Both the position numbers and the translations under genes were made by a program. A stretch of DNA of 64,000 bases from positions 1,888,001 through 1,952,000 of the forward strand of contig CBDDFZ010000001.1 of assembly GCA_965227515.1 (NCBI GenBank). The letters run 5' to 3'. The DNA is from Alphaproteobacteria bacterium (GTDB taxonomy: Bacteria > Pseudomonadota > Alphaproteobacteria > CALKHQ01). The notes beneath the pieces were generated by a model, which worked only from the letters and a program-made list of their open reading frames with translations, had not been told where the DNA came from and searched no databases. This document shows positions 1-64,000 of this stretch, one piece after another. Each line of letters starts with the position of its first letter. Position 1 is the stretch's first letter.

Positions 1-418
1 CGGCACCAGCGTCCTCGGCCGGCGCTTCCGCAGGGGCCTCATCAGCCTCGGCAGGTGCCGCGGCCGCTTCCTCGGCTGCCTTCTTCGCCTCCTCGGCCTC
101 CTTCATGCGCTCAAGCGCCTTCGCCTTGGGCTGGCTCTTCTTGGTCTGCTCGCGCAGCACGAACTTCGGCGCCAGGCCGGCCTCGCCCAGGAAGCGGGCC
201 ACCCGGTCGGTCGGCTGCGCACCGACGCCCAGCCAGTGCTGCACGCGCTCGGTGTTCAGTTGCACGCGGTGCTCGTCGTCGCGCTCCAGCATCGGGTTGT
301 AGCTGCCCACCTTCTCGATGAAGCGGCCGTCGCGCGGGTTGCGCGCATCGGCAACCACGATGCGGTAGTAGGGGCGCTTCTTGGCGCCGGCACGGGCGAG
401 GCGGATTTTCAAAGCCAT
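1..418 (-). CDS. rpsP: 30S ribosomal protein S16 (runs off window start)
   Basis: Manual translation from ATG at 418: [42 protein letters not shown]; directly downstream of ffh; Ala/Glu-rich C-terminal tail. Confidence 0.97.
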
Positions 419-478
419 CGCTGGTTGGTCCTTTCTGTGGTCGATTCCGTCGTGTCGCTAGCGAAACAGGATGCAGGG

Positions 479-1906
479 TCAGCCCTGCGGGAAACCGGGG
501 GGCAGGCCGCCGGGCGGCAAACCACCGGGGGGCATGCCGCCTCCCGGACCACCGCCGCCGCCACCGAGCAGGCTGCCCAGGCCGCCGCGCGCCAGCCCCT
601 TCGGGCCCAGCTTGCCGACCTTCTTCATCATCTTCGACATTTCCGCATGCTGCTTCAGCAGCTTGTTGACTTCCTGCACCGTGGTGCCGGAGCCGGTGGC
701 GATCCGCCGCTTGCGCGAGGCATGGATCACCTTCGGCTTGGTCCGCTCGCCGGGGGTCATCGACAGGATGATTGCCTCCTGGCGTTTCAGGATGCTCTCG
801 TCGACATTGGCCTGGTCGAGCTGTTTCTTGATCTTGCCGATGCCGGGCAGCAGGCCCATCAGGCCGCCGAACCCGCCCATCTTCTTCAGCTGGCGCAGTT
901 GCTGGAGAAGGTCGTTGAAGTCGAACTCGCCCTTCTGCATCTTGCGGGCGATCTTCTCCGCGTCCTCTTCCTCGATGACCTGCTGGGCCCTCTCCACCAG
1001 GCTGACGACGTCGCCCATGCCCAGGATGCGGCCGGCGATGCGGTCGGGGTGGAAGGGCTCAAGCGCGTCGATCTTCTCGCCGACGCCGATCAGCTTGATC
1101 GGGCAGCCGGTGACCGCGCGCATCGACAAGGCCGCGCCGCCGCGCGCGTCGCCGTCGACGCGGGTCAGCACGATGCCGGAAAGCCCGATCCGCTGGTTGA
1201 AGTTGGTGGCGGTGGTCACCGCGTCCTGGCCGGTCATGGCGTCGGCGACCAGCAGGGTCTCCGCCGGCTTCACCGCGTCGCGCACCGCCGCGACCTCGGC
1301 CATCAGCGTCTCGTCGATGGAAAGCCGGCCGGCGGTGTCCAGGATCACCACGTCATAGCCGTTGAGCTGGCCGGCGCTGATCGCGCGCTTGGCGATGTCG
1401 ACCGGGCGCTGGCCCGGCACGATGGGCAGCGTCTTCACCTCGGCCTGCTCGCCCAGCACGGCAAGCTGTTCCTGCGCGGCGGGGCGGTAAACGTCCAGCG
1501 ACGCCATCAGCACTTTCTTGCGCTGATCCACCTGCAGCATGCGGGCGATCTTGGCCGACGTGGTGGTCTTGCCGGAGCCCTGCAGGCCGACCATCAGGAT
1601 CGGCACCGGCGGCACCGCGTTCAGGTTCAGGCTCTGGGACTCGGCCCCCAGCATGGCGACCAGCTCGTCATGGACGATCTTGACCACCTGCTGGCCGGGG
1701 GTGACCGACTTGATGACTTCCTGGCCGACCGCGCGCTCGCGGACCTTGTTGACGAAGTCCTTGACGACGGGCAGCGCGACGTCGGCCTCCAGCAGCGCCA
1801 CGCGGACCTCGCGCATGGCCGTGCTGACGTCGGCCTCGCTCAGCGCGCCGCGCCGCTTCAGCTTGTCGAAGATATCGCCGAGCTTGCCACCTAGTCCGTC
1901 AAACAT
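479..1906 (-). CDS. ffh: Signal recognition particle protein Ffh
   Basis: GLQGSGKTTT, DTAGR and TRVDGDARGG motifs plus M domain; start trimmed to MFDGLGGKL. Confidence 0.98.
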   Translation of the reverse strand: MFDGLGGKLGDIFDKLKRRGALSEADVSTAMREVRVALLEADVALPVVKDFVNKVRERAVGQEVIKSVTPGQQVVKIVHDELVAMLGAESQSLNLNAVPPVPILMVGLQGSGKTTTSAKIARMLQVDQRKKVLMASLDVYRPAAQEQLAVLGEQAEVKTLPIVPGQRPVDIAKRAISAGQLNGYDVVILDTAGRLSIDETLMAEVAAVRDAVKPAETLLVADAMTGQDAVTTATNFNQRIGLSGIVLTRVDGDARGGAALSMRAVTGCPIKLIGVGEKIDALEPFHPDRIAGRILGMGDVVSLVERAQQVIEEEDAEKIARKMQKGEFDFNDLLQQLRQLKKMGGFGGLMGLLPGIGKIKKQLDQANVDESILKRQEAIILSMTPGERTKPKVIHASRKRRIATGSGTTVQEVNKLLKQHAEMSKMMKKVGKLGPKGLARGGLGSLLGGGGGGPGGGMPPGGLPPGGLPPGFPQG

Positions 1907-1962
1907 TGGGGCCTTCGAACATGTTGCCGTCCCGCGTTGTTGGCGCGCGCCAAACGAAAAAG

Positions 1963-1991
1963 CGCCGGTGCGCGAAACTCGCGGACCAGCG
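1963..1991 (-). ncRNA. Hairpin in ffh leader, possibly the alphaproteobacterial ffh leader RNA motif
   Basis: Minus strand CGCTGGT-CCGCGA-GTT-TCGCG-C-ACCGGCG bulged stem-loop about 60 nt upstream of the ffh start. Confidence 0.4.
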
Positions 1992-2137
1992 GAGCGCCGT
2001 GGCGCCTGGAAAGTCACTGCCCTGATGGGTCAGTCGTAGCGTGTGCGCGGGATATAGGGGGTTTCGGCGCGGTATGTCAACGATTGCGCGCGTAGTTGCA
2101 TTTGATCCACGGGGCCTATTCTCGAAAACACTCAAGT

Positions 2138-2225
2138 CGTCATGGTCGGGCTTGTCCCGACCATCCACGTCTTTTTCTCCGACGGCGGCAAGACGTGGAT
2201 GCCCGCAACAAGTGCGGGCATGACG
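2138..2225. repeat. CGTC-type REP-like double-hairpin repeat (family A, copy 1)
   Basis: CGTCATG-hairpin-ATCCACG...CGTGGAT-hairpin-CATGACG. Confidence 0.9.
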
Positions 2226-2243
2226 TTATTGAGCTTTCAAAAC

Positions 2244-2948
2244 CTACGCCGCCTCGGCCATTTCCGGGTACAGGCGTTCGGTCATGCGGGCGACGTAGTA
2301 GACCAGGTTCGGCATGTCGGAGACCGCCTGCTTCAACGGGCTCTCGAACGGCATCAGCAGCACGCTGGCCAGCATGCCGTAGATGGTGGCGTCCACTGTG
2401 TGCGGCTGCGCCCCGAACAGGAACGCGCGGTCGCCGAGCAGGGTCGACACCGCGTCGGCATCGCGGCGGCCGAATGCGTAGATCTCGGCCGGTGTGTGAC
2501 GCCCGATGCCGTGGCGCCACAGCATCTCGCGCGCGCTGTCGCGATAGCCGTTCGCCACCTCGTCCGGCACGTCGGCGAACACCATGCCGCGCAGCTTCTG
2601 CCAGTTCTCTTCCTCGATCCAGCGGCTGTAGACGATGGCGTGGTAGAACCGCTCCTCCATCATCACCTGCACGGCGTGGGCGGTCGCCCGGTCGACGGCG
2701 GCAAGGTCGTCATCGAGGGCGAGGCCGTGGTGGCGCGCCAGGTGCTCGGTGATCAGCGTGCTGTCGCCGATGACCTGGTCGCCGTCGGTGATGTAGGGCG
2801 CCTTGCCCTTCGGCGCGCCCGCCAGGTCGGTGATCGCTTCGACCTGGTACGGAATGCCGCCGAGGCGCAGGACCGTCTCCAGCTTCAGGCAGAAACCGCT
2901 GGGGCTGATGGTGCCGGGGCGGGCGACGAATTGGTGCAGGGTGAGCAT
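2244..2948 (-). CDS. Glutathione S-transferase family protein (metaxin/FAX-like)
   Basis: SGFCLKLETVLR, PKGKAPYI and IGDSTLI motifs; AGGAG RBS before ATG 2948. Confidence 0.88.
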   Translation of the reverse strand: MLTLHQFVARPGTISPSGFCLKLETVLRLGGIPYQVEAITDLAGAPKGKAPYITDGDQVIGDSTLITEHLARHHGLALDDDLAAVDRATAHAVQVMMEERFYHAIVYSRWIEEENWQKLRGMVFADVPDEVANGYRDSAREMLWRHGIGRHTPAEIYAFGRRDADAVSTLLGDRAFLFGAQPHTVDATIYGMLASVLLMPFESPLKQAVSDMPNLVYYVARMTERLYPEMAEAA

Positions 2949-3091
2949 GGCCGTTCTCCTGTTGGCGTGTGCGTCGGAAGGCACCATGCCAGCCCCCTGC
3001 TGACAGCCTGATGTCAGGAGAACACAGGGTGATCACGAAAAAGACCTGGCGCCATCGAGAACGAGCCTGATTGCTCCAAGACACCCTTGCT

Positions 3092-3181
3092 CGTCATGCC
3101 CGCACTTGTTGCGGGTATCCACGAGATGGCGGCGGAGCCGCCAACAAGACGTGGATGCTCGGGACAAGCCCGAGCATGGCG
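3092..3181. repeat. CGTC-type REP-like repeat (family A, copy 2)
   Basis: Same architecture; inverted near-identical copy of 7261-7350. Confidence 0.9.
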
Positions 3182-3233
3182 GGGTTGAAAATTTTGCGGT
3201 CGAACCAATGGGTGAGGCGACAACGACGGTGGG

Positions 3234-3863
3234 TCAGGCCGGCGCCAACCCCATCAACCCACACCCATCCTCCAACTGCCCCCACAGGCTCGCGGCCATC
3301 GACCAGCGGACGAGAATGAGAAAGTCGCTTGCCTCGTCCATATTGACCCGCGCGTAGAGGACAGCCGGGCCGTGGCCGATGTTGGTGCCGACCACGTCGC
3401 CTGATTTCAGCGCGCGCGGGTGGAGGTCGATGGTGGTGAAGCGGGCCAGCAGGTGACGGACTCCCGGACCGGTCGCCTCGATCACCGTGTAGTAGTCGGT
3501 GACGTCGACCAGTTGATGGTGCGTATCGCCCGCGGCTTCGCTGATGCTGTCGGCGAGCGCCGCTTCGCCATCCGGTTCGGTGATCAGCATCCATTCGTCG
3601 GGACCGAGCCACAGTGCCGGGCCGAACGCATTGTCGACGGCCCGGTTGGCGTGGCGCGGTATGGCGATGCCGCCGAGCCGCCAGTGGTCGTAGCGTTCCG
3701 CATCCGGCTGCACGCCGGCGGCCCAATCCGCGCAGAGCACATCCGGCTTGCCGCGCAGGATGAGCTTGCCCATGAAAGGGCGCTCGGCCAGCGTCACCGC
3801 GCCATCGCCGAAGGTCTGTGGCGTGGTGTGGGCGAGGGGGGAGAGGCGCGGCACGTCAGCCAT
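3234..3863 (-). CDS. soxG: Sarcosine oxidase subunit gamma
   Basis: LWLGPDEWML and DLHPRAL motifs; overlaps soxA stop. Confidence 0.9.
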   Translation of the reverse strand: MADVPRLSPLAHTTPQTFGDGAVTLAERPFMGKLILRGKPDVLCADWAAGVQPDAERYDHWRLGGIAIPRHANRAVDNAFGPALWLGPDEWMLITEPDGEAALADSISEAAGDTHHQLVDVTDYYTVIEATGPGVRHLLARFTTIDLHPRALKSGDVVGTNIGHGPAVLYARVNMDEASDFLILVRWSMAASLWGQLEDGCGLMGLAPA

Positions 3864-6800
3864 GACCATCCTCCCCCTTGGCCGCCGCCAGGAAGTCCGG
3901 CTCCACCACCTTCACCGGCACCGGCGTGTGCCCGGCGCCGGTTGCGTAGAGCGTCTGGCCGATGCGGTTGCCGCCGTCGGCCACCAGCGCCAGCGCGATG
4001 GCGCGTTGCAGGAACGGGCTGTCATAGCTCGACGTGACATGGCCCAGGGTCGGCACCGGGGGCGGGGGCTCGTACCGCGTCTCGATCAGGTGGCTGCCTT
4101 CGGCCAGCACCCGCGCCGGGTCCTCGGTCAGCAGCCCGACCAGTTGCAGCCGGCCCTCGCGCGCGGTGTCGGACCGGAACAGCGAGCGCCGGCCGATGAA
4201 GTCGCCCTTCTCCAGGTCGACGATCCAGTCCATGCGCAGGTCGTGCGGGGTGACGGTGCCGTCGGTGTCTTGGCCAACGATGATGAAGCCCTTCTCGGCG
4301 CGCATCAGGTGCATGCCGTCGGTGCCGTAGGGGGTGATGCCGTGGGCCGCACCTTTGGCCATCACCTTCTCCCACAGCCAGCGGCCGTGGGAGGCGCGGA
4401 TGTTGATCTCGTAGCCGAGGTCGCCGGTGAAGGCGACGCGGAAGACGCGCACCGGCACGCCCTCGATATGCGCGGGGCGCCACTGCATGAACTTGAAGCC
4501 GGCGGGGTCGGGGTCGAGGTCGTCGAACAGGCCGTCGACCACCGCGTGGCTGGCCGGCCCGCTGAGCGAGACCACTGCCCACTGCTCGGTGACGGTGGTC
4601 ATGTAGACGTCGAGGTCCGGCCACTCGGTCTGCAGGTAGTCCTCTAGCGTCGACAGCACGCTGGCCGCCCCGCCGGTGGTGGTGGTCATGTGGTAGTGGT
4701 TCATATCGATGCAGGCGGTGACACCGTCGTCACTGACCATGCCGTCCTCGCCCAGCATCAGGCCATAGCGGCAGCGGCCGGGCTTCAGCGTGTCGAAGCG
4801 GTTGGTGTAGACGCGGTTGAGGAAGGTGCCGGCGTCCTTGCCGACGATGTCGATCTTGCCGAGGGTGGAAGCGTCCATCACGCCGACCGTGGTGCGGGTG
4901 GCCAGGCACTCGCGGCGCACAGCATCGGCCAGGCTCTCGCCGGCCCGCGGATAGGCGCGGGCGCGCAGCCAGTCGCCCACCGGCTCGAACTCCGCACCGT
5001 TCTCCAGGTGCCAGCCGTGCATCGGCGTGGTGCGGGTGGGGTGGAAGTGCGGGCCGACCGCGTGCCCGGCGATGGCGCCGAACGTCACCGGCACCGTCGG
5101 CTGGCGGAAGGTGGTGGAGCCCACCTCAGGCACCGGCTTGCCGGTCAACTCGGCGACGATGCCGACCGTGTTCATGTTGGCGGTCTTGCCCTGGTCGGTG
5201 CCCATGCCGACTGTGGTGTAGCGCTTGACGTGCTCGATGCCGCGATAGCCCTCCTGTAGCGCGAGGTCGAGGTCGCGCACGGTGACGTCGTTCTGCAGGT
5301 CGACGAACGCTTTGGCCTTGCGGATCGGCTTGGACGACGTCGGCAGCCAGCTTTGCGCGACCGTGCCCGGGGTAGCCGGCGGGTTGGCGATGGGCGGGGT
5401 CTTCGATGCCTTCGCCTTGAAGCCAACGGCGGTTGCGGCAGCGGCGCCCGCGGTGGCGCCGTCTGCCATCGCCTCGGCGAGATCGAAGGTGCCGTTGGCG
5501 GCACCGACGCTCGTTTGCACCTGCCACGCCGTGCCGGGGCGATAGGCCATCAGCGCCGGGTCGTACCTCAGCGTGCCGCGCGACTGGCTGAACAGGGCGA
5601 CGTTGGGCACCCAGCCGGCGGCATTCAGCAGCAGGTCGCAGGCAACCCGCGCTTCCTCGCCTGGGCCGTTGGGGTGGGCGCTGTGCAGGATCGTGGCGTG
5701 GCGTATGCGCTTGCCGCCGCCTGTGTCGACCACGCTGGCGCCGACATAGACCGGGATGCTGCGGGCATGTGCGGCGGCCTGCAGCGCTGGGTCGGGGTTG
5801 GGCCGCGCGTCGGCGATGGCACCGATCTCGACCCCGGCGTCGGCGAGGTCGAAGGCAGCCTGCCAGGCGGCGTCGTGGCCGGCGAACAGCACCGCGCGGC
5901 CGCCGGCCTTCACGCCGTAGCGGTGCAGCATGTCTTGCGCCGCGCCGGCCAGCATGATGCCGGGCCGGTCGTTGTGGTGGAATGCAAACGGCCGCTCGAT
6001 CAGCCCGGTCGCGAGGATCACTTGCTTGGCGCGGATGCGCCATAGCCGCTGGCGCGGGGCCTTCGGGTCGCGATCGCCGGGCGGCAAATGGTCGGCCAAC
6101 CGCTGCCACAGCGTCACGAAATTGTCGGCGTAGTAGCCCACCGCCGTCGTCCGCGGCAGCAGCGTCGCTTCGGCGTGGCCGGCCAACTCATCGACTACGA
6201 CATCGGCCCATTGTGCCGCGGACTGGCCGCCGATCTGCAAGGCGTTGCCGCTGGCGCGCAGCCATCCGCCGAGCATCGGCTGGCTGTCGCACAGGATGAA
6301 CCTGGCATCGGCCTCCGCCGCCGCCCGCGCAGCCATCAGGCCGGCCGCACCGGCGCCGATGACCAGCACGTCGCAATGCCGGTTGATGGTGTCGTAGCGC
6401 TCCTGGTCGGTGCCGGTGGGCGCGATGCCAAGTCCGGCGGCGTTCCTGATGTGCGGCTCGAACGCCATCCAAGGCGCCGGTGGACCCATGAAGGTCTTGT
6501 AGTAGAAGCCGGCGGGCAGGAACCGGCCGGCGGCGCCGAACGCGGCCCGCGCGTCGAATCTCAGCGACGGCCAGCAATTCTGCGGCCCCGCCGCCAGCCC
6601 CTCGTAGAGCAGCTGGGTCGTCGCGCGCACATTGGGCTCGTCATGGGGCGTGCCGGGGCTGAGCTGCACCAGGCCCGCCGGATCCTCGTCGCCGGCGCCG
6701 AAGATGCCGCGCGGCCTGTGGTACTTGAAGCTGCGCCCGACCATGTGGACGCCATTGGCCAGCAGCGCCGAGGCCAGCGTGTCGCCCGCGAAGCCCTGAA

Positions 6801-6882
6801 AGGAGCGCCCATCGAACGTGAACGACAGCGGCTTCGACCGGTCGATCTGTCCGCCCTCGGCCGTGCGATATTGCTGGCTCAT
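3856..6882 (-). CDS. soxA: Sarcosine oxidase subunit alpha family
   Basis: GDTLASALLANG, RSFKYHRPRG, KRYTTVGMGTDQGK; C-terminal GcvT-like domain. Confidence 0.95.
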   Translation of the reverse strand: MSQQYRTAEGGQIDRSKPLSFTFDGRSFQGFAGDTLASALLANGVHMVGRSFKYHRPRGIFGAGDEDPAGLVQLSPGTPHDEPNVRATTQLLYEGLAAGPQNCWPSLRFDARAAFGAAGRFLPAGFYYKTFMGPPAPWMAFEPHIRNAAGLGIAPTGTDQERYDTINRHCDVLVIGAGAAGLMAARAAAEADARFILCDSQPMLGGWLRASGNALQIGGQSAAQWADVVVDELAGHAEATLLPRTTAVGYYADNFVTLWQRLADHLPPGDRDPKAPRQRLWRIRAKQVILATGLIERPFAFHHNDRPGIMLAGAAQDMLHRYGVKAGGRAVLFAGHDAAWQAAFDLADAGVEIGAIADARPNPDPALQAAAHARSIPVYVGASVVDTGGGKRIRHATILHSAHPNGPGEEARVACDLLLNAAGWVPNVALFSQSRGTLRYDPALMAYRPGTAWQVQTSVGAANGTFDLAEAMADGATAGAAAATAVGFKAKASKTPPIANPPATPGTVAQSWLPTSSKPIRKAKAFVDLQNDVTVRDLDLALQEGYRGIEHVKRYTTVGMGTDQGKTANMNTVGIVAELTGKPVPEVGSTTFRQPTVPVTFGAIAGHAVGPHFHPTRTTPMHGWHLENGAEFEPVGDWLRARAYPRAGESLADAVRRECLATRTTVGVMDASTLGKIDIVGKDAGTFLNRVYTNRFDTLKPGRCRYGLMLGEDGMVSDDGVTACIDMNHYHMTTTTGGAASVLSTLEDYLQTEWPDLDVYMTTVTEQWAVVSLSGPASHAVVDGLFDDLDPDPAGFKFMQWRPAHIEGVPVRVFRVAFTGDLGYEINIRASHGRWLWEKVMAKGAAHGITPYGTDGMHLMRAEKGFIIVGQDTDGTVTPHDLRMDWIVDLEKGDFIGRRSLFRSDTAREGRLQLVGLLTEDPARVLAEGSHLIETRYEPPPPVPTLGHVTSSYDSPFLQRAIALALVADGGNRIGQTLYATGAGHTPVPVKVVEPDFLAAAKGEDGHG

Positions 6883-7232
6883 TCCCGCTCGACTTTCGCG
6901 GCGTCGTTGCCCGAGCCGATGGCCGGCTCGCCTGCGGGTGTCGGCAGCACCTCACCCTCGACATTCGGACGCTCGGCACCGGGCGGGTAGGAGGCCAGCA
7001 CGCGGTCGGTGGCGGTGTTGCGCAGCACGTTGAAATAGCGGCGGCAGCCGGCGGCGTGCATCCAGCGCTCGGCGAACACGCCTTTGGTGTTGGTGCGCAT
7101 GAAGACGTAGTCGGCCCAAGCGTCGTCGTCCAAGTCCTCGGGCTTTTCCGGGCGCACGATGTGCGCTTCGCCGGCATAGGCGAACTCGTCCTGGTCGCGC
7201 TCGCCGCACCACGGGCATGGGATCAGCAGCAT
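6879..7232 (-). CDS. soxD: Sarcosine oxidase subunit delta
   Basis: MLLIPCPWCGER...ERWMHAAGCRRYFN zinc motif; ATGA overlap with soxA. Confidence 0.95.
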   Translation of the reverse strand: MLLIPCPWCGERDQDEFAYAGEAHIVRPEKPEDLDDDAWADYVFMRTNTKGVFAERWMHAAGCRRYFNVLRNTATDRVLASYPPGAERPNVEGEVLPTPAGEPAIGSGNDAAKVERE

Positions 7233-7260
7233 TGTTTGCCCGCCATATGACAAACCACAT

Positions 7261-7350
7261 CGTCATGCTCGGGCTTGTCCCGAGCATCCACGTCTTGTTG
7301 GCGGCTTTGCCGCCATCTCGTGGATGCCCGCAACAAGTGCGGGCATGACG
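7261..7350. repeat. CGTC-type REP-like repeat (family A, copy 3) between soxB and soxD
   Basis: Same architecture as copy 1; lies inside the operon. Confidence 0.9.
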
Positions 7351-7380
7351 GCGGGGTGGTTGCAGTTGCCATTGCGATCC

Positions 7381-8631
7381 TCAATGCGCCACGGCGGCGG
7401 CGCCGTGCTCGGCGACCAGCTTGCCTGAGGCGAAGCGTTCCATCGAGAACGGTGCGGCGATGGGGTGGGGGTCGTCGTTGGCGATTGTGTGGGCGAACAC
7501 GTGGCCGGAGCCGGGCGTCGCTTTCCAGCCGCCGGTGCCCCAGCCGGCATTGATGTAGAAGCCCTTCACCGGCGTCTTGGAGACGATCGGGCTCGCGTCC
7601 GGGCAGACGTCGACGATGCCGCCCCACTGCCGCATCATCCTGAGACGCGAGAAGATCGGGAACAGTTCCAGAAGCGCCGCCATCTGGTGCTCGATCACAC
7701 TGAACGCGCCGCGCTGCGAGTATCCGTTGGGCGCGTCCAGGCCGGCGCCCAGCACCAGCTCGCCCTTGTCGGACTGGCTGACATAGACGTGGACTGCGCC
7801 CGACATCACCACGCAATTGTGCACCGGCTTCACCGGCTCCGACACCAGAGCCTGAAGCGGATGGCTCTCGATCGGCAGGCGCAGGCCGAGCATGGCGGCG
7901 ATGACGCTGGAGTGCCCGGCGGCGACGCTGGCGACCTTGGACGTGCGGATGGTGCCGCGCGTGGTCTCCACCGCCTGCACCCCGCCGGCGTCCGCCTTGA
8001 TCGCGGTGACCTCGCAGTTCTGGATGATGTCGACGCCCAGCGCATCGGCCTGGCGCGCGAACCCCCACACCACCGCGTCGTGGCGATTGACGCCGCCGCG
8101 CCGCTGCAAGGTGCCGCCCAGCACCGGGAAGCGCGCGTCCGGGCTGGTGTTCACGATGGGGCAGAATTCGCGCACCTGCCTAGTGTCCAGCCACTCGGCG
8201 TCCACGCCTTGCAGGCGGTTCGCCTCCACCCGGCGTTTCAGGGTGCGCACCTCATTGTCGTCGTGGGCGAGGTTCAGCACGCCGCGATGGCTCATCATGA
8301 TGTTGAAGTTGAGGTCGCGGCCCAGCGTCTCCCACAGCTTCAGGGCGTGATCGTAGATCGCCGCGCTCTCGTCGTAGAGGTAGTTGGAGCGGATGATGGT
8401 GGTGTTGCGCCCGGCATTGCCTCCGCCGATCCAGCCCTTCTCCAGCACGGCGATGTTGGCCATGCCGTGCTCGCGGGCGAGGTAGTAGGCGGTGGCGAGC
8501 CCGTGCCCGCCGCCGCCGATGATCACCGCGTCATAGGCCGGCTTCGGATCCGGCGAACGCCATGCCGCCGGCCACCCCTTGTGGCCGCGCAGCCCTTCGC
8601 GCAACAGCCGCCATGCCGAGTACTTCGCCAT
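7381..8631 (-). CDS. soxB: Sarcosine oxidase subunit beta
   Basis: [38 protein letters not shown]; ends HGAAAVAH. Confidence 0.96.
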
Positions 8632-8660
8632 AAATCAGGCCGTTGCCTGATTGTGCGAAT

Positions 8661-8744
8661 TCGGTGCCAGCCCACACCCCCTCCCGGCCGCCCAACGACA
8701 GTATGATGCCTGGGTGGCCGGGTGGGGGTGCGGGCCGGTGCCGA
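8661..8744. repeat. Long single-hairpin palindromic repeat (family B, copy 1)
   Basis: CCCCCTCCCGGCCGCCCA-loop containing GACAGTAT-TGGGTGGCCGGGTGGGGG; related copies at 39260 and 57789. Confidence 0.85.
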
Positions 8745-8762
8745 CTTTGTCGCTTGCGACCA

Positions 8763-9716
8763 TCAAGCGGTTTTCCCTTCCGGGATCGGGCTGTCCCAGC
8801 GGTCCATCCACTGGCCGGTCGAGGGGATTTCGAACGCCGACGGGTCCTTGAAGCGCGCGTATTCCTGGATGAAGTGCGAGGCGCTTTCGTACTCGGCCTG
8901 CAGGTCCGGGCGATAGGCGGGATCGTCGGCCTTGCGCATCAGGAACAGGGGCGTGCCCTCCGGCATGCCCGACGGCAGCGCCGGGTCCTGCCAGCGCAGG
9001 TCGATGCTCCAGCGCACCTCGTCGGAGAAGTTCTCCAGCGAGCGGTGCGGGATGAGCTGGTTGAGGAACAGCACCGACCCCTTTTTCATTTCGAAGGTGA
9101 CGATGTCGCCCTCGGGCAGGTCGGTCTCGGGAATGTAGAGATACCAGGACTGCTTGTTGCCGACCTTCTTCTCCAAATAGTGCTGCATCAGGCGTTCCGG
9201 CCGGTGGCCGCCGCGCACCACCTGGATCGGACCGTGGTCGCGGGTGATGTCCAGGAACGGGATCCAGGCCGTCGGCTGCAAGGTGTGTTCGGCGCCTTCC
9301 AGCAGGTAGGCCGTGTCCTGGTGCCACGGCACGGTCATGCGCTGGGTCTGCGGGGTCTTGGAGCGCACGTTCCAGATCGGGTGGCCGGCAATGTCGCCGC
9401 CGATCATCTGCCGCACGATGTCGATCAGGATGTCGCCGGCCCAGATCGCGCCGATGCCGGGCCGGAGCGAGCGCTTGAAATGGATCAGCACCGAGGTTTC
9501 GGGGTGCTCCTTCTCGATCAGCGCCAGCCGCTTGCCGAACGGCGCGTCGGCGTGCTTGTCGGTGATGCGGCCGGCGTCGTAGAGCACGTCGGCCATCTCG
9601 TCGACCATGGCGGCAATATCGTCCATCGCCGGCTGCAACAGGCTGTCGGGCAGCAGGTCCTCGACGAGCAGGAACCCGTCCTCGTCATACTGGTCTAGCT
9701 GTGCCTGGCTGAGCAT
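8763..9716 (-). CDS. Phytanoyl-CoA dioxygenase (PhyH) family Fe(II)/2-oxoglutarate oxygenase
   Basis: YDEDGFLLVEDLL, WHQD (HxD), HRS...NxS..VRWSIDLRW motifs. Confidence 0.9.
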   Translation of the reverse strand: MLSQAQLDQYDEDGFLLVEDLLPDSLLQPAMDDIAAMVDEMADVLYDAGRITDKHADAPFGKRLALIEKEHPETSVLIHFKRSLRPGIGAIWAGDILIDIVRQMIGGDIAGHPIWNVRSKTPQTQRMTVPWHQDTAYLLEGAEHTLQPTAWIPFLDITRDHGPIQVVRGGHRPERLMQHYLEKKVGNKQSWYLYIPETDLPEGDIVTFEMKKGSVLFLNQLIPHRSLENFSDEVRWSIDLRWQDPALPSGMPEGTPLFLMRKADDPAYRPDLQAEYESASHFIQEYARFKDPSAFEIPSTGQWMDRWDSPIPEGKTA

Positions 9717-9818
9717 GCCGTTCCCTCCCGATGCATGTGGCGGCATGGGCGGCCTTTCGGTGGCCGCCCTTTGTCTGGCCGCGATGCTACATGGTCAGGC
9801 AGGCGTGCGCCAATGCCG

Positions 9819-11138
9819 TTAGGTCTCCAGCTTGGAGCCGGTCTTGAGCAGGCCGGTGCCGGGGTTCTCCGGCTTCTTGAACGGCGTCTGCGCGACCTCG
9901 GCGTCCACCGGCGCGTCGGCGTAGGTCTTCGGCAACGTGACCGACAGTTGCGTGCCGATTTCGGCATAGCGCACCGGCACGAACGCAAAACCGATGTTGC
10001 AGCCTTGCGTCGGCGAGTACCACGCCGAGGTGATGTAGCCGACCAGCTCGTCGCCGTCGTGCACGTGGTAGAAGTCTGCCGGGTACCAGGTGATCGGCTT
10101 GCCGCCCATGCGCACGCCGACCAGCTTGTGGGTGACGCCTTCCTTCTGGATGCGGGCCAGTGCGGCCTTGCCGATAAAGTCGTCCTTGGTCAGGTCGACC
10201 TGCCAGCCGAACCCGACTTCGTAGGGGTTCATTTCCTCGTCGATGTCCTGCCCCCACGACAGGATGCCGGCCTCGATACGGCGGTGGTGGCCCGGCGCGA
10301 TGACCCGGATGTTGTGCTTCTTGCCGGCCTCCAGCACCGTGTCCCACATCTTCTCGGCGTTCTTGGTGGCGTCGCGCAGGTAGATCTCGTAGCCGGCCTC
10401 GGCGGAGAAGCCGGAGCAGGAGATCACCACCGGGCAGCCGGAGATCTGCGCCTTGCGCAGGTCGTAATAGGGCATGTCGGCCACGTCGTCGCCGAACAGG
10501 TCGCGCATCAGCGCCGTCGACTTCGGACCCTGGATCTGCACCGGCGCCACGTCGATCTCGCGGATCGTGACATCGAACTTTCCGGTCGCATTGACGCCCT
10601 TCAGATAGAGCCCGACGTCGCTGTCGGCGAGCGAGAACCAGAACTCGTCGTCCTCCGGGCGCAGCAGCACCGGGTCGTTGATGATGCCGCCGTCGGCATT
10701 GCACAGGATGACGTAGCGGCACTTGCCAGTCGGGCACTTCGAGGCCCGGCGGGTGACGACGAGGTCGACGAACTTCTCGGCGTCCGGTCCCTTGACCTGG
10801 ATCTGGCGCTCCACCGCCACGTTCCACATGGTCACGTGCTCGGTGAGGTATTCGTACTCCTTCATCAGGCCGCCGTCCTCGGGCCGGATGTAGGCGCGCG
10901 GGTGATAGACGTGATTGTAGACCTGATAGCACCAGGCGCCCTGTTCCTGGCTCAGGTGCCAGTAGGGGCCTTTGCGCAGGCGGCAGTCGATCAACAGCCG
11001 GCTGCCCTTGGCATCGATGCCTTCGTCGCCGTTGTCGCCGGACTGGCGAAGCTGGATCGGTACGTTGCGCTTCTTCAGGTTCGGGTTGTCGTAGATCGCC
11101 GCCGCGTTGTCGGCTGACAGTCGTCCGCTACCGGTCAT
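9819..11138 (-). CDS. Aminomethyltransferase, GcvT/DmdA superfamily (THF-dependent demethylase-like)
   Basis: WNVAVERQIQVKGPDA, GGIINDPVLLR, SGFSAEAGYEIY and RRIEAG motifs. Confidence 0.88.
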   Translation of the reverse strand: MTGSGRLSADNAAAIYDNPNLKKRNVPIQLRQSGDNGDEGIDAKGSRLLIDCRLRKGPYWHLSQEQGAWCYQVYNHVYHPRAYIRPEDGGLMKEYEYLTEHVTMWNVAVERQIQVKGPDAEKFVDLVVTRRASKCPTGKCRYVILCNADGGIINDPVLLRPEDDEFWFSLADSDVGLYLKGVNATGKFDVTIREIDVAPVQIQGPKSTALMRDLFGDDVADMPYYDLRKAQISGCPVVISCSGFSAEAGYEIYLRDATKNAEKMWDTVLEAGKKHNIRVIAPGHHRRIEAGILSWGQDIDEEMNPYEVGFGWQVDLTKDDFIGKAALARIQKEGVTHKLVGVRMGGKPITWYPADFYHVHDGDELVGYITSAWYSPTQGCNIGFAFVPVRYAEIGTQLSVTLPKTYADAPVDAEVAQTPFKKPENPGTGLLKTGSKLET

Positions 11139-11389
11139 GCCATCGTCCTCCCATCGCGGCCGTCGCAGGGCGCGACACCGCCGTGCATGCATGCCGCGCT
11201 CATAGCGCTTTGCGGCGATGGCATGCTGGCCTGTTTGCGACGCCGAAATGTCTGGTTGCGGCAGGTTGTCTCAGTGCGACATGCAGGGCGCGTCGCGACC
11301 CAAATGCGGAAATCGGGTTGCCTTGACCGGCCGCCTTCGCTTATCAGCCGGGCAGCCCCATATGTGCGGGGCAACTGGGAGACAGTCTG

Positions 11390-12304
11390 ATGGCGAGCAA
11401 GGTTTTCATCGACGGCGACGTGGGCACGGTGGGGTTGCAGATTCGCGACCGCCTGGTCCGCCGCGATGATATCGAGCTTGTCAGCATCGACAGCGCGCGC
11501 CGCAAGGAGTTGGACGCCCGGCTGGCCGCCTTTGCCGAGGCCGACGTGGCGATCCTGTGCCTGCCCGATGCGGCGGTGCGCGAGGTGATGCCCCACATCG
11601 GCGGTCTCGCCACCCGGTTCATCGACGCGTCGACCGCCAACCGGGTCAATCCGGACTGGGTGTTCGGCTTCCCGGAGATGGAGCCCGGTCACCGCGAGGC
11701 GATTGCCGCGGCCCGCTATGTGACCAACCCGGGGTGCTGGTCGACGTGCTCGATCGCGCTGATCCGGCCGCTGGTCAAGGCCGGCCTGATCGACCCCGAC
11801 AACCCGCCGGCGGTCTCTGGCGTCTCCGGCTACACCGGTGGCGGCAAGAGCATGATCGAGGAGTTCGAGAGCGGTGCGGTGACCGGCTCGTTCCTCTATG
11901 GCACCGCCCAGGCCCACAAGCACCTGCCGGAGATGCGCCACTACGGGCTGCTCAACCGCAACCCGGTGTTCGTGCCGTCGGTCGGGCAGTACGCCCAGGG
12001 CATGGCGGTCGCGGTGGAGGTGGCGCTCGACGGCGATGGCATCGCGGCGGCGGAGGCGGCGTTGCACGACGCCTACGACGGCACACACTTCGTGTCGGTG
12101 GTGCCGGCCGAGACCCATATGCCGCGCGTCTATCCCGAGCGCCTGAACGGCACCAATCGCCTGGAGCTGTCGGTCAACGGCAACCCGGACACCGGCTGCG
12201 CGACCCTGGTCGGCATCGTCGACAATCTGGGCAAGGGCGCGTCGGGCGCCTCGGTGCAGTGCCTGAACATCATGCTGGGCCTGGACGAGGCGACCGGGTT
12301 GTAA
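11390..12304 (+). CDS. argC: N-acetyl-gamma-glutamyl-phosphate reductase (type 2)
   Basis: KVFIDGDVGTVGLQI, NPGCWST, GVSGYTGGGK, DNLGKGASGA. Confidence 0.95.
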   Translation: MASKVFIDGDVGTVGLQIRDRLVRRDDIELVSIDSARRKELDARLAAFAEADVAILCLPDAAVREVMPHIGGLATRFIDASTANRVNPDWVFGFPEMEPGHREAIAAARYVTNPGCWSTCSIALIRPLVKAGLIDPDNPPAVSGVSGYTGGGKSMIEEFESGAVTGSFLYGTAQAHKHLPEMRHYGLLNRNPVFVPSVGQYAQGMAVAVEVALDGDGIAAAEAALHDAYDGTHFVSVVPAETHMPRVYPERLNGTNRLELSVNGNPDTGCATLVGIVDNLGKGASGASVQCLNIMLGLDEATGL

Positions 12305-12307
12305 GCC

Positions 12308-12769
12308 TTAGCCTGACGGCTTGATCAGCTTGGCGAGCAGGGCCGACAGGTCCGCTGACTCGCGGGCGGTGAGCTGCGTGCCGATGGTGGCCTCCAGGGC
12401 TGCGGCATAGACCGGCCACATGCGCTCGCGGATGTGCCTGCCGGCCTCGGTGATTGCGAAGACCTGCCCGCGGCCATCCTCGCTGCATGGGGTGCGGCGC
12501 ACGTATCCGGCGTCCTCCAGCCGGGCCAGCAGGCGCGACAGCCCGTATTGCGGCAGCAGCAGATGATCCTGCAGCACGTTCGGCCGCAGGCCGTCGTCGC
12601 CGGCGCGTTCCAGTTCCAATAGCGCGTCATACCAGGCGAGCGGCGGCAGGTCGGCCGCCTTCAGGTCGCCCTCGACCTGGCTGATCGCCCGATGGTGCGC
12701 ACGCACCAACCTGGCCCATGTCTTCAAGGTTGTCTTAGAGGGGCTCGCTTTGAGCGGCGTGTCGGTCAT
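12308..12769 (-). CDS. MarR family transcriptional regulator
   Basis: WYDALLEL...LSRLLARLEDAGYVRR...EDGRG winged helix. Confidence 0.92.
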   Translation of the reverse strand: MTDTPLKASPSKTTLKTWARLVRAHHRAISQVEGDLKAADLPPLAWYDALLELERAGDDGLRPNVLQDHLLLPQYGLSRLLARLEDAGYVRRTPCSEDGRGQVFAITEAGRHIRERMWPVYAAALEATIGTQLTARESADLSALLAKLIKPSG

Positions 12770-12789
12770 GTGTGCCAAAGATCACATCC

Positions 12790-12850
12790 ATGCAGTTGCA
12801 TCAACCTTGACAATTAAATGCACTTGCATAGATGTTGAATGCAAATGCAT
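12790..12850. promoter_or_regulatory. Three ATGCA-N2-TGCAT palindromes (likely MarR operators) around a TTGACA -35 box
   Basis: Palindromes at 12790-12801, 12818-12829 and 12839-12850; TTGACA at 12807-12812, between divergent marR and doxX. Confidence 0.75.
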
Positions 12851-12871
12851 CTAAATCAAGGAGGCACGTCG

Positions 12872-13321
12872 ATGCCGCAGTCCCAACTCAACGCCTATGC
12901 CGCGACCCTGCTTCGGGTGTCGCTCGGCGTCATGTTCATCGCCCATAGCTGGTACCTGAAGCTGGTGGTCTTCACGCTGCCGGGCACGGCGGCGTTCTTC
13001 GAGTCCATCGGCCTGCCGGGCTGGTTCGCCTACGTGGTGTTCGCGGCGGAGGCCGGCGGCGGCATCCTGCTGGTGCTCGGCGTCCAGACTCGCTGGGTGG
13101 CCCTGGCGCTGGTGCCGGTGCTGATCGGGGCGACATGGACCCATTGGGGTAATGGCTGGATGTTCGGCTACGAGAACGGCGGCTGGGAATACCCGCTCTA
13201 CCTGACCGTGCTGGCGGTCGCCCAAGTGCTGCTCGGCGACGGACGCTGGGCATTGATGCCATCCCGCCCGCTGAGCGCGCTGTTGCGTCTGCGACCTAAC
13301 GCAGCCCGCGCCCAGGCATAG
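12872..13321 (+). CDS. DoxX family membrane protein
   Basis: LLRVSLGVMFIAH...FFESIGLPG...GGWEYP; AGGAGG RBS. Confidence 0.92.
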   Translation: MPQSQLNAYAATLLRVSLGVMFIAHSWYLKLVVFTLPGTAAFFESIGLPGWFAYVVFAAEAGGGILLVLGVQTRWVALALVPVLIGATWTHWGNGWMFGYENGGWEYPLYLTVLAVAQVLLGDGRWALMPSRPLSALLRLRPNAARAQA

Positions 13322-13364
13322 ACGCGGTCACGCTCGGAAATTTCAGGGCCCGGTTCGCCGGGCC

Positions 13365-13874
13365 TCACCCGAAGACGATCTGGTCCGAACCCGCCACGGT
13401 CACCCGGCCATCGCCGGCGGGGAAGTCGGACAGGATCTGGTTGTGGTGCTCGATCACCTTTTCCGCCGACAGGTAGTCGCGGTCGAAGGTGGAGTGCGCG
13501 TCGGACACCAGCGTCACTTGATAGCCGAGGGCTGCCGCACGCCGGCAGGTGGTGTCGACGCAGAAGTCGGTATGCAGGCCGCAGACCACCAGGCGGCCGA
13601 TGCCGTGCTCGGCCAAGGTGGCCCGGAGGCCGGTCTCCAGAAACGCATCGCAATAGTGCTTGACGATATGGGCGTCGCCGGCCGACGGGCTCAACTCCCC
13701 AACCAGCGTGCCATCGGGTTCGACCCGGCTGTCGGTGACGTAGACGATCGGCACGCCCGCACGCCGGGCCGCCTGTTCCAGGGCGACCACCTGCGCCAGA
13801 ACGCGTTCAGGCTGCCAGGTTTCGTCCCACAGCAGGCTCTTTTGCATATCGATGATGATCAGCGCGGCCGTCAT
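13365..13874 (-). CDS. Cysteine hydrolase / isochorismatase family
   Basis: ALIIIDMQ, K-x3-AF, GLHTDFCVDTT triad. Confidence 0.9.
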   Translation of the reverse strand: MTAALIIIDMQKSLLWDETWQPERVLAQVVALEQAARRAGVPIVYVTDSRVEPDGTLVGELSPSAGDAHIVKHYCDAFLETGLRATLAEHGIGRLVVCGLHTDFCVDTTCRRAAALGYQVTLVSDAHSTFDRDYLSAEKVIEHHNQILSDFPAGDGRVTVAGSDQIVFG

Positions 13875-13886
13875 CCGCTGTTCCTT

Positions 13887-14321
13887 TCAGTCGACGCAGG
13901 CAGCATAGCGCGCGCGGAAATCGGCGGCGACGTCCGACAGGCGCACTTCGCCGAACCGGTCCAGCAGCATCCGTGCGGCATCGTCGCGGGCCTGCCGCAT
14001 GGCGTCGTTGACGGCCTGCTCGACCAGGCATTTCGGCGCCTCGTTGGCGAGACCGAAGGCGAACAGCTCCGGCTCGCCCAGCGCGCCGTACACATCCAGC
14101 AGCGTGATCGCCGACAGCGGACGCGACAGGGTCCAGCCGCCGCCCTGGCCGCGCCCGGCGCGCACGAACCCGCCCTCGCGCAGGCCGGCCATAATGCGCC
14201 GGACCAGCGCCGGGTTGGCACCCAGCATGCCGGCAATCGTCTCCGAGGTGATCGGGCCGTCGGCGTCGTCCATGTGCAGCAGCACATGGAGCAGCCGCGA
14301 CAGCCGCGTGTCCTGGCGCAT
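13887..14321 (-). CDS. Rrf2 family transcriptional regulator
   Basis: LSRLLHVLLH, NPALVRR, GQGGGW, ITLLDVY, CLVEQAV. Confidence 0.92.
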   Translation of the reverse strand: MRQDTRLSRLLHVLLHMDDADGPITSETIAGMLGANPALVRRIMAGLREGGFVRAGRGQGGGWTLSRPLSAITLLDVYGALGEPELFAFGLANEAPKCLVEQAVNDAMRQARDDAARMLLDRFGEVRLSDVAADFRARYAACVD

Positions 14322-14458
14322 GAGCGCGCTCCCGCATAGCCCGAAGGCTATGCCTATCCGATCAATTGAAACTTATGAAGTGACAAATTGCTTGATCTGC
14401 TTGCTATCAATCGTTACATCGAAAGTTACGATATAGATGCAACGAAAGGTAACGCAAC

Positions 14459-15088
14459 ATGATCGACGCAGACGCGTTGTCCGAGCAGGAATTCTGGGAG
14501 GACGTCTACCGCACCCGCCGCACCAGTTCGACCGGCAAGCCGAGCGCGCGGCTGGTCGAGTACGCCGATGGCCTGGCCCCGGGCAGCGCGCTCGATCTGG
14601 GGTGCTCACACGGCGACGATGTGCTGTGGCTCGCCAGGCGCGGCTGGCAAGTGCTGGGCGTCGACATCTCGGAAACGGCATTGGCGCGGGCGCGCAAGGC
14701 CGCGGCGGCAGCCGGGCTGGAGGACCGGGCGCGGTTCGCGCAGGTCAACCTGTCGGAACGTTTTCCCGAGGGCACGTTCGACCTGGTGACGGCGTTCTTC
14801 GTGCACTCGAAATCGGACTTCAAGGGCGAGGCGATGCTGCACCGCGCGGCCCGTGCCGTCGCCACCGGCGGCACCCTGCTGATCGTCTCGCACGCCAGCG
14901 TCGCGCCGTGGTCGTGGTCGGACCCGGACACAGTGTTCCCGACGGCGGAAGAGACCGTGGCAGCACTCGACCTCGACGAGAGCGAATGGACCCGCGTGTT
15001 CGTCGGCGATCCGGAGCGCACCGCGACGGGGCCGGAGGGCCAGAGCGCCACCATCAAGGATGCGGTGGTCGTGTTGCGCCGCAAATAA
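14459..15088 (+). CDS. Class I SAM-dependent methyltransferase
   Basis: ALDLGCSHGDD motif I, GVDIS, FDLV; divergent from Rrf2. Confidence 0.9.
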   Translation: MIDADALSEQEFWEDVYRTRRTSSTGKPSARLVEYADGLAPGSALDLGCSHGDDVLWLARRGWQVLGVDISETALARARKAAAAAGLEDRARFAQVNLSERFPEGTFDLVTAFFVHSKSDFKGEAMLHRAARAVATGGTLLIVSHASVAPWSWSDPDTVFPTAEETVAALDLDESEWTRVFVGDPERTATGPEGQSATIKDAVVVLRRK

Positions 15089-15099
15089 CGCCGTGCCCG

Positions 15100-15498
15100 C
15101 TAGAACCACATGTCCTTCACGCGCCGGTGGTCGAAGGGCAGGTCATCGAACGTGTCGAGCCCGTCGAAATGGCGGATCGGCAGGTCGGCGATCCGGTCCG
15201 GGTCGTCGGCCAGCCGCAGATTGACCGCGATCCGCCGCCGGCCGTCCGCGCCCGGCTGGAGCGCGCGCCAATAGGCGACGCAACCGCATGTGGTGCAGAA
15301 ATGGAAGCCGATGCCGGGTTCGTCGCCCCAGCTATACGCCTCGGTCGGGCCGGTCACGGTGACGCCTTCGCCCTCGTAGTCATAGGCCCACAGCACGCCA
15401 TAGCGGCGGCAGACCGTGCAGTTGCACGCCGTGGTGTGTTCCGGCAGGCCGTCGAAGCGCCAGGAAACGGCACCGCAGTGACAGGATCCGGTGATCAC
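15100..15498 (-). CDS. GFA family (Mss4-like zinc) protein
   Basis: GSCHCGAV, CNCTVCRR, FCTTCGC; GTG start overlaps upstream stop. Confidence 0.9.
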   Translation of the reverse strand: MITGSCHCGAVSWRFDGLPEHTTACNCTVCRRYGVLWAYDYEGEGVTVTGPTEAYSWGDEPGIGFHFCTTCGCVAYWRALQPGADGRRRIAVNLRLADDPDRIADLPIRHFDGLDTFDDLPFDHRRVKDMWF

Positions 15499-16229
15499 GT
15501 CCGCATCTCCCCTTCTTCCGAAATAGCTGCCCCAGTTCTCTGCCCCAGCGCAGCCAGCGCGTCGGCGTAGTCGTCGACCGCTGCCGTGCCCTTCGGGGTC
15601 AACGCATAGATGCCGGTGGCGACCCGCTCGAACCAGCCATAGTGGTCGTCGGCCATCAGCCGGCGGGCGCGCGCGGTGCCGGTGGCGCCGGCGACAATGG
15701 CCGCCTTGGTGGGGCCATGGGCGTGCAGATAGGCGACGCACCTGAGCGCGTCCTGGCGATAGGCGGTCATCAGCTCGCGCCGCGTCGCACCTCCTGTGTT
15801 CGGATCGCCGACGCGCCGTGCGAACTCCAACAGCAATCGGCTGCGCCGGCCTTTCATCTGCCGCGGGCGATAGGGCGCCGGGTCGCAGTGGACCTCGACC
15901 GTTCCGTCTTCCAGCCGCACTGTTATTAAGCCGAGGCCGAGTCGGCGGCAGAGCCGGAGGTTGGCGCGCAACGCCTGCAGGAAACCGCGCCCGCTGCCGC
16001 GCGGCACCGCCACATAGACCGCATCGGCCATGCGCTGCCGCTCGATCGCCTGGTGGAACAGCGACAGCGCGAAGCGGGTCTTCAGCTCCACGATAACCGG
16101 TTGGTCCGGTTCGTCCCGGCGCACCGCAACCACGTCGGCGGCGCCGACCTCGCTTTTGACCTCATAGCCCTGGCCTTCCAGCAGGCGCTTGACGGGCGGA
16201 TAGAGATCGGTCTCGCGCAACTCGGCCAT
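15495..16229 (-). CDS. DUF2161 family putative PD-(D/E)XK protein
   Basis: RETDLYPPVK..LEGQGYEVKSEV, VELK, MTAYRQDALR, NHYGWF-like DHYGWFER. Confidence 0.85.
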   Translation of the reverse strand: MAELRETDLYPPVKRLLEGQGYEVKSEVGAADVVAVRRDEPDQPVIVELKTRFALSLFHQAIERQRMADAVYVAVPRGSGRGFLQALRANLRLCRRLGLGLITVRLEDGTVEVHCDPAPYRPRQMKGRRSRLLLEFARRVGDPNTGGATRRELMTAYRQDALRCVAYLHAHGPTKAAIVAGATGTARARRLMADDHYGWFERVATGIYALTPKGTAAVDDYADALAALGQRTGAAISEEGEMRT

Positions 16230-16337
16230 GCCCCCGCATAGCGCGGCAGGCCCCGAGTCGCCAAGCAGCCACGGTTTGCAGCGTCGGCGGTCTGCGCTAT
16301 GACCGTGCTCCCACAGCACCACCAACAAGGTTCCGCC

Positions 16338-17282
16338 ATGCCCAAATTCGATGCCGTCTTCGTCGGCCTGACCATCCTCGACATTGCCGGCCGGCCGGTG
16401 GAAGCGGTGCCGGAGGGCGGCGGCGTCGCCTTCATCGACGAGATCCGCATGAACCCGGCCGGCACCGCCGCCGGGGCCGTGATGAACGCGGCCAAGCTGG
16501 GGCTGAACACCGCCACCGTCGCCTGCGTGGGTGAGGACGCGATGGGCGACTACATCTTCGACGCCTATGGCCGCATGGGCATCGACACCTCGATGATGAG
16601 CCGCAGCGCGGCCTCGCGCACCTCGGCCACCATCCTGCCGATCCGCCCCAATGGCGAGCGCCCGGCGCTGCACAGCCGCGGCGCCTCCGACGACCTGTTC
16701 ATCGAGGAGGCCGCGTTCGACGACGTGTGCGACGCCCGCTTCCTGCACCATGGCGGCACCGGCCTGCTGAACGCGATGGACCAGGGGCAGAGCGCCAAGC
16801 TGCTGGCCCACGCCAAAGCGAAGGGGCTGACCGTCAGCCTGGACCTGATCGCCCCCAACGACGGCACCATGGCGCTGCTGGCCGGCCTGCTGCCCCATGT
16901 CGACTATTTCATGCCCTCCATGGAGGAGGCCGAATTCCTGTCAGGCGAGACCGAGCCGGAGCGGGTGGCGGCCGCGTTCCTGGACCTGGGCGCGGGGGCC
17001 TGTGTGCTGAAATGGGGCGCCAACGGCTCGTTCGTCCACACCGGGGCCGAGCACTTCCGCGTGCCGGCGTTCAAGGTGGCGGTGTCGGACACCACCGGCT
17101 GCGGCGATGCCTATTGCGGCGGCTTCATCGCCGGGCTGGCCAAGGGCATGGACTTGGCCGAGGCGTGCCGGCTCGGCACCGCCACATCGGGCCTGGTTGC
17201 GACCGGCCTCGGCTCCGACGCCGGCGTGGTGGACCTGGCGACGACGCTGAAGTTCATGGAAACGGCGGAGGTGCTGGACTGA
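16338..17282 (+). CDS. PfkB/ribokinase family carbohydrate kinase
   Basis: AGTAAG N-terminal motif; DTTGCGDAYCGG signature. Confidence 0.92.
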   Translation: MPKFDAVFVGLTILDIAGRPVEAVPEGGGVAFIDEIRMNPAGTAAGAVMNAAKLGLNTATVACVGEDAMGDYIFDAYGRMGIDTSMMSRSAASRTSATILPIRPNGERPALHSRGASDDLFIEEAAFDDVCDARFLHHGGTGLLNAMDQGQSAKLLAHAKAKGLTVSLDLIAPNDGTMALLAGLLPHVDYFMPSMEEAEFLSGETEPERVAAAFLDLGAGACVLKWGANGSFVHTGAEHFRVPAFKVAVSDTTGCGDAYCGGFIAGLAKGMDLAEACRLGTATSGLVATGLGSDAGVVDLATTLKFMETAEVLD

Positions 17283-17306
17283 CCGCCGGGCGGCGAGGTG
17301 GCAGTT

Positions 17307-17739
17307 ATGATCGCCAGATTTGCGGTTGTCGTGCTCCTGCTGGCCGGCGGCGCCATGGGCGGTGGCGACGCGTTCGCGCAAGATCTGCCCGGCCCCAGCG
17401 CGTACGCCGTAGTGCGATATGAGTTGGCCAATCCAGATGGCAGCCGTTTCGGCGTGCTGCGCCACGACCGCAATCTGACCTGGCTGCTGGAGGCCGAAGG
17501 CGGGTTGCCCGAGGGTCTGCCGGACGACCTTCCCGCCGCCTGGCAGCAGATCCACATCGACGACGAGATGGTGCTGCTGCAAGCCCTGGACTGGCCCGGC
17601 GGCGGCCCGACCCCGCTGATGTTCGCGAACGCGCGCGCCCTGTCGGTGGAGATCGAGATGGTCACGCCCCACGGGCAACCGCCCCCGCGACGAGGGCGAC
17701 CGCGTCGCCTATGTGTTCGAGGTGGTGGCGACGGAGTAA
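17307..17739 (+). pseudogene. Secreted hypothetical protein with apparent +1 frameshift at CCCC 17667-17670
   Basis: Signal peptide ending AFA-Q; host-like codons continue in another frame (TGNRPRDEGDRVAYVFEVVATE, TAA 17737-17739). Confidence 0.55.
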
Positions 17740-17775
17740 CTGAGCGCCCGTACTGCCCTGCCGGCGGCCCGACCG

Positions 17776-18147
17776 TCAGGGGCCGGTGATCTCGGCGAAT
17801 TCCGGGCTCATGGTCATTGAATCGGTGACCGTCACCGCCCCGCCGCACATGTCGACCATGTCGACAGCGCTGGCGTAGCCGGCGTCGTAGACCACCCACA
17901 CATCGAACAGGCACTGGCTGTCCGCGCGCTCGAACTGGAGATTGGCCGCGGCGCCGGGCGCGATCGTGGCGCCGCGCAGCATCTCCGCGCCCCAGACGGG
18001 CTGGTCGCTGGGCCTGACGTAGATTTGTGCGACGGCGTAGCTGCCGTCGTTCGAGAACGTCAGCACGCTGGTGGCGGCGTGGGCAGTCGAGATAGCGGGC
18101 AGCGCCGCGCCGATGGTGAGCGCGACGGCTGCCAATGTGCGGTTCAT
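17776..18147 (-). CDS. Small secreted protein with a Cys pair
   Basis: Signal peptide ending AHA; YVRPSD..WG..ML..TIAPG...CLFD...DMC; GAGGAG RBS. Confidence 0.8.
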   Translation of the reverse strand: MNRTLAAVALTIGAALPAISTAHAATSVLTFSNDGSYAVAQIYVRPSDQPVWGAEMLRGATIAPGAAANLQFERADSQCLFDVWVVYDAGYASAVDMVDMCGGAVTVTDSMTMSPEFAEITGP

Positions 18148-18326
18148 AATGATGCTCCTCCGGGTGAGGCGGGCCGGCCGATCTGGAACGAGTGATCCGA
18201 ACAGGTTGTTCGGGAGGCGCGTCTGGCGGCCCGGTGAGCTGGGCGCGGACTGGCCCAGGCGAGGGCGTCCACAGTGACAGCCCTTACGCATCCGATACAG
18301 CTGAAACCGCCCAGCCCTGGTTTTTG

Positions 18327-18376
18327 TGTCAGAAACATCCCTATTTTCTGACATATACAAATCCTTATGTCAGAAA
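18327..18376. repeat. Three alternating-orientation TGTCAGAAA motifs
   Basis: 18327-18335 (+), 18345-18353 (-), 18368-18376 (+); related GTCAGAAAC at 18678-18686. Confidence 0.7.
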
Positions 18377-18395
18377 CGCGCCTTTGCGCCTGCGA

Positions 18396-18655
18396 CTACC
18401 GTCGGAATAGGGCGATATAGTCCTCGAACAGGAACAGGCGGTTTCGCCGCTGCCCGGTCAGTTCCCGCAGCACGCTGAGCGCGACGAAATCCGAGATCAG
18501 CGCCGATGCCGTGTTCTGGGTGGTGCCGATGAGTGCGGCCACCGCCTTCACGCTGACGATCGGCCGCGCATACAGATGTTGCATCAGCATGAGCGCGTTG
18601 TCCTGCCGGCGGACGCTGAACCGCGGCAGCACATCGCGCTCGATGGCCTGCCTAA
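18396..18655 (-). pseudogene. 3' remnant of a Fic family gene (C-terminal winged helix only)
   Basis: LYARPIVSV....IGTTQNTASALI..F....LRELTGQRRNRLFLFEDYIALF; no HPFxDGNGR motif; 5' part replaced by AT-rich DNA. Confidence 0.75.
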
Positions 18656-18775
18656 GGCGCGGGCGAGCAAAGAACAAGTCAGAAACACGTGACGAGAGTG
18701 GCGCGTCGCACGCGCGACGGTATTTAGATTGACTAAACGTCAAACAAGCTCCGTCCTAAGAAGTATAATTGCGTA

Positions 18776-19066
18776 TCATGTTCGAAATAGATCGAAGGTA
18801 TGTTTATCACGTGGCGCCCGTACCCTGTCAAAACATGGATGTTTTGTTTTCGTCCAACCAATATTTCCATTAAAATGACACCAGCCACCATTCGGCATAT
18901 TAACGCTGAGAATTCGGTCGCCGCACATGGGACACAGGTGCCGATAGCTTTTCGATTTTTCTCCATCTCCGACATTAATCAAAGCCCATGAATCGCGCAC
19001 CTGAACACTGCGACCTGACTTTAGGTGTCGCACATGCCGCCTCCGCTTGATCCATTCGTAGGTCAT
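18776..19066 (-). CDS. Small basic hypothetical protein, possibly Zn-binding
   Basis: 96 aa, CPMC...H...HPC; AAGGA upstream; ends TFDLFRT. Confidence 0.6.
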   Translation of the reverse strand: MTYEWIKRRRHVRHLKSGRSVQVRDSWALINVGDGEKSKSYRHLCPMCGDRILSVNMPNGGWCHFNGNIGWTKTKHPCFDRVRAPRDKHTFDLFRT

Positions 19067-19175
19067 AGGTGTTGTGTCCTTTCTTCACTTAGACGATTTA
19101 TTTGCATAGGTCGAGCCCTCCGTCGATGCGTTGCTTCCGGCTCGTGCGCAAGTTATTTTTGAGCCCACCTTGAGC

Positions 19176-19190
19176 GTTCGTTACGGGTTC
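19176..19190 (+). promoter_or_regulatory. Putative alphaproteobacterial LexA box
   Basis: GTTC-GTTACGG-GTTC (GTTC-N7-GTTC) in the divergent intergenic region. Confidence 0.45.
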
Positions 19191-19326
19191 GGCATGGACC
19201 AAGACGGAATAACCCTTCTCTATGGCGCTGAGACAAAGAATCCCAATGAGAAAAGTGCGATTATAGCGACTGAATGAGTCGCGACGGCACGACTATCTGA
19301 TTTACAAGTGCGAGCAGGAGATTTTT

Positions 19327-20475
19327 ATGAGTGCACAGCGCCCTCAAACGGCAACTGAGCCATCTCGTCCTGTCGATGTACACTATCGACGGTTGGATCG
19401 CGAGATCGTATCATTTCCTAATAGTATATCATTTGCGGAGGCTTTGCGGCGAGTATTAAGAGTGAGAACCAATAGCCTTCTCGTGCAGGACGATGTTGGG
19501 CAGAGGGTTCAAAGACAAATTCCCAATCGACTAGGTGATATTCGTTGTTGGAACAATATTGTTGCTGAAGAGGGGCGAGTCTTTGGAACTATTTGTCTAT
19601 ACAGGCCGGCTGAGTTACAGGCAGTAATTCAGGCTAGAGGGATTGACGGTGTTGTGAGTGCTTATCCATTATCTCAAATCGGCGAAACAAATGGTGGAGA
19701 TTTCTTGAGAGCTATTTCGTACTGGATGTCCTTCGAAGATCATTTTTATTTGATACAATCGTCGTCGTTGCAAACCAGTGCGATGGAGAATTACTTTAGT
19801 TGGCTTCTCCAACGACATGGAATTCTGGAGTCTGGGCAGTCTGTTGGCATGAGTGTTGCGTTAGATCGTGATGCTATTGGTGGTGATCTTGAAGATTTAA
19901 GCTCTCTAAACGTCGGTGGAAGTCTTGCGCCACCAACGGATGGTGATTTGGATGGAAACGAAGATTCATTAGTATCGCATCCAGGCGTGGATATCCAATT
20001 GAGTGATGGTTCAGGTCGTCGTGAGCGCCGCCGGATCGGTCGTGGTCGCCAGATCCTGCCAAATGCATGGGATTTGCTGCACAACGTAATGCATGACCAA
20101 AGGTCTTTGGAGGAGGTTGAGGACGCGTACCGGGACCTTCGTCGGGCGGACCCCAATGCCACCCTTGACGCAGAGTTGGAGTTTTTCGTCCGAATTCGGC
20201 GGAGAACGGACACCGGTCGGTCGGCTCGTCAGCGCGCCCTTCAAGCCATAAGCAATGGACTCCGTGATCTGCCTGATGGCACCGTGACTGCGAAGGGGGA
20301 CGGTGGTACTGTAAGGGGAAAAGAGGTTCGGCTGAAGATGCCGCGCCGCATCAAGCTCGCGCGTCCGCCGCTTGGCGCTCCAGAGGGTGCTCAAAGTTCG
20401 TTGCTGGACCTTGACCACGCGTTTCACGAAATCAAATTAGTGCATGATCGGTTTGTTGAGGATGGCAGAATTTAG
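19327..20475 (+). CDS. Hypothetical 382-aa soluble protein (candidate defence sensor)
   Basis: AGGAG RBS; long ORF in AT-rich DNA; no recognisable catalytic motif; 3 nt from next gene. Confidence 0.85.
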   Translation: MSAQRPQTATEPSRPVDVHYRRLDREIVSFPNSISFAEALRRVLRVRTNSLLVQDDVGQRVQRQIPNRLGDIRCWNNIVAEEGRVFGTICLYRPAELQAVIQARGIDGVVSAYPLSQIGETNGGDFLRAISYWMSFEDHFYLIQSSSLQTSAMENYFSWLLQRHGILESGQSVGMSVALDRDAIGGDLEDLSSLNVGGSLAPPTDGDLDGNEDSLVSHPGVDIQLSDGSGRRERRRIGRGRQILPNAWDLLHNVMHDQRSLEEVEDAYRDLRRADPNATLDAELEFFVRIRRRTDTGRSARQRALQAISNGLRDLPDGTVTAKGDGGTVRGKEVRLKMPRRIKLARPPLGAPEGAQSSLLDLDHAFHEIKLVHDRFVEDGRI

Positions 20476-20478
20476 CGA

Positions 20479-21066
20479 ATGCAAGTAAGAAAAGGAGGAT
20501 TGATTTTTGGCCTAGTCGCCCAGATATCAATTTGGGGGATCGCGGTATTATGTTTTTTTTACGTTTCATTTCCTGTTTGGGAAAGCGCCTCATCGAGTCT
20601 GATAACAGCATTATCTCTATTCACCGGTGCAATATTGCTGCGTGTCATGAGGCCTTTTCCCGTTATGGATTCGGACGGGTTTGAAGATTTAGAGGAAATA
20701 GAAACGCTTGAAAGCTCTTTGAGACATGCAATGAGAGCGCTAGCTTTTGCGGCAGCGTTAGCAGGTATTGTAATTGGCCTTTTAGTTTTCCGCAAATCGC
20801 TCATATATATTACTACAGGAATAACAGAAATAGATGAATTGAGAGGCGAGGTTTATTCTGGAGCTTTAGGATTTATGATAATGTTTATTGTCTATAGGTT
20901 GGTGTATGTTGTGAGGTTGGATTTTTCTGTATTGCGACGACAGGCAAAATCAGTGAAAAATGCGTATAAAAGGAAGCGAGGTCGCGAGGAAATCGAATAT
21001 AGACGCAAGAGTGATGATCTAGACTACTCATATCGAGATACTGCAAAATATCCCGGTCGCAATTAG
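20479..21066 (+). CDS. Hypothetical 195-aa membrane protein with four predicted TM helices
   Basis: Four hydrophobic stretches, acidic loop, basic C-terminal tail; very AT-rich. Confidence 0.85.
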
Positions 21067-21139
21067 GGTTACAAATCGTCAAGTCAAGTGTGAAATACCC
21101 CACTCCCCTCTCCCCCCATCCCGCCCTATAATCCCCCGC

Positions 21140-23356
<2,217 letters not shown>

Positions 23357-23381
23357 GCGCGGGGGTACTCTCCCACACTGC

Positions 23382-23487
23382 CGTCATGCCCGGGACGGCC
23401 CCCGCGAGGGGGTCGAGACCCGGGTATCCACGACTTGCCATCGTCCGACGAAAGACGTGGATGCGCGGATCAAGTCCGCGCATGACG
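23382..23487. repeat. CGTC-type REP-like repeat (family A, copy 4, extra nested hairpin)
   Basis: CGTCATGCCCGGG...CCCGGGTATCCACG...CGTGGATGCGCGGA..TCCGCGCATGACG. Confidence 0.85.
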
Positions 23488-23630
23488 GACAACACGAGGC
23501 CCATAGCAGCTGAAATGTAGATGGGCTAACGGCCCTTGTTTGGTGGCGTGCATGAGTGGTCGTCCCTCAAGATGTCGGTGTCATACACGGAGTCGGGTTT
23601 GCCGCTCCAAGACATCGAGGAGAGACGACC

Positions 23631-24674
23631 ATGAACTACTATGCCGGGATTGACGTTTCTTTGGAATGGTCATCGGTGTGCGTTGTTGACGGCGCGGGCG
23701 GGATTGTCTGCGAGGCTCGTATTGCGAGCACGCCGGCGGGTTTGTTGTTGTGGTTTGGGTCTTTGGGGATTTCGGTTGAGCGGATTGGTCTTGAGGCGGG
23801 GCCGTTGTCGCAATGGCTTGTGCGGGGATGTAGCGAGGGCGGTCTTTCGGTTGAGTTGCTGGAGACGCGTCATGTTGCGCGGGCCCTTTCGACGATGCCG
23901 GTGAAGTCGGACCGCTCGGACGCACGCGGGATTGCTCAGCTGATGCGTGTGGGCTGGTTTCGTCCGGTTCACTGCAAGTCTTTGGCGGCCCAGGAGATGC
24001 GGGCCCTTTTGAAGGGTCGCGACCAGCTCCGCGCGAAGCTGCACGATCTTGAGATGCACCTTCGTGGTCAGCTGCGGAACTTCGGGCTGAAGGTAGGGCA
24101 CACCACCAGGCGCAGCTTTTCGACACGTATTTCGGAGCTTGTGGCGGGGCATCCGGTACTGGAGGCGGTGGCGGGGGCGCTGCTGTCGGCACGCGATGGC
24201 CTGTTGCTATCGTTCACGGCGCTGGACCGGCAGGTCCGAGCGGCATCGCAGGCGGACGATCGCGCTCGCCTGCTGATGACGGTGCCGGGCGTGGGGAGCA
24301 TTGTCGGACTGACCTACTTGTCGGGAGTGGACGACCCCGGGCGGTTTGCCTCGTCGCGCCTGGTGGGGGCGCACTTCGGCCTGACGCCGACCAAGCGCCA
24401 GTCGGGCGAGAGCGAGATGACGGGGCGGATCTCGAAGGTGGGCGATGCGGACGTGCGTGCAGCGCTTTACGAGGCGGCGCACGTAATCCTGACCCGGCCG
24501 ATCAAGGGCGGGTGGTTGAAGAGCTGGGCGATGAAGCTGGCCAGGCGAGCCGGCATGAGGAAGGCGAAGGTCGCGCTGGCGCGCCGGCTGGCCGTGATCA
24601 TGCACCGGATGTGGGTTGACGGCACCGCGTTCAACCATGCCGGACCGGTGCGCCCGGCGATGGCAGCGGCCTAA
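23631..24674 (+). CDS. IS110 family DEDD recombinase/transposase
   Basis: GIDVS, LEAG, KSDRSDA (DEDD); VPGVG; GLTP..RQSG serine motif; KAKVALARRL. Confidence 0.97.
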   Translation: MNYYAGIDVSLEWSSVCVVDGAGGIVCEARIASTPAGLLLWFGSLGISVERIGLEAGPLSQWLVRGCSEGGLSVELLETRHVARALSTMPVKSDRSDARGIAQLMRVGWFRPVHCKSLAAQEMRALLKGRDQLRAKLHDLEMHLRGQLRNFGLKVGHTTRRSFSTRISELVAGHPVLEAVAGALLSARDGLLLSFTALDRQVRAASQADDRARLLMTVPGVGSIVGLTYLSGVDDPGRFASSRLVGAHFGLTPTKRQSGESEMTGRISKVGDADVRAALYEAAHVILTRPIKGGWLKSWAMKLARRAGMRKAKVALARRLAVIMHRMWVDGTAFNHAGPVRPAMAAA

Positions 24675-24749
24675 TGGCAAAGACGACCGCCGCATAGGGA
24701 GAACCAGCACACGAGCTTCGGCGGGCGCAGACACCGGCCCGTCAAGCGC

Positions 24750-24910
24750 CGTCCCGCGCCGGGACGATGGATCAGGTCAGGCCGCCATCCAGGATGTCGC
24801 CTCGCACGAGAGCACGCTTCCGTAGATTGGACCGACCGATCCTCGCATATCCATCTTGGTGGCGGCCGTGCGCCGACCCCGTACAGAAGCATGACCCAGG
24901 CGCCGGGACG
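24750..24910 (+). ncRNA. Predicted bridge/seek RNA of the IS1111-type element
   Basis: 5' hairpin plus two predicted internal loops carrying matches to both target sides and both circle-junction sides; ends approximate. Confidence 0.7.
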
Positions 24911-24949
24911 ACGAAAAAGGGATTGACCAACAATGGCCCGTTACAGAAG

Positions 24950-25031
24950 CCTGGGTGGAGCGTAGCGAAACCCGGGAATTCATCGTCTGGGGCAAGGTTC
25001 CCCGGGTTGCACTTCGTTCCACCCGGGCTAC
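24950..25031. repeat. Inverted pair of GTAG-type REPs; first copy split by the IS (its GTAG is at 23517-23520)
   Basis: [GTAG]CCTGGGTGGAGCGTAGCGAAACCCGGGA versus reverse complement GTAGCCCGGGTGGAACGAAGTGCAACCCGGGGA. Confidence 0.88.
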
Positions 25032-25039
25032 GGGCCAAT

Positions 25040-25162
25040 TGTCATCCTCGGCCGAAGCCCAAGAGCACTTGGGCGGAGCGCCGGGGATCCATGGTTGACC
25101 TCGCGCGATGCCTGGAATGGATCCTCGCCACTCGGTCCTTTGGACCTCGGGCAAGGATGACA
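25040..25162. repeat. Divergent family A-like repeat (TGTCATCCT...AGGATGACA)
   Basis: Terminal inverted repeats, GGATCCAT...ATGGATCC inner stem, nested hairpins. Confidence 0.7.
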
Positions 25163-25185
25163 ATGAGAGGAGGAGAGGGCGCCCC

Positions 25186-25872
25186 CTACAACAACGTCGC
25201 CTGGCGCTGGTGGGGCGCGATGCAGGCGGGCGTGTCGTTGCGCACGTTGTTGACAACGGTGTCGACCTCGTAGGCGGTCAGCGCCTCATCCGGGAACGGG
25301 CCGATCAGCGCGGCGGCGGCGTCGCGGTCGCCATGCAGCCACTGGTCGTGGTCGGCCGGGTCCAGCATCACCGGCATGCGCGGGTGGATGTGGGCGATGG
25401 CGTCGCTGGCGGTGGTGGTGACGATGGTGAACGTCTCGACGGGCTGCGCATCTGGGTCGTCGCGGTCGCGCCAGTGCTCCCACAGCCCGGCGAAGGCGAA
25501 AGGTCCGCCGTCGGCGAGTGTGATGCGATAGGGCTGCTTGCCACCCTCCATCTTGCGCCATTCGTAGAAGCCGTCGGCCACCACCAGGCAGCGCCGGTCC
25601 TTGAACGCGGCGCGGAACATCGGCTTCTCCGCCACCGTCTCGCCGCGCGCGTTGATCGCCTTGTTGCCGATGGCCAGGTCCTTCGCCCAGGCCGGCACCA
25701 GGCCCCAGCGCAGCATGTCGAGCGCGCGGCCACCCTCGCGGTTCAGGCGCACGACCGGCGCGTCCTGGGTCGGCGCCACGTTGTAGCGCGGCTGGAAGTT
25801 CAGCCCGCTGGTCACGTCGAACAGCGTCCGCACCGAGTCCAGCGGCGTGGTGATGGAGTAGCGCCCGCACAT
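25186..25872 (-). CDS. SOS response-associated peptidase (SRAP/YedK/HMCES family)
   Basis: MCGRY start, RYNVAPTQ, WGLVP, INARGET, DGFYEW, IHPRMP. Confidence 0.96.
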   Translation of the reverse strand: MCGRYSITTPLDSVRTLFDVTSGLNFQPRYNVAPTQDAPVVRLNREGGRALDMLRWGLVPAWAKDLAIGNKAINARGETVAEKPMFRAAFKDRRCLVVADGFYEWRKMEGGKQPYRITLADGGPFAFAGLWEHWRDRDDPDAQPVETFTIVTTTASDAIAHIHPRMPVMLDPADHDQWLHGDRDAAAALIGPFPDEALTAYEVDTVVNNVRNDTPACIAPHQRQATLL

Positions 25873-25952
25873 ACCAGCAGTATAGGCAATGGCGGACGCC
25901 GGTTGGCGGCAAACTTCGCTGGCTCTGGCCAGCCGGTCGGTTACCGGCCGTG

Positions 25953-26468
25953 TCACCCGTCCGCGCCGCGCTGGCCGAACCAGCCATGCACGGTGCTGAT
26001 CCAGATGAAGACCATCGGGACGGTCAGCACCAGAATGGCGTTGGTCGTGATGCCATCCTCGATCGGCCACTCCGGATCGTAATTGAGTAGCCAGTCGATC
26101 AACGCGCCATAGAACAGCGGCAGCAGGACGTAGTTCAGCCATCCGGAGCTGCGCTCGAGCACGCGCACCCGTATGGGGGTGTAGACGTCGGCGTCGGAGA
26201 GGTGGGCGTAGTGGCGTCGATAGACCAGGCCCAGATAGACCGGCGCGGCGGCCCAGAACCCGCCAACCAGCCACGGCAGTGCCGAGAAAGGTGCCTCGTA
26301 GGGCGAGCGCTCCGCGGTGCCGATCAGCCCTTGCGCCGCGCCGGTCAGGGCCTGGCCGTTCAGCTCGGCCAGCACCAGGGTTGCGAACAGGGCAAGCGGG
26401 TAGACCACCGTCACCAGCGACAGGTCCAGGTACCACTTGCCCGCAATCGTCTTCGGCCGCCGTGTCAT
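25953..26468 (-). CDS. Hypothetical membrane protein (about 4 TM)
   Basis: Host-like codon usage; hydrophobic segments; start uncertain. Confidence 0.7.
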   Translation of the reverse strand: MTRRPKTIAGKWYLDLSLVTVVYPLALFATLVLAELNGQALTGAAQGLIGTAERSPYEAPFSALPWLVGGFWAAAPVYLGLVYRRHYAHLSDADVYTPIRVRVLERSSGWLNYVLLPLFYGALIDWLLNYDPEWPIEDGITTNAILVLTVPMVFIWISTVHGWFGQRGADG

Positions 26469-26703
26469 CGGTGCATCTTGGTTCATGGAACGGTGCGGAC
26501 ACGCATTATCCGGTCGGTTCCAAAACCAAGCGTAAAGGACGCGCGCGGGCCTGTGGCAAAGGTGCCAGCGGTGCCTTTCGGCCACACAAATCTTTGCGCG
26601 TGGCGGCGCTTCGGGCCATATAGGGGTCGCATTCCGGCGGCGCGGACCAAATATAACTGGTTCGCCTTCCAAGCACGTCCGCCAACCCGAACGGGGCCTC
26701 CGC

Positions 26704-27117
26704 ATGTTATCCAAGACCGATGAAGACTACCGCCGCGAGCTGACGCCGCTGCAATACCAGGTGACGCGCCAGGGGGGCACCGAACGGCCGTTCAAGAACG
26801 AGTATTGGGACTGCAAGGACCAGGGCATCTATCTGTGCCGCTGCTGCGATGCGCCGCTGTTCTCGTCGGACGACAAGTTCGACAGCGGCACAGGCTGGCC
26901 GTCCTTCACGCGGTCGATCTCCCGCGAGGCGGTGGACGCCAACGTGGACACCAGCCACGGCATGGTCCGCACCGAGGTAGTGTGCGCCGGCTGCCGTGCC
27001 CACCTGGGCCATGTGTTCCCTGACGGGCCGCCGCCGACCGAGCGGCGCTTTTGCATGAACTCGGCGTCGCTGAAACTGCAGCCGAAGGGGCAGGCGGGCG
27101 AGGGCGAGGCCGCTTGA
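26704..27117 (+). CDS. msrB: Peptide-methionine (R)-S-oxide reductase
   Basis: GTERPF, KFDSGTGWPSF, HLGHVFPDGP, RFCMNS. Confidence 0.97.
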   Translation: MLSKTDEDYRRELTPLQYQVTRQGGTERPFKNEYWDCKDQGIYLCRCCDAPLFSSDDKFDSGTGWPSFTRSISREAVDANVDTSHGMVRTEVVCAGCRAHLGHVFPDGPPPTERRFCMNSASLKLQPKGQAGEGEAA

Positions 27118-27223
27118 GCCAAGCGTCACTGCGTTTCGATCAGGGCAGAGGTTCCAGGAAGGTGCGCTGCATGCCGTCGTTCTGCCGTTCCGCCGATGGC
27201 CGTCGCGTCGGGCCTGGCTGCCG

Positions 27224-28228
27224 ATGATTGCCGCCGCGCAACTGATCGGCGGCTTTCTGCTGTTGCTGTTCGGGGCCGAGCTGCTGGTGCGCGGCGCGGC
27301 CGGCATCGCCAAGCGCCTGGGCGTTTCGACCATGATCATCGGCGTTACGGTGGTGGCCTATGGCACCACGGCGCCGGAGTTCGTCGTCAGTGTCGACGCC
27401 ACCATCGGCGGGTCGACCGGGCTGGCCATCGGCAACGTCGTCGGCTCCAACATCGCCAACGTGCTCCTGATCCTGGGGTGCGCCGGCCTGATTGCGCCGA
27501 TCAGCCGGCCGAAGCAATCGTCTCACCTGGAAGCCAGCATGATGGTCGCGGCGACCGGGCTGTTCGTCCTGCTCGGCCTCTATGGCGTACTCTACTGGTG
27601 GACGGGCGTGGTGCTGTTGCTGCTGCTGGTCGGCAGCCAGATGGGCGCCTACATGCGCGACCGCCACGTCAATCGGAACGTCAACCACGCCGACCCGCCC
27701 TCCGACACCGAGGCCGAGGCGGCCGAGTTGGCGGCTAGCGCGCGGTTGCCCTGGCCCTATCTGATCGGGCTTTTCGTCGCCGGGCTGGCCGGCGTGCTGG
27801 TCGGCGCACACTTCCTGGTGGAGGGTGCGGTGACGACTGCGCGCACCTTCGGCGTGCCGGAGGCGACCATCGGCCTGACCCTGGTCGCCGTCGGCACCTC
27901 GCTGCCGGAGCTGGCCACCGCCGTGGTGGCGGCGCGGCGCAACCACGCCGAGATGGCGGTCGGCAACGTGATCGGCGCCAATATGTTCAACATGCTGGGG
28001 CTGACCGGCGTGGTCAGCCTGTTCGGGCCGATTGCGATACCGCACGGCATCGCCATCTTCGACCAATGGGTCATGCTGGGTGCTGCGATCGCGGTGCCGG
28101 TGGTGTTCCTGGTGTTCCGGGGGCTTGACCGGCGCATCGCGCTGGTGTTGCTGGCGCTTTATGCCGCGTACGTCTTCGCCCAGTTCCATGGCATGTCCGG
28201 CGTCGCCAACGTCGTGTCGCTGACGTGA
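27224..28228 (+). CDS. Calcium/sodium antiporter (CaCA, YrbG-like)
   Basis: Alpha repeats GTTAPE/GNVVGSN and GTSLPE/GNVIGAN. Confidence 0.93.
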   Translation: MIAAAQLIGGFLLLLFGAELLVRGAAGIAKRLGVSTMIIGVTVVAYGTTAPEFVVSVDATIGGSTGLAIGNVVGSNIANVLLILGCAGLIAPISRPKQSSHLEASMMVAATGLFVLLGLYGVLYWWTGVVLLLLLVGSQMGAYMRDRHVNRNVNHADPPSDTEAEAAELAASARLPWPYLIGLFVAGLAGVLVGAHFLVEGAVTTARTFGVPEATIGLTLVAVGTSLPELATAVVAARRNHAEMAVGNVIGANMFNMLGLTGVVSLFGPIAIPHGIAIFDQWVMLGAAIAVPVVFLVFRGLDRRIALVLLALYAAYVFAQFHGMSGVANVVSLT

Positions 28229-29190
28229 CGGGCGACATCCTTTATGTGATCGGGGGCCTGGTCCTGCTGGTCGGCGGGGGCGAGGTGCTGGTGCGCGGCT
28301 CGGTGGCGCTCGCCCGGCGGCTCGGCATGTCGCCGCTGATGATCGGGCTGACCGTGGTCGCGCTCGGCACTTCCAGCCCCGAGATCGTGGTCTGCGTCAA
28401 CGCGGCCCTCAACAACAGCCCGGGGATCGCCATCGGCAACGTCGTCGGCAGCGACATTGCCAACATCCTGCTGATCCTGGCGATCGGCGCCCTGATCCGG
28501 CCCGTACCGTGCCAGATGGGCACCCTGCGCCGCGACGGCCTGATGCTCACCGTCAGCTCGGCCGTGGTGGCGGTGGTGGCGCTGTTCGGCCTGATCCAGT
28601 GGTGGCAGGGCATCCTGATGCTGGTGGCGCTGGTCGGCTACCTGATGTTCTGCTACGGCGACGAAACCCTCCGTGTGCGCAAGGCCGAGGGCAAGAAAAC
28701 CGACGACGACACCGTGCCGGGGTCGCTGCCGCTGTGGCTGTCGCTGCTGCTGGTGGTGATCGGGCTGGCGGCGCTGATCGGCGGCGCCGAGCTGCTGGTC
28801 GACGGCGCGGTCTCCATCGCCACCGCCCTCGGCGTGTCCGAGGCGGTGATCGGCGTCACCCTGGTGGCGGTTGGCACGTCGCTGCCCGAGCTCGCCATCG
28901 TCGCCGTCGCAGCCTGGCGCGGCCAGTCGGACCTGGTGTTCGGCAATGTCATCGGGTCCAACATTTTCAACAATTTTGGTATCTTGGGCATCACCACGCT
29001 GTTCGCCGACATCCGCGTCGATGTCTCCGCTGTCGCTTTCGACCTGGCGGTGATGGTGGTGGCGGCGATCATGCTGATCCCGATGGCCGCGACCGGGCGG
29101 CGGCTGAACCGGGTGGAGGGCGGCATTCTGATCGCGCTCTACGCCGGGTTCACGGTGCTGAACTTCACCGGCAAGCCGGTACTGCTTTAG
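28225..29190 (+). CDS. Calcium/sodium antiporter, second tandem paralogue
   Basis: GTSSPE/GNVVGSD and GTSLPE/GNVIGSN; GTGA overlap. Confidence 0.93.
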   Translation: MTGDILYVIGGLVLLVGGGEVLVRGSVALARRLGMSPLMIGLTVVALGTSSPEIVVCVNAALNNSPGIAIGNVVGSDIANILLILAIGALIRPVPCQMGTLRRDGLMLTVSSAVVAVVALFGLIQWWQGILMLVALVGYLMFCYGDETLRVRKAEGKKTDDDTVPGSLPLWLSLLLVVIGLAALIGGAELLVDGAVSIATALGVSEAVIGVTLVAVGTSLPELAIVAVAAWRGQSDLVFGNVIGSNIFNNFGILGITTLFADIRVDVSAVAFDLAVMVVAAIMLIPMAATGRRLNRVEGGILIALYAGFTVLNFTGKPVLL

Positions 29191-29203
29191 GGAGCATGCG
29201 GCC

Positions 29204-29992
29204 ATGGCCGACCGACGCTATCACCTGCCCGACATGCCGAGGACGGCCCTGGTGACCGGGGCGGGCAAGCGCGTCGGCCGCGCGATTGCGCTGGCGCTCG
29301 GCGAGGCCGGCTGGTCGGTCGCCGTGCACTACAATGGCTCGCGCGACGCCGCCGAGGAGGTGGCGGAGATGGTGCGCGCCGCCGGTGCCGAGAGCTGCAC
29401 GGTGCAAGCCGACCTGGGCCGCGAGGCGGAGGTCGTGGGCCTGGTGGACGCGGCCGCCGCCGGCATCGGCCCGCTCGGCTGCCTGGTCAACAACGCCTCG
29501 GTGTTCGAGTTCGACGAGGCCCTGACCGCGACCCGCGAGAACTGGGACCTCCACATGGAGGTCAACCTGCGGGCGCCGTTCGTGCTGACCCAGGCGCTCG
29601 CCCGGCAGGTGCCGGACGGCATGCGCGGCCACGTGATCAACATCATCGACCAGCGGGTGCTGAACCAGACGCCGTATTTCACATCCTATTCGGCCAGCAA
29701 GTTCGCGCTGTGGGGCATGACCCAGCAGCTCGCCCTGGCGCTGGGGCCCCTGGTCCAGGTCAACGGCATCGGACCCGGCCCGACCCTGAAGGGCGCCAAC
29801 CAGTCCCAGGAACAGTTCGACCGTCAGAACCGGGAGGTGCCGCTGGGCCATGGTGCCGAGCCATGGGAGATCGCCGACACCGTGCTGTTCCTGCTGGCGT
29901 CGGCGTCGATCACCGGCACGCTGATCCCGGTGGACGGCGGCCAGCACCACGGCTGGGCGCAACCCGGCCAGGAAATCAACCCGACTGATTGA
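29204..29992 (+). CDS. SDR oxidoreductase (pteridine reductase/FolM-like)
   Basis: TGAGKRVG, NNAS, YSASK, VNGIGPG, VDGGQH. Confidence 0.9.
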   Translation: MADRRYHLPDMPRTALVTGAGKRVGRAIALALGEAGWSVAVHYNGSRDAAEEVAEMVRAAGAESCTVQADLGREAEVVGLVDAAAAGIGPLGCLVNNASVFEFDEALTATRENWDLHMEVNLRAPFVLTQALARQVPDGMRGHVINIIDQRVLNQTPYFTSYSASKFALWGMTQQLALALGPLVQVNGIGPGPTLKGANQSQEQFDRQNREVPLGHGAEPWEIADTVLFLLASASITGTLIPVDGGQHHGWAQPGQEINPTD

Positions 29993-30029
29993 CCGCGTGT
30001 GTATGGCGGGCGCCGGCAACGCCGGCCGC

Positions 30030-30749
30030 TTATTCCGCGGCGGCCCCAATTGACATGGTGTTCGTCATGGGGGGATCGCTATCGCCGATTGATTTTTCGC
30101 CAACGAAAAGACCGACGAAATCGTGGATGGCGAAGACTCCATCGCCGTTCACGATGACCCCAGCCTTGCCCGGATGAAGGCTTGGCTGAGATATCGTCGC
30201 CATAAAGTTGCCGGCGATGTACAGCTCCATGCCGTTCTCGACTTCGGCGATGCTCAGGGTGGCGCGGCCGTCAGGGCTAACGATGTCGTTCCAGTTCTCC
30301 ATCGTCGTTCGGTCCCAGGTCGCCTCGACCTTCGGGTCGCCATCCCCGATTCTGACGATGCTGATGCCATAGCCGTCGCCAACTTGGTGCAACGCGAGAG
30401 TCCAAAGCGGACTGGAGTCGTCGTCGCAACAAAATAGACCGATGTAACTGGACGAGTCCGAAGCGATGAGTTGCAGGTCGACGTCAAAGCGGCGGTAGCG
30501 ATCACTCTGCGAGAAAGTGAGCGTCATGTTCTGCGTCGGCGCACCAGTGTGGGAAACCACATGTACGTCGTCGCCCCGATAGCCGAACCATCCTTCGGCA
30601 AAGCTGCCATTGGGTGTGTCGAGATCGCCCAGGACGGCGAATTCGGACTGTGCGAGCGCTGATCCCGAGACCAGCAGGCTGGAGGCAACCAAGCCAATCG
30701 CCCAGAATTGTGCAAATCGACCATGTTTCTGGAATACAAAGCGAAACAT
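30030..30749 (-). CDS. Secreted hypothetical protein, probably a beta-rich domain
   Basis: Signal peptide ending ALA-Q; beta-strand pattern; lower GC3 than neighbours. Confidence 0.65.
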   Translation of the reverse strand: MFRFVFQKHGRFAQFWAIGLVASSLLVSGSALAQSEFAVLGDLDTPNGSFAEGWFGYRGDDVHVVSHTGAPTQNMTLTFSQSDRYRRFDVDLQLIASDSSSYIGLFCCDDDSSPLWTLALHQVGDGYGISIVRIGDGDPKVEATWDRTTMENWNDIVSPDGRATLSIAEVENGMELYIAGNFMATISQPSLHPGKAGVIVNGDGVFAIHDFVGLFVGEKSIGDSDPPMTNTMSIGAAAE

Positions 30750-31119
30750 CAATAGTCCTCAGGCTGGTTCGTTTGACACCGCACTCCCCAACCCTATGAG
30801 CCGGCATTGCGGCGGTCAAGGGAGCTGGCCACTGGGGCCATGCCAAATATTACTGTTGCAACATGATCGCATGGATTTTTGCAGCATGACTGATCGATGG
30901 CCGGATCGGCGAGTCACTAGACTGCAATACAGTAGCAGCGTTGAGTTAGGCAGTTTTGCAATGGAATTGCACCATCGCGCGCTACTTGGCAATTTTTGGC
31001 TCAGTCTACCCGGCACGCCGGCTGCGCTTGCCAAGTAATAACGACTTTTGAGGATCTGGCGTTCGATGGTCCGTGGGGCTACTGGTAACTCTGCCGCGAT
31101 GTAGACTGGCGACTGTCCT

Positions 31120-31956
31120 TCACTTCCCGAACTTGCCGGCCTGGAAGTCCTCCACCGCCTGCATCAACTCGTTGCGGCTGTTCATCACGAACGGGCCGTA
31201 GCGCGCCACCGGCTCGGCAATCGGCTCGCCGTCGCAATAGAACATGGCGGCAGGTGCATCGCCCGCGGTGACCGTGATGTCGCCGGTGCCGTCGAACGCC
31301 ATCAGCGAGGGTGCGGTCGCCGTCACCGGATTGCCGGCCGCATCCGGAGCGGTGACCTCTCCCTCATAGACACAGAGGAAGGCGTTGTGGCCGGGCGCGG
31401 GCTCCAGGCGCACGGCGGTGTTCGGCTGCGCGTCCAGCATCAGCACCCGCATCGGCGTGCGCGGCTGCGCCGGGCCGGTGGCGTCGCCATACTGGCCGGC
31501 GATCACCTGGACACGGACGCCGCCATCCTCGACCACCGGGATGGTGTCGCGCTGAATGTCCTGGTAGCCGGGCGCCGTCATCTTCAGGGCCGCGGGCAGG
31601 TTCACCCAGAGCTGGAACCCGCGCATGCGGCCGTCGATCTGCTCCGGCATCTCCGAATGCACGATGCCGCGCCCGGCCGTCATCCACTGCACGTCGCCCG
31701 GCCCGATCACACCCTCGCCGCCGGTGGAGTCGCGGTGGCGCATGCGCCCGTCCAGCATCACGGTCACGGTTTCGAAGCCGCGGTGCGGATGGTCCGGGAA
31801 GCCGCCGATATAGGCCTTGGGGTCTTCGTTGTCGAAGCGGTCGAGCATCAGGAACGGGTCGATCATATCGACCTCGCGGGTGCCGACCATGCGGGTCAGG
31901 CGCACGCCCGCCCCGTCCGACGTCGCCATGCCGGCGACGATTTGCGCAACGTGCAT
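31120..31956 (-). CDS. Pirin family protein
   Basis: DPFLMLD, HPHRGFETVT, QWMTAGRGIVHSE, GPFVMN. Confidence 0.96.
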   Translation of the reverse strand: MHVAQIVAGMATSDGAGVRLTRMVGTREVDMIDPFLMLDRFDNEDPKAYIGGFPDHPHRGFETVTVMLDGRMRHRDSTGGEGVIGPGDVQWMTAGRGIVHSEMPEQIDGRMRGFQLWVNLPAALKMTAPGYQDIQRDTIPVVEDGGVRVQVIAGQYGDATGPAQPRTPMRVLMLDAQPNTAVRLEPAPGHNAFLCVYEGEVTAPDAAGNPVTATAPSLMAFDGTGDITVTAGDAPAAMFYCDGEPIAEPVARYGPFVMNSRNELMQAVEDFQAGKFGK

Positions 31957-32102
31957 TGCAGCGCTCCTACAGGCATTCAAGGGTGGGGGTCACGGCCGCA
32001 CACCCGGCCGTGACACATGGTTGGAGCTTGATGTAACGCCTGGGCGGCGGCGATCAACCGTGCCGGCGCGTAAGGTCGCCATGCGTGGGGCGCATGGGGT
32101 GG

Positions 32103-32696
32103 CTATTGCTGCCGCTCGTAGACGATTTCCATCATCATGTAGGGCTCGTCCATGCCGGGCACATCGACGTAGAAGCGCGCGACGTCGCGGTCCGGCGATT
32201 CCATGACGACCTCATAGGTCATCGGAACCGACTGGCCGGTCAGCGGGTCCAGGCTTTCGCCGACCAGGCGGATGACGCCGTCGTCATCCAAAGTGCCGTG
32301 CATCACCGTCAGGCTGGTGCTCATGCTGTCGGTCCAGGTCGCCCACAGCTCGCCGGTGACGTTGTCGAAACCGTTGCGCGCGATGCCTTCGTACGGCATG
32401 CCGAACATGCTCGACACCACCCGCTCTTCCATCACGCGGCCACCCAAGACCATGGTGCGTTCCGCGGTGCCGTGCTCGGTCTGCGATTCGCCGCCGGGGC
32501 CCATCGTCCATGTCGCCGACATGTCCCACATGCCTGTGCGGTCGGCCAGCATCTGGTGTACCGGGCCGACCTCCATGGCCGCCTGCCAGGCCGCCATCAT
32601 CTCTTCTTCCGACGGCATCTCCTGCGCTTGCGCGCCAAAACCCGTCGCCGCCACCAATACGACGCCCAGCGCCGTGGCCTTCACGCTCTTATGCAT
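32103..32696 (-). CDS. DUF1579 family secreted protein
   Basis: Signal peptide; GPVHQML..G.W, GFDN......TWTDSMST, MEIVYER. Confidence 0.8.
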   Translation of the reverse strand: MHKSVKATALGVVLVAATGFGAQAQEMPSEEEMMAAWQAAMEVGPVHQMLADRTGMWDMSATWTMGPGGESQTEHGTAERTMVLGGRVMEERVVSSMFGMPYEGIARNGFDNVTGELWATWTDSMSTSLTVMHGTLDDDGVIRLVGESLDPLTGQSVPMTYEVVMESPDRDVARFYVDVPGMDEPYMMMEIVYERQQ

Positions 32697-32731
32697 TCTC
32701 AAAATCCTCCCCGGACCAAAGTCGGCAATTA

Positions 32732-35275
32732 TCAGAAACGGCGCAGCAAGCGCTCGATGTAGTCCAGTTCCTCCAGCGGACGGAACGCCTCGCCGGCGCG
32801 GCGGCGCAGCTCTTCCAGAATCTCGCGGGCGCGCTTGATCTCGGCCTCGTCCGGCAGGTCGACGTCGCCGGTGTCGAGCCCGCGATCCTCGGGTGCGGCG
32901 CGGCCCAGCGGATCACGCTGCGCCGGGCGCGGGCCCTGGCCCGGCTGCATCGGCATCATGTTCTGGCCGAACCGCATCATGCCCTGCTGCGCCATCATCT
33001 CGGCCATCTGCTGCATGCCTTCCTGCAGCTGGTCCAGCGCTTCTTGCTGGTAGCCCATGGCCTCGCCCGGCATGTCGAGGTCGAGCTCGATCTCGGCATC
33101 GCGCATCGCGCGCTCGGCCATGCCCAGATTGTCCGGAATCTCGCCGAAGGTGTCGCCGAACTCGCGCATCAACTCGCCCAGATCGCGACGCAGGTCGCCC
33201 TGGTCCTCGCCCAGCTCGCCGGGCTCGCGCGGCGGGGCCATACCCTCCGGATCTTCCGGGTCCAGGGGCATCGGGCGCACGCCGGGCAGGTGCTGGCTGG
33301 AACGATAGGTCTCGTCGAGCAGTTGCTGCTGCTCCTGAACCAGATCGTTCAGACTGTTCATCATCTCCATCTGTTCGGAGAACTGCTCGGGCATGGAGAA
33401 CGGCGCCGGCTGCATGTTCTCCATCATCTCCTGGAGCTGCGACAGCAGGTCCTGCGCCTGTTCGGTGGCGCCGCTTTCGCTCAATTCGCGAAGCTGCTCC
33501 AGCATTTCCATCAGTTCCTGGCTGGAGAACACGTCGTCCGGATTCTCCGGCATCATCAACTGAAGCTGCTCGTACTGCTCCGGCGTCATCAGCGGCATGT
33601 TCTCCGCCAATTCCTGCAGGTATTCCTGCATCGCCTCGCGCAGTTCCTCGATCAGCTCCTGGATCTCCTCTTCCGAGGCGCCGTTCTGCAGCGCTTCGGA
33701 GAGTTGCTGCTGCAGGTCGCGCAGCTCCTGCTCGGCCAGCGCCAGCCCGCCGTCCTCCAGGAACCGCGCGGTGTCCCACAACAGCTTCTGGGTGCTCTCG
33801 ATCACCGAGCCATCGGGATCGAACTCGGCCAGGTCCATCGGCCCGCCCGGCTCCATCCGGTCCCACGATAGGCGGGACCGCGCCATCTTCAGCGCCATGT
33901 AGACGGTGTAGTCGCCGGCGTACTCGTCGGTCTGCTCGGCGATGGCGTCCAGGTTCTCGGCCACCAGCATGCGCTCTTCCGGTGCGATCACCAGGATCTT
34001 GCGCTGCTCGATGATCGCGCGGGCCACCGGATGGGTGAATTCGCGCTCCGGCAGCACCATGGAGACGATCTCTGAATAGCCGGTGTTGCCCAGCGCATCG
34101 GTGGCATAGAGGCGCAACTGAACCGGCACGCCGGCCCAGACGTGGGAGGTCAGGTCGTGATAGCGGGTGGTCTCGATTTCGTCGGGCGCGCGCGAGGGCA
34201 GCGGGATCGGCAGGTCGATGCGCTCGGCCATCTCGGCCGGCAGGTCGAGGTTCTCGGCGTCGAGCGCGATCTGCAACCCGAACGCGACCAGGCCGTAGTC
34301 GTCGGTGGCCTGGGCCATGACCTTGAGCGCGTGGCGCTCGGTCTCGTCCGGCGCCTCGGCGAAGGTGACGGTGGGCGCCTGGTCGACCAGTGCCTCGATA
34401 TCCCATGTCGCCAGGGTCTCGGCGCCGTTGGACACCGTCAGGGTGCCTGATTCGGTCAGGGTGAATTCGGCCTTGTAGCTCGACTCGCCGATACGCTCGA
34501 ACGCGGCGCCGCCATCGCCGAACGATGCGGTCGGCGGAATGGTCACGCCATGCACCTGGGCCAGCACCTGGCTGTCCATCGGCGCGGAAATCGCGTCGGC
34601 ATCGGCGCTGTCGAAGTAGATCGGCGCCAGACGCGTGTACTGCGGCGGCGAGATCCAGATGTCGACCCGCAGCGGGACGGTGTTGACCTCCTCCACCACG
34701 GTGGGGGTCACGGCACGGGCGAACCGGTCGTTGGCGGTGGTGCCGCCGACCAGCACGGCGACGGCCAGCAGCAGCACGACGACGGCGCGCACGGCATACG
34801 GATCGCGGCGCGGGATGTCGGGCTTGGGCAGCGGCGTGCGCAGCTTGCCGAGGGCGGCCGCCGCACGGCGCCAGTGGTGCATCCACAAGGTGCGGCTGGC
34901 GACGCTGTCGCCGCCCAGTGCCGGCACGTCCTGCAAGGTGGTCAACGGGCGGTGCAGCGCCCCGCTCGCGGTCTCGAGCCGCCGCTTCGCCTCGTCGCGG
35001 CTTGGCCAGCGGAAGCGGCGCACGGCAAAGACAAGGCTCGCGGCCAGCGCGATGCCGAACACGATCAGGATCGCCACATGCAGCCAGTAGGGCAGCGAGG
35101 GCAGCACGTCCGCCAGCGCCAAAGCGGCGAACAAGCCGACCACCAGGGCGGCCGGCAGTATGGCGGGCCACAGCCGCTCCCACACCATCGACCATCTGGT
35201 CAGCGCGATGCGTGCGCGGACCCGCCATGGCGGGCGCTGGGTGTTGGCCAGTGCGATGACCGTGTGATCCTTCAT
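32732..35275 (-). CDS. TIGR02302/DUF4175 family membrane-anchored coiled-coil protein
   Basis: WERLWP, DDYG, LPEREFTHPVARAIIEQR, RDPLGR, ELDYIERLL; downstream of lysA. Confidence 0.9.
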   Translation of the reverse strand: MKDHTVIALANTQRPPWRVRARIALTRWSMVWERLWPAILPAALVVGLFAALALADVLPSLPYWLHVAILIVFGIALAASLVFAVRRFRWPSRDEAKRRLETASGALHRPLTTLQDVPALGGDSVASRTLWMHHWRRAAAALGKLRTPLPKPDIPRRDPYAVRAVVVLLLAVAVLVGGTTANDRFARAVTPTVVEEVNTVPLRVDIWISPPQYTRLAPIYFDSADADAISAPMDSQVLAQVHGVTIPPTASFGDGGAAFERIGESSYKAEFTLTESGTLTVSNGAETLATWDIEALVDQAPTVTFAEAPDETERHALKVMAQATDDYGLVAFGLQIALDAENLDLPAEMAERIDLPIPLPSRAPDEIETTRYHDLTSHVWAGVPVQLRLYATDALGNTGYSEIVSMVLPEREFTHPVARAIIEQRKILVIAPEERMLVAENLDAIAEQTDEYAGDYTVYMALKMARSRLSWDRMEPGGPMDLAEFDPDGSVIESTQKLLWDTARFLEDGGLALAEQELRDLQQQLSEALQNGASEEEIQELIEELREAMQEYLQELAENMPLMTPEQYEQLQLMMPENPDDVFSSQELMEMLEQLRELSESGATEQAQDLLSQLQEMMENMQPAPFSMPEQFSEQMEMMNSLNDLVQEQQQLLDETYRSSQHLPGVRPMPLDPEDPEGMAPPREPGELGEDQGDLRRDLGELMREFGDTFGEIPDNLGMAERAMRDAEIELDLDMPGEAMGYQQEALDQLQEGMQQMAEMMAQQGMMRFGQNMMPMQPGQGPRPAQRDPLGRAAPEDRGLDTGDVDLPDEAEIKRAREILEELRRRAGEAFRPLEELDYIERLLRRF

Positions 35276-36609
35276 CCGGTCGCTCCGTGGCGATTTGGTT
35301 GATCCATCAGATTGGGCGCATCATGAGCGGAATCCAGCCATGACGGTACACACTCTTGCGCGATCAGGTCCTCGATCGTCTGGCGCGGCCGCACGACCGC
35401 GAAGTCGTCGCCGCTGACCAGCGCTTCGGCGGCCAGCGGGCGCGCGTTGTAGGTCGAGCTCATCACCGCGCCATAGGCACCGGCATCGCGGAACGCCACC
35501 AGGTCGCCGGCATCGAGCGGCGGCAGCGGCCTGTTCCGGGCGAAGGTGTCGCCGGACTCGCAGACCGGGCCGACCACGTCGACCGGCGCCAATGTCTCGT
35601 CGTTGGCGGCGGCGCGCACCGGCATGATCTCGTGGTGGGCATCGTAGAGCGACGGGCGCAGCAGGTCGTTCATCGCCGCGTCGAGCACGATGAACCGCCG
35701 CGCGGTGCCGGCCTTGTTGTAGATCACCCGGGCCAGCAGCACCCCGGCAGGGCCGACCAGCCAGCGCCCCGGCTCGATGGTGAGCTGGCAGCCGAGGCCG
35801 CCGACCGTATCCGCAATCGCGGCCGCATAGGCGTCGAGGTCCAGGCCCGCAGCGCCTTCGTCCGCCGTGTAGTCGATGCCGAACCCGCCGCCGAGGTCGA
35901 GATGGTCGATGGCATGGCCCTGGTCGCGCAGGGCTGTCGTCAGCGCGGCGACGCGGCGGAATGCCTCGACAAACGGCGCCACCGAGGCGATCTGCGAGCC
36001 GATATGGACCGCGAGCCCGGTCAGCTCGACGCCCGCGAGCGTGCGGGCATGCGCGAACAGGCCCGGCACTGCATCCACGTCGATGCCGAACTTGTTCTCC
36101 GCCTTGCCGGTGGTGATCTTGGCGTGGGTCTTGGCATCGACGTCGGGATTGACCCGCAGGGCGGCGGTCACCGTGGCGCCCTTGGCGGACGCGACCGCGT
36201 TCAGCACGTCCAGCTCAGGCACCGATTCCACGTTGAACTGGGCGATGCCGGCGTCGATGGCCTGTGCCATCTCGTCGGCGGTCTTGCCGACGCCGGAGAA
36301 CACGATCCGATCGGGCGATACGCCGGCCGCCAGCGCGCGCACGATCTCGCCCGCCGACACCACGTCGGCGCCGGCGCCGGCCCGGGCCAGCGTCGCGATC
36401 ACCGCCTGGTTGCCGTTGGCCTTGGTCGCATAACAGATCGACAGCGGCAGGGCGGCGCACGCCGTGGCCAGCCGCCGGTAGCGGGCCACCATGGCATCGC
36501 CATTGTAGACGTAGGTCGGCGTGCCGACGGCCTGGGCGATACGGTCCAGCGGCACCTGCCCGGCGCACAATACCCCGTTGCGATACGCGAATGCGGTCGT
36601 GTCGCTCAT
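35272..36609 (-). CDS. lysA: Diaminopimelate decarboxylase
   Basis: YATKAN PLP lysine, HIGSQI, DLGGG, EPGR, GPVCESGD, GAYG. Confidence 0.97.
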   Translation of the reverse strand: MSDTTAFAYRNGVLCAGQVPLDRIAQAVGTPTYVYNGDAMVARYRRLATACAALPLSICYATKANGNQAVIATLARAGAGADVVSAGEIVRALAAGVSPDRIVFSGVGKTADEMAQAIDAGIAQFNVESVPELDVLNAVASAKGATVTAALRVNPDVDAKTHAKITTGKAENKFGIDVDAVPGLFAHARTLAGVELTGLAVHIGSQIASVAPFVEAFRRVAALTTALRDQGHAIDHLDLGGGFGIDYTADEGAAGLDLDAYAAAIADTVGGLGCQLTIEPGRWLVGPAGVLLARVIYNKAGTARRFIVLDAAMNDLLRPSLYDAHHEIMPVRAAANDETLAPVDVVGPVCESGDTFARNRPLPPLDAGDLVAFRDAGAYGAVMSSTYNARPLAAEALVSGDDFAVVRPRQTIEDLIAQECVPSWLDSAHDAPNLMDQPNRHGATG

Positions 36610-36616
36610 GCCCCGG

Positions 36617-36754
36617 TCAGGCTCCGGTCGGGTATGTGCGGGGATAGGTCAGGTCTTCGTCCTCCGGCGGAATAGGATCGCCTCGCTTGCCGCAAGCGGC
36701 CAAGTTTGCCGCCACAACAACCAGCAGCAATACGGCGAAAATGCGCATGTCCAT
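36617..36754 (-). CDS. Small lipoprotein, LptM/YifL-like (absent from the ORF track)
   Basis: Manual translation MDMRIFAVLLLVVVAANLAACGKRGDPIPPEDEDLTYPRTYPTGA; lipobox LAAC-GKRG; directly upstream of lysA. Confidence 0.85.
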   Translation of the reverse strand: MDMRIFAVLLLVVVAANLAACGKRGDPIPPEDEDLTYPRTYPTGA

Positions 36755-36872
36755 GCTCCGGGCAAATTTCATCTGGCCGGATGCATGGCTTGTGCCTACG
36801 CCGGCGCCCGGCAGTATAGCATCATCCGCCGCGCCGTGCGTCGGGCGCGGCGACTGAGAAGTTCACGGATCC

Positions 36873-37394
36873 ATGACCCTGCAAATCGATGAATTGCCTA
36901 TTGCTGAAATGACGGCCGCTCACCTGGGGCCGGTGCTCGACCTGAACAACCGCCACCGGGTGGAGACCTCTCTGCTCGACCTGGCATCGCTGGAGGTCTT
37001 GGCGGCGGAGGCGTTCGTTGCCGCGGTGGCACCGGACAAGGCGGGCGGTATTGCTGCGTTCCTGATCGCGTTCGACCGGGCGGCGGACTACGACAGCGCC
37101 AACTTCCTCTGGTTCAAGGGCCGCTACGACCGGTTCTGCTATGTCGACCGGATCGTTGTCGATCCCGCCGCGCGAGGGCGGGGCCTGGCACGGGCGCTCT
37201 ACGACCGCCTGTTTGAGCGGGCGCGCGGTGCCGGCCATGCCGTTGTGGGCTGCGAGGTGAACACGCGGCCGGCCAACCCGGGGTCACAGGCGTTCCATAC
37301 CCGCATGGGCTTCCGCCCCGTCGGCACGGCCGAGCTGCCGGAGCGCGGCAAGGCGGTTGAGTATCTGGTGAAGGACTTGGTGTCGCCCGCGTGA
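36873..37394 (+). CDS. GNAT family acetyltransferase
   Basis: YDSANFLWF, YVDRIVV, RGRGLARALY, CEVN..P.N..S..FH. Confidence 0.9.
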   Translation: MTLQIDELPIAEMTAAHLGPVLDLNNRHRVETSLLDLASLEVLAAEAFVAAVAPDKAGGIAAFLIAFDRAADYDSANFLWFKGRYDRFCYVDRIVVDPAARGRGLARALYDRLFERARGAGHAVVGCEVNTRPANPGSQAFHTRMGFRPVGTAELPERGKAVEYLVKDLVSPA

Positions 37395-37397
37395 CGC

Positions 37398-37823
37398 CTA
37401 CTCGGCATCGGGAAAGCGCTGGCGCATGTCGGCCACGGATTGGACCAGGATGTCCTCCAGGATCGCGGTGTCGATGTCGGCCAGTCGCTTGACGTAGATG
37501 CAGCCGCGCCCGTGGGTGCACTTGCCGAGCCGGTCGCGCAACGCCTCGAACCCATCGAACCAGGGCGACAGGTGGATCGAGATCGCCTGCTTGCGGTTGG
37601 CGAGGCCGACCAGGAACCAGTCGCCCTCCGAGCCGCCGCCGGTGCGGTAGTGATAGCGGCCGAAGCCGATGGTGCCGTTGCTCCACAGCTTGGGCGCGGC
37701 GCCGGTGACCCGCTGCATCAGGTCGGCCAGTGCCCGGCAATCGGCGCGCCGGGTGTCGTCGTCTATCGCGGCGATGTGCGCGGCGACATCGTCGTCGGTC
37801 TCGGCGGTCTTGATGGTGGCCAT
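37398..37823 (-). CDS. DUF1801 domain protein
   Basis: IGFGRYHY, RLGKCTHGRGCIYVKRLADID. Confidence 0.88.
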   Translation of the reverse strand: MATIKTAETDDDVAAHIAAIDDDTRRADCRALADLMQRVTGAAPKLWSNGTIGFGRYHYRTGGGSEGDWFLVGLANRKQAISIHLSPWFDGFEALRDRLGKCTHGRGCIYVKRLADIDTAILEDILVQSVADMRQRFPDAE

Positions 37824-37833
37824 GCCACCGATG

Positions 37834-38736
37834 CTACTGCACCGGTGCCGCTGGTGTCAGCGAATAGAAGCGCATCGGCGGGGTCTCGATCGGCACGCCG
37901 GCCGGCGAGACGGCGCCCTGCCGGCCCACTGGCGCCGGCATGTTGGCGGCAGGCTGGCCGTAGGGTCGAACCGGCGCGCTGCCCTGGAGCGCGGTCAGCC
38001 CGCCGAACAGCGGCGAGGGGGCGATCTGCGGGCGCGGCTCGACCGGGGCCACCGGTGCGGCCATCGCCATCGACGCTGTCCCGTCGGCGCCCCCGCCATA
38101 ATTGCCGTTCCAGGCCTCCATCACCTTGGTGCGGTAGTAGGCCTGCCGGTGCGGCGTCGACGAATGATAAAATCCGACCGCGACGTTCCAGGTGCCGTGG
38201 GTCGCGGCCAGCTCGGCCAGGTAGCGCGCGGCATAGTCGGCATTGGTCTCGGGGTCGAAACCCTCGGCCAGCGACGCGAACGCATTCGGGTGCCATTTCA
38301 GGTTGATCTGCATGCAGCCGATATCGATGCTTTCCATGCCCGAGGCCTGGAACGACTGCACCTGGGCGATCGCCTCGGCGGCGTTGTTGAAATGCATGCC
38401 GGTGCCCTCGGCATTGATGGCATAGGGCCAGGCAACAATTGCCGACCCGTCCGCGTTGCCGCGGCCGGTCTCCACCTTCGAGATCGCGGCCAGCAATCCG
38501 GTGGGAATGCCGTGGCGAATCTCCGCCCGCGCGGCGGCTGCCTCGCACACGCCTTCGATCGGCCCGGACCCGTCGAAACCCAGGTCTTCCGCGGGCGCCA
38601 GTGACACCGCGACATATCCAGCGATGCCGCCGGCGGCGGCGCTGGCCGGGGGAGACGTGGTATCCGCCGCTGCCGTCGCAACGCTGGCGGCAAGGGCGGT
38701 CAGTACCGACAGGCACCGGATGGGGGACGTGATCAT
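37834..38736 (-). CDS. Lytic transglycosylase (SLT domain, PleA/SltF-like)
   Basis: LLAAISKVETGR, WPYAIN, SIDIGCMQINLKWH, AVGFYHS; start uncertain. Confidence 0.88.
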   Translation of the reverse strand: MITSPIRCLSVLTALAASVATAAADTTSPPASAAAGGIAGYVAVSLAPAEDLGFDGSGPIEGVCEAAAARAEIRHGIPTGLLAAISKVETGRGNADGSAIVAWPYAINAEGTGMHFNNAAEAIAQVQSFQASGMESIDIGCMQINLKWHPNAFASLAEGFDPETNADYAARYLAELAATHGTWNVAVGFYHSSTPHRQAYYRTKVMEAWNGNYGGGADGTASMAMAAPVAPVEPRPQIAPSPLFGGLTALQGSAPVRPYGQPAANMPAPVGRQGAVSPAGVPIETPPMRFYSLTPAAPVQ

Positions 38737-39021
38737 GCCCGGCATGGTGCAAGGGCTGGGCCAGATCGCAGGCGCGCGCCAATCGCATTGTCCCAGGCCA
38801 AAGGCGTTGTCCCGGAACGGCACGATGCGTGCATGGACTCCGGCATCGTTCCATGGCGAAACACCGCCCGATGACTGCGCCGTGCCGGCCCGGCTTGTGG
38901 TATTAATGCCACAAGCGGTCCGATCACGATTGTGCGACGCAATATGTTTCTGGCGCGGATCACATTGGAATGCGAAAAAACCCTGCAATTTCAATAGATT
39001 GAAAATTTTACAATTTTCGCC

Positions 39022-39055
39022 TTGCACCATGGCGCATCTGAAATCATATTGTGCA
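39022..39055 (+). promoter_or_regulatory. Sigma70-type promoter of the sRNA
   Basis: TTGCAC-N17-CATATT overlapping the TTGTGCA heptamer (39049-39055). Confidence 0.65.
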
Positions 39056-39056
39056 T

Positions 39057-39156
39057 TGCGGCATGGCCGGCGCTGCCGGATGCCCAACCTGCCGCGATCT
39101 TCCTTTTGGGCGTTTCCTCCCTAAACTCGGGCCGCTTCATGCGGCCCCTTTTTTTT
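39057..39156 (+). ncRNA. mmgR: MmgR / suhB (alpha-r8) family small RNA
   Basis: TTGGGCGTTTCCTCCCTAAACT core followed by a terminator; convergent with N-formylglutamate amidohydrolase gene; 5' end approximate. Confidence 0.8.
39129..39156 (+). terminator. Rho-independent terminator
   Basis: GGGCCGC-TTCAT-GCGGCCC-C-T8. Confidence 0.9.
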
Positions 39157-39259
39157 GTGCATTTCTCGGCTGCCGAATAGGCATCGCCAGCGCTCCGGAC
39201 GGCGCCTTCACATTAAACGTTGGTCATGCAGCGGGGCGCCGGTAGACGCCTTGGTTCGC

Positions 39260-39370
39260 GATCAGCTTAGGCTGAATTTGCACCGGCCCTCGCCCCCACC
39301 CGGCCACCCCGCAGGACACTATCGTGGGTGGCCGGGTGGGGGTGAGGGCCGGTGCCGACTGAATCGATCA
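39260..39370. repeat. Palindromic repeat family B, copy 2
   Basis: GATCAGCTTAGGCTGAA...CCCCCACCCGGCCACCC-loop-GGGTGGCCGGGTGGGGG...GATCA. Confidence 0.85.
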
Positions 39371-39374
39371 AGCC

Positions 39375-40283
39375 CTAGTTTCGCGCTAGCAGATCGCGGC
39401 GGCTGCGCAGCAGGGTCTCGCCCAGGCGCTCCATGAAACGGGTCATGGCACGGTGGTGAGTCTTCAGGCTGCGGTTCGGCTGGATGCGCGCCTCGTCCAT
39501 ATAGATCGCACGATTCAGTTCCAGTTGCAGGGTATGCACGCCGCTGCCCGGATTGCCGTAGTGGCGCGTGGTGTAGCCGCCGGCATAGGGCACGTTGCGC
39601 ACCACCCGATAGCCGAGCTGGGTGAACGCGGTCTCGGCCTCGTTGACCACCACGCTGGCACACGAGGTGCCGTGCAGGTCGCCGAGCACGATGTCCACTG
39701 CTCCATTGCCACGACCGATGCGCCGCGCCGGCGCCATGCTGTTGGACGGCATGGAGTGGCAGTCCAGCAGTACGCAGAAGCCGAAGCGGTCGACGGTCTG
39801 GTCGACCAGCCGGCGGAGTGCCGCGTGATACGGGCGATAGAAGGTCTCGATCCGGCTCACCGCCTCGGTGAACTGGAGGCGCCCGCGATAGATCTGTTGT
39901 CCGTTGGCCACGGTCCGCGCGATGGTGCCGAGCCCGGCCGCGACCCTGGGCGAACGTGCGTTGACGTACACCGGCAGCTCGTCCTCGAACATCTCCGGGT
40001 CGAGTTCGAACGGCTCGCGATTGGCATCGACATAGGCGCGGGCGAACAGCGCATGCACCAGCGGTGCGCCCAGGCTGGGTGCCGCCGCGAAAAGCTCGTC
40101 GACGAAACTGTCCTCCGACCGGCGCAGGTTCAGCGAGTCCAGGCGCGACGACGCCAGGAAATCCGCCGGATACCACTGTCCGCTGTGCGGCGACGCCAGC
40201 ACCATCGGCAGGGTCTGTCGCGCGGGTGACAACACCTCGAACGGGGCCGGGGGAGCAGACAGGTCGGATCGCGCAATATTCAT
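39375..40283 (-). CDS. N-formylglutamate amidohydrolase
   Basis: ASPHSG, RAYVDANR, LDCHSMPS, RNVPYAGG, QLELNR. Confidence 0.93.
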   Translation of the reverse strand: MNIARSDLSAPPAPFEVLSPARQTLPMVLASPHSGQWYPADFLASSRLDSLNLRRSEDSFVDELFAAAPSLGAPLVHALFARAYVDANREPFELDPEMFEDELPVYVNARSPRVAAGLGTIARTVANGQQIYRGRLQFTEAVSRIETFYRPYHAALRRLVDQTVDRFGFCVLLDCHSMPSNSMAPARRIGRGNGAVDIVLGDLHGTSCASVVVNEAETAFTQLGYRVVRNVPYAGGYTTRHYGNPGSGVHTLQLELNRAIYMDEARIQPNRSLKTHHRAMTRFMERLGETLLRSRRDLLARN

Positions 40284-40490
40284 CGCTCACTGTTGTAGAT
40301 TTGCCGCGCGGCAAACTCAACCGATCCGGTGCGCACCACGCAGGTTTGATGGGTATTGGCGACCAAGGTGAGGAATCATTGCAGTCGACCCGTGGAATCG
40401 GCGATGTAGGGGGCGGGGAAGGCGGCCGGCCGATCAGCGGAATGTTAACCAAGTGCCGGCAAAGTGGCCCGCCTCAGTGGGGTGAACTGC

Positions 40491-40850
40491 ATGTCTCATA
40501 TTCTTCTGGCCGAGGACGACGACGGACTCCGGCGTTTCCTGGCCAAGGCGCTCAGCAAGGCCGGTCACTACGTGGCGACGGCCGAGAACGGCATGGTCGC
40601 GCGCGAAATGCTGAAGCGCGAGGTCTTCGACCTTCTGATCACCGATATCGTGATGCCCGAGATGGACGGCATTCAGCTCGCCAGGCTGGCGACGCGGGAG
40701 CGTCCGGCCCTGCGCGTGCTGTTCATCACCGGCTTCGCGGCGGTCGCGTTGCAGGACCGCCCGCCGGAACTCTCCGACGCGTCCGCGCTGTCGAAGCCGT
40801 TCCACCTGCGCGACCTGGTGCGCCAGGTCGACCTGATCATGGCGGCCTGA
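40491..40850 (+). CDS. cpdR: Single-domain response regulator CpdR
   Basis: ILLAEDD, TDIVMPEMDG, FITGFAAVAL, LSKPFHLRDLV; followed by tRNA-Val. Confidence 0.92.
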   Translation: MSHILLAEDDDGLRRFLAKALSKAGHYVATAENGMVAREMLKREVFDLLITDIVMPEMDGIQLARLATRERPALRVLFITGFAAVALQDRPPELSDASALSKPFHLRDLVRQVDLIMAA

Positions 40851-40965
40851 CCGACAACGGGGTCGCGCGCCGCCCCGTCGCCGTCGCCGTCGCCGTCCGG
40901 CAAGCCACTGGCTTGTCAGCGCCGCGCCAAGGCGTTATATGCCTCCTCTTCCCGAAGCCTGGAAC

Positions 40966-41040
40966 GGGCGGTTAGCTCAGCGGGAGAGCGCCGCGTTGAC
41001 ATCGCGGAGGCCACTGGTTCAATCCCAGTACCGCCCACCA
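40966..41040 (+). tRNA. tRNA-Val (GAC)
   Basis: GGGCGGT/ACCGCCC acceptor stem, CCGCG-TTGACAT-CGCGG anticodon arm, GGTTCAATCC T-arm, encoded CCA. Confidence 0.98.
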
Positions 41041-41044
41041 CGCT

Positions 41045-41256
41045 TCGCCCTTACGGGCTACGCGTGGCGCAGCCACGCTGAGACCGTTAGAGCGAAGCAG
41101 TGCCCGGCGAAGCCCAACAGGCGAAGACGGGCCGCCGTTACTTCTTGCAAGCTCTTGGTAATATGGTCGCCCTTACTGGCTACGCGTGGCGCAGCCACGC
41201 TGAGACCGTTAGAGCGAAGCAGTGCCCGGCGAAGCCCAACGGGCGAAGACGGGCCG
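41045..41256 (+). repeat. Two 90-bp direct repeats separated by a 32-bp spacer, just after tRNA-Val
   Basis: 41045-41134 and 41167-41256, two mismatches by manual alignment. Confidence 0.92.
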
Positions 41257-41302
41257 TCTTCCGGCGCCGCCATGGGCGCGCCCGGTATCGGTTCGCGTGC
41301 AA

Positions 41303-41317
41303 TTAACGATGAATTAT
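41303..41317 (+). promoter_or_regulatory. Near-consensus CtrA box
   Basis: TTAA-CGATGAA-TTAT upstream of the 41392 gene. Confidence 0.45.
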
Positions 41318-41391
41318 CGCGCAAACAGTAAGTTTGCGGATCGGCCGCCCGCAGGAGCGGGCCATGAAACGCACGCGATAGGTAAGCGCTG

Positions 41392-42402
41392 TTGGTTGCC
41401 GCAACATCGAAAATCGACGAGTCCGAAGGGGCTGACCCGGTCAAGCCCGGCTTCAAGCTGCGCTTCAAGGCGTGGTGGGAAGGCGTCGACGTCGCCGACC
41501 TGATCGCGGCCGCACCGTCTCAGGACAACGACGCCGCCACCGATGCACCGGCAACGGGTAAGGCGGGCAGTGCGGGCAAGGCGTCGAAGTCGTCTGACGG
41601 CGATGAGACCGCGCCGCCCGAGCCAGCCTGGGATGCCGACAGGGTCAAGGCTGTCGAGGCCATCTGCGGCGATGGCCACATCTGGCCCGGCGAGTCCGAG
41701 CTTGGGCTGCAGTTCGCCCGCCCGATGGCGCTGTCGCCGGCGATCAGCCTGGTCGACCTGCGCGCCGGCCTGGGCGGTTTCCCCCGCACCCTGGTCGATT
41801 CCTTTGGTCTCTGGGTGGATGGCTTCGAGCAGGACAAGGTCCTCGCCGACGCCGGGCAGCGCCGCTCCGAGTTCGCCGGCATGGGCAAGAAGGCGCCTGT
41901 CCGCCACTTCAACCCCGAGACCGACGAAATGCGCGCCGACTATTACGATGCTGCCGTGGCGCGGGAGTTCTTTTGCCGGGTGGAGGACAAGAAGGGCGTC
42001 TTCGGCAAGGTCTACACCGCGCTGAAAACGCCGGCCCAGTTGCTGCTGACCGACCTGGTGATGGCCGACAGCCGCGAGCCGGGCGCGGCGGCCAAGGCGT
42101 GGCTGGCGTCCGAGCGCGATATCGTTCGGTTGGGCACCATCGACGACTACCGCGCGATGTGCGACGAGCAGAATTTGGACATGCACATCTGCGAGGACTA
42201 TTCGGACGACTACCGCAAGGCGGTTCTGCGCGGCTGGGCAGAGGCCGTGCAACAGTTCCGCCCAGGCGCACACGAGCGTGACGTGCAGTTGGGCATGCTG
42301 AAGGAGGCGGAGCGCTGGTTGCTGCGGCTGGCCGCCATCGAGTCCGGCGACGTCCGCCTGCTGCGCATCCACGCCTACAAGAAGAAGCCCCCGTTGAGCT
42401 GA
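41392..42402 (+). CDS. SAM-dependent methyltransferase-fold protein
   Basis: LVDLRAGLGG motif I variant, LLLTD; TTG start uncertain. Confidence 0.75.
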   Translation: MVAATSKIDESEGADPVKPGFKLRFKAWWEGVDVADLIAAAPSQDNDAATDAPATGKAGSAGKASKSSDGDETAPPEPAWDADRVKAVEAICGDGHIWPGESELGLQFARPMALSPAISLVDLRAGLGGFPRTLVDSFGLWVDGFEQDKVLADAGQRRSEFAGMGKKAPVRHFNPETDEMRADYYDAAVAREFFCRVEDKKGVFGKVYTALKTPAQLLLTDLVMADSREPGAAAKAWLASERDIVRLGTIDDYRAMCDEQNLDMHICEDYSDDYRKAVLRGWAEAVQQFRPGAHERDVQLGMLKEAERWLLRLAAIESGDVRLLRIHAYKKKPPLS

Positions 42403-42412
42403 TGCCCCATGC

Positions 42413-43090
42413 TCATTGACGCTGGCGGACAAGCTGCGCCAGCGACAGGACGTGCGCCATCATGGCATAGGGCACCAGGAACAATGGTATCAGCACGAAT
42501 GGCCACGACATCACCCTGTTGGGATTGTCGAAGGCGAACAACTGCATGGCATTGGCCGACGTGACGATGCCGAAGAAAAACGCCTGAACGAACGCCACAA
42601 TGCCGACTGCCGCGACCAAGACGACGGCGCGCGGTGGCACGTCGCGGCCGCGATAGCGCACGACCACCGATAGCGCCACGAGGCCCGTAATCAGATCGCC
42701 GATGCCGGCCGGCCAAGCGAACCACGCGGGCAGGGTGCCGCGAGCGTTCTCAAAGACATAGATGAGGCCCACTGGCCGGCAGACTTGCAGGCCGATCAGG
42801 ATGTGTTGCGAGACGCCGCGGCCCAGCAACTGGCGCCTCAGCAGCAGGGCAAGAACCACGGCAAGCGCAATGTAGGCTGCCGGTTCCGCGCCGCTTTCGC
42901 CGAACAAGGCGTTGTCCGCGTCATAGCGCGCCGCGGCATAGGCATAGGCCGTCCAGGCCAGGATGGCGGTGCCGACGATCGCACGCCGAGCGAGCGAGGC
43001 GGTTGCCGCCTGTTGCACAAGAAACATGTGCCAGAACGGCAGCGCCATGGCGAACAGCACGACAAACTCGCTGGCCGGGGAAAATTCCAT
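42413..43090 (-). CDS. Multi-pass membrane protein
   Basis: LQVCR..G, FAWPAGIGD, PFVLIPLFLVP; several TM segments. Confidence 0.75.
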   Translation of the reverse strand: MEFSPASEFVVLFAMALPFWHMFLVQQAATASLARRAIVGTAILAWTAYAYAAARYDADNALFGESGAEPAAYIALAVVLALLLRRQLLGRGVSQHILIGLQVCRPVGLIYVFENARGTLPAWFAWPAGIGDLITGLVALSVVVRYRGRDVPPRAVVLVAAVGIVAFVQAFFFGIVTSANAMQLFAFDNPNRVMSWPFVLIPLFLVPYAMMAHVLSLAQLVRQRQ

Positions 43091-43214
43091 GCCTCGCCTG
43101 TCACCTCCCCTTCGGTCACACTCATGCCATCGACGGAAAGTCGCTCGCCGCTTATTCTGCGCCACACCACAGTGCAACGCGGGTTAGACCGCAACATATG
43201 GCATGGAGTGGCCG

Positions 43215-44111
43215 ATGAGCCGACTATTGCCGGATTTCAGCGACCGCCGGGTCAGTGTCGAGACCGTGACCGGCCCGGTGGCGATCAATGCCACCGTCGC
43301 CGGCACAGGCCCGCCATTGCTGTTGCTGCACGGCTTTCCGCAGACCCATGCCATGTGGCACCTGACCGCGCCGACGCTTGCCGCGCATTTCTCGGTCGTG
43401 TGCGCCGACCTGCGCGGCTATGGCGACAGCGACACGCCGGACAGCCAGAACGGCGACAACTACACCAAGCGCATCATGGCGGAAGACATGATCGCGCTGA
43501 TGCGCGCGCTGGGGCACGAGCGGTTCTTTATTGCTGGCCATGACCGGGGCGGCCGCGTCGCCTATCGCATGGCGCTCGACCATCCGGACGTGGTGGAGCG
43601 GATCGCGGTGCTGGATATCAACCCGACGTCCGACTACTACGCCAACGCCGACAAGGACTTCGGCCTGAAGGCGTTCCACTGGTTCTTCCTGCCGCAGGCG
43701 TTCGACCTGCCGGAACGCCTGATCGGCGCCGACCCCGCGTTCTTCCTGCGCTGGATGATCGGGCGCTACATGGGCGACGGGGAGGGCCTGGCGCCGGAGG
43801 CGATGGACGAGTACATCCGCTGCAACGCGCGGCCGGCCAACATCCATGCGATGTGCGAGGACTATCGCGCCGGCGCCTATCACGACGACCGCAACGACAC
43901 GTTGGACCTGGAGGCGGGCCGCAAGATCGCGGCGCCGCTGCTGACCATCTGGGGCGGCCACGGGCTGGCGCAGCAATCGTCGGCGCCGATCGCGACCTGG
44001 CAGCGCTGGGCCAACGACGTCAGCGGGTTCGGCGCGCCCAGCGGCCACTTCGTGCCCGAAGAGGCGCCTGACGACGTCATCAAAGGCTTCCTCGAATTCT
44101 TTGTGAAATAG
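43215..44111 (+). CDS. Alpha/beta hydrolase, fluoroacetate (haloacetate) dehalogenase-like
   Basis: HGFPQ, GHDRGGR, FHWFF, CEDYRA, GHFVPEE. Confidence 0.88.
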   Translation: MSRLLPDFSDRRVSVETVTGPVAINATVAGTGPPLLLLHGFPQTHAMWHLTAPTLAAHFSVVCADLRGYGDSDTPDSQNGDNYTKRIMAEDMIALMRALGHERFFIAGHDRGGRVAYRMALDHPDVVERIAVLDINPTSDYYANADKDFGLKAFHWFFLPQAFDLPERLIGADPAFFLRWMIGRYMGDGEGLAPEAMDEYIRCNARPANIHAMCEDYRAGAYHDDRNDTLDLEAGRKIAAPLLTIWGGHGLAQQSSAPIATWQRWANDVSGFGAPSGHFVPEEAPDDVIKGFLEFFVK

Positions 44112-44130
44112 CGACAGGCAACCGGCTCAC

Positions 44131-44514
44131 ATGACTGCAAGCGCACCCACCGGCTTCAGCCGGGCAACACCCGTGCTGCGGACCGGCGACTACGCACGGG
44201 CCCGCGCCTTCTATGCCGACAAGCTGGGCTTCGTCCTCGACGAGGAAGGCGGCGACCCGGCACGGTTCGGCATCTTTCGACGCGGCACCGCGGTCGTGTT
44301 CGTCGACGGCTGGCACGGCCCGCCGACGAACGGCGCGGCCGGCTGGAACGTCTACATCCATGTCGACGATGTCGATGGCTTGTGCGCGGAATTGGCGGCC
44401 GCCGGCGTCGAGGTGCTGCGCGGGCCCGCCGAGACGGTTTACGGCATGTACGAGATCGACATCCGGGACCCGGACGGCAACCTCATCTGCTTCGGGCAGG
44501 ACGCCGACCGGTAG
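44131..44514 (+). CDS. VOC/glyoxalase/bleomycin resistance family protein
   Basis: AFYADKLGF, YIHVDDVD, RDPDGNLICFG. Confidence 0.9.
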   Translation: MTASAPTGFSRATPVLRTGDYARARAFYADKLGFVLDEEGGDPARFGIFRRGTAVVFVDGWHGPPTNGAAGWNVYIHVDDVDGLCAELAAAGVEVLRGPAETVYGMYEIDIRDPDGNLICFGQDADR

Positions 44515-44551
44515 CGGTGCTCGCTACTCAAGCGTCGAGCGCCGTCCGCCG

Positions 44552-44599
44552 CCCAGTGTTGGGCCCACCAAGAGTTGGGTCTACCAAGAGTTGGGCTGT
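44552..44599. repeat. Three imperfect 16-bp tandem units
   Basis: CCCAGTGTTGGGCCCA / CCAAGAGTTGGGTCTA / CCAAGAGTTGGGCTGT. Confidence 0.7.
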
Positions 44600-44613
44600 G
44601 CCAACCCCTATAT

Positions 44614-44745
44614 CGTCATGCCCGGGCCGGGCCACTTGTGATCAGCCCACGTCTGGTCGCAAGTGGGCCGAGTCCCGGGTATCCACGTCTTTGATAAGGC
44701 CGTCGATGTAAGGCGTGGATGCCCGCAACAAGTGCGGGCATGACA
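44614..44745. repeat. CGTC-type REP-like repeat (family A) with long nested hairpin
   Basis: CGTCATGCCCGGG-[CCACTTGTGATCAG..CTGGTCGCAAGTGG]-CCCGGGTATCCACG...CATGACA. Confidence 0.85.
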
Positions 44746-44761
44746 ATGCGATATTGGTCGG

Positions 44762-46660
44762 CTACTCGACGGACGGCTCGACGGCGATATTGACCGAGGG
44801 CACGGGCGAATCGTCCGGTGCGGCCGGTGTCGTACCGCCGAGGGCCTGGATATACCCCTGCATGTCCTGATAGGCCTCGGTGGACGGGTCCAGGGTCGCC
44901 AGCAGTTGCTGCCACAGGTCGCGGGCGCGGTCGAAGTCGCGCGACTGCGCCGCCGACAGGCCCAGGAACCACAGAGCGTCTGGGTGCCCCGGGTCTTGCG
45001 CCAGAATGCGCTCCAGCGGGGCAATGGCATCATCCGGCACGGTGGCTTCCACCGTGCGCCCGTCCAGCAGGAAGCGCACCAGCGCCAGTTGCACGTCGAC
45101 CCGGCCGGGTGCGCGCGTGGCCGCCTGGTCCAACGCGTTGCGCGCGGCTTCCAGGCTGCCAAGAACGTCGTACGACCGCGCCAGGATCAGCCAGCCATCG
45201 ACATCGTCGGGGTTGGCCTCGATGCGCGCGCGCAGGCCTTCGACCATGCCGATGATCCGCTCGTTCTGCTCTTCCGGCGTCATCTGCGACATCATCTCGA
45301 CAATGGCGGGATCCAGCGGCGGCGGTGCGCGCAATGGCGCGGTGGCCGGCGCGTCCGGGCGCGCGTTCTCCGCCTCGCCGCGGATGCCGTCGCGCATCTC
45401 CCGCACCAGGGCCGCGATCTCCGCGCCGGTGGTGATCGCCTCGATGTCGCCAGCGTTGTCGGCATCGGCGCTTTCGGGAAGCGGGGCCGGATCGGCCGCG
45501 GCCTCGTCCAGCAGCAGGCCCTCGGCCAGCCCACCCTGTACCGACCGTCCCTGCACCGGCGCATCGGCCGGGGGTGCCGGCTCGGCCAGTGCGTCAGCGC
45601 CAGGAGCATTGGCGGCCGGCGCGGTCGGGGCGGCGGGCAACGCCGCCGGTGCTTCGGCTTCGGTCAGCGCCAGTTGCTGGGCCGGCTGCGCGGCTTCGGC
45701 TTCCTCGGCGATCGCGTCGTCCTGTTCGGCCATCGCGATCACCGTGCCAGTGTCCGTAGCGACGTCCGAGGGCACGCCCAAGGCGGCAGATGCCTCGGCA
45801 ATACGGTCCTGCACCGCCGGCATCCACGGTGCCTCCGGCGGCGAGAGATCGGCCAGGCGCACCCAGCCCTGCAGCGCGGCGGCGATGTCGCCGGCCTGAT
45901 AGCGCTCCAGCGCCAGGTAGTAGTTGGCCCGCGGCTCGGCAGGCACCCGCGCGACCGCGGCCTGGAAGGCGCCGCGCGCTTCGGCGGTGACCATGCCATC
46001 GGCGGCACGGACCAGCGCCTCGCCGTAGGCGGCGTTGAGGTCGGCCTCGCCGGGCGCCAGTTCAAGCGCGGCACTGTAGGCCATGACCGCCTGGTCGTAC
46101 TGTCCCAGGTCCGAAAGCGAACGCGCCAACAGCACCCACGAGCGCAGGTCGCGCGGGTTGCGGGTCAGCTCGTCCTCAAGCAGCTCGATGCTCTCGCGCA
46201 CAGATGCCACGGCCTGCGCGTTCTCCGCCACGTCCTTGCGCCCGGAGAGCGGCTGATCGATCTCGCCCGGGGCGCCCACGACCATGTAGAGCCCGATGGC
46301 GGCGACCGGAAGCACGGTGGCGACGCCGGCAGCCCACCAGCGCGAACGCCCGGCGGGCGCCGCGACGGCAGCCTTCGCGGGCGATGCCGGGGCGGGCGCC
46401 TGATCGGTCTTGCCGTCGGAGGCGGTGGCCAACAGGCGGCGGCCGATCATCGCGCGCATTGTCTCGGCCTCGTCGGCAGAGAGCCGGCCAGCCGCCAGTT
46501 CGGTGTCGATCTCCGCCAGTTGCGCACGATAGATCTGCTGCGTCACCGAGTTGCGGTCGCCACGCCGGCGCGGGCGGCTCAACAGTGGCGGCAGCAACGC
46601 CATCACGACAAAGCCCATGACGATCGCGGCAACCGCCCAAAAGATGGCGTTATCGGTCAT
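44762..46660 (-). CDS. ccmI: Cytochrome c biogenesis protein CcmI/CycH (long form)
   Basis: IYRAQLAEID, LY..VGAP, TPR repeats; last gene of the ccm operon. Confidence 0.88.
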   Translation of the reverse strand: MTDNAIFWAVAAIVMGFVVMALLPPLLSRPRRRGDRNSVTQQIYRAQLAEIDTELAAGRLSADEAETMRAMIGRRLLATASDGKTDQAPAPASPAKAAVAAPAGRSRWWAAGVATVLPVAAIGLYMVVGAPGEIDQPLSGRKDVAENAQAVASVRESIELLEDELTRNPRDLRSWVLLARSLSDLGQYDQAVMAYSAALELAPGEADLNAAYGEALVRAADGMVTAEARGAFQAAVARVPAEPRANYYLALERYQAGDIAAALQGWVRLADLSPPEAPWMPAVQDRIAEASAALGVPSDVATDTGTVIAMAEQDDAIAEEAEAAQPAQQLALTEAEAPAALPAAPTAPAANAPGADALAEPAPPADAPVQGRSVQGGLAEGLLLDEAAADPAPLPESADADNAGDIEAITTGAEIAALVREMRDGIRGEAENARPDAPATAPLRAPPPLDPAIVEMMSQMTPEEQNERIIGMVEGLRARIEANPDDVDGWLILARSYDVLGSLEAARNALDQAATRAPGRVDVQLALVRFLLDGRTVEATVPDDAIAPLERILAQDPGHPDALWFLGLSAAQSRDFDRARDLWQQLLATLDPSTEAYQDMQGYIQALGGTTPAAPDDSPVPSVNIAVEPSVE

Positions 46661-47184
46661 CTCTGCACCATCTTGCGATCGTCAGACATCAATGCGGCCA
46701 AAGATTGCTCCTCGTTGTCACTCAACGGCTGGTCGTCTTCAATGCTCTCGCCCTTGCGGCGCGCGCGTCCATACCATATCGCAAACCCAACGATTCCGCC
46801 GCCGAACAACACCGCCGGCGCAAGCCACAGAATCAGGGTGTCGCTTTCGAACGCCGGCGACAACAGCACATAACGGCCATAACGTGACACCAGATAGTCC
46901 AGAATCTCCTGGTCGCTGGCGCCTGATTCCAGCCGTGCGCGAATGACCGCGCGCATGTCGGCGGCGATATCGGCGTTGGAATCCGCGATCGACTGGTTCT
47001 GGCACTGCACGCACCGCACCTGGGCATAGAGCGCGCGGGCGCGCGCGTCGAGCGCCGGATCGTCCATCGCCTCGCCGGGCAACAGCGCGTGCGCGCTGCC
47101 GCCGCCGGCCGTCATGGCCGCGACCAGCAGCAGCGCCGCGACCAGGCCCTGCGAGATCGTACGACGTGAAATCGTGTGACCCAC
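46657..47184 (-). CDS. ccmH: Cytochrome c biogenesis protein CcmH/CycL
   Basis: RCVQCQNQSIADSNA, RYGRYVL. Confidence 0.95.
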   Translation of the reverse strand: MGHTISRRTISQGLVAALLLVAAMTAGGGSAHALLPGEAMDDPALDARARALYAQVRCVQCQNQSIADSNADIAADMRAVIRARLESGASDQEILDYLVSRYGRYVLLSPAFESDTLILWLAPAVLFGGGIVGFAIWYGRARRKGESIEDDQPLSDNEEQSLAALMSDDRKMVQR

Positions 47185-47756
47185 TACCTGAGGTCCTCCA
47201 CCAGCGAGATCATCTCATCCATTTGCTGCGGCAGCACCGGGCCGATATGGTGATAGGCAATGGTGCCGTCGCCATCGATCACGAACGTCTCCGGCAGGCC
47301 GCGCACACCCCAGTCGATGCCGACATTGCCGACAAGGTCGTAGCCGACGCCGGTATAGGGGTTGCCGAGCTCGGCCAGGAACGCCTCGCCCCTGCCGTCA
47401 GGATCCTTGTAGTTGACGCCCAGAATCTCGACCCCGTGCTCTTCGGCCATCGTCATCAGCACCGGGTGCTCTATGCGGCAAGGCGCGCACCATGATGCAA
47501 AGAAATTGATTAAAACCGGTTCACCGGTCGCCAACAAGTGATCATCCAATCCCGGTATGTCGGCGACCAGCGGCGGGCTGGAGATCGGGGGGGCGATCCG
47601 GCCCACCATCGGCGAGGCCAGTGCGGTCGGGTCGCGTTCCTCGTCGACCAGCACGTAGCCAATGACCCCTGCCAGCGCGCCGAACAGCATCAGCGGCAAG
47701 GCCATCAGGACCGTGCGCAGGGTCGACCGCTCGGGCTGGCTGACGTCGTCGGTCAT
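47184..47756 (-). CDS. ccmG: Thiol:disulfide interchange protein CcmG/DsbE
   Basis: FASWCAPCRIEHP, GVNYKD, GLPETF. Confidence 0.95.
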   Translation of the reverse strand: MTDDVSQPERSTLRTVLMALPLMLFGALAGVIGYVLVDEERDPTALASPMVGRIAPPISSPPLVADIPGLDDHLLATGEPVLINFFASWCAPCRIEHPVLMTMAEEHGVEILGVNYKDPDGRGEAFLAELGNPYTGVGYDLVGNVGIDWGVRGLPETFVIDGDGTIAYHHIGPVLPQQMDEMISLVEDLR

Positions 47757-47773
47757 CGCTCAGGCCCCATCGC

Positions 47774-49759
47774 TCACGCCCCGCTCGGCACGGCCGCACC
47801 CGCCGCCACCGTGCGGCGGCGGTCGACCCGTTGCCGCCTGTCGGTCAGCGCCAGCGCACCGCCGGCAGCCATCAGCACCGCGCCGAACCAGATCCAGCCG
47901 ACCAGCGGCTCGTAATAGATGCGCGTCACCCAGGTGCCGTTCGCATCCGCCTCCCCGATCACGGCGTAGAGGTCGCCGGCGATTTCGGAGCGGATCGCCG
48001 CCTCGGTCGTCATCTGCTGCTCGACCGGGAAGAAGCGTCGTTCCGGCGTCATCTCGGCAATCACCACTCCGTCTTCCAGCACGCTCATGCTCGCCCGCTC
48101 GGCCAGGTAGTTCGGCCCTTCGCTGCGCTTCACCGCATCCAGCCGCACCTGATAGCCCCCGGCCTCAACGATGTCGCCCGGGCCCATCATCTGGATCCGC
48201 TCCTGCTTCCAGGCGGTGGCCGCCACCGCGCCGGCAACCAGGATGCCGGCGCCGAAATGGGCCAGGCACATGCCGTGGGCGGCGCGCGGCAGGCCGATGG
48301 CACGGCGCAGCGCCGTTACCGGCCCGCGGCGGAACAGCCCGATCCGCGCGAACCATTCCGACAGCGCCGCCACCACCAGCCAGGCGGCCAGCGCGATGCC
48401 GACCAGCGCCAGCACCGGGCCTTCGCCGGCGGCGACATACCAGGCCACAGCGGCCATCACCAATGCGATAACGAATGCAACGGACAACTGGCGAAGGGCG
48501 GCCAGTAAATCGCCCTGTTTCCACGCCAGCATTGGCCCAACTCCCATGGCCACCAGCATGGGTGCCATCAATGGCACAAATGTGGCAGCGAAGTAGGGCG
48601 GGCCGACCGAGATGCGCTCGCCGCCCACCGCCTCGACCAGCAACGGATACAAGGTTCCCAGCAGCACGGTCACCGCCGCGATCGACATGAAGAAGTTGTT
48701 GAGCAGCAGCGCGCCCTCGCGGCTGACCGGGGCGAAGTGGCCGACCTGGCGCAGGCGCGCGGCGCGCACGGCATAGAGCGTCAGCCCGCCGCCGATGGCC
48801 GCCACCAGCAGGGCCAGGATGAACAGGCCCCGGTCGGGGTCGACCGCGAACGCATGTACGGACGTGAGGATGCCGGAGCGGACCAGGAAGGTGCCGAGCA
48901 GGCTGAACCCGAAGGTGACGATGGCCAGCAGCACGGTCCACGCCTTCAGGGCCTCGCGCCGTTCGACCACGATCACCGAGTGCAACAGCGCGGTGCCGAC
49001 CAGCCACGGCATCAGGCTGGCGTTCTCCACCGGGTCCCAGAACCACCAGCCGCCCCAGCCGAGCTCGTAGTACGCCCACCAGCTTCCCAGCGCGATGCCC
49101 AGGGTCAGCGTGCTCCAGGCCGCCAGCGTCCACGGCCGCACCCAGCGCGCCCAGGCGCTGTCGACCTTGCCCTCGAGCAAGGCGGCGATGGCGAAGGAGA
49201 AGGCGATCGAGAATCCGACATAGCCGAGATAGAGCATCGGCGGGTGCGCGGCGAGCGCCGGGTCCTGCAACAGGGGGTTCAGCCCGTTGCCGTCCAACGG
49301 CGCCGGAAACACCCGCTCGAACGGGTTCGAGGTGAAGATGATGAAGGCGATGAAGCCCACACCCACCAGGCCCTGGATGCCGAGCACCCGGGCATATAGG
49401 CTGGTCGGCAACCCGCCACCGAACCACGCCACCGCCCCGCCATAGAGCGCCAGGAACAGCACCCATAGCAGCATCGAGCCTTCGTGGTTCGCCCATACGC
49501 CGGTGATCTTGTAGATCATCGGCTTGGCGGAATGGGAATGCTGTCGCACCAACTCAACCGAGAAGTCGGAGGTGACGAACGCGTTCATCAGCGCCAGGAA
49601 GGCCGCGATCAGCAGGACCGCCTGGATCGAGGCGCAAGGGCCGGCAAACGCCATCAGCCGCTTATTGCCGAAGTGTGCGCCGAACAGCGGCACGGCGGCC
49701 TGGAGCAGGGCCACAACCAGCGCGGTGACCAGCGCGAAATGCCCGATCTCGGTGATCAT
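47774..49759 (-). CDS. ccmF: Heme lyase CcmF
   Basis: HEGS, HPPMLY, WAYYELGWGGWWFWDPVENAS, SVHAF. Confidence 0.98.
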   Translation of the reverse strand: MITEIGHFALVTALVVALLQAAVPLFGAHFGNKRLMAFAGPCASIQAVLLIAAFLALMNAFVTSDFSVELVRQHSHSAKPMIYKITGVWANHEGSMLLWVLFLALYGGAVAWFGGGLPTSLYARVLGIQGLVGVGFIAFIIFTSNPFERVFPAPLDGNGLNPLLQDPALAAHPPMLYLGYVGFSIAFSFAIAALLEGKVDSAWARWVRPWTLAAWSTLTLGIALGSWWAYYELGWGGWWFWDPVENASLMPWLVGTALLHSVIVVERREALKAWTVLLAIVTFGFSLLGTFLVRSGILTSVHAFAVDPDRGLFILALLVAAIGGGLTLYAVRAARLRQVGHFAPVSREGALLLNNFFMSIAAVTVLLGTLYPLLVEAVGGERISVGPPYFAATFVPLMAPMLVAMGVGPMLAWKQGDLLAALRQLSVAFVIALVMAAVAWYVAAGEGPVLALVGIALAAWLVVAALSEWFARIGLFRRGPVTALRRAIGLPRAAHGMCLAHFGAGILVAGAVAATAWKQERIQMMGPGDIVEAGGYQVRLDAVKRSEGPNYLAERASMSVLEDGVVIAEMTPERRFFPVEQQMTTEAAIRSEIAGDLYAVIGEADANGTWVTRIYYEPLVGWIWFGAVLMAAGGALALTDRRQRVDRRRTVAAGAAVPSGA

Positions 49760-49777
49760 GGTATGGGGTCCCAGTAT

Positions 49778-50236
49778 CTAGCTTGCAAAAGCGGCACAGT
49801 CGCCCTCCAGCGGCACGGACTCCGCCACCTCAGGCGGCATGTAGGTCTCGTCGTGCTTGGCCAGCACTTCGTCGGCGATGAAGGTGCCGTCGGGGCCCAT
49901 GCTGCCTTCCACCACCACCCCCTGCTCTTCGCGGAACAAGTCAGGCAGGATGCCGTCGAACGACACCGGCATCGTCGCCACGCAATCGGTGATGGCGAAG
50001 GTCACCGTGCCATCCTCCAGGGTGATGACGGAGTCCTCGGCCACCATGCCGCCGAGCCGCAACCGGTCGCCGTCGGCCGGGGCATCCACCACGGCGGCTG
50101 CAGGGCCGATCAGTTCCGACGGCGTGCGGTAGTACACGACGGTGTCGCGCAGGGCAGCCAGGGCCAATCCGGCTGCCGCGCCCAGCAGGCCCAGGCCGAC
50201 GACCACGATGACAAGACGTTGATGTTTCGGTTTCAC
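49778..50236 (-). CDS. ccmE: Heme chaperone CcmE
   Basis: LPDLFREEQG, VLAKHDETYMP. Confidence 0.97.
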   Translation of the reverse strand: MKPKHQRLVIVVVGLGLLGAAAGLALAALRDTVVYYRTPSELIGPAAAVVDAPADGDRLRLGGMVAEDSVITLEDGTVTFAITDCVATMPVSFDGILPDLFREEQGVVVEGSMGPDGTFIADEVLAKHDETYMPPEVAESVPLEGDCAAFAS

Positions 50237-50245
50237 TGGTTTCGG

Positions 50246-50407
50246 TCACACATCCTCTGCCGGCGCGCGGGTGCGCGCGGCCTGACGCTCTTTCTCGCGC
50301 ATGGTGCGGAACGACCACACCGTCGCGCCGACCAGCGCGATTGCGGCAATGCCATAGGCACTCCATACGTAGGCGGCGTACCCGCCCATATCCAGGAATT
50401 CCGCCAT
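50246..50407 (-). CDS. ccmD: Heme exporter protein CcmD
   Basis: FLDMGGYAAYVWSAYG plus one TM, between ccmC and ccmE. Confidence 0.92.
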   Translation of the reverse strand: MAEFLDMGGYAAYVWSAYGIAAIALVGATVWSFRTMREKERQAARTRAPAEDV

Positions 50408-50409
50408 CC

Positions 50410-51189
50410 TCAGCCGGCCATTTCGTCGCTGGCGCGGGCACCGCTCTCGCGGTGGGCACGCAGCCGCGCCTCCGCCCGCAGCGTGCGCATCCGCCAGATC
50501 CAGACAAGGGCGAACAGCGAGGTATAGGCCGCCGCCATCATCAGCAAGGGCACCAGCATCGACACATGGATCGTCGGCCCGTCGAGCCGCGCCACCGACG
50601 CCGGCTGGTGCAGCGTGTTGAACCAGTCGACCGAGAACTTGACGATCGGCAGGTTCACCAGACCGACGATGCAAAGGATCGCCGCGGATTTCTGTCCGCG
50701 CTCCGGGTCGTCAAACGCGTCCAGCAGCGCGATATAGCCGAGGTAGAAGAACAGCAGCACCAGCACCGAAGTCAGGCGCGCGTCCCACACCCACCATGTC
50801 CCCCACATCGGCGCGCCCCACAGCGAGCCGGTGGCGAGGCAGACGACGGTGAACACCGCACCCAGGGGTGCCGCGGCGCGCGCGCCCATGTTCGCCAGCG
50901 GATGGCGCCAGACCAGGGCCGCAATGCTGGCCAACCCCATCAGCAGATAGACGAACAGCGCCATCCAGGCGGCCGGCACGTGGACGTACATCATGCGCAC
51001 GGTCTCGCCGTGCTGCACGTCGGGCGGCGACAGCACCAGCGACCACAGCAGGCCGGCGCCGAACAGCAGGATGGTGATGCCGATCAGCCACGGCTGCACC
51101 CGCGCGGCCGCGCGGAAGAAGCGCGCCGGACTGGCCCAGGCATGCCAGTTCCGTGCGCGCGGTGCGGCGCGTCGGATCTCATAGGCCAT
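50410..51189 (-). CDS. ccmC: Heme exporter protein CcmC
   Basis: YVHVP, WG.PMWGTWWVWDARLTS, NTLHQ. Confidence 0.97.
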   Translation of the reverse strand: MAYEIRRAAPRARNWHAWASPARFFRAAARVQPWLIGITILLFGAGLLWSLVLSPPDVQHGETVRMMYVHVPAAWMALFVYLLMGLASIAALVWRHPLANMGARAAAPLGAVFTVVCLATGSLWGAPMWGTWWVWDARLTSVLVLLFFYLGYIALLDAFDDPERGQKSAAILCIVGLVNLPIVKFSVDWFNTLHQPASVARLDGPTIHVSMLVPLLMMAAAYTSLFALVWIWRMRTLRAEARLRAHRESGARASDEMAG

Positions 51190-51339
51190 GGCGGCGATCC
51201 TGCTTCACCAAATGCTCCCGAATGGGTGCCCCATACTGGCGGCCCCGAAAGTACAACGCGCGGATCGGCAAGGGCAAACCCGCTCCGCGCACGGGCCATC
51301 AACGTTTTCGTTAGCAGCCCTTGGGTTTATGGCCGTGCC

Positions 51340-52008
51340 TCAGGTGCTGGCCGCGCGCAACGCAGCGGCGCCGGCCAGCGGGCAGACCACCATCGACACC
51401 AGCGACACCGCGCCCAGCAGCATCAGGCTCGGCCATGGGTCGAGGCCCAGCGCCGATGCGTCGGCGGCCCCGGCGCCGAAGATCACGACAGGCACATAGA
51501 GTGGCAGCACCAGGAGGACAATGAGCAAACCGCCGCGGCGGGCACCCAGGGTTAGCGCGGCCGCGAGCGCGCCGATCAGCACCAGGGCCGGCGTGCCAAC
51601 CGCCATCGACAGCACCAGCATCGGCAGTGCTGCGCCCTCCATGCCCAGCATCGCGCCCAGCACGGGGGCCAGCGCCACCAGCGGGGCGCTCGCCGACAGC
51701 CAGTGCGCGGCGGCCTTCGCCGCGAATAGCAGCGGCAGCGGCGCGGGCGAGATCAGCAGCAGGTCCAGGCTGCCGTCGCGCCAGTCGTCCATGAACACCC
51801 GGTCCAGCGCGATGGTCGCGGCCAGCACCGCCGACGCCCAGACGATGCCGGGCGCGATGCGCGCAAGCAGCGCCGGCTCCGGCCCCAGCGCGAACGGGAA
51901 CATCAACGTGATCAGCACGAACACCGCAATCGCGGTCATCGCCTCCGAACGGTGGCGCCAGGCCAGGCGCAGGTCGCGCGTCAGCAGCGTGCGGGCCGGC
52001 CCGCTCAT
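51340..52008 (-). CDS. ccmB: Heme exporter protein CcmB
   Basis: FPFALGP, DGSLD, LVLPLYVPVVIFG. Confidence 0.95.
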   Translation of the reverse strand: MSGPARTLLTRDLRLAWRHRSEAMTAIAVFVLITLMFPFALGPEPALLARIAPGIVWASAVLAATIALDRVFMDDWRDGSLDLLLISPAPLPLLFAAKAAAHWLSASAPLVALAPVLGAMLGMEGAALPMLVLSMAVGTPALVLIGALAAALTLGARRGGLLIVLLVLPLYVPVVIFGAGAADASALGLDPWPSLMLLGAVSLVSMVVCPLAGAAALRAAST

Positions 52009-52021
52009 GCGGATGGCTCGC

Positions 52022-52678
52022 TCATTTGGATGTCCGGCTGAGGTCGATGCTGCGCGCATCGTCCATGGCGACGGCGTCATGGGTGGCGACGACGACGATG
52101 CCGCCGCCGGCCCTGTGCACCGCGATCTCCGCCTCCAGCCGGCCGCGATTGGCCGCGTCCAGCGTTGTCATCGGCTCGTCCAGCAGCCAGAGCCAGGCGC
52201 CGCTGGCGACCAGTTGCGCCAGCGCTGTGCGCCGGGTCTGGCCGGCGGAGAGGTGACGGCCCGGACTGTTGGCGAGGCCGGTCAGATCGAAGGCGGCCAG
52301 CGCCCGGTCGATGGCGGCTGCGTCGCTCGCGCCGGCCAGGCCCGCCGCCACCCTGGCGTTCTCGGCCACCGTCAGGTGCGGTTTCACCGGGTTGCGGTCG
52401 CCGACGAAGCCCAGCGGCACCGCGCGATCCGGCGGCGGGGCCACCAGGATCTCCCCGGCATGGGGCGGCAGCAGCCCGGTCAGGCAGCGCAGCAGCGTCG
52501 TCTTGCCGCAACCGTTGGCGCCGGTCACGATCAGCCCATCGCCCGCTTTGAGCTGCACCTCGAACCCGGTGAACACCGTGCGCCCGCCGCGCCGGCAGGC
52601 GAGGCCCGTCACGCTGAGGCGGGGGTGTCCGGGGTCGGGGGCCGTCGTTGGCGGGGCAGGGGCGTCGGCAACACTCAT
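52022..52678 (-). CDS. ccmA: Heme ABC exporter ATPase CcmA
   Basis: GANGCGKTT, LSAGQ, WLLDEP, ATH. Confidence 0.95.
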   Translation of the reverse strand: MSVADAPAPPTTAPDPGHPRLSVTGLACRRGGRTVFTGFEVQLKAGDGLIVTGANGCGKTTLLRCLTGLLPPHAGEILVAPPPDRAVPLGFVGDRNPVKPHLTVAENARVAAGLAGASDAAAIDRALAAFDLTGLANSPGRHLSAGQTRRTALAQLVASGAWLWLLDEPMTTLDAANRGRLEAEIAVHRAGGGIVVVATHDAVAMDDARSIDLSRTSK

Positions 52679-52958
52679 GGCGGCGGAGCATACCGTGTGG
52701 CCCGGCGCGCGCCACGGCCAAAAAAGACCCGCCAGCGCGCGGCCGGCGGGCGACAGGGTTGTGTGATAAGGAGGCTTGACCGAAGGGGTTTCGGTCCTGG
52801 AGTACCGAGGCGTCCTGCCGCGGCGCTCCAATGCCAGGCCAAAGCCCGACGCTTGCAACCTCGTTGGCGCGCGCGGCGGGATTTGGACGAGTATTTGGCA
52901 ATTTCGTGGCAGCCCAACACCGCTGCGTGAAGGTGCTGAGAAAAGGCTCAATATCTGC

Positions 52959-53137
52959 CGTCGCCCTCGCCCTTGTGGCGAGGGCCCATTTGAGTCCCAT
53001 GCGTTGCTGCTCGGCATGTCGATCACGGTCGTTATTGGCCGTCGGCCAACATCCATGTTGCACGGGGACCGAGCAAAGCAGGGCGCTGATCGCGATCGAC
53101 CCATCCATGGGTCCTCGCCACAAGGGCGAGGACGACG
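52959..53137. repeat. Family A-like repeat with long central spacer
   Basis: CGTCGCCCTCGCCCTTGTGGCGAGGGCCCAT ... ATGGGTCCTCGCCACAAGGGCGAGGACGACG. Confidence 0.8.
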
Positions 53138-53192
53138 AAGTGCTTGTTGGTGGTGAGAGATCCGCTTGTCGTCAGCCGGAGGCTGGAAAGCC

Positions 53193-54077
53193 CTAAGCCT
53201 CGTCAAAGTGCGCGAAGGTGGCAGCCATGCGCTCTGGGTCCGGGACCAGCCCGGTGAACAGGTGGAACGCGCGCGCGGCCTGGTGGATCGCCATGCCGGC
53301 GCCGGAGAGCACCCGGCAGCCGCGCGTCCGCGCCGCCGCCAGCAACTCGGTCTCCAGCGGCACGTAGACGACATCGGCCACCCAGAGGTCCGGGCGCAGC
53401 AGCGCCGGGTCGACCGGCATGCCCGGCGCCTGGGTCATGCCGACCGGGGTCGCGTTGACCAGGCCGTCGACACCCGATGCCAGCGCGGACGCGATATCGT
53501 CTGAGGCCTCCACCCGGGCCGCCGGCCGGTTCGCCACGACCTTGGCCGCCAGCGCCTCGGCCCTGGCGCCATCCATGTCGTGGATCAGAAGCCGGGCGAC
53601 GCCGCAGTCGACCAGCGCGTGGGCGACCGCCGCGCCCGCGCCGCCGGCGCCGACCAGCAGCACGCTATCGGTCGCCGCGTCCGCCATGTTGCGGCGGAAA
53701 TTCTCGGCGAAGCCCCACAGGTCGGTGTTGTGGCCGATGCGCTGGCTATCGCGGAACACGATGGTGTTCACCGCGCCCAGCGCGGCGGCATCCGCCGACA
53801 TGTCGTCGAGCAGTGCCACCGCCTCGATCTTGAACGGAAAGGTGACGTTCAGCCCAGCAAAGCCGCCGTCCTCGGCAGACCGCACGATCTCGGCGAGCGG
53901 CTGGCCGGCCCACGCCGGCGTGGCCACGTCGAACAGGTCATAGGTGTAGGCGAGGCCGTGGGCGGCGCCCTCCGCCATGTGCATCGCCGGCGAGCGCGAG
54001 CGCAAGATGCCACGGCCGACGAGGCCGACCCGCAAGCCGGCACCCCGGCTGGTTTCGCTGCTTTGTTGCGGTGTCAT
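53193..54077 (-). CDS. Shikimate/quinate dehydrogenase family
   Basis: SRSPAMH, NVTFPFK, AVNT, NTD, GAGGAG, NATPVGM, DVVY.P.ET. Confidence 0.93.
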   Translation of the reverse strand: MTPQQSSETSRGAGLRVGLVGRGILRSRSPAMHMAEGAAHGLAYTYDLFDVATPAWAGQPLAEIVRSAEDGGFAGLNVTFPFKIEAVALLDDMSADAAALGAVNTIVFRDSQRIGHNTDLWGFAENFRRNMADAATDSVLLVGAGGAGAAVAHALVDCGVARLLIHDMDGARAEALAAKVVANRPAARVEASDDIASALASGVDGLVNATPVGMTQAPGMPVDPALLRPDLWVADVVYVPLETELLAAARTRGCRVLSGAGMAIHQAARAFHLFTGLVPDPERMAATFAHFDEA

Positions 54078-54365
54078 GTGGTGGGTCGTCGTCTCGGGCG
54101 CGCCGCACAGTGCGACTCGCGACACCATTACCTGCTGATTACCGGCGGCGGATAGGGTATATCGCCGACATCGCTGCCCTATCTAACACTTCGTGGCCGC
54201 AAGGCCATGGAGATCCTAGCGGATGGCGCGCCGTCGGCGACGTCCCCCGGCACCGAGGATCGGCGCCTGGACGATACGATTGCCCGGCAGTGCGCCGTCC
54301 AGCCGCGCCGCGAACCCCATCGCGCGCACATCCATACGACTACTGACCATTGCGGGAGACTACCA

Positions 54366-57113
<2,748 letters not shown>

Positions 57114-57424
57114 ATGACGGCCGGCGTCCGCCGGCCACGCCGACCATTTTGATATTCGAGACGCGGGCGGCGGCGCAGCGCGCCGTCGTCGCCATCGACG
57201 ACATGGGCCGGCGCCTGCTGGCCGACATGGGCTACAGCTTCGCCGATGTTGAGGCGGCACACCGCCAGCCATGGGACGTGCCGACCCAGGCGCCGACCGG
57301 GGTGTGGTACATCGCGTCGCCGCGCGACCGGTTCTCGGTCTATGCCGACGATCTGCTGGAGGGCGTGGACGGCCGCGAGATCGAGATGCCGCCGGAATGG
57401 CGGGGCAGCCAGTCCCTGCAATAG
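57114..57424 (+). CDS. Small hypothetical protein (5' end uncertain)
   Basis: Host-like codons from about 57150 to stop; ATG at 57114 is out of frame with the body. Confidence 0.5.
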
Positions 57425-57425
57425 G

Positions 57426-57698
57426 TCAGTCCGCGTCGTCCCCGGGCTTGCGGGTGCGCGTGAACAGATAGCCCGCATGGGCCAGGCAGAGCCCTGCCAG
57501 TACACCGCCAAGAATGACGTAGAAGCTATCCGCGCGGATGGTCATGCCGAGATTGCCGGCGACTTGCTGCGCGATGGCGCCCACGAACATGCCGACGGTC
57601 CCGCCCGCCACCAGCCATTTGTGGTGCGGGCCGACATATTTCACGCGTTCAAACCTGCCGATTCTTCGCTTCGGCACCTTTAGAGCACGCTTTTGCAT
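57426..57698 (-). CDS. Small 2-TM hypothetical protein
   Basis: GGAGG RBS; basic N-terminus; two hydrophobic segments. Confidence 0.7.
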   Translation of the reverse strand: MQKRALKVPKRRIGRFERVKYVGPHHKWLVAGGTVGMFVGAIAQQVAGNLGMTIRADSFYVILGGVLAGLCLAHAGYLFTRTRKPGDDAD

Positions 57699-57788
57699 CT
57701 CGGTTTCCTCCGACGTTTCTTGCCGAAGGTGTCGCGCGCGCCGGTGAAAATGTTCATGCCGGCGCGACGCAACAGGTAGTTAGATCGG

Positions 57789-57901
57789 GATCAGCTTACG
57801 CTGAAGCCTGCGCCAGCCCTCTCCCCCACCCGGCCGCCCAATGACAGTATCCTAATGGGCGGCCGGGTGGGGGAGAGGGCCGGAGCAGGCTTGAATGATC
57901 A
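57789..57901. repeat. Palindromic repeat family B, copy 3
   Basis: GATCAGCTTACGCTGAA...CCCCCACCCGGCCGCCCA-loop containing GACAGTAT-TGGGCGGCCGGGTGGGGG...GATCA. Confidence 0.85.
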
Positions 57902-57905
57902 TGCG

Positions 57906-58568
57906 CTAGTACTGCACCGTGTGGTCGTCCAGCACGGCGATGCCGACGAACCGGCCGTCGTCGTTGAAGGTCATGCGGATCAGCCGGTAGTTGGTTTCCG
58001 GCAGCATGCCGGCCTCTTCCTGGTACCAAAACGTGGCGACGACATCGCCGTTCGGCTGCACCTCGGCGGTGGGCGGCACGAACGCAGGCGCGCCGTCGAC
58101 CTCGAAGTCCTCGCCGCCGCTGGACCTGACGGTAACGAACCCATACGGGCCGAAGTCGATCCACTCCAGCACCAGGGCTGCGCGGGTGGCGGCATCGGCA
58201 TCGTCCCACCCGCGGCTAGCCAGAACCGGTGCGGCGGCCGCCTCGTCCGACAGCCAGTCGCCGTCGACGTAGACCAGGTCCAGCATGCAGCCGCGGTCGT
58301 GGGCGAACAGCCCGACGATGGCCACGCCCGGGAAGTCGTCGTCGGTGTTGATGCAGACGTCGCGTGCATCGAGATCGTCGTAGCGGCTGGCCGCCTCGTA
58401 GGAGCCCAGCACCGCCTCGTCGTCGTTGACGTCGAGCGCGCTTGCCCCGCCGACCACGGTGACGCAGGCCACCAGCACGGCGCCGGCGGACAGGCCGACG
58501 ATCACCGGCAGGCGCTCGCGCGCACTGGGGCGGACCCGCTTGCCGTCCAGGTTCTGTCGTTCGTTCAT
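57906..58568 (-). CDS. Secreted acidic hypothetical protein
   Basis: N-terminal hydrophobic signal; host-like codons. Confidence 0.72.
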   Translation of the reverse strand: MNERQNLDGKRVRPSARERLPVIVGLSAGAVLVACVTVVGGASALDVNDDEAVLGSYEAASRYDDLDARDVCINTDDDFPGVAIVGLFAHDRGCMLDLVYVDGDWLSDEAAAAPVLASRGWDDADAATRAALVLEWIDFGPYGFVTVRSSGGEDFEVDGAPAFVPPTAEVQPNGDVVATFWYQEEAGMLPETNYRLIRMTFNDDGRFVGIAVLDDHTVQY

Positions 58569-58714
58569 GGCGTTATCTTCCTTGTCATCAGCGGCGCCGG
58601 GGCCATTATGGTCCGCGCGATGCAGCAAAACCACACGCAACGTCGCACCGGCTCTGGCCAAGTTGCGTCCGACAACTGGCAACGCAGCATGGCAAATCTG
58701 CGGCAGCGGGTGTG

Positions 58715-59470
58715 ATGACCGACATACTGGACTATCTGCTCAGCGCCACGCCGGCGGTGATCGTGCTGGCGTTGGTGGCCTGGCTGGCGGCGCCGCGCAA
58801 GCGGGGCGGCACCGGGCGGCTGACCCGGTTCTGCCTGTTGTTGATCTGGCTGCCGTTGCTGGTGCTGAGCCTGCCGCCGGTGGCGGACTTGCTGACGGCG
58901 CCGTTGGCCGGTGGCGCCCCCGCGCCCGACGCCGCGAACCCGCCCGACCTGATCATCGTGCCCACCGCCGGGGTCTATCGGGTGGACGGCGACCGCTGGT
59001 ATCCGAGTACGACCTCGATTGCCCGCACCGCCACCGCATTGGAACAGCAGGCGGCGTGGCCGGTGCCCATCGTCATCTCCGGCGGCAACCCCGACGACGG
59101 CCCGCCGGAAAGCCGCACCATCGCGGAGGGCATGCAACTGGTGATCGACGATGCGCTGATGATCGAGACCGAATCGCGGAACACGGCGGATACCGGCGCC
59201 AACGTCGCGGCGATCGCGGAGGCGTTCGCGGTACGGCACGTGCTGCTGGTGACCAGCGACAGCCACATGATGCGCGCGGCCGCGTCGCTGCGGCACTTCG
59301 GGCTTGAGGTCTCGGGCGTGGTTGCGGTGGCGCCGCAAGGGCCGGAGGGGCTGCTAGACGGTATCCTGCCGTCGCGCGATGCGCTGGAGGCGTCGATGGT
59401 CGCCATCCGCGAATACATCGGCATCGTCTTCTATCTGGTTGATGGGCGCATCGACATGGACGATCTTTGA
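58715..59470 (+). CDS. YdcF/ElyC (DUF218) family membrane protein
   Basis: ISGG, ETESRNT, LVTSDSHMMRA, REYIG. Confidence 0.9.
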   Translation: MTDILDYLLSATPAVIVLALVAWLAAPRKRGGTGRLTRFCLLLIWLPLLVLSLPPVADLLTAPLAGGAPAPDAANPPDLIIVPTAGVYRVDGDRWYPSTTSIARTATALEQQAAWPVPIVISGGNPDDGPPESRTIAEGMQLVIDDALMIETESRNTADTGANVAAIAEAFAVRHVLLVTSDSHMMRAAASLRHFGLEVSGVVAVAPQGPEGLLDGILPSRDALEASMVAIREYIGIVFYLVDGRIDMDDL

Positions 59471-59583
59471 TCGCCCGCCCGCATGCCGATTTGCGCAACG
59501 ACCGTTCCAACTCTGTCGCAGGGTTAATTTGCCCGGCCGGAATCGGCCTGCCATTCATTGGGGGTGCCGTGAATCGCAACGGC

Positions 59584-59600
59584 TTAAGCCGCCCTTAACC
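59584..59600 (+). promoter_or_regulatory. Consensus CtrA box
   Basis: TTAA-GCCGCCC-TTAACC about 60 bp upstream of the lipoprotein gene. Confidence 0.75.
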
Positions 59601-59661
59601 ATGTTCGGCCAGCAATGGCCCGGAGCATCAAAAGGCCCAAGCACCCGACGGAGCATCCTTC

Positions 59662-60042
59662 ATGCGACTTGCCTGCCTGCGCACCTTGGCTGGATTTTCG
59701 ACCGCCCTTCGCCTCGTTTTCGTGGCAGGGGCAATACTGGCGGTCAGCGCATGCGCATCGCAGAACGGACCGGAGGCGGGCGGACTGTCGGCCACCGACC
59801 AGATGATCGCGGGGGCTGCGATCCAGGTCGCTCTGTCGTCGACCGATGTCGGCGAGGTCTATGTCTGGAACAACCCGGCCAACGGCACCAACGGCATCGT
59901 GTCGCCGACCCGCAAGTTCACCGGGTCCGACGGCCATGACTGCGCCGAGTTCCGCGCAACGATGACGGCCGGCGCCGGCACGCAGTCCATGGACCACACG
60001 GCGTGCCAGAATGCCGAGGGCGCCTGGGTCCCGGCCTCCTAA
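59662..60042 (+). CDS. RT0821/Lpp0805 (17-kDa surface antigen-like) lipoprotein
   Basis: Lipobox VSAC; WNNP..G..G, CAEF, TACQ...GAW. Confidence 0.85.
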   Translation: MRLACLRTLAGFSTALRLVFVAGAILAVSACASQNGPEAGGLSATDQMIAGAAIQVALSSTDVGEVYVWNNPANGTNGIVSPTRKFTGSDGHDCAEFRATMTAGAGTQSMDHTACQNAEGAWVPAS

Positions 60043-60999
60043 TCATCTCATCTTGGGGCCGGCTTTCTCGCCAGCCGGTCGTTCATCGGTATCCAAAGCA
60101 TCGGCCAGGCGGGTGCGGGCAGAGCCCGGGCGCAGCGGTTGCTGCTGGCTCGGTGCCGGCGCCCAGCCATGCAGGAACATGACCTCGAAGGTCGCCGGGA
60201 TCGTGCCGTCCGGCTGCGCGAACTCCTGCGCATAGAGCTCGGCCGCGCGCTGTACCGTGGCGCGGGTCAGAGGCGTCCTGGGACGCGCCGCCATCGCGTT
60301 GGTCTGGCCCATGCCGCGCAAGTCGCGCATCAGGGCGATGGGATCGGCGTAGGTGACGGTGATTTCCTCGGAATCGACCACCGGCAGCGCGAACCCCGCC
60401 CGTTGCATCAGGCCGCCCAGATCGCGCAGGTCCGCGAACGGCGACACCCGCATGCGCGCACCGCCGCGGGTTTCCGCCTCCGCCGCCACCAGGCAGGCGC
60501 GCAGCTCATGCAAGGTCGCGCCGCCGGCCAGCGCAGCCAGCAGCAGACCGTCCGGCCGCAACATGCGGCGGAGCTGGATCAGCGCGCCCGGCAGGTCGTT
60601 GACCCAGTGCAGCGCCATGTTGCTGACGATCAGGTCGAACGCGCCATCGGCGAATGGCGGCATCGCCTCGTCCGCCACCACGCGCAGGCCGCCCGCGTGA
60701 AGTCTGTTCAGCATGGCCGCGCTGGCATCGGTGCGCACGATGCTGGCATCCGCCAGTGCCGGCGCCGTGCCATCGAACAGGCTGAGCCCGTGACAGCCGA
60801 GATCGAGCGCGCAGGTGAATGTGCGCGAGATATCGGCCAGCCGGTCGACAAGCCGGTCCCCCACCTCGCGCACCAGGAAGTCGTGGCGCGCGAAATTGGT
60901 GGCGGCACGGCTGCGGCGCAGGCGCAGAAGGTGCGGGTCGAACACCTCTAACTGGTCGATTTGGGGCCGGTCGCTGGCGGGTATTTCTGGGTTGGGCAT
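60043..60999 (-). CDS. SAM-dependent methyltransferase (BioC/NDUFAF5-like)
   Basis: LDLGCH, LHWVNDLPG, RVSPF, AGFALPVVD, LRPGSA; divergent from comF. Confidence 0.92.
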   Translation of the reverse strand: MPNPEIPASDRPQIDQLEVFDPHLLRLRRSRAATNFARHDFLVREVGDRLVDRLADISRTFTCALDLGCHGLSLFDGTAPALADASIVRTDASAAMLNRLHAGGLRVVADEAMPPFADGAFDLIVSNMALHWVNDLPGALIQLRRMLRPDGLLLAALAGGATLHELRACLVAAEAETRGGARMRVSPFADLRDLGGLMQRAGFALPVVDSEEITVTYADPIALMRDLRGMGQTNAMAARPRTPLTRATVQRAAELYAQEFAQPDGTIPATFEVMFLHGWAPAPSQQQPLRPGSARTRLADALDTDERPAGEKAGPKMR

Positions 61000-61055
61000 G
61001 GGCGGATGGTACACTGTCGGGCGACAATGCGCCCTCGCCAACCACAGGGGTTCGC

Positions 61056-61826
61056 GTGAACACCCATCCGCTGCGTCGCCTGGCCGATACCGCGCTCGAT
61101 CTGGTGCTGCCGAACCGCTGTGTCGGCTGTGGCGACGTGATCGGCGCCGACGGGGCGCTTTGCGCCGGCTGCTTTCGCGCGCTGGAGTTCGTGGCCGAGC
61201 CCTGTTGCGCCACCTGCGGCATCACGTTCGCCTACGAGATGGCGGGTCCGGCCACGGGCGGTCTTGCTGACGACGACGCGGCGGTCTGCGGGGCGTGCGC
61301 CGCCCGGCCGCCGGCCTTCCACGCGGCGCGCGCGGCCCTGGTCTACAACGATCTGGCGCGCAAGCTGGTGGTGGGCTTCAAGCACGCCGACCAGACCCAT
61401 CTGGTCGCGGCCCTGGCCGGCTGGGTCGAGCAGGCGGCGTCAACGCTGATCGGCCGCGCGGACGTGCTGGTGCCGGTGCCGCTGCACCGCCGCCGGCTGT
61501 TCGCGCGCCGCTTCAACCAGTCCGCACTGCTGGCCGCGCGCCTGTCGCGCAGCACGGCGGTGCCATGGCTTCCTGACGTGCTGGTGCGGGTGCGCGCAAC
61601 CCCGTCACAGGGCCACCTGAACGCGGTCCAGCGCCGCCGTAACGTGCGCCGTGCCTTTCAGGTGCGCGCGGCGCGGCGCGAAGCGATTGCCGGCGCGCAC
61701 GTGCTTTTGATCGACGACGTGCTGACCACAGGTGCCACCCTGGATGCCTGCGCGGAGACGCTGTTGGCGGCCGGCGCTGCGCGGGTGGAGGCCGCGACGG
61801 TGGCCCGCGTGATCCTGGCGGATTGA
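61056..61826 (+). CDS. comF: ComF family protein (double zinc ribbon plus PRTase)
   Basis: CxxC pairs, VPVPLH, RRFNQS, LIDDVLTTGAT. Confidence 0.93.
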   Translation: MNTHPLRRLADTALDLVLPNRCVGCGDVIGADGALCAGCFRALEFVAEPCCATCGITFAYEMAGPATGGLADDDAAVCGACAARPPAFHAARAALVYNDLARKLVVGFKHADQTHLVAALAGWVEQAASTLIGRADVLVPVPLHRRRLFARRFNQSALLAARLSRSTAVPWLPDVLVRVRATPSQGHLNAVQRRRNVRRAFQVRAARREAIAGAHVLLIDDVLTTGATLDACAETLLAAGAARVEAATVARVILAD

Positions 61827-61911
61827 GCGGTGCTTGCGATCCGGTCTTGCACGCCGCCGTTATGGCAGCATATTTGACCCAACCGTTCCGTTTTCCTTTC
61901 CGGAGGCCGCA

Positions 61912-62169
61912 TTGGCGAAGGTCGAGATCTACACCACAATGTTCTGCCCGTACTGCCACCGGGCCAAGCGCTTGCTGAATGACAAGGGCGTCGACTTCGT
62001 GGAGTACGACGTCACGTCGGACCGCCAGACCCGCATCGCCATGACGGAACGGGCGGATGGCCGGCGCACGGTGCCGCAGATCTTCATCGACGATGTCGGT
62101 ATTGGCGGCAGCGACGAGTTGGCCGCGCTGGAGCGCGCCGGACGGCTGGATGCCTTGCTGGGCGCGTGA
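61912..62169 (+). CDS. grxC: Glutaredoxin 3
   Basis: CPYC, TVPQIFI, IGGSD; GGAGG RBS and TTG start. Confidence 0.95.
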   Translation: MAKVEIYTTMFCPYCHRAKRLLNDKGVDFVEYDVTSDRQTRIAMTERADGRRTVPQIFIDDVGIGGSDELAALERAGRLDALLGA

Positions 62170-62987
62170 GCGGGCTTTCGAACAGCGCCGCGGCGCATGG
62201 GGTGGGTGCGGCCGATCTGGATCGCGCGCTCGATGACATCGTCGATATCGCGCTTGCCGCCGGCCGCGCCATCATGACGATCTACGAGGCCGGGCCCACC
62301 GCTGCCGAGGACAAGGCCGACGGCTCGCCGGTGACCGCCGCCGACCGCGCCGCCGATGCGGTGATCCGCGACCGGCTGATCGCAGCATGGCCCGATGTGG
62401 CGCTGATCACGGAGGAAAGCGTCGACGAGGCCGGCCCGGCGCTGGCGGCGATGGCGCGCGGCGAAGACTTCTGGCTGGTCGACCCGTTGGACGGCACCAA
62501 GGAGTACATCGCCCGCAATGGCGAGTTCACCGTCAACATCGCGCTGGTGCAGGCGGGCACGCCGAAGCTGGGCGTTGTGCACGCACCCGCTCTGAAGCGT
62601 ACCTACGCCGGCATCGTCGGTGTCGGCGCCTGGACGGTGGCGGCGGACGGCACCCGCAGGCCCATCGCGGCGCGCACGCCACCGGATGACGGCCTCGTCG
62701 TCGTCGGCAGCCGGCGTCATGGCGACCCGGCCCTGATGGACGCGGCCCTGGCCGGCCGCAAGGTCGCCGAGCAGCGCTCCATCGGCAGCTCGCTGAAGTT
62801 CACCCTGCTCGCCGAGGGCACGGCCGACGTCTATCCGCGCTTCGGCCCGACCATGGAGTGGGACACCGCCGCCGGCCATGCGGTGCTGCTGGCGGCCGGC
62901 GGCCGGGTGCTGAACAACGACGGCACCCCGCTCGCCTATGCCAAGCCGGACCTGCGCAACCCGCACTTCATCGCCTGGGGCGAGTGA
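62166..62987 (+). CDS. cysQ: 3'(2'),5'-bisphosphate nucleotidase
   Basis: KADGSPVTAAD, TEE, VDPLDGTKE, GSSLKF, EWDTAAG. Confidence 0.95.
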   Translation: MSGLSNSAAAHGVGAADLDRALDDIVDIALAAGRAIMTIYEAGPTAAEDKADGSPVTAADRAADAVIRDRLIAAWPDVALITEESVDEAGPALAAMARGEDFWLVDPLDGTKEYIARNGEFTVNIALVQAGTPKLGVVHAPALKRTYAGIVGVGAWTVAADGTRRPIAARTPPDDGLVVVGSRRHGDPALMDAALAGRKVAEQRSIGSSLKFTLLAEGTADVYPRFGPTMEWDTAAGHAVLLAAGGRVLNNDGTPLAYAKPDLRNPHFIAWGE

Positions 62988-63002
62988 TCGCGCACTGGGT
63001 CC

Positions 63003-63371
63003 CTATGCATCGCTCAACGCCGAGCGGCAGGCGTCCTCAAGCACTGAAAGGTGCTGGGAGACTACGGTCCAAATCTTGTCTACCGAGATGTTGTCGTAGT
63101 CGTGCCGGAGTATGTTGCCGATTCCCTTGATTGCGCTCCAGTCGACATGCTCGGCAATGGAGGACAGTTCAAAGTCCGGTGTAAGTCTCCGCTCGAACTT
63201 CTCCAGCTTGCGCACAGCTTCGCTAATATTGAGCAAAGCACGCTCCACTTCATATTGTGCCTTGATATCTGAACGGTAGGTCTCAAGCGTCTGATCAGTG
63301 ATGAATGAGCCTATGCGTTCAATTTCACCGATAATTGCGGCGAGGTAATAATTCCTAGAAGATTCGGACAT
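63003..63371 (-). CDS. HEPN/DUF86 (HepT-like) toxin
   Basis: VERALLNISEA, W..IKGIGNILRHDY; overlaps MNT gene. Confidence 0.88.
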   Translation of the reverse strand: MSESSRNYYLAAIIGEIERIGSFITDQTLETYRSDIKAQYEVERALLNISEAVRKLEKFERRLTPDFELSSIAEHVDWSAIKGIGNILRHDYDNISVDKIWTVVSQHLSVLEDACRSALSDA

Positions 63372-63654
63372 GCTCGCGCGTAAAGTTTTGGCTGACATGG
63401 GGTGCCAGCCGGCTTTCGTCTGCCAGATCGAAATTGTCCGTGCCAAGACAACGCTCGATGGCGGCTGCGACGCCGCCGAGATCCATCAGGTCCTTGACGA
63501 TTTCATCATCGTACAATGCCGCAAGGTCAATATCGGAGCCTGGCTCGCTGTCGCCGCGCACTGAGGACCCAAAAACTGCCAAACTGCGCACGCCCAATCG
63601 CTGCAGTTCGACGCGGCCATTCCTCAATTTGGTGATGATCTGATCGCGATCCAT
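63355..63654 (-). CDS. Minimal nucleotidyltransferase (MntA-like antitoxin)
   Basis: GVRSLAVFGSSVRGDSEPGSDIDL (GS-X10-DXD). Confidence 0.9.
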   Translation of the reverse strand: MDRDQIITKLRNGRVELQRLGVRSLAVFGSSVRGDSEPGSDIDLAALYDDEIVKDLMDLGGVAAAIERCLGTDNFDLADESRLAPHVSQNFTREHVRIF

Positions 63655-63736
63655 GGCGAAAATAGTGCCACAGATGCCGCGATTGCGCCAACAGTGCACT
63701 ATCGAGCGGTCTGATAGTGAGAGGGAGGGTAGCGCA

Positions 63737-64000
63737 ATGGACGAAGTCAGGGTCGGGTTTGTCGGCGCGGGCCGCATTTCCAGCCTGCACGCGGCGGAGT
63801 ATCTGGCCAATCCGCGCGGGCGCATCGTCGCCGTCTGCGACGCAAACCTTGAGATCGCGCGGCACCAGGCGGCGGCCTGGGGCGTGCCGGACAACCGCGT
63901 GTTCGACAACTGGGACGCGCTGCTGGCGGTCGACGAGGTCGACCTGGTCGAGGTGCTGCTGCCCCACCACCTGCACAAGCCGGCGACGCTGGCCGCCATT
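63737..64000 (+). CDS. Gfo/Idh/MocA family oxidoreductase (runs off window end)
   Basis: Manual translation MDEVRVGFVGAGRISSLH...VAVCD...EVDLVEVLLPHHLH. Confidence 0.9.
   Translation, partial: MDEVRVGFVGAGRISSLHAAEYLANPRGRIVAVCDANLEIARHQAAAWGVPDNRVFDNWDALLAVDEVDLVEVLLPHHLHKPATLAAI

Follow-up and report, generated by a model that had tools for sequence, protein, structure and literature searches.

Of the known abortive-infection systems, Rex is, to our knowledge, the oldest, its trigger and gating still being unresolved. [quoted passage not shown] RexA homologues have been reported to bind DNA, and the effect of RexA on the lambda switch does not depend on RexB (PMC11077077). Pairs described as validated Rex-like systems are Sbash gp30 (372 aa) and gp31 (165 aa, 4 TM), and CarolAnn gp44 (370 aa) and gp43 (178 aa), which these papers link to RexA by a weak DUF4747 signal only (PMC6426596, PMC6426606). 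RexABpp (PP_5643/PP_5644) of the Pseudomonas putida prophage P1 has been validated by experiment and, as described, needs both genes for defence; it is located downstream of a CI-like repressor, RexApp-His has a mass of 37.5 kDa, and in RexBpp, a 4-TM protein, residue 181 is the site of a mutation (PMC12894663). Kiwa comprises a 4-TM protein and a soluble DNA-binding protein, of which the former is described as the sensor and the latter as the acting component (PMC13434031).

The locus compared here with these systems lies in a window of 64,000 nucleotides (the whole stretch of DNA that was analysed) and consists of two genes, A and B, with the following features, in window positions:

18396 to 18743, reverse strand: Fic fragment (SoFic/Fic C-terminal part), by a PADLOC SoFic match
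18745 to 21080, no strand: low-GC island carrying A and B, from the GC profile (47.5% GC, 2.3 kb)
19067 to 19326, forward strand: AT-rich intergenic region 5′ of A, presumed promoter region, from sequence
19327 to 20475, forward strand: gene A, ORF with ATG start and TAG stop, 382 aa, 42.7 kDa, pI 6.2; proposed RexA-like cytoplasmic sensor/activator
20473 to 20481, forward strand: A–B junction (TAG, 3 nt, ATG), read from sequence
20479 to 21066, forward strand: gene B, ORF with ATG start, 195 aa, 22.2 kDa, pI 9.35; proposed RexB-like membrane effector
21140 to 23356, no strand given: uvrB, by Pfam

The original prediction, made from the sequence of the window, placed ORFs of 382 and 195 aa, 3 nt apart, in AT-rich DNA between a broken Fic gene and uvrB. 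The coordinates of both ORFs are exactly as it gave them, and the GC drop, the SoFic fragment, and the Pfam assignment of uvrB agree with the surroundings it described. GC content is 0.41–0.57 over 18750–21000 versus 0.62–0.71 on both sides (0.508 in A, 0.408 in B, and 0.475 in the island at 18745–21080, with 0.675 in the left and 0.661 in the right flank; the chromosome around the island has 67% GC), and the GC3 of B is 0.35, compared to 0.72–0.94 in flanking genes. Hence A and B are foreign in composition, and the proposed horizontal acquisition is supported both by this low-GC island and by the pair being GC-poorer than its surroundings in 16 out of 16 related loci. The left edge of the island is the truncation point of Fic, and the right edge is about 60 nt short of uvrB. 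The Fic fragment covers only positions 288–359 of the 361-position PADLOC SoFic model (6.8e-11), its frame being shut by stops just upstream, near 18755. The island also holds a small ORF; elsewhere, the same kind of ORF trails an SbcD/SMC operon.

An AGGAG ribosome-binding site is found at 19316–19320, 6 nt ahead of the ATG of A. A and B form one tightly packed unit, which is probably co-transcribed and translationally coupled. A scan for sigma-70-like consensus sites gave none in 19067–19326 (three sites region-wide vs. 3.4 expected, i.e., chance level), and a terminator scan, also at the chance level, recognised none. No prophage, integrase, or repressor was found near the pair in the window; the search of Rfam gave nothing at the gathering level (best match 16 bits vs. 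the threshold of 41), and no tandem repeats were found.

Gene A has no hydrophobic segment, hence its description as soluble. It had been said to lack a recognizable enzyme motif, which is consistent with zero Pfam, NCBIfam, or PADLOC matches at E ≤ 1; its only match is phrog_3482 (full length, 1.6e-24), labelled in PHROGs as of unknown function. A word search retrieved 16 relatives, the closest of which, P0002–P0012, share 45–60% identity with A, and a profile search retrieved 583 clusters at 50% identity, the typical length in the family being about 340 aa. Residues Tyr20, Arg21, Arg60, Gly87, His139, Tyr156, Trp159, and Gly327 are invariant or near-invariant in the family, and the window A keeps every residue invariant in the family alignments that contain it. 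Tblastn searches with A yielded no match in phages and Azospirillum as the only match in plasmids, and a genome scan with the close A alignment found nothing. No A–B fusion was found, the 576-aa match P0094 being an over-extended ORF. The A-like P0002 and the B-like P0017 both come from a 6635-base contig.

The four hydrophobic helices and basic tail ascribed to B are seen as Kyte–Doolittle peaks (19-mers at 8–26, 39–57, 86–104, and 129–147) and as 15 Lys/Arg in 48 residues of the C-terminal tail, respectively; the TM2–TM3 loop is acidic and conserved. B has no Pfam, NCBIfam, or PADLOC match. It does match a profile made only from the ORFs that follow A at 13 other loci (47.5 bits, E 7.4e-17), as well as the Azospirillum partner (BLASTP, 3e-11), and its family comprises 177 clusters, all of them unnamed and without Pfam assignments. 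Tblastn searches gave no match for B in phages, nor for an alphaproteobacterial B in plasmids and phages, and the Atlas neighbours of the B from L012 are unnamed clusters only. PGAP names both A- and B-type genes “hypothetical protein.” A and B belong to a widespread family unnamed in current databases, in line with the suggestion that the pair is possibly undescribed.

A and B are conserved together, as obligate neighbours. A multi-helix ORF of 189–214 aa starts at −29 to +18 nt after A in 13 out of 17 related loci, and hmmsearch adds B in two more, L010 (1.7e-91) and L011 (1.1e-39, cut by the contig end); B is absent only in L013 and L017, both with a broken A. Hence a B homologue directly follows A in all 15 loci with intact A, in line with the proposed check that homologues always be paired, and no third conserved gene was found beside the pair among the related loci. 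In Azospirillum, the pair has the same layout at 25% (A) and 26% (B) identity to the window pair. The distances of A and B co-vary (r = 0.93, reached by one out of 5000 Mantel permutations), and the relatives are under purifying selection (dN 0.09–0.28, with synonymous sites saturated).

In order to place the pair among the described systems, we compared it with RexA, RexB, and DUF4747 at the level of sequence, profile, and fold. None of 90 A-family members matched the Pfam models of RexA (PF15969), DUF4747 (PF15931; E ≤ 0.01), or DUF6731, and B matched RexB in neither Pfam (PF15968) nor PADLOC. PADLOC, which holds Kiwa models, recognised zero families for A and B, so the check by PADLOC proposed along with the original prediction came out negative. 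As controls, lambda RexA scored 1e-97, and 9e-110 with PADLOC, and lambda RexB 8.5e-92, and 8.6e-61 with PADLOC. In hhalign comparisons, the A profile had a probability of 0.2–0.3% against both lambda RexA and a four-sequence RexA alignment, as did a 110-sequence A profile against RexA, and the B profile against RexB (single sequence and four-sequence alignment). A profile search of PDB sequences with A retrieved neither RexA nor RdgC, yielding only chance-level matches with E of at least 0.14.

The fold comparison used the Atlas model of P0015, a homologue 26% identical to A (E 6.4e-21), whose neighbours include DUF4747, DUF6731, and RexA clusters. For a DUF6731/DUF4747 cluster, TM is 0.54 by query and 0.64 by row over 250 aligned residues; for a DUF4747 cluster, 0.47 and 0.72 (aligned residues not noted); and for “Protein rexA” (PF15969), 0.46 and 0.55 over 207 residues; these TM values by query are below or near 0.5, and the model is that of the homologue, not of the window A. 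The reference for the RexA/RdgC-like two-domain fold is PDB 8TWQ. Taken together, pairing, genomic context, the rexAB slot (see below), and, as a lead, the fold neighbours of P0015 point toward the earlier RexAB-like reading, which is not supported by sequence homology to RexA/RexB or by a PADLOC match; its caveat that the analogy came without detected homology agrees with Pfam, PADLOC, and hhalign, in none of which A resembled RexA, or B RexB, by sequence or profile.

Five distinct phages with members of the A superfamily were inspected: Perceval, SfIV, and the Acinetobacter phages phi1_092021, Ab105-2phi, and Ab1656-2. The A profile aligned by hhalign with Perceval gp43 (99.7%, 7e-27), SfIV gp49 (99.7%, 2.3e-26), and an Acinetobacter phage protein (99.5%, 3.3e-23). 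In four out of five, SfIV being the exception, the A homologue is downstream of CI, the order being a CI/LexA-like repressor, an optional small ORF, the A homologue, and a membrane protein of 130–168 aa. In these four phages, the A-superfamily member thus has the cI–rexA–rexB position, i.e., the immunity-region placement characteristic of RexAB-type systems; there, the pair is co-directional with the repressor and therefore expressed in lysogens. The phage membrane partners are not detectably homologous to B (B profile vs. Perceval gp42, 2%; no match by hmmsearch). The depositor of phi1_092021 used the label “DefenseFinder protein.”

The related pairs are found in P2-like prophages, in integrative or satellite-like elements, and in defence islands. 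In 14 out of 16 genome loci, a phage, mobile-element, toxin, or defence marker lies within 6 kb (Pfam and PADLOC), PADLOC-recognised defence genes being present within this distance in only four out of 16. The genes found near the pair are P2-like tail genes (L003, L016), terminase and prim-pol (L004, L006), integrase (L005, L013), VapE or DUF5906 (L009, L010), RES (L002), NaeI (L008), Fic/PDC-S04 (L011), PDC-S52 (L007), a type IIG restriction–modification system with a helicase (L015), and a transposase (L012). In Azospirillum, Shedu SduA is directly 3′ of the pair (2.4e-171), and the window pair itself adjoins the SoFic remnant. The neighbourhoods of homologues, whose housekeeping nature would have spoken against the original prediction, turned out to be mobile or defensive, with prophages, defence genes, and integrative elements. 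We dropped a metabolic or enzymatic reading because no domain was detected and the contexts are mobile.

The likeness to lambda RexA–RexB is in the arrangement: a co-directional four-helix membrane protein comes immediately after a soluble one, and the slot downstream of CI is the same in phage members of the A superfamily. The window pair and its relatives share this RexAB-type layout (co-directional genes, a 3-nt gap, four hydrophobic segments, 15 out of 15 pairs). However, A (382 aa, or about 340 aa in its family) is about 100 residues longer than lambda RexA (279 aa), B (195 aa) is about 50 residues longer than lambda RexB (144 aa) and has a long basic tail, and the window copy lies outside any prophage. 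Compared by description only, the Sbash/CarolAnn type (“DUF4747/CarolAnn”) has near-identical sizes and the same gene logic and is prophage-borne, and a DUF4747 cluster is a fold neighbour of P0015; these systems, however, come from actinobacteriophages, and tblastn queries (A and two members of its family) gave no match in any actinophage. As for RexABpp, the sizes, which are all that was compared, fit: its soluble partner of about 37 kDa matches the typical A length (about 340 aa), and its 4-TM membrane partner of over 180 residues matches the typical B length (about 195 aa). PP_5643, however, reaches RexA by HHpred at 98%, while the A profile, in the shallower hhalign comparison, did not. 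A pore-like ring has been reported for RexBpp. Kiwa (KwaA–KwaB) resembles A–B in having two genes for a four-helix membrane protein and a soluble protein, carried on mobile elements (PMC13434031). Membership in Kiwa was ruled out because the gene order is opposite, KwaA (4 TM) being upstream of KwaB (DUF4868) while in A–B the soluble protein comes first, and because neither A nor B has any Pfam or PADLOC match.

Taking all this into account, we consider it fairly probable, by analogy with the described systems, that A and B make up a RexAB-type module of two genes for phage exclusion, on horizontally acquired DNA. What we infer from this analogy is the fold of the window A, its contact with B, the trigger, permeabilisation of the membrane, and activity against phages in this host. 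A would be a cytoplasmic protein of a RexA/DUF4747-like fold, probably a dimer and probably DNA-binding, that might sense a phage product or a phage DNA–protein intermediate. It might then engage the cytoplasmic face of B, the likely contacts being the acidic TM2–TM3 loop and/or the basic C-terminal tail. B, as a putative oligomeric four-helix protein of the inner membrane, would open or damage the membrane, so that the membrane potential and ATP supply would collapse and the growth of the infected cell and the phage would stop.

The same defence pair could act with the roles reversed, in the manner of Kiwa or Butters: B would sense or anchor, and A would be a DNA-binding effector blocking phage replication or late transcription, the cell not being killed. 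Precedents are reported for sensing by the membrane protein and action by the soluble one in Kiwa (PMC13434031), for gp30 as the sole effector in Butters (PMC7542560, PMC12894663), and for DNA binding by RexA homologues (PMC11077077); moreover, no single membrane partner comes close to A in conservation and spread, the phage partners being non-homologous to B. On the other hand, the soluble gene comes first, as in Rex and unlike Kiwa, neither A nor B has a PADLOC match of any kind, and the effector is the membrane protein in three out of five described Rex-like systems (PMC12894663), and we regard the reversal as unlikely. It is quite improbable that the pair is inert cargo, left behind by a prophage or defence island that has decayed, and that, having once tuned the lysogeny–lysis switch of its phage (the second role of RexA), it is useless here: both ORFs have full length (382 aa in A vs. 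369–383 aa in its closest relatives, and 195 aa in B vs. 200 aa), A retains every family-invariant residue, the ribosome-binding site and the close coupling of the two genes are preserved, and many pairs are outside prophages and adjoin defence genes. Such decay would nevertheless fit the patchwork of remnants in the island (the Fic fragment and the small ORF of the SbcD/SMC-operon kind), the absence of a prophage, integrase, or repressor nearby, the promoter and terminator scans that recognised none, the decayed A copies in other genomes (L013 and L017), and the reported modulation of the lambda switch by RexA without RexB (PMC11077077).

A role other than defence, as an addiction or toxin–antitoxin-like pair or as a module by which mobile elements bring about holin-like lysis or membrane stress, seems very improbable. 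The B-type multi-helix proteins are indeed holin-sized, one Acinetobacter partner having been labelled “holin-x” by its depositor, the SfIV pair adjoins lysis genes, and a RES toxin is adjacent to the pair in L002; but four out of five phages carry the pair in the immunity region, outside the lysis cassette, separate genes for holin, endolysin, and spanin are present in phages that carry the pair, and neither gene of the pair showed a known toxin or antitoxin domain (Pfam, NCBIfam, PADLOC). Finally, it is possible, although doubtful, that A and B are not diverged RexAB but an independent, widespread defence family that has converged on the Rex architecture and taken over the rexAB slot of temperate phages (Escherichia, Acinetobacter) and P2-like prophages (Alphaproteobacteria). 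Such a family might use another logic, e.g., with B sensing at the membrane and A clamping DNA, and the occurrence of A with unrelated membrane partners across lineages would then mean a modular exchange of sensors and effectors, undescribed for Rex.

With 583 clusters of A and 177 of B, the family is large, yet invisible to Pfam, NCBIfam, and PADLOC, and under the preferred RexAB-type reading it would be a blind spot of defence-system finders, the uvrB-proximal island of the window likely being a small, decaying defence hotspot. Of 5426 complete genomes, 43 carry the Perceval-type pair, LF82 among them, and the E. coli members of the family would offer a tractable model, namely, a second Rex-type system, independent in sequence, within the classical host.

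The positions originally given for A and B, the soluble and the membrane protein of the proposed pair, were recovered exactly.

Features of the low-GC island and its left edge
18396–18743, minus strand, C-terminal fragment of a SoFic-type Fic protein (PADLOC SoFic model positions 288–359 of 361, 6.8e-11)
18776–19066, minus strand, 96-aa ORF with a CxxC...C/H pattern
19327–20475, plus strand, A (382-aa ORF)
20479–21066, plus strand, B (195-aa ORF)

As read from the sequence, three bases separate the TAG of A from the ATG of B, and AGGAG lies 6 nt 5' of the ATG of A. GC content is 0.508 in A, 0.408 in B, and 0.475 over 18745–21080, against 0.675 and 0.661 in the flanks, and GC3 of B is 0.35 against 0.72–0.94 in the adjacent genes; the DNA of the pair is compositionally foreign. 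The pair abuts the SoFic remnant, rightly described as a broken Fic gene, as the ORF retains no more than the final 72 positions of the SoFic model. Stops close its frame near 18755, the same point at which GC drops, and the 5' three quarters of the gene seem to have been replaced by low-GC DNA. B has four hydrophobic 19-mers (8–26, 39–57, 86–104, and 129–147), an acidic TM2–TM3 loop (8 D/E per 28 residues), and a basic tail (15 K/R per 48 residues), a pattern that, by the positive-inside rule, would place both termini and the central loop in the cytoplasm.

A matches nothing in Pfam, NCBIfam, or PADLOC at E ≤ 1 and has one PHROG match, phrog_3482 (function unknown; full length, 1.6e-24), and B has no significant match in Pfam, NCBIfam, PADLOC, or PHROGs. 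A word-based search returned one relative of B (48% identity) and 16 of A (24–60%); Pfam domains are absent from all 16. A profile of 14 A sequences, searched exhaustively, matched 583 representative clusters at E ≤ 1e-3 (263 of them at ≤1e-10 and 78 at ≤1e-30), mostly of 320–360 aa. The clusters matched by a B-type profile number 177; all are labelled "hypothetical" and lack Pfam domains. Fifty-eight full-length A members, picked among the 150 matches listed after fragments were dropped, share invariant Y20 and R60 and near-invariant R21, G87, H139, Y156, W159, and G327; Pfam RexA, DUF4747, and DUF6731 match none of the 58, nor any of 32 further, more distant members. P0094, a 576-aa match to the A profile, looked like a fusion: its 240-residue N-terminal extension matches neither a family nor the B profile, and a plausible Met lies ahead of the conserved (V/L)(H/R)YR(K/R) start motif. 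Probably it is no fusion and the ORF was over-called.

The Azospirillum lipoferum 4B plasmid AZO_p1 (locus L001) carries an A homologue (24.7% identity) whose stop overlaps the start of the next gene, a 189-aa multi-helix ORF homologous to B (BLASTP 3e-11), and a scan of species-representative genomes added 16 loci (L002–L017), chiefly from Alphaproteobacteria. At 13 out of 17 loci, a membrane ORF of 189–214 aa lies −29 to +18 nt 3' of A, and a profile of these 13 ORFs, built without the window sequence, recognizes the window B (47.5 bits, E 7.4e-17). The same kind of profile detected B at L010 (1.7e-91), where the ORF filter had missed it, and a B fragment at the contig end of L011 (1.1e-39). 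The pairing of homologues, singled out for checking in the original prediction, was thus observed in all 15 loci where A is intact. Distances between A proteins correlate with those between B proteins (r = 0.93, reached by one of 5000 permutations; 13 loci, leaving out L010, L011, L013, L017, and L006, a near-duplicate of L004), which for adjacent genes shows co-inheritance and is not proof of A–B interaction. Across loci, no further conserved gene surrounds the pair, the exceptions being three near-identical Novosphingobium/Sphingobium elements and a repressor in two phages.

The GC content of the pair is below that of its locus in all 16 genome loci. The context scan (143 ORFs of ≥90 aa, picked greedily without overlap, at most 6 kb from the pair, compared with Pfam and PADLOC) identified a phage, mobile-element, toxin, or defence marker in 14 of these: P2-like tail modules (L003, L016), a terminase and a primase-polymerase (L004 and L006, the same element), an integrase with AAA_25 (L005), VapE (L009), a DUF5906 primase-helicase (L010), a RES toxin (L002), the NaeI restriction enzyme (L008), Fic/PDC-S04 with an HTH (L011), PDC-S52 (L007), a DDE transposase (L012), transposases with an integrase (L013), and the genes of L015; L014 and L017 gave nothing informative. 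Defence genes recognized by PADLOC occur in four out of 16. L015 (1316–16221) is a clear defence island: a type IIG restriction-methyltransferase lies to one side of the A–B pair, and a DNA methylase and a DpdJ/MkoA-like helicase of 1473 aa lie to its other side. On AZO_p1, a full-length, low-GC Shedu SduA gene (9890–11116; PADLOC 2.4e-171) lies approximately 300 nt downstream of the pair as its immediate neighbour, in a stretch for which the PLSDB gene table holds no features.

Searches by tblastn with two central A-family members revealed distant homologues in temperate phages, and hhalign matched the A profile to Escherichia phage Perceval gp43 (99.7%, 7e-27, 311 columns), Shigella phage SfIV gp49 (99.7%, 2.3e-26), and Acinetobacter phage phi1_092021 CDS0052 (99.5%, 3.3e-23). 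In Perceval, CII and a small ORF are followed, divergently, by the CI repressor, the A homologue (340 aa), a "transmembrane protein" (168 aa), and kil-gam-bet-exo; this is the cI-rexA-rexB arrangement of lambda, shared by Klebsiella and Hafnia phages with true RexAB. Three Acinetobacter phages carry a repressor, a small ORF, the A homologue, and a membrane protein of 130–167 aa. Thus, the A homologue occupies the rexAB slot in four out of five distinct phages inspected, the exception being SfIV (L020, 2405–4324), where Q and the lysis genes flank the pair, which adjoins a transposase; the short membrane ORF gp48 (108 aa) after gp49 overlaps the end of the transposase gene, whose insertion may have truncated it. 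The phage membrane partners have no detectable relation to B. One depositor labelled the Acinetobacter phage phi1_092021 protein "DefenseFinder protein"; PADLOC gives no match for it. The Perceval-type pair occurs at ≥99% identity in 43 out of 5426 complete E. coli genomes, where PGAP names both genes hypothetical.

The proposed link to RexA and RexB is seen in gene position; sequence methods detect none. PADLOC and Pfam, by which the lambda proteins RexA and RexB are recognized at 1e-61 to 1e-110, give no match for A, B, or the phage homologues. By hhalign, the A profile against lambda RexA or a four-sequence RexA alignment, and the 110-sequence A profile, gave 0.2–0.3%, as did B against RexB, in a test weaker than HHpred because the phage collection has no more than four distinct RexA sequences, which leaves the RexA alignment shallow, and secondary structure was not used. 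A moderately strong lead to the fold of A comes from the Atlas model (pTM 0.74) of P0015, a Desulfocurvus homologue (E 6.4e-21, 26% identity, 97% coverage): behind unnamed clusters, its neighbours include a "DUF4747 family protein" (TM 0.47 by query, 0.72 by row), an entry with DUF6731 16% and DUF4747 15% (0.54/0.64, 250 residues aligned), and "Protein rexA" (PF15969 in 71% of members; 0.46/0.55, 207 residues aligned).

According to published reports, Sbash gp30/gp31 and CarolAnn gp44/gp43 are validated Rex-like defences with a soluble protein of 370–372 aa, in which the DUF4747 signal is only weak, and a 4-TM protein of 165–178 aa (PMC6426596, PMC6426606); RexA homologues are reported to dimerize and bind DNA, and the RexA crystal structure to resemble RdgC (PMC11077077). 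The best-conserved segments of B, TM2 and the TM2–TM3 loop (mean top-residue frequency 0.81 and 0.68), fit the reported inactivation of Sbash gp31 by central-loop substitutions (PMC6426596). The sizes of RexABpp, the Rex-like system of Pseudomonas putida prophage P1, are very like those of the A/B family. A "DUF4747/CarolAnn prophage system" is listed among known immune operons in a 2026 paper (PMC13373217), and no description of the A/B family was found in the literature searched, whose coverage leaves out most subscription journals. The most fitting classification of the pair is a new family of RexAB type, outside the RexA and RexB families; the type itself is known already, and the family is large, unannotated, and has tractable E. 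coli members.

A and B form a conserved pair that is mobile, associated with phages and defence genes, and found in the rexAB slot, and the foreign GC, conserved pairing, mobile and defence contexts, and phage position support the original reading of a RexAB-like, horizontally acquired pair. By analogy with RexAB, we consider it reasonably probable that A senses infection and B acts on the membrane: A would be a cytoplasmic RexA-like sensor that upon infection engages the cytoplasmic face of B, and B oligomers would then permeabilize or depolarize the membrane and arrest the cell. The roles might be reversed, as in Kiwa or in Butters gp30/gp31, where the soluble protein is reported as the effector (PMC7542560), an arrangement we regard as unlikely here.

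That the pair is inert remnant cargo or a lysogeny-switch modulator is improbable, and a non-defence membrane module is very improbable. Relatives have dN of 0.09–0.28 with synonymous sites saturated, indicating purifying selection on their A and B genes. At L013 (8037–8876), A is cut to a 279-aa ORF amid Mutator and Mu-type transposases and an integrase, and at L017 (8001–8384) only residues 3–129 of A remain, both without a B gene, so that loss of the pair occurs besides its gain. The membrane partner of Acinetobacter phage Ab1656-2 (L027, 3351–3854) is annotated by its depositor as "holin-x," lies in the immunity region, and is probably a RexB-like partner under a misleading label. Conserved housekeeping contexts, named beforehand as counter-evidence to a RexAB-like system, were not seen over the loci.

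The 96-aa ORF has no family match; its homologues (45–48% identity) occur on 32 alphaproteobacterial plasmids, and on Rhodovulum pRGUI03 one lies directly 3' of an operon of SbcD and an SMC-family ATPase with a WYL regulator upstream. The window copy stands alone, a second remnant within the island. Imperfect 20-nt direct repeats (70–75% identity) are present at 18722–18741, 19895–19914, and 21061–21080, the outer two at the island edges, i.e., the Fic truncation point and the stop of B; they may be chance matches. The window has no prophage; uvrB lies to the right of the pair, and the wider neighbourhood is ordinary chromosomal metabolism.

Features downstream of uvrB
23556–24674, plus strand, IS110-family transposase (DEDD_Tnp_IS110 and Transposase_20), directly downstream of uvrB
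25186–26502, minus strand, 438-aa ORF with an SRAP (SOS-response-associated peptidase) domain on residues 211–420 only

The transposase, too, points to uptake of mobile DNA around uvrB. The DNA of the 438-aa ORF is high-GC, and its given start is probably over-extended.

Follow-up and report, generated by a model that had tools for sequence, protein, structure and literature searches.

The bridge/seek RNA systems described in 2024 include those of IS1111-type insertion sequences, for which the published passages give as criteria a GL-P----S(T)G motif, a transposase of 330-350 aa and inverted repeats that are subterminal, measure at least 7-17 bp and leave short terminal extensions outside them, and in whose guides the segment matching the top strand precedes the one matching the bottom strand (Siddiquee 2024, PMC11187229). 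According to the section dealing with these elements, right-end bridge RNAs are predicted for 93.0% of the IS1111 elements in ISfinder (Durrant 2024, PMC11208160). A review table further lists, for the published IS1111 RNAs, a short form of 82-96 nt and a long form of 148-172 nt, and it gives AG*CG as the insertion point of ISPa25.

The window, that is, the whole stretch of 64,000 nucleotides that was analysed, contains an insertion sequence of 1429 bp (23521-24949, including the right-hand AG), and similarity among the 20 full copies of this element begins and ends at these positions. Element boundaries, copy number, guide/flank covariation and structural covariation were all computed here. 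Judged by the published descriptions, the right end holds a predicted folded RNA with four short segments matching the site of insertion and the ends of the element itself, and it thus adds a well-supported example to the 2024 bridge/seek RNA systems without being a new kind of system.

As far as the published passages on the seekRNAs of ISEc11, ISPa11, ISKpn4 and ISPst6 go, the present RNA shares with them the location downstream of tnp, which the preliminary description had rightly given as typical of IS1111-type elements, and the guide order; the 74-nt target arm and the whole RNA of ~165 nt fit their short and long sizes, and the transposase (here 347 aa) with GL-P----SG and subterminal inverted repeats are likewise common features, whereas the target sequence differs (Siddiquee 2024, PMC11187229). 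The predictions presented for ISCARN28, ISAzs32 and ISPa11 agree with ours in the right-end location, in four guides that include the core and in donor bases that lie in a multiloop (Durrant 2024, PMC11208160). IS621 (PDB 8wt6) likewise has a DEDD recombinase with a Tnp domain and two guide pairs that each read both strands around a 2-nt core, and it has extra handshake bases beside the 3' guide of each loop, to which handshake-like bases in the present RNA may correspond; it differs by an RNA located upstream of tnp, the opposite guide order, a CT core, a donor loop of the internal-loop type and inverted repeats of no more than 2-3 bp. ISPa11 targets REP sequences, which fits the target string given for it in the review table. 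Like the present element, ISPpu9 of Pseudomonas putida belongs to the IS110 family, inserts into REP sequences and recombines at AG at both junctions, but the portion of its description considered here reports an upstream bridge RNA, the small RNAs Asr9 and Ssr9, modular circles and no hybrid junction promoter (PMC12288879).

The element and its junctions comprise the following features:

23514..23518, + strand: left target (LT), AATGT, matching the guide in no more than its last 2 nt; CGT is the 20-copy consensus
23519..23520, + strand: core AG of the left junction, read from the sequence at a fixed offset from the inverted repeat
23521..23526, + strand: left terminal extension ATGGGC, the right donor (RD), 6 nt, from the sequence and the relatives' ends
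23527..23544, + strand: left subterminal inverted repeat TAACGGCCCTTGTTTGGT, 14/18 complementary to 24926-24943
23631..24674, + strand: tnp, 347-aa DEDD transposase/recombinase with the GL-P----SG motif (FGLTPTKRQSGES)
24923..24928, + strand: TTGACC, -35-like hexamer of a putative junction promoter, 17 nt upstream of GAAG|AT once the circle forms
24926..24943, + strand: right subterminal inverted repeat
24944..24949, + strand: right terminal extension CAGA (4 nt, end of the left donor) followed by core AG
24950..24958, + strand: right target (RT) CCTGGGTGG, with which a REP-like palindrome begins

The left junction reads ...AATGT-AG-ATGGGC and the right junction ...TTACAGA-AG-CCTGGGTGG (AG = 24948-49), with 24949 as the last base of the element. 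The target is therefore AATGT-AG-CCTGGGTGG and the circle junction TTACAGA-AG-ATGGGC, both as reconstructed in the preliminary description. The AG lies at a fixed offset from the inverted repeat in all 20 copies of the genome and in 35/35 relatives with both ends located, the right AG in relatives being partly a matter of how the search pattern for right ends was constructed. Insertion proceeds without duplication beyond the shared core and in one orientation (all 20 copies).

The tnp protein matches PF01548 (DEDD_Tnp_IS110, E = 9.6e-13) and PF02371 (Transposase_20, E = 1.1e-19) in Pfam, and it scores 234.7 bits against NCBIfam NF033542 'IS110 family RNA-guided transposase', for which the cut-off is 140. 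Its C-terminal domain further matches ISCro4 (9t56, E = 5.6e-11) and IS621 (8wt6, E = 1.1e-9). The non-coding stretch measures 110 nt upstream of tnp (23521-23630) as against 275 nt downstream of it (24675-24949). With the domains, the motif and length of the protein, the subterminal repeats, the longer downstream non-coding region and site- and orientation-specific insertion all present, the element is, going by its sequence, an IS1111-type member of the IS110 family.

Among 30 distinct ends, 19 have a TTGAC exactly 21 nt from the right end and 25 have one 20-22 nt from it, a spacing that is compatible with a putative promoter formed at the junction of the circle. The 5' leader of tnp (23556-23632) can form a long hairpin GGUCGUC...GACGACC that extends up to the AUG and covers the ribosome-binding site GAGGAG, with an MFE of -53.5 kcal/mol (z = -3.69). 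By eye, a similar leader arrangement with other arm sequences is seen in relatives. This hairpin could possibly act as a translational brake, by analogy with the one described for ISPpu9.

For the right end, the comparative analysis models an RNA of ~165 nt (about 24747-24913, on the tnp strand), predicted to consist of a closing helix P1, a target arm (P2, an internal loop and P3) and a donor hairpin P4, with the guides placed as follows:

24750..24763, + strand: P1 5' strand, long-range closing helix CGTCCCGCGCCGGG, from duplex energies, covariation and folding
24769..24784, + strand: P2 5' strand, which closes the target-binding loop
24785..24795, + strand: right target guide CCATCCAGG (24785-93), complementary to the top strand of RT, and the two bases after it
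24796..24815, + strand: P3 apical stem-loop, 24796-24803 with 24808-24815, loop GCAC
24821..24825, + strand: left target guide CGT with core AG, which has the sequence of the top strand and hence pairs with the bottom strand
24826..24827, + strand: AT, handshake-like, equal to the two bases with which the left end of the element opens (suggestive)
24828..24842, + strand: P2 3' strand
24851..24856, + strand: right donor guide CCATCT, complementary to AG+ATGG of the left end
24861..24878, + strand: P4 donor apical hairpin, 24861-66 with 24872-78, A24876 bulged
24882..24889, + strand: left donor guide TACAGA with core AG (TACAGAAG), identical to the right tip of the element
24895..24910, + strand: P1 3' strand CCC-A-GGCGC-C-GGGACG, from duplex energies, covariation and folding

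Reading of the window places all four guide strings of the preliminary description where it had put them, and with them the AG core and the right-then-left order that it proposed (24785-93 before 24821-25, and 24851-56 before 24882-89). The right-target pairing of this copy includes one G:U, and the next two bases after the guide, AT, face the core; AU opposite AG on the right-target side allows only one base, the T, to pair. Beyond the right donor guide, U24850 is able to wobble with the next G. The assignment of CGTAG to the left target and core, also made in the preliminary description, fits the consensus of the 20 copies, whereas the flank of this very copy reads TGTAG and is mismatched at -3.

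Structure statistics were taken from an unfitted MAFFT alignment of 27 RNAs, in which P2 is 91.5% paired over 13 pairs with 7 compensatory, P4 100% paired over 5 pairs with 4 compensatory, and the base of P3 81.5% paired over 4 pairs with 3 compensatory; when partners were slid by 1-3 columns as a control, pairing for the whole structure was 36-53%. As P1 was misaligned by MAFFT (72.9% paired), it was instead assessed by duplex energies and by a covariance-model alignment. The cognate P1 strands gave -25.7 kcal/mol as compared to -18.2 kcal/mol for non-cognate ones (0/20,000 as extreme), and in the model-fitted alignment, which leans towards the model, P1 is 90.3% paired with compensatory changes in 7 of 8 pairs. 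Over the whole structure, the same alignment of 55 distinct RNAs holds compensatory changes in 31 of 34 pairs, again with a lean towards the model. Conserved G:U pairs are frequent, which fits the + (tnp) strand as the RNA strand. Since P1 is a long-range helix, the donor guides would lie in the strands of a multiloop.

Several details of the fold drawn in the preliminary description change with this comparison. Its closure of the target loop by GGATC(A)GGTC/GACCGATCC is confirmed, and the stem reaches 14 bp. Its 5' hairpin CGTCCC/GGGACG is conserved (94.8% paired) and shows compensatory change in 0 of 5 pairs; on the sequences compared, these bases appear better read as a P1 strand (24750-63 with 24895-910). 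Both of its apical stems exist, in registers and with loops other than those drawn: the CTCG-CA-CGAG stem would have a 2-nt loop, which is sterically impossible, and the comparative stem pairs 24796-24803 with 24808-24815, while the register of the donor stem that is backed by relatives runs from G24861-C24878 to C24866-G24872. The unconstrained MFE of this copy is -77.3 kcal/mol, with two guides buried in a competing stem (24775-96/24852-74) of the kind that the preliminary description had envisaged as a threat to its reading, and -71.2 kcal/mol is reached when the fold is constrained to the comparative structure. The competing stem is not conserved: it is 60.3% paired in relatives, like the slid controls, and absent from the MFE of the 13-copy allele. 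A search of Rfam 15 at E <= 1 returned no family that matches the RNA; a mir-607 match on the REP palindrome (23.3 bits against a gathering score of 94) was dismissed as spurious.

The host genome (5.5 Mb in 2 contigs, 66.6% G+C) carries 20 full copies of the element with 92-100% identity and one that is internally deleted. The covariance model finds 21 RNA matches in this genome, 20 in the full copies and a partial one in the deleted copy. In the latter (C1:998353-999202), the first ~720 bp are fused to the last 143 bp, and the partial RNA scores 49.9 bits. The model matched in 0 of 3 other genomes of the same order (completeness 96-98%), which suggests that the element was gained recently and then expanded to its 20 copies; in a plasmid collection, the best full-length relatives are 67-70% identical.

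The left flanks are distinct in all 20 copies, and every site has the form NGT-AG ... AG-CCYGGRTG. Compared with the guide CGT, the left-flank triplet is CGT in 15, TGT in 3 and AGT in 2 of the 20. Two alleles of the RNA exist, namely CCATCCAGG in 7 copies and CCATCCGGG (A24791G) in 13, the latter also carrying C24807T, T24860C and G24868C. The site base that faces 24791 is T in 7/7 copies of the A allele, and for the G allele it is C in 11/13 and T in 2/13, where a G:T wobble is possible; guide allele and site base are associated among the 20 copies (Fisher p = 0.00046). We infer from this that the A/G difference at 24791 may represent a natural one-base retargeting that obeys pairing rules, so that two guide alleles one base apart within one genome use different subsets of REP-like sites. 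The genome holds 202 NNN-AG-CCYGGRTGN sites, of which 23 have AGA on the left, as at occupied right junctions, and the commonest left triplet is CGT (81); the target is therefore a REP-like repeat family.

A protein scan yielded 75 loci of 37-69% identity, mostly alphaproteobacterial, of which the 52 with near full-length matches were tabulated. A recognisable right end was found in 41, and in 35 of these the left inverted repeat was located as the reverse complement of the right one, with the same geometry as in the present element. The covariance model matches at E <= 0.001 in 56 of 62 sources (the window, two further copies of the genome and 59 of the 75 loci). For the permutation of guides against flanks and element ends, the longest exact match was scored over 29 distinct RNAs, with L056 and L072 dropped on account of short flanks and identical RNAs collapsed. 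All four segments covary with the flanks or element ends across these homologues, a check that the preliminary description had proposed for the flanks: the score was 228 as compared to 160.2 +/- 6.8 for RT (0/20,000 as high), 167 as compared to 146.5 +/- 4.8 for LT (1/20,000), 171 as compared to 157.7 +/- 4.2 for RD (26/20,000) and 213 as compared to 175.6 +/- 6.3 for the left donor (LD; 0/20,000).

When left flanks are anchored at the AG, matches at -1/-2/-3 amount to 0.90/0.80/0.78 for cognate and 0.36/0.24/0.38 for non-cognate pairs (49 sites), and the signal upstream of -3 is weak, so that the left target guide consists of 3 nt plus the core. Over 22 distinct left target guides, 70/110 positions match as compared to 31.1 +/- 5.0 in permutations (0/20,000). 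The right target is matched at one structural position in 22 of 31 RNA/flank pairs of relatives and in 10 of 11 pairs of the genome itself, and guide and target change together in L024/L025 (AATCCGCCC/GGCGGATT vs AACCCGCCC/GGCGGGTT) as well as in L042/L043. Mismatches between right target guide and flank occur in 5 of the 31 pairs (L026, L029, L036, L051 and L061). L027 and L029 are sister copies whose two target guides both differ, and they occupy the same kind of site. L036 carries, at 2589-3020, two full matches to the RNA model that lie 253 nt apart; its right end with the RNA is duplicated in tandem, the second copy following the first ...ACAGAAG.

Variants of the left end are mirrored by the donor guide, as in ATGGTG/CACCATC (L026), ATGCCG/GGCAT (L040/72), ATACAG/GTATC (L059), CTTGGG/ACCCAA (L060) and CATGAG/CATGC (L061/62), and the right tips ACAGAAG, AGAGAAG and AGCGAAG each recur as identical heptamers inside the RNA segment; in L027/L029, with an ATGGCG end, the donor guide is uncompensated. 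As donor guide and donor end are inherited together in one element, independent events are few, and confidence is lower for the donor guides than for the target guides.

Could the four matches simply have arisen by chance in a GC-rich non-coding end? In 5000 dinucleotide-preserving shuffles of the 246-nt non-coding end, the 9-mer (G:U allowed) was matched in 496, CGTAG in 691, CCATCT in 140 and TACAGAAG in 9, so that three of the four matches carry little weight by themselves when a single copy is considered. Jointly, all four occurred in 0/5000, and the covariation within and between genomes leads us to reject chance, which we regard as next to incredible; the deciding evidence is this covariation and not the matches of one copy. 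Scarcely more credible is the idea that the internal copies of the ends function as DNA, either by binding additional recombinase or by serving as alternative ends, and that the region is a structured 3' UTR rather than a guide RNA. It draws on the fact that TACAGAAG repeats the right tip directly and CCATCT repeats the left tip in inverted orientation, on the tandem second RNA-bearing right end of L036, and on ISPpu9, for which several alternative circles from repeated end boxes are reported in the passage concerned (PMC12288879). Yet it leaves unexplained why two segments track sequence outside the element and why wobble rules are obeyed, with the A allele at T sites only and the G allele at C and T sites; moreover, in the genome itself all 20 full RNA copies reside in full elements and the one partial copy in the deleted element, and no products of alternative ends were seen.

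A different possibility, to which we assign a small but real probability, is that the target arm alone (P2-loop-P3, 24769-24842, 74 nt) is the guide, as a 'short seekRNA', and that the ends are recognised via the subterminal inverted repeats, in which case CCATCT and TACAGAAG would be auxiliary, e.g., in excision or processing, or no guides at all. For ISEc11, an 82-nt RNA with target matches only supported transposition better than the 154-nt form did, and in the passages concerned the authors describe the function of the long form as not yet settled (Siddiquee 2024, PMC11187229); since the short RNA suffices there, the donor segments may be dispensable. It would also agree with the weaker covariation of the donor segments (RD 26/20,000), the few independent changes and the uncompensated L027/L029. 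On the other hand, the donor segments follow the end variants of L026, L040/72, L059, L060 and L061/62 and the ACAGA/AGAGA/AGCGA tips, they are unpaired beside P4 (100% paired, 4/5 compensatory), and P1, which exists in the long form only, covaries strongly; in addition, donor-binding bases in the multiloop are predicted for many IS1111 elements, as far as the published predictions are laid out (Durrant 2024, PMC11208160).

From our point of view, it is thus highly probable that the right end encodes the guide RNA of an RNA-guided recombinase, with both target and donor guides. The element inserts at the AG of REP-like sites, CGT-AG-CCYGGRTGG. Under this reading, the RNA would, by analogy, probably be transcribed together with tnp from the junction promoter and then processed; a promoter/terminator scan found neither a sigma-70-type promoter nor a + strand terminator around the RNA, and the five records listed as containing the sequence are contigs, with no RNA run among them. 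The DEDD/Tnp recombinase would bind the RNA, whose target loop would pair with both strands of the site and whose donor strands would pair with the circle junction TTACAGA-AG-ATGGGC and join it to the target, with strand exchange at the AG. For transcription, binding and catalysis alike, the proposal follows the described systems: strand exchange of this kind has been shown experimentally for IS621 and, according to the published passages, for ISEc11 (Siddiquee 2024, PMC11187229, for ISEc11).

The present analysis leaves the picture of how IS1111 elements work unchanged and provides a fully annotated natural IS1111-type guide RNA. Two tentative points go a little beyond the described systems, namely the two guide alleles within one genome and the mirror-image reading considered below. 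The covariation of four segments bears on a question that the published passages leave open, namely the purpose of the long form and of the donor-matching bases (Siddiquee 2024, PMC11187229). The recombinase and its RNA might also represent a compact pair for testing.

It could further be speculated that IS1111-type guide RNAs are geometric mirror images of IS110 bridge RNAs, a tentative idea that we rate at somewhat short of even. If the strand opposite to tnp is read, the crossover is CT, which is also the IS621 dinucleotide; each loop then has a long 'left' guide as its 5' guide, with 9 nt in the case of the target and 6 nt in that of the donor, and a short 'right' guide as its 3' guide, followed by handshake-like bases. 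The AU after CGUAG equals the donor bases beside the core, and the base after UACAGAAG tends to agree with the first base of the target; the signal was 1.0 as compared to 0.46 (n=8 distinct combinations, 114/20,000 permutations) and 0.61 as compared to 0.39 (n=23, 304/20,000), which is no more than suggestive of a handshake in IS1111-type RNAs. In the review passages on IS1111 RNAs, we did not find the mirror-image or handshake reading stated. If it were true, the strand exchanged first would be the bottom strand relative to tnp, and the multiloop donor guides would act like the donor loop of IS621.

As for its surroundings, the element is placed between a coding sequence that looks uvrB-like by eye and the REP-like palindrome. 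The former is the ORF 21140-23356, whose product, again by eye, we take to resemble UvrB. On the right, a REP-like palindrome pair (24950-25027) adjoins the insertion, and a second palindromic repeat with the arms TGTCATCCT ... AGGATGACA was noted by eye at 25041-25163. It is followed by an ORF on the - strand (25186-26502), the C-terminal part of which starts MCGRYS..., presumably the start typical of SOS-response-associated peptidases.
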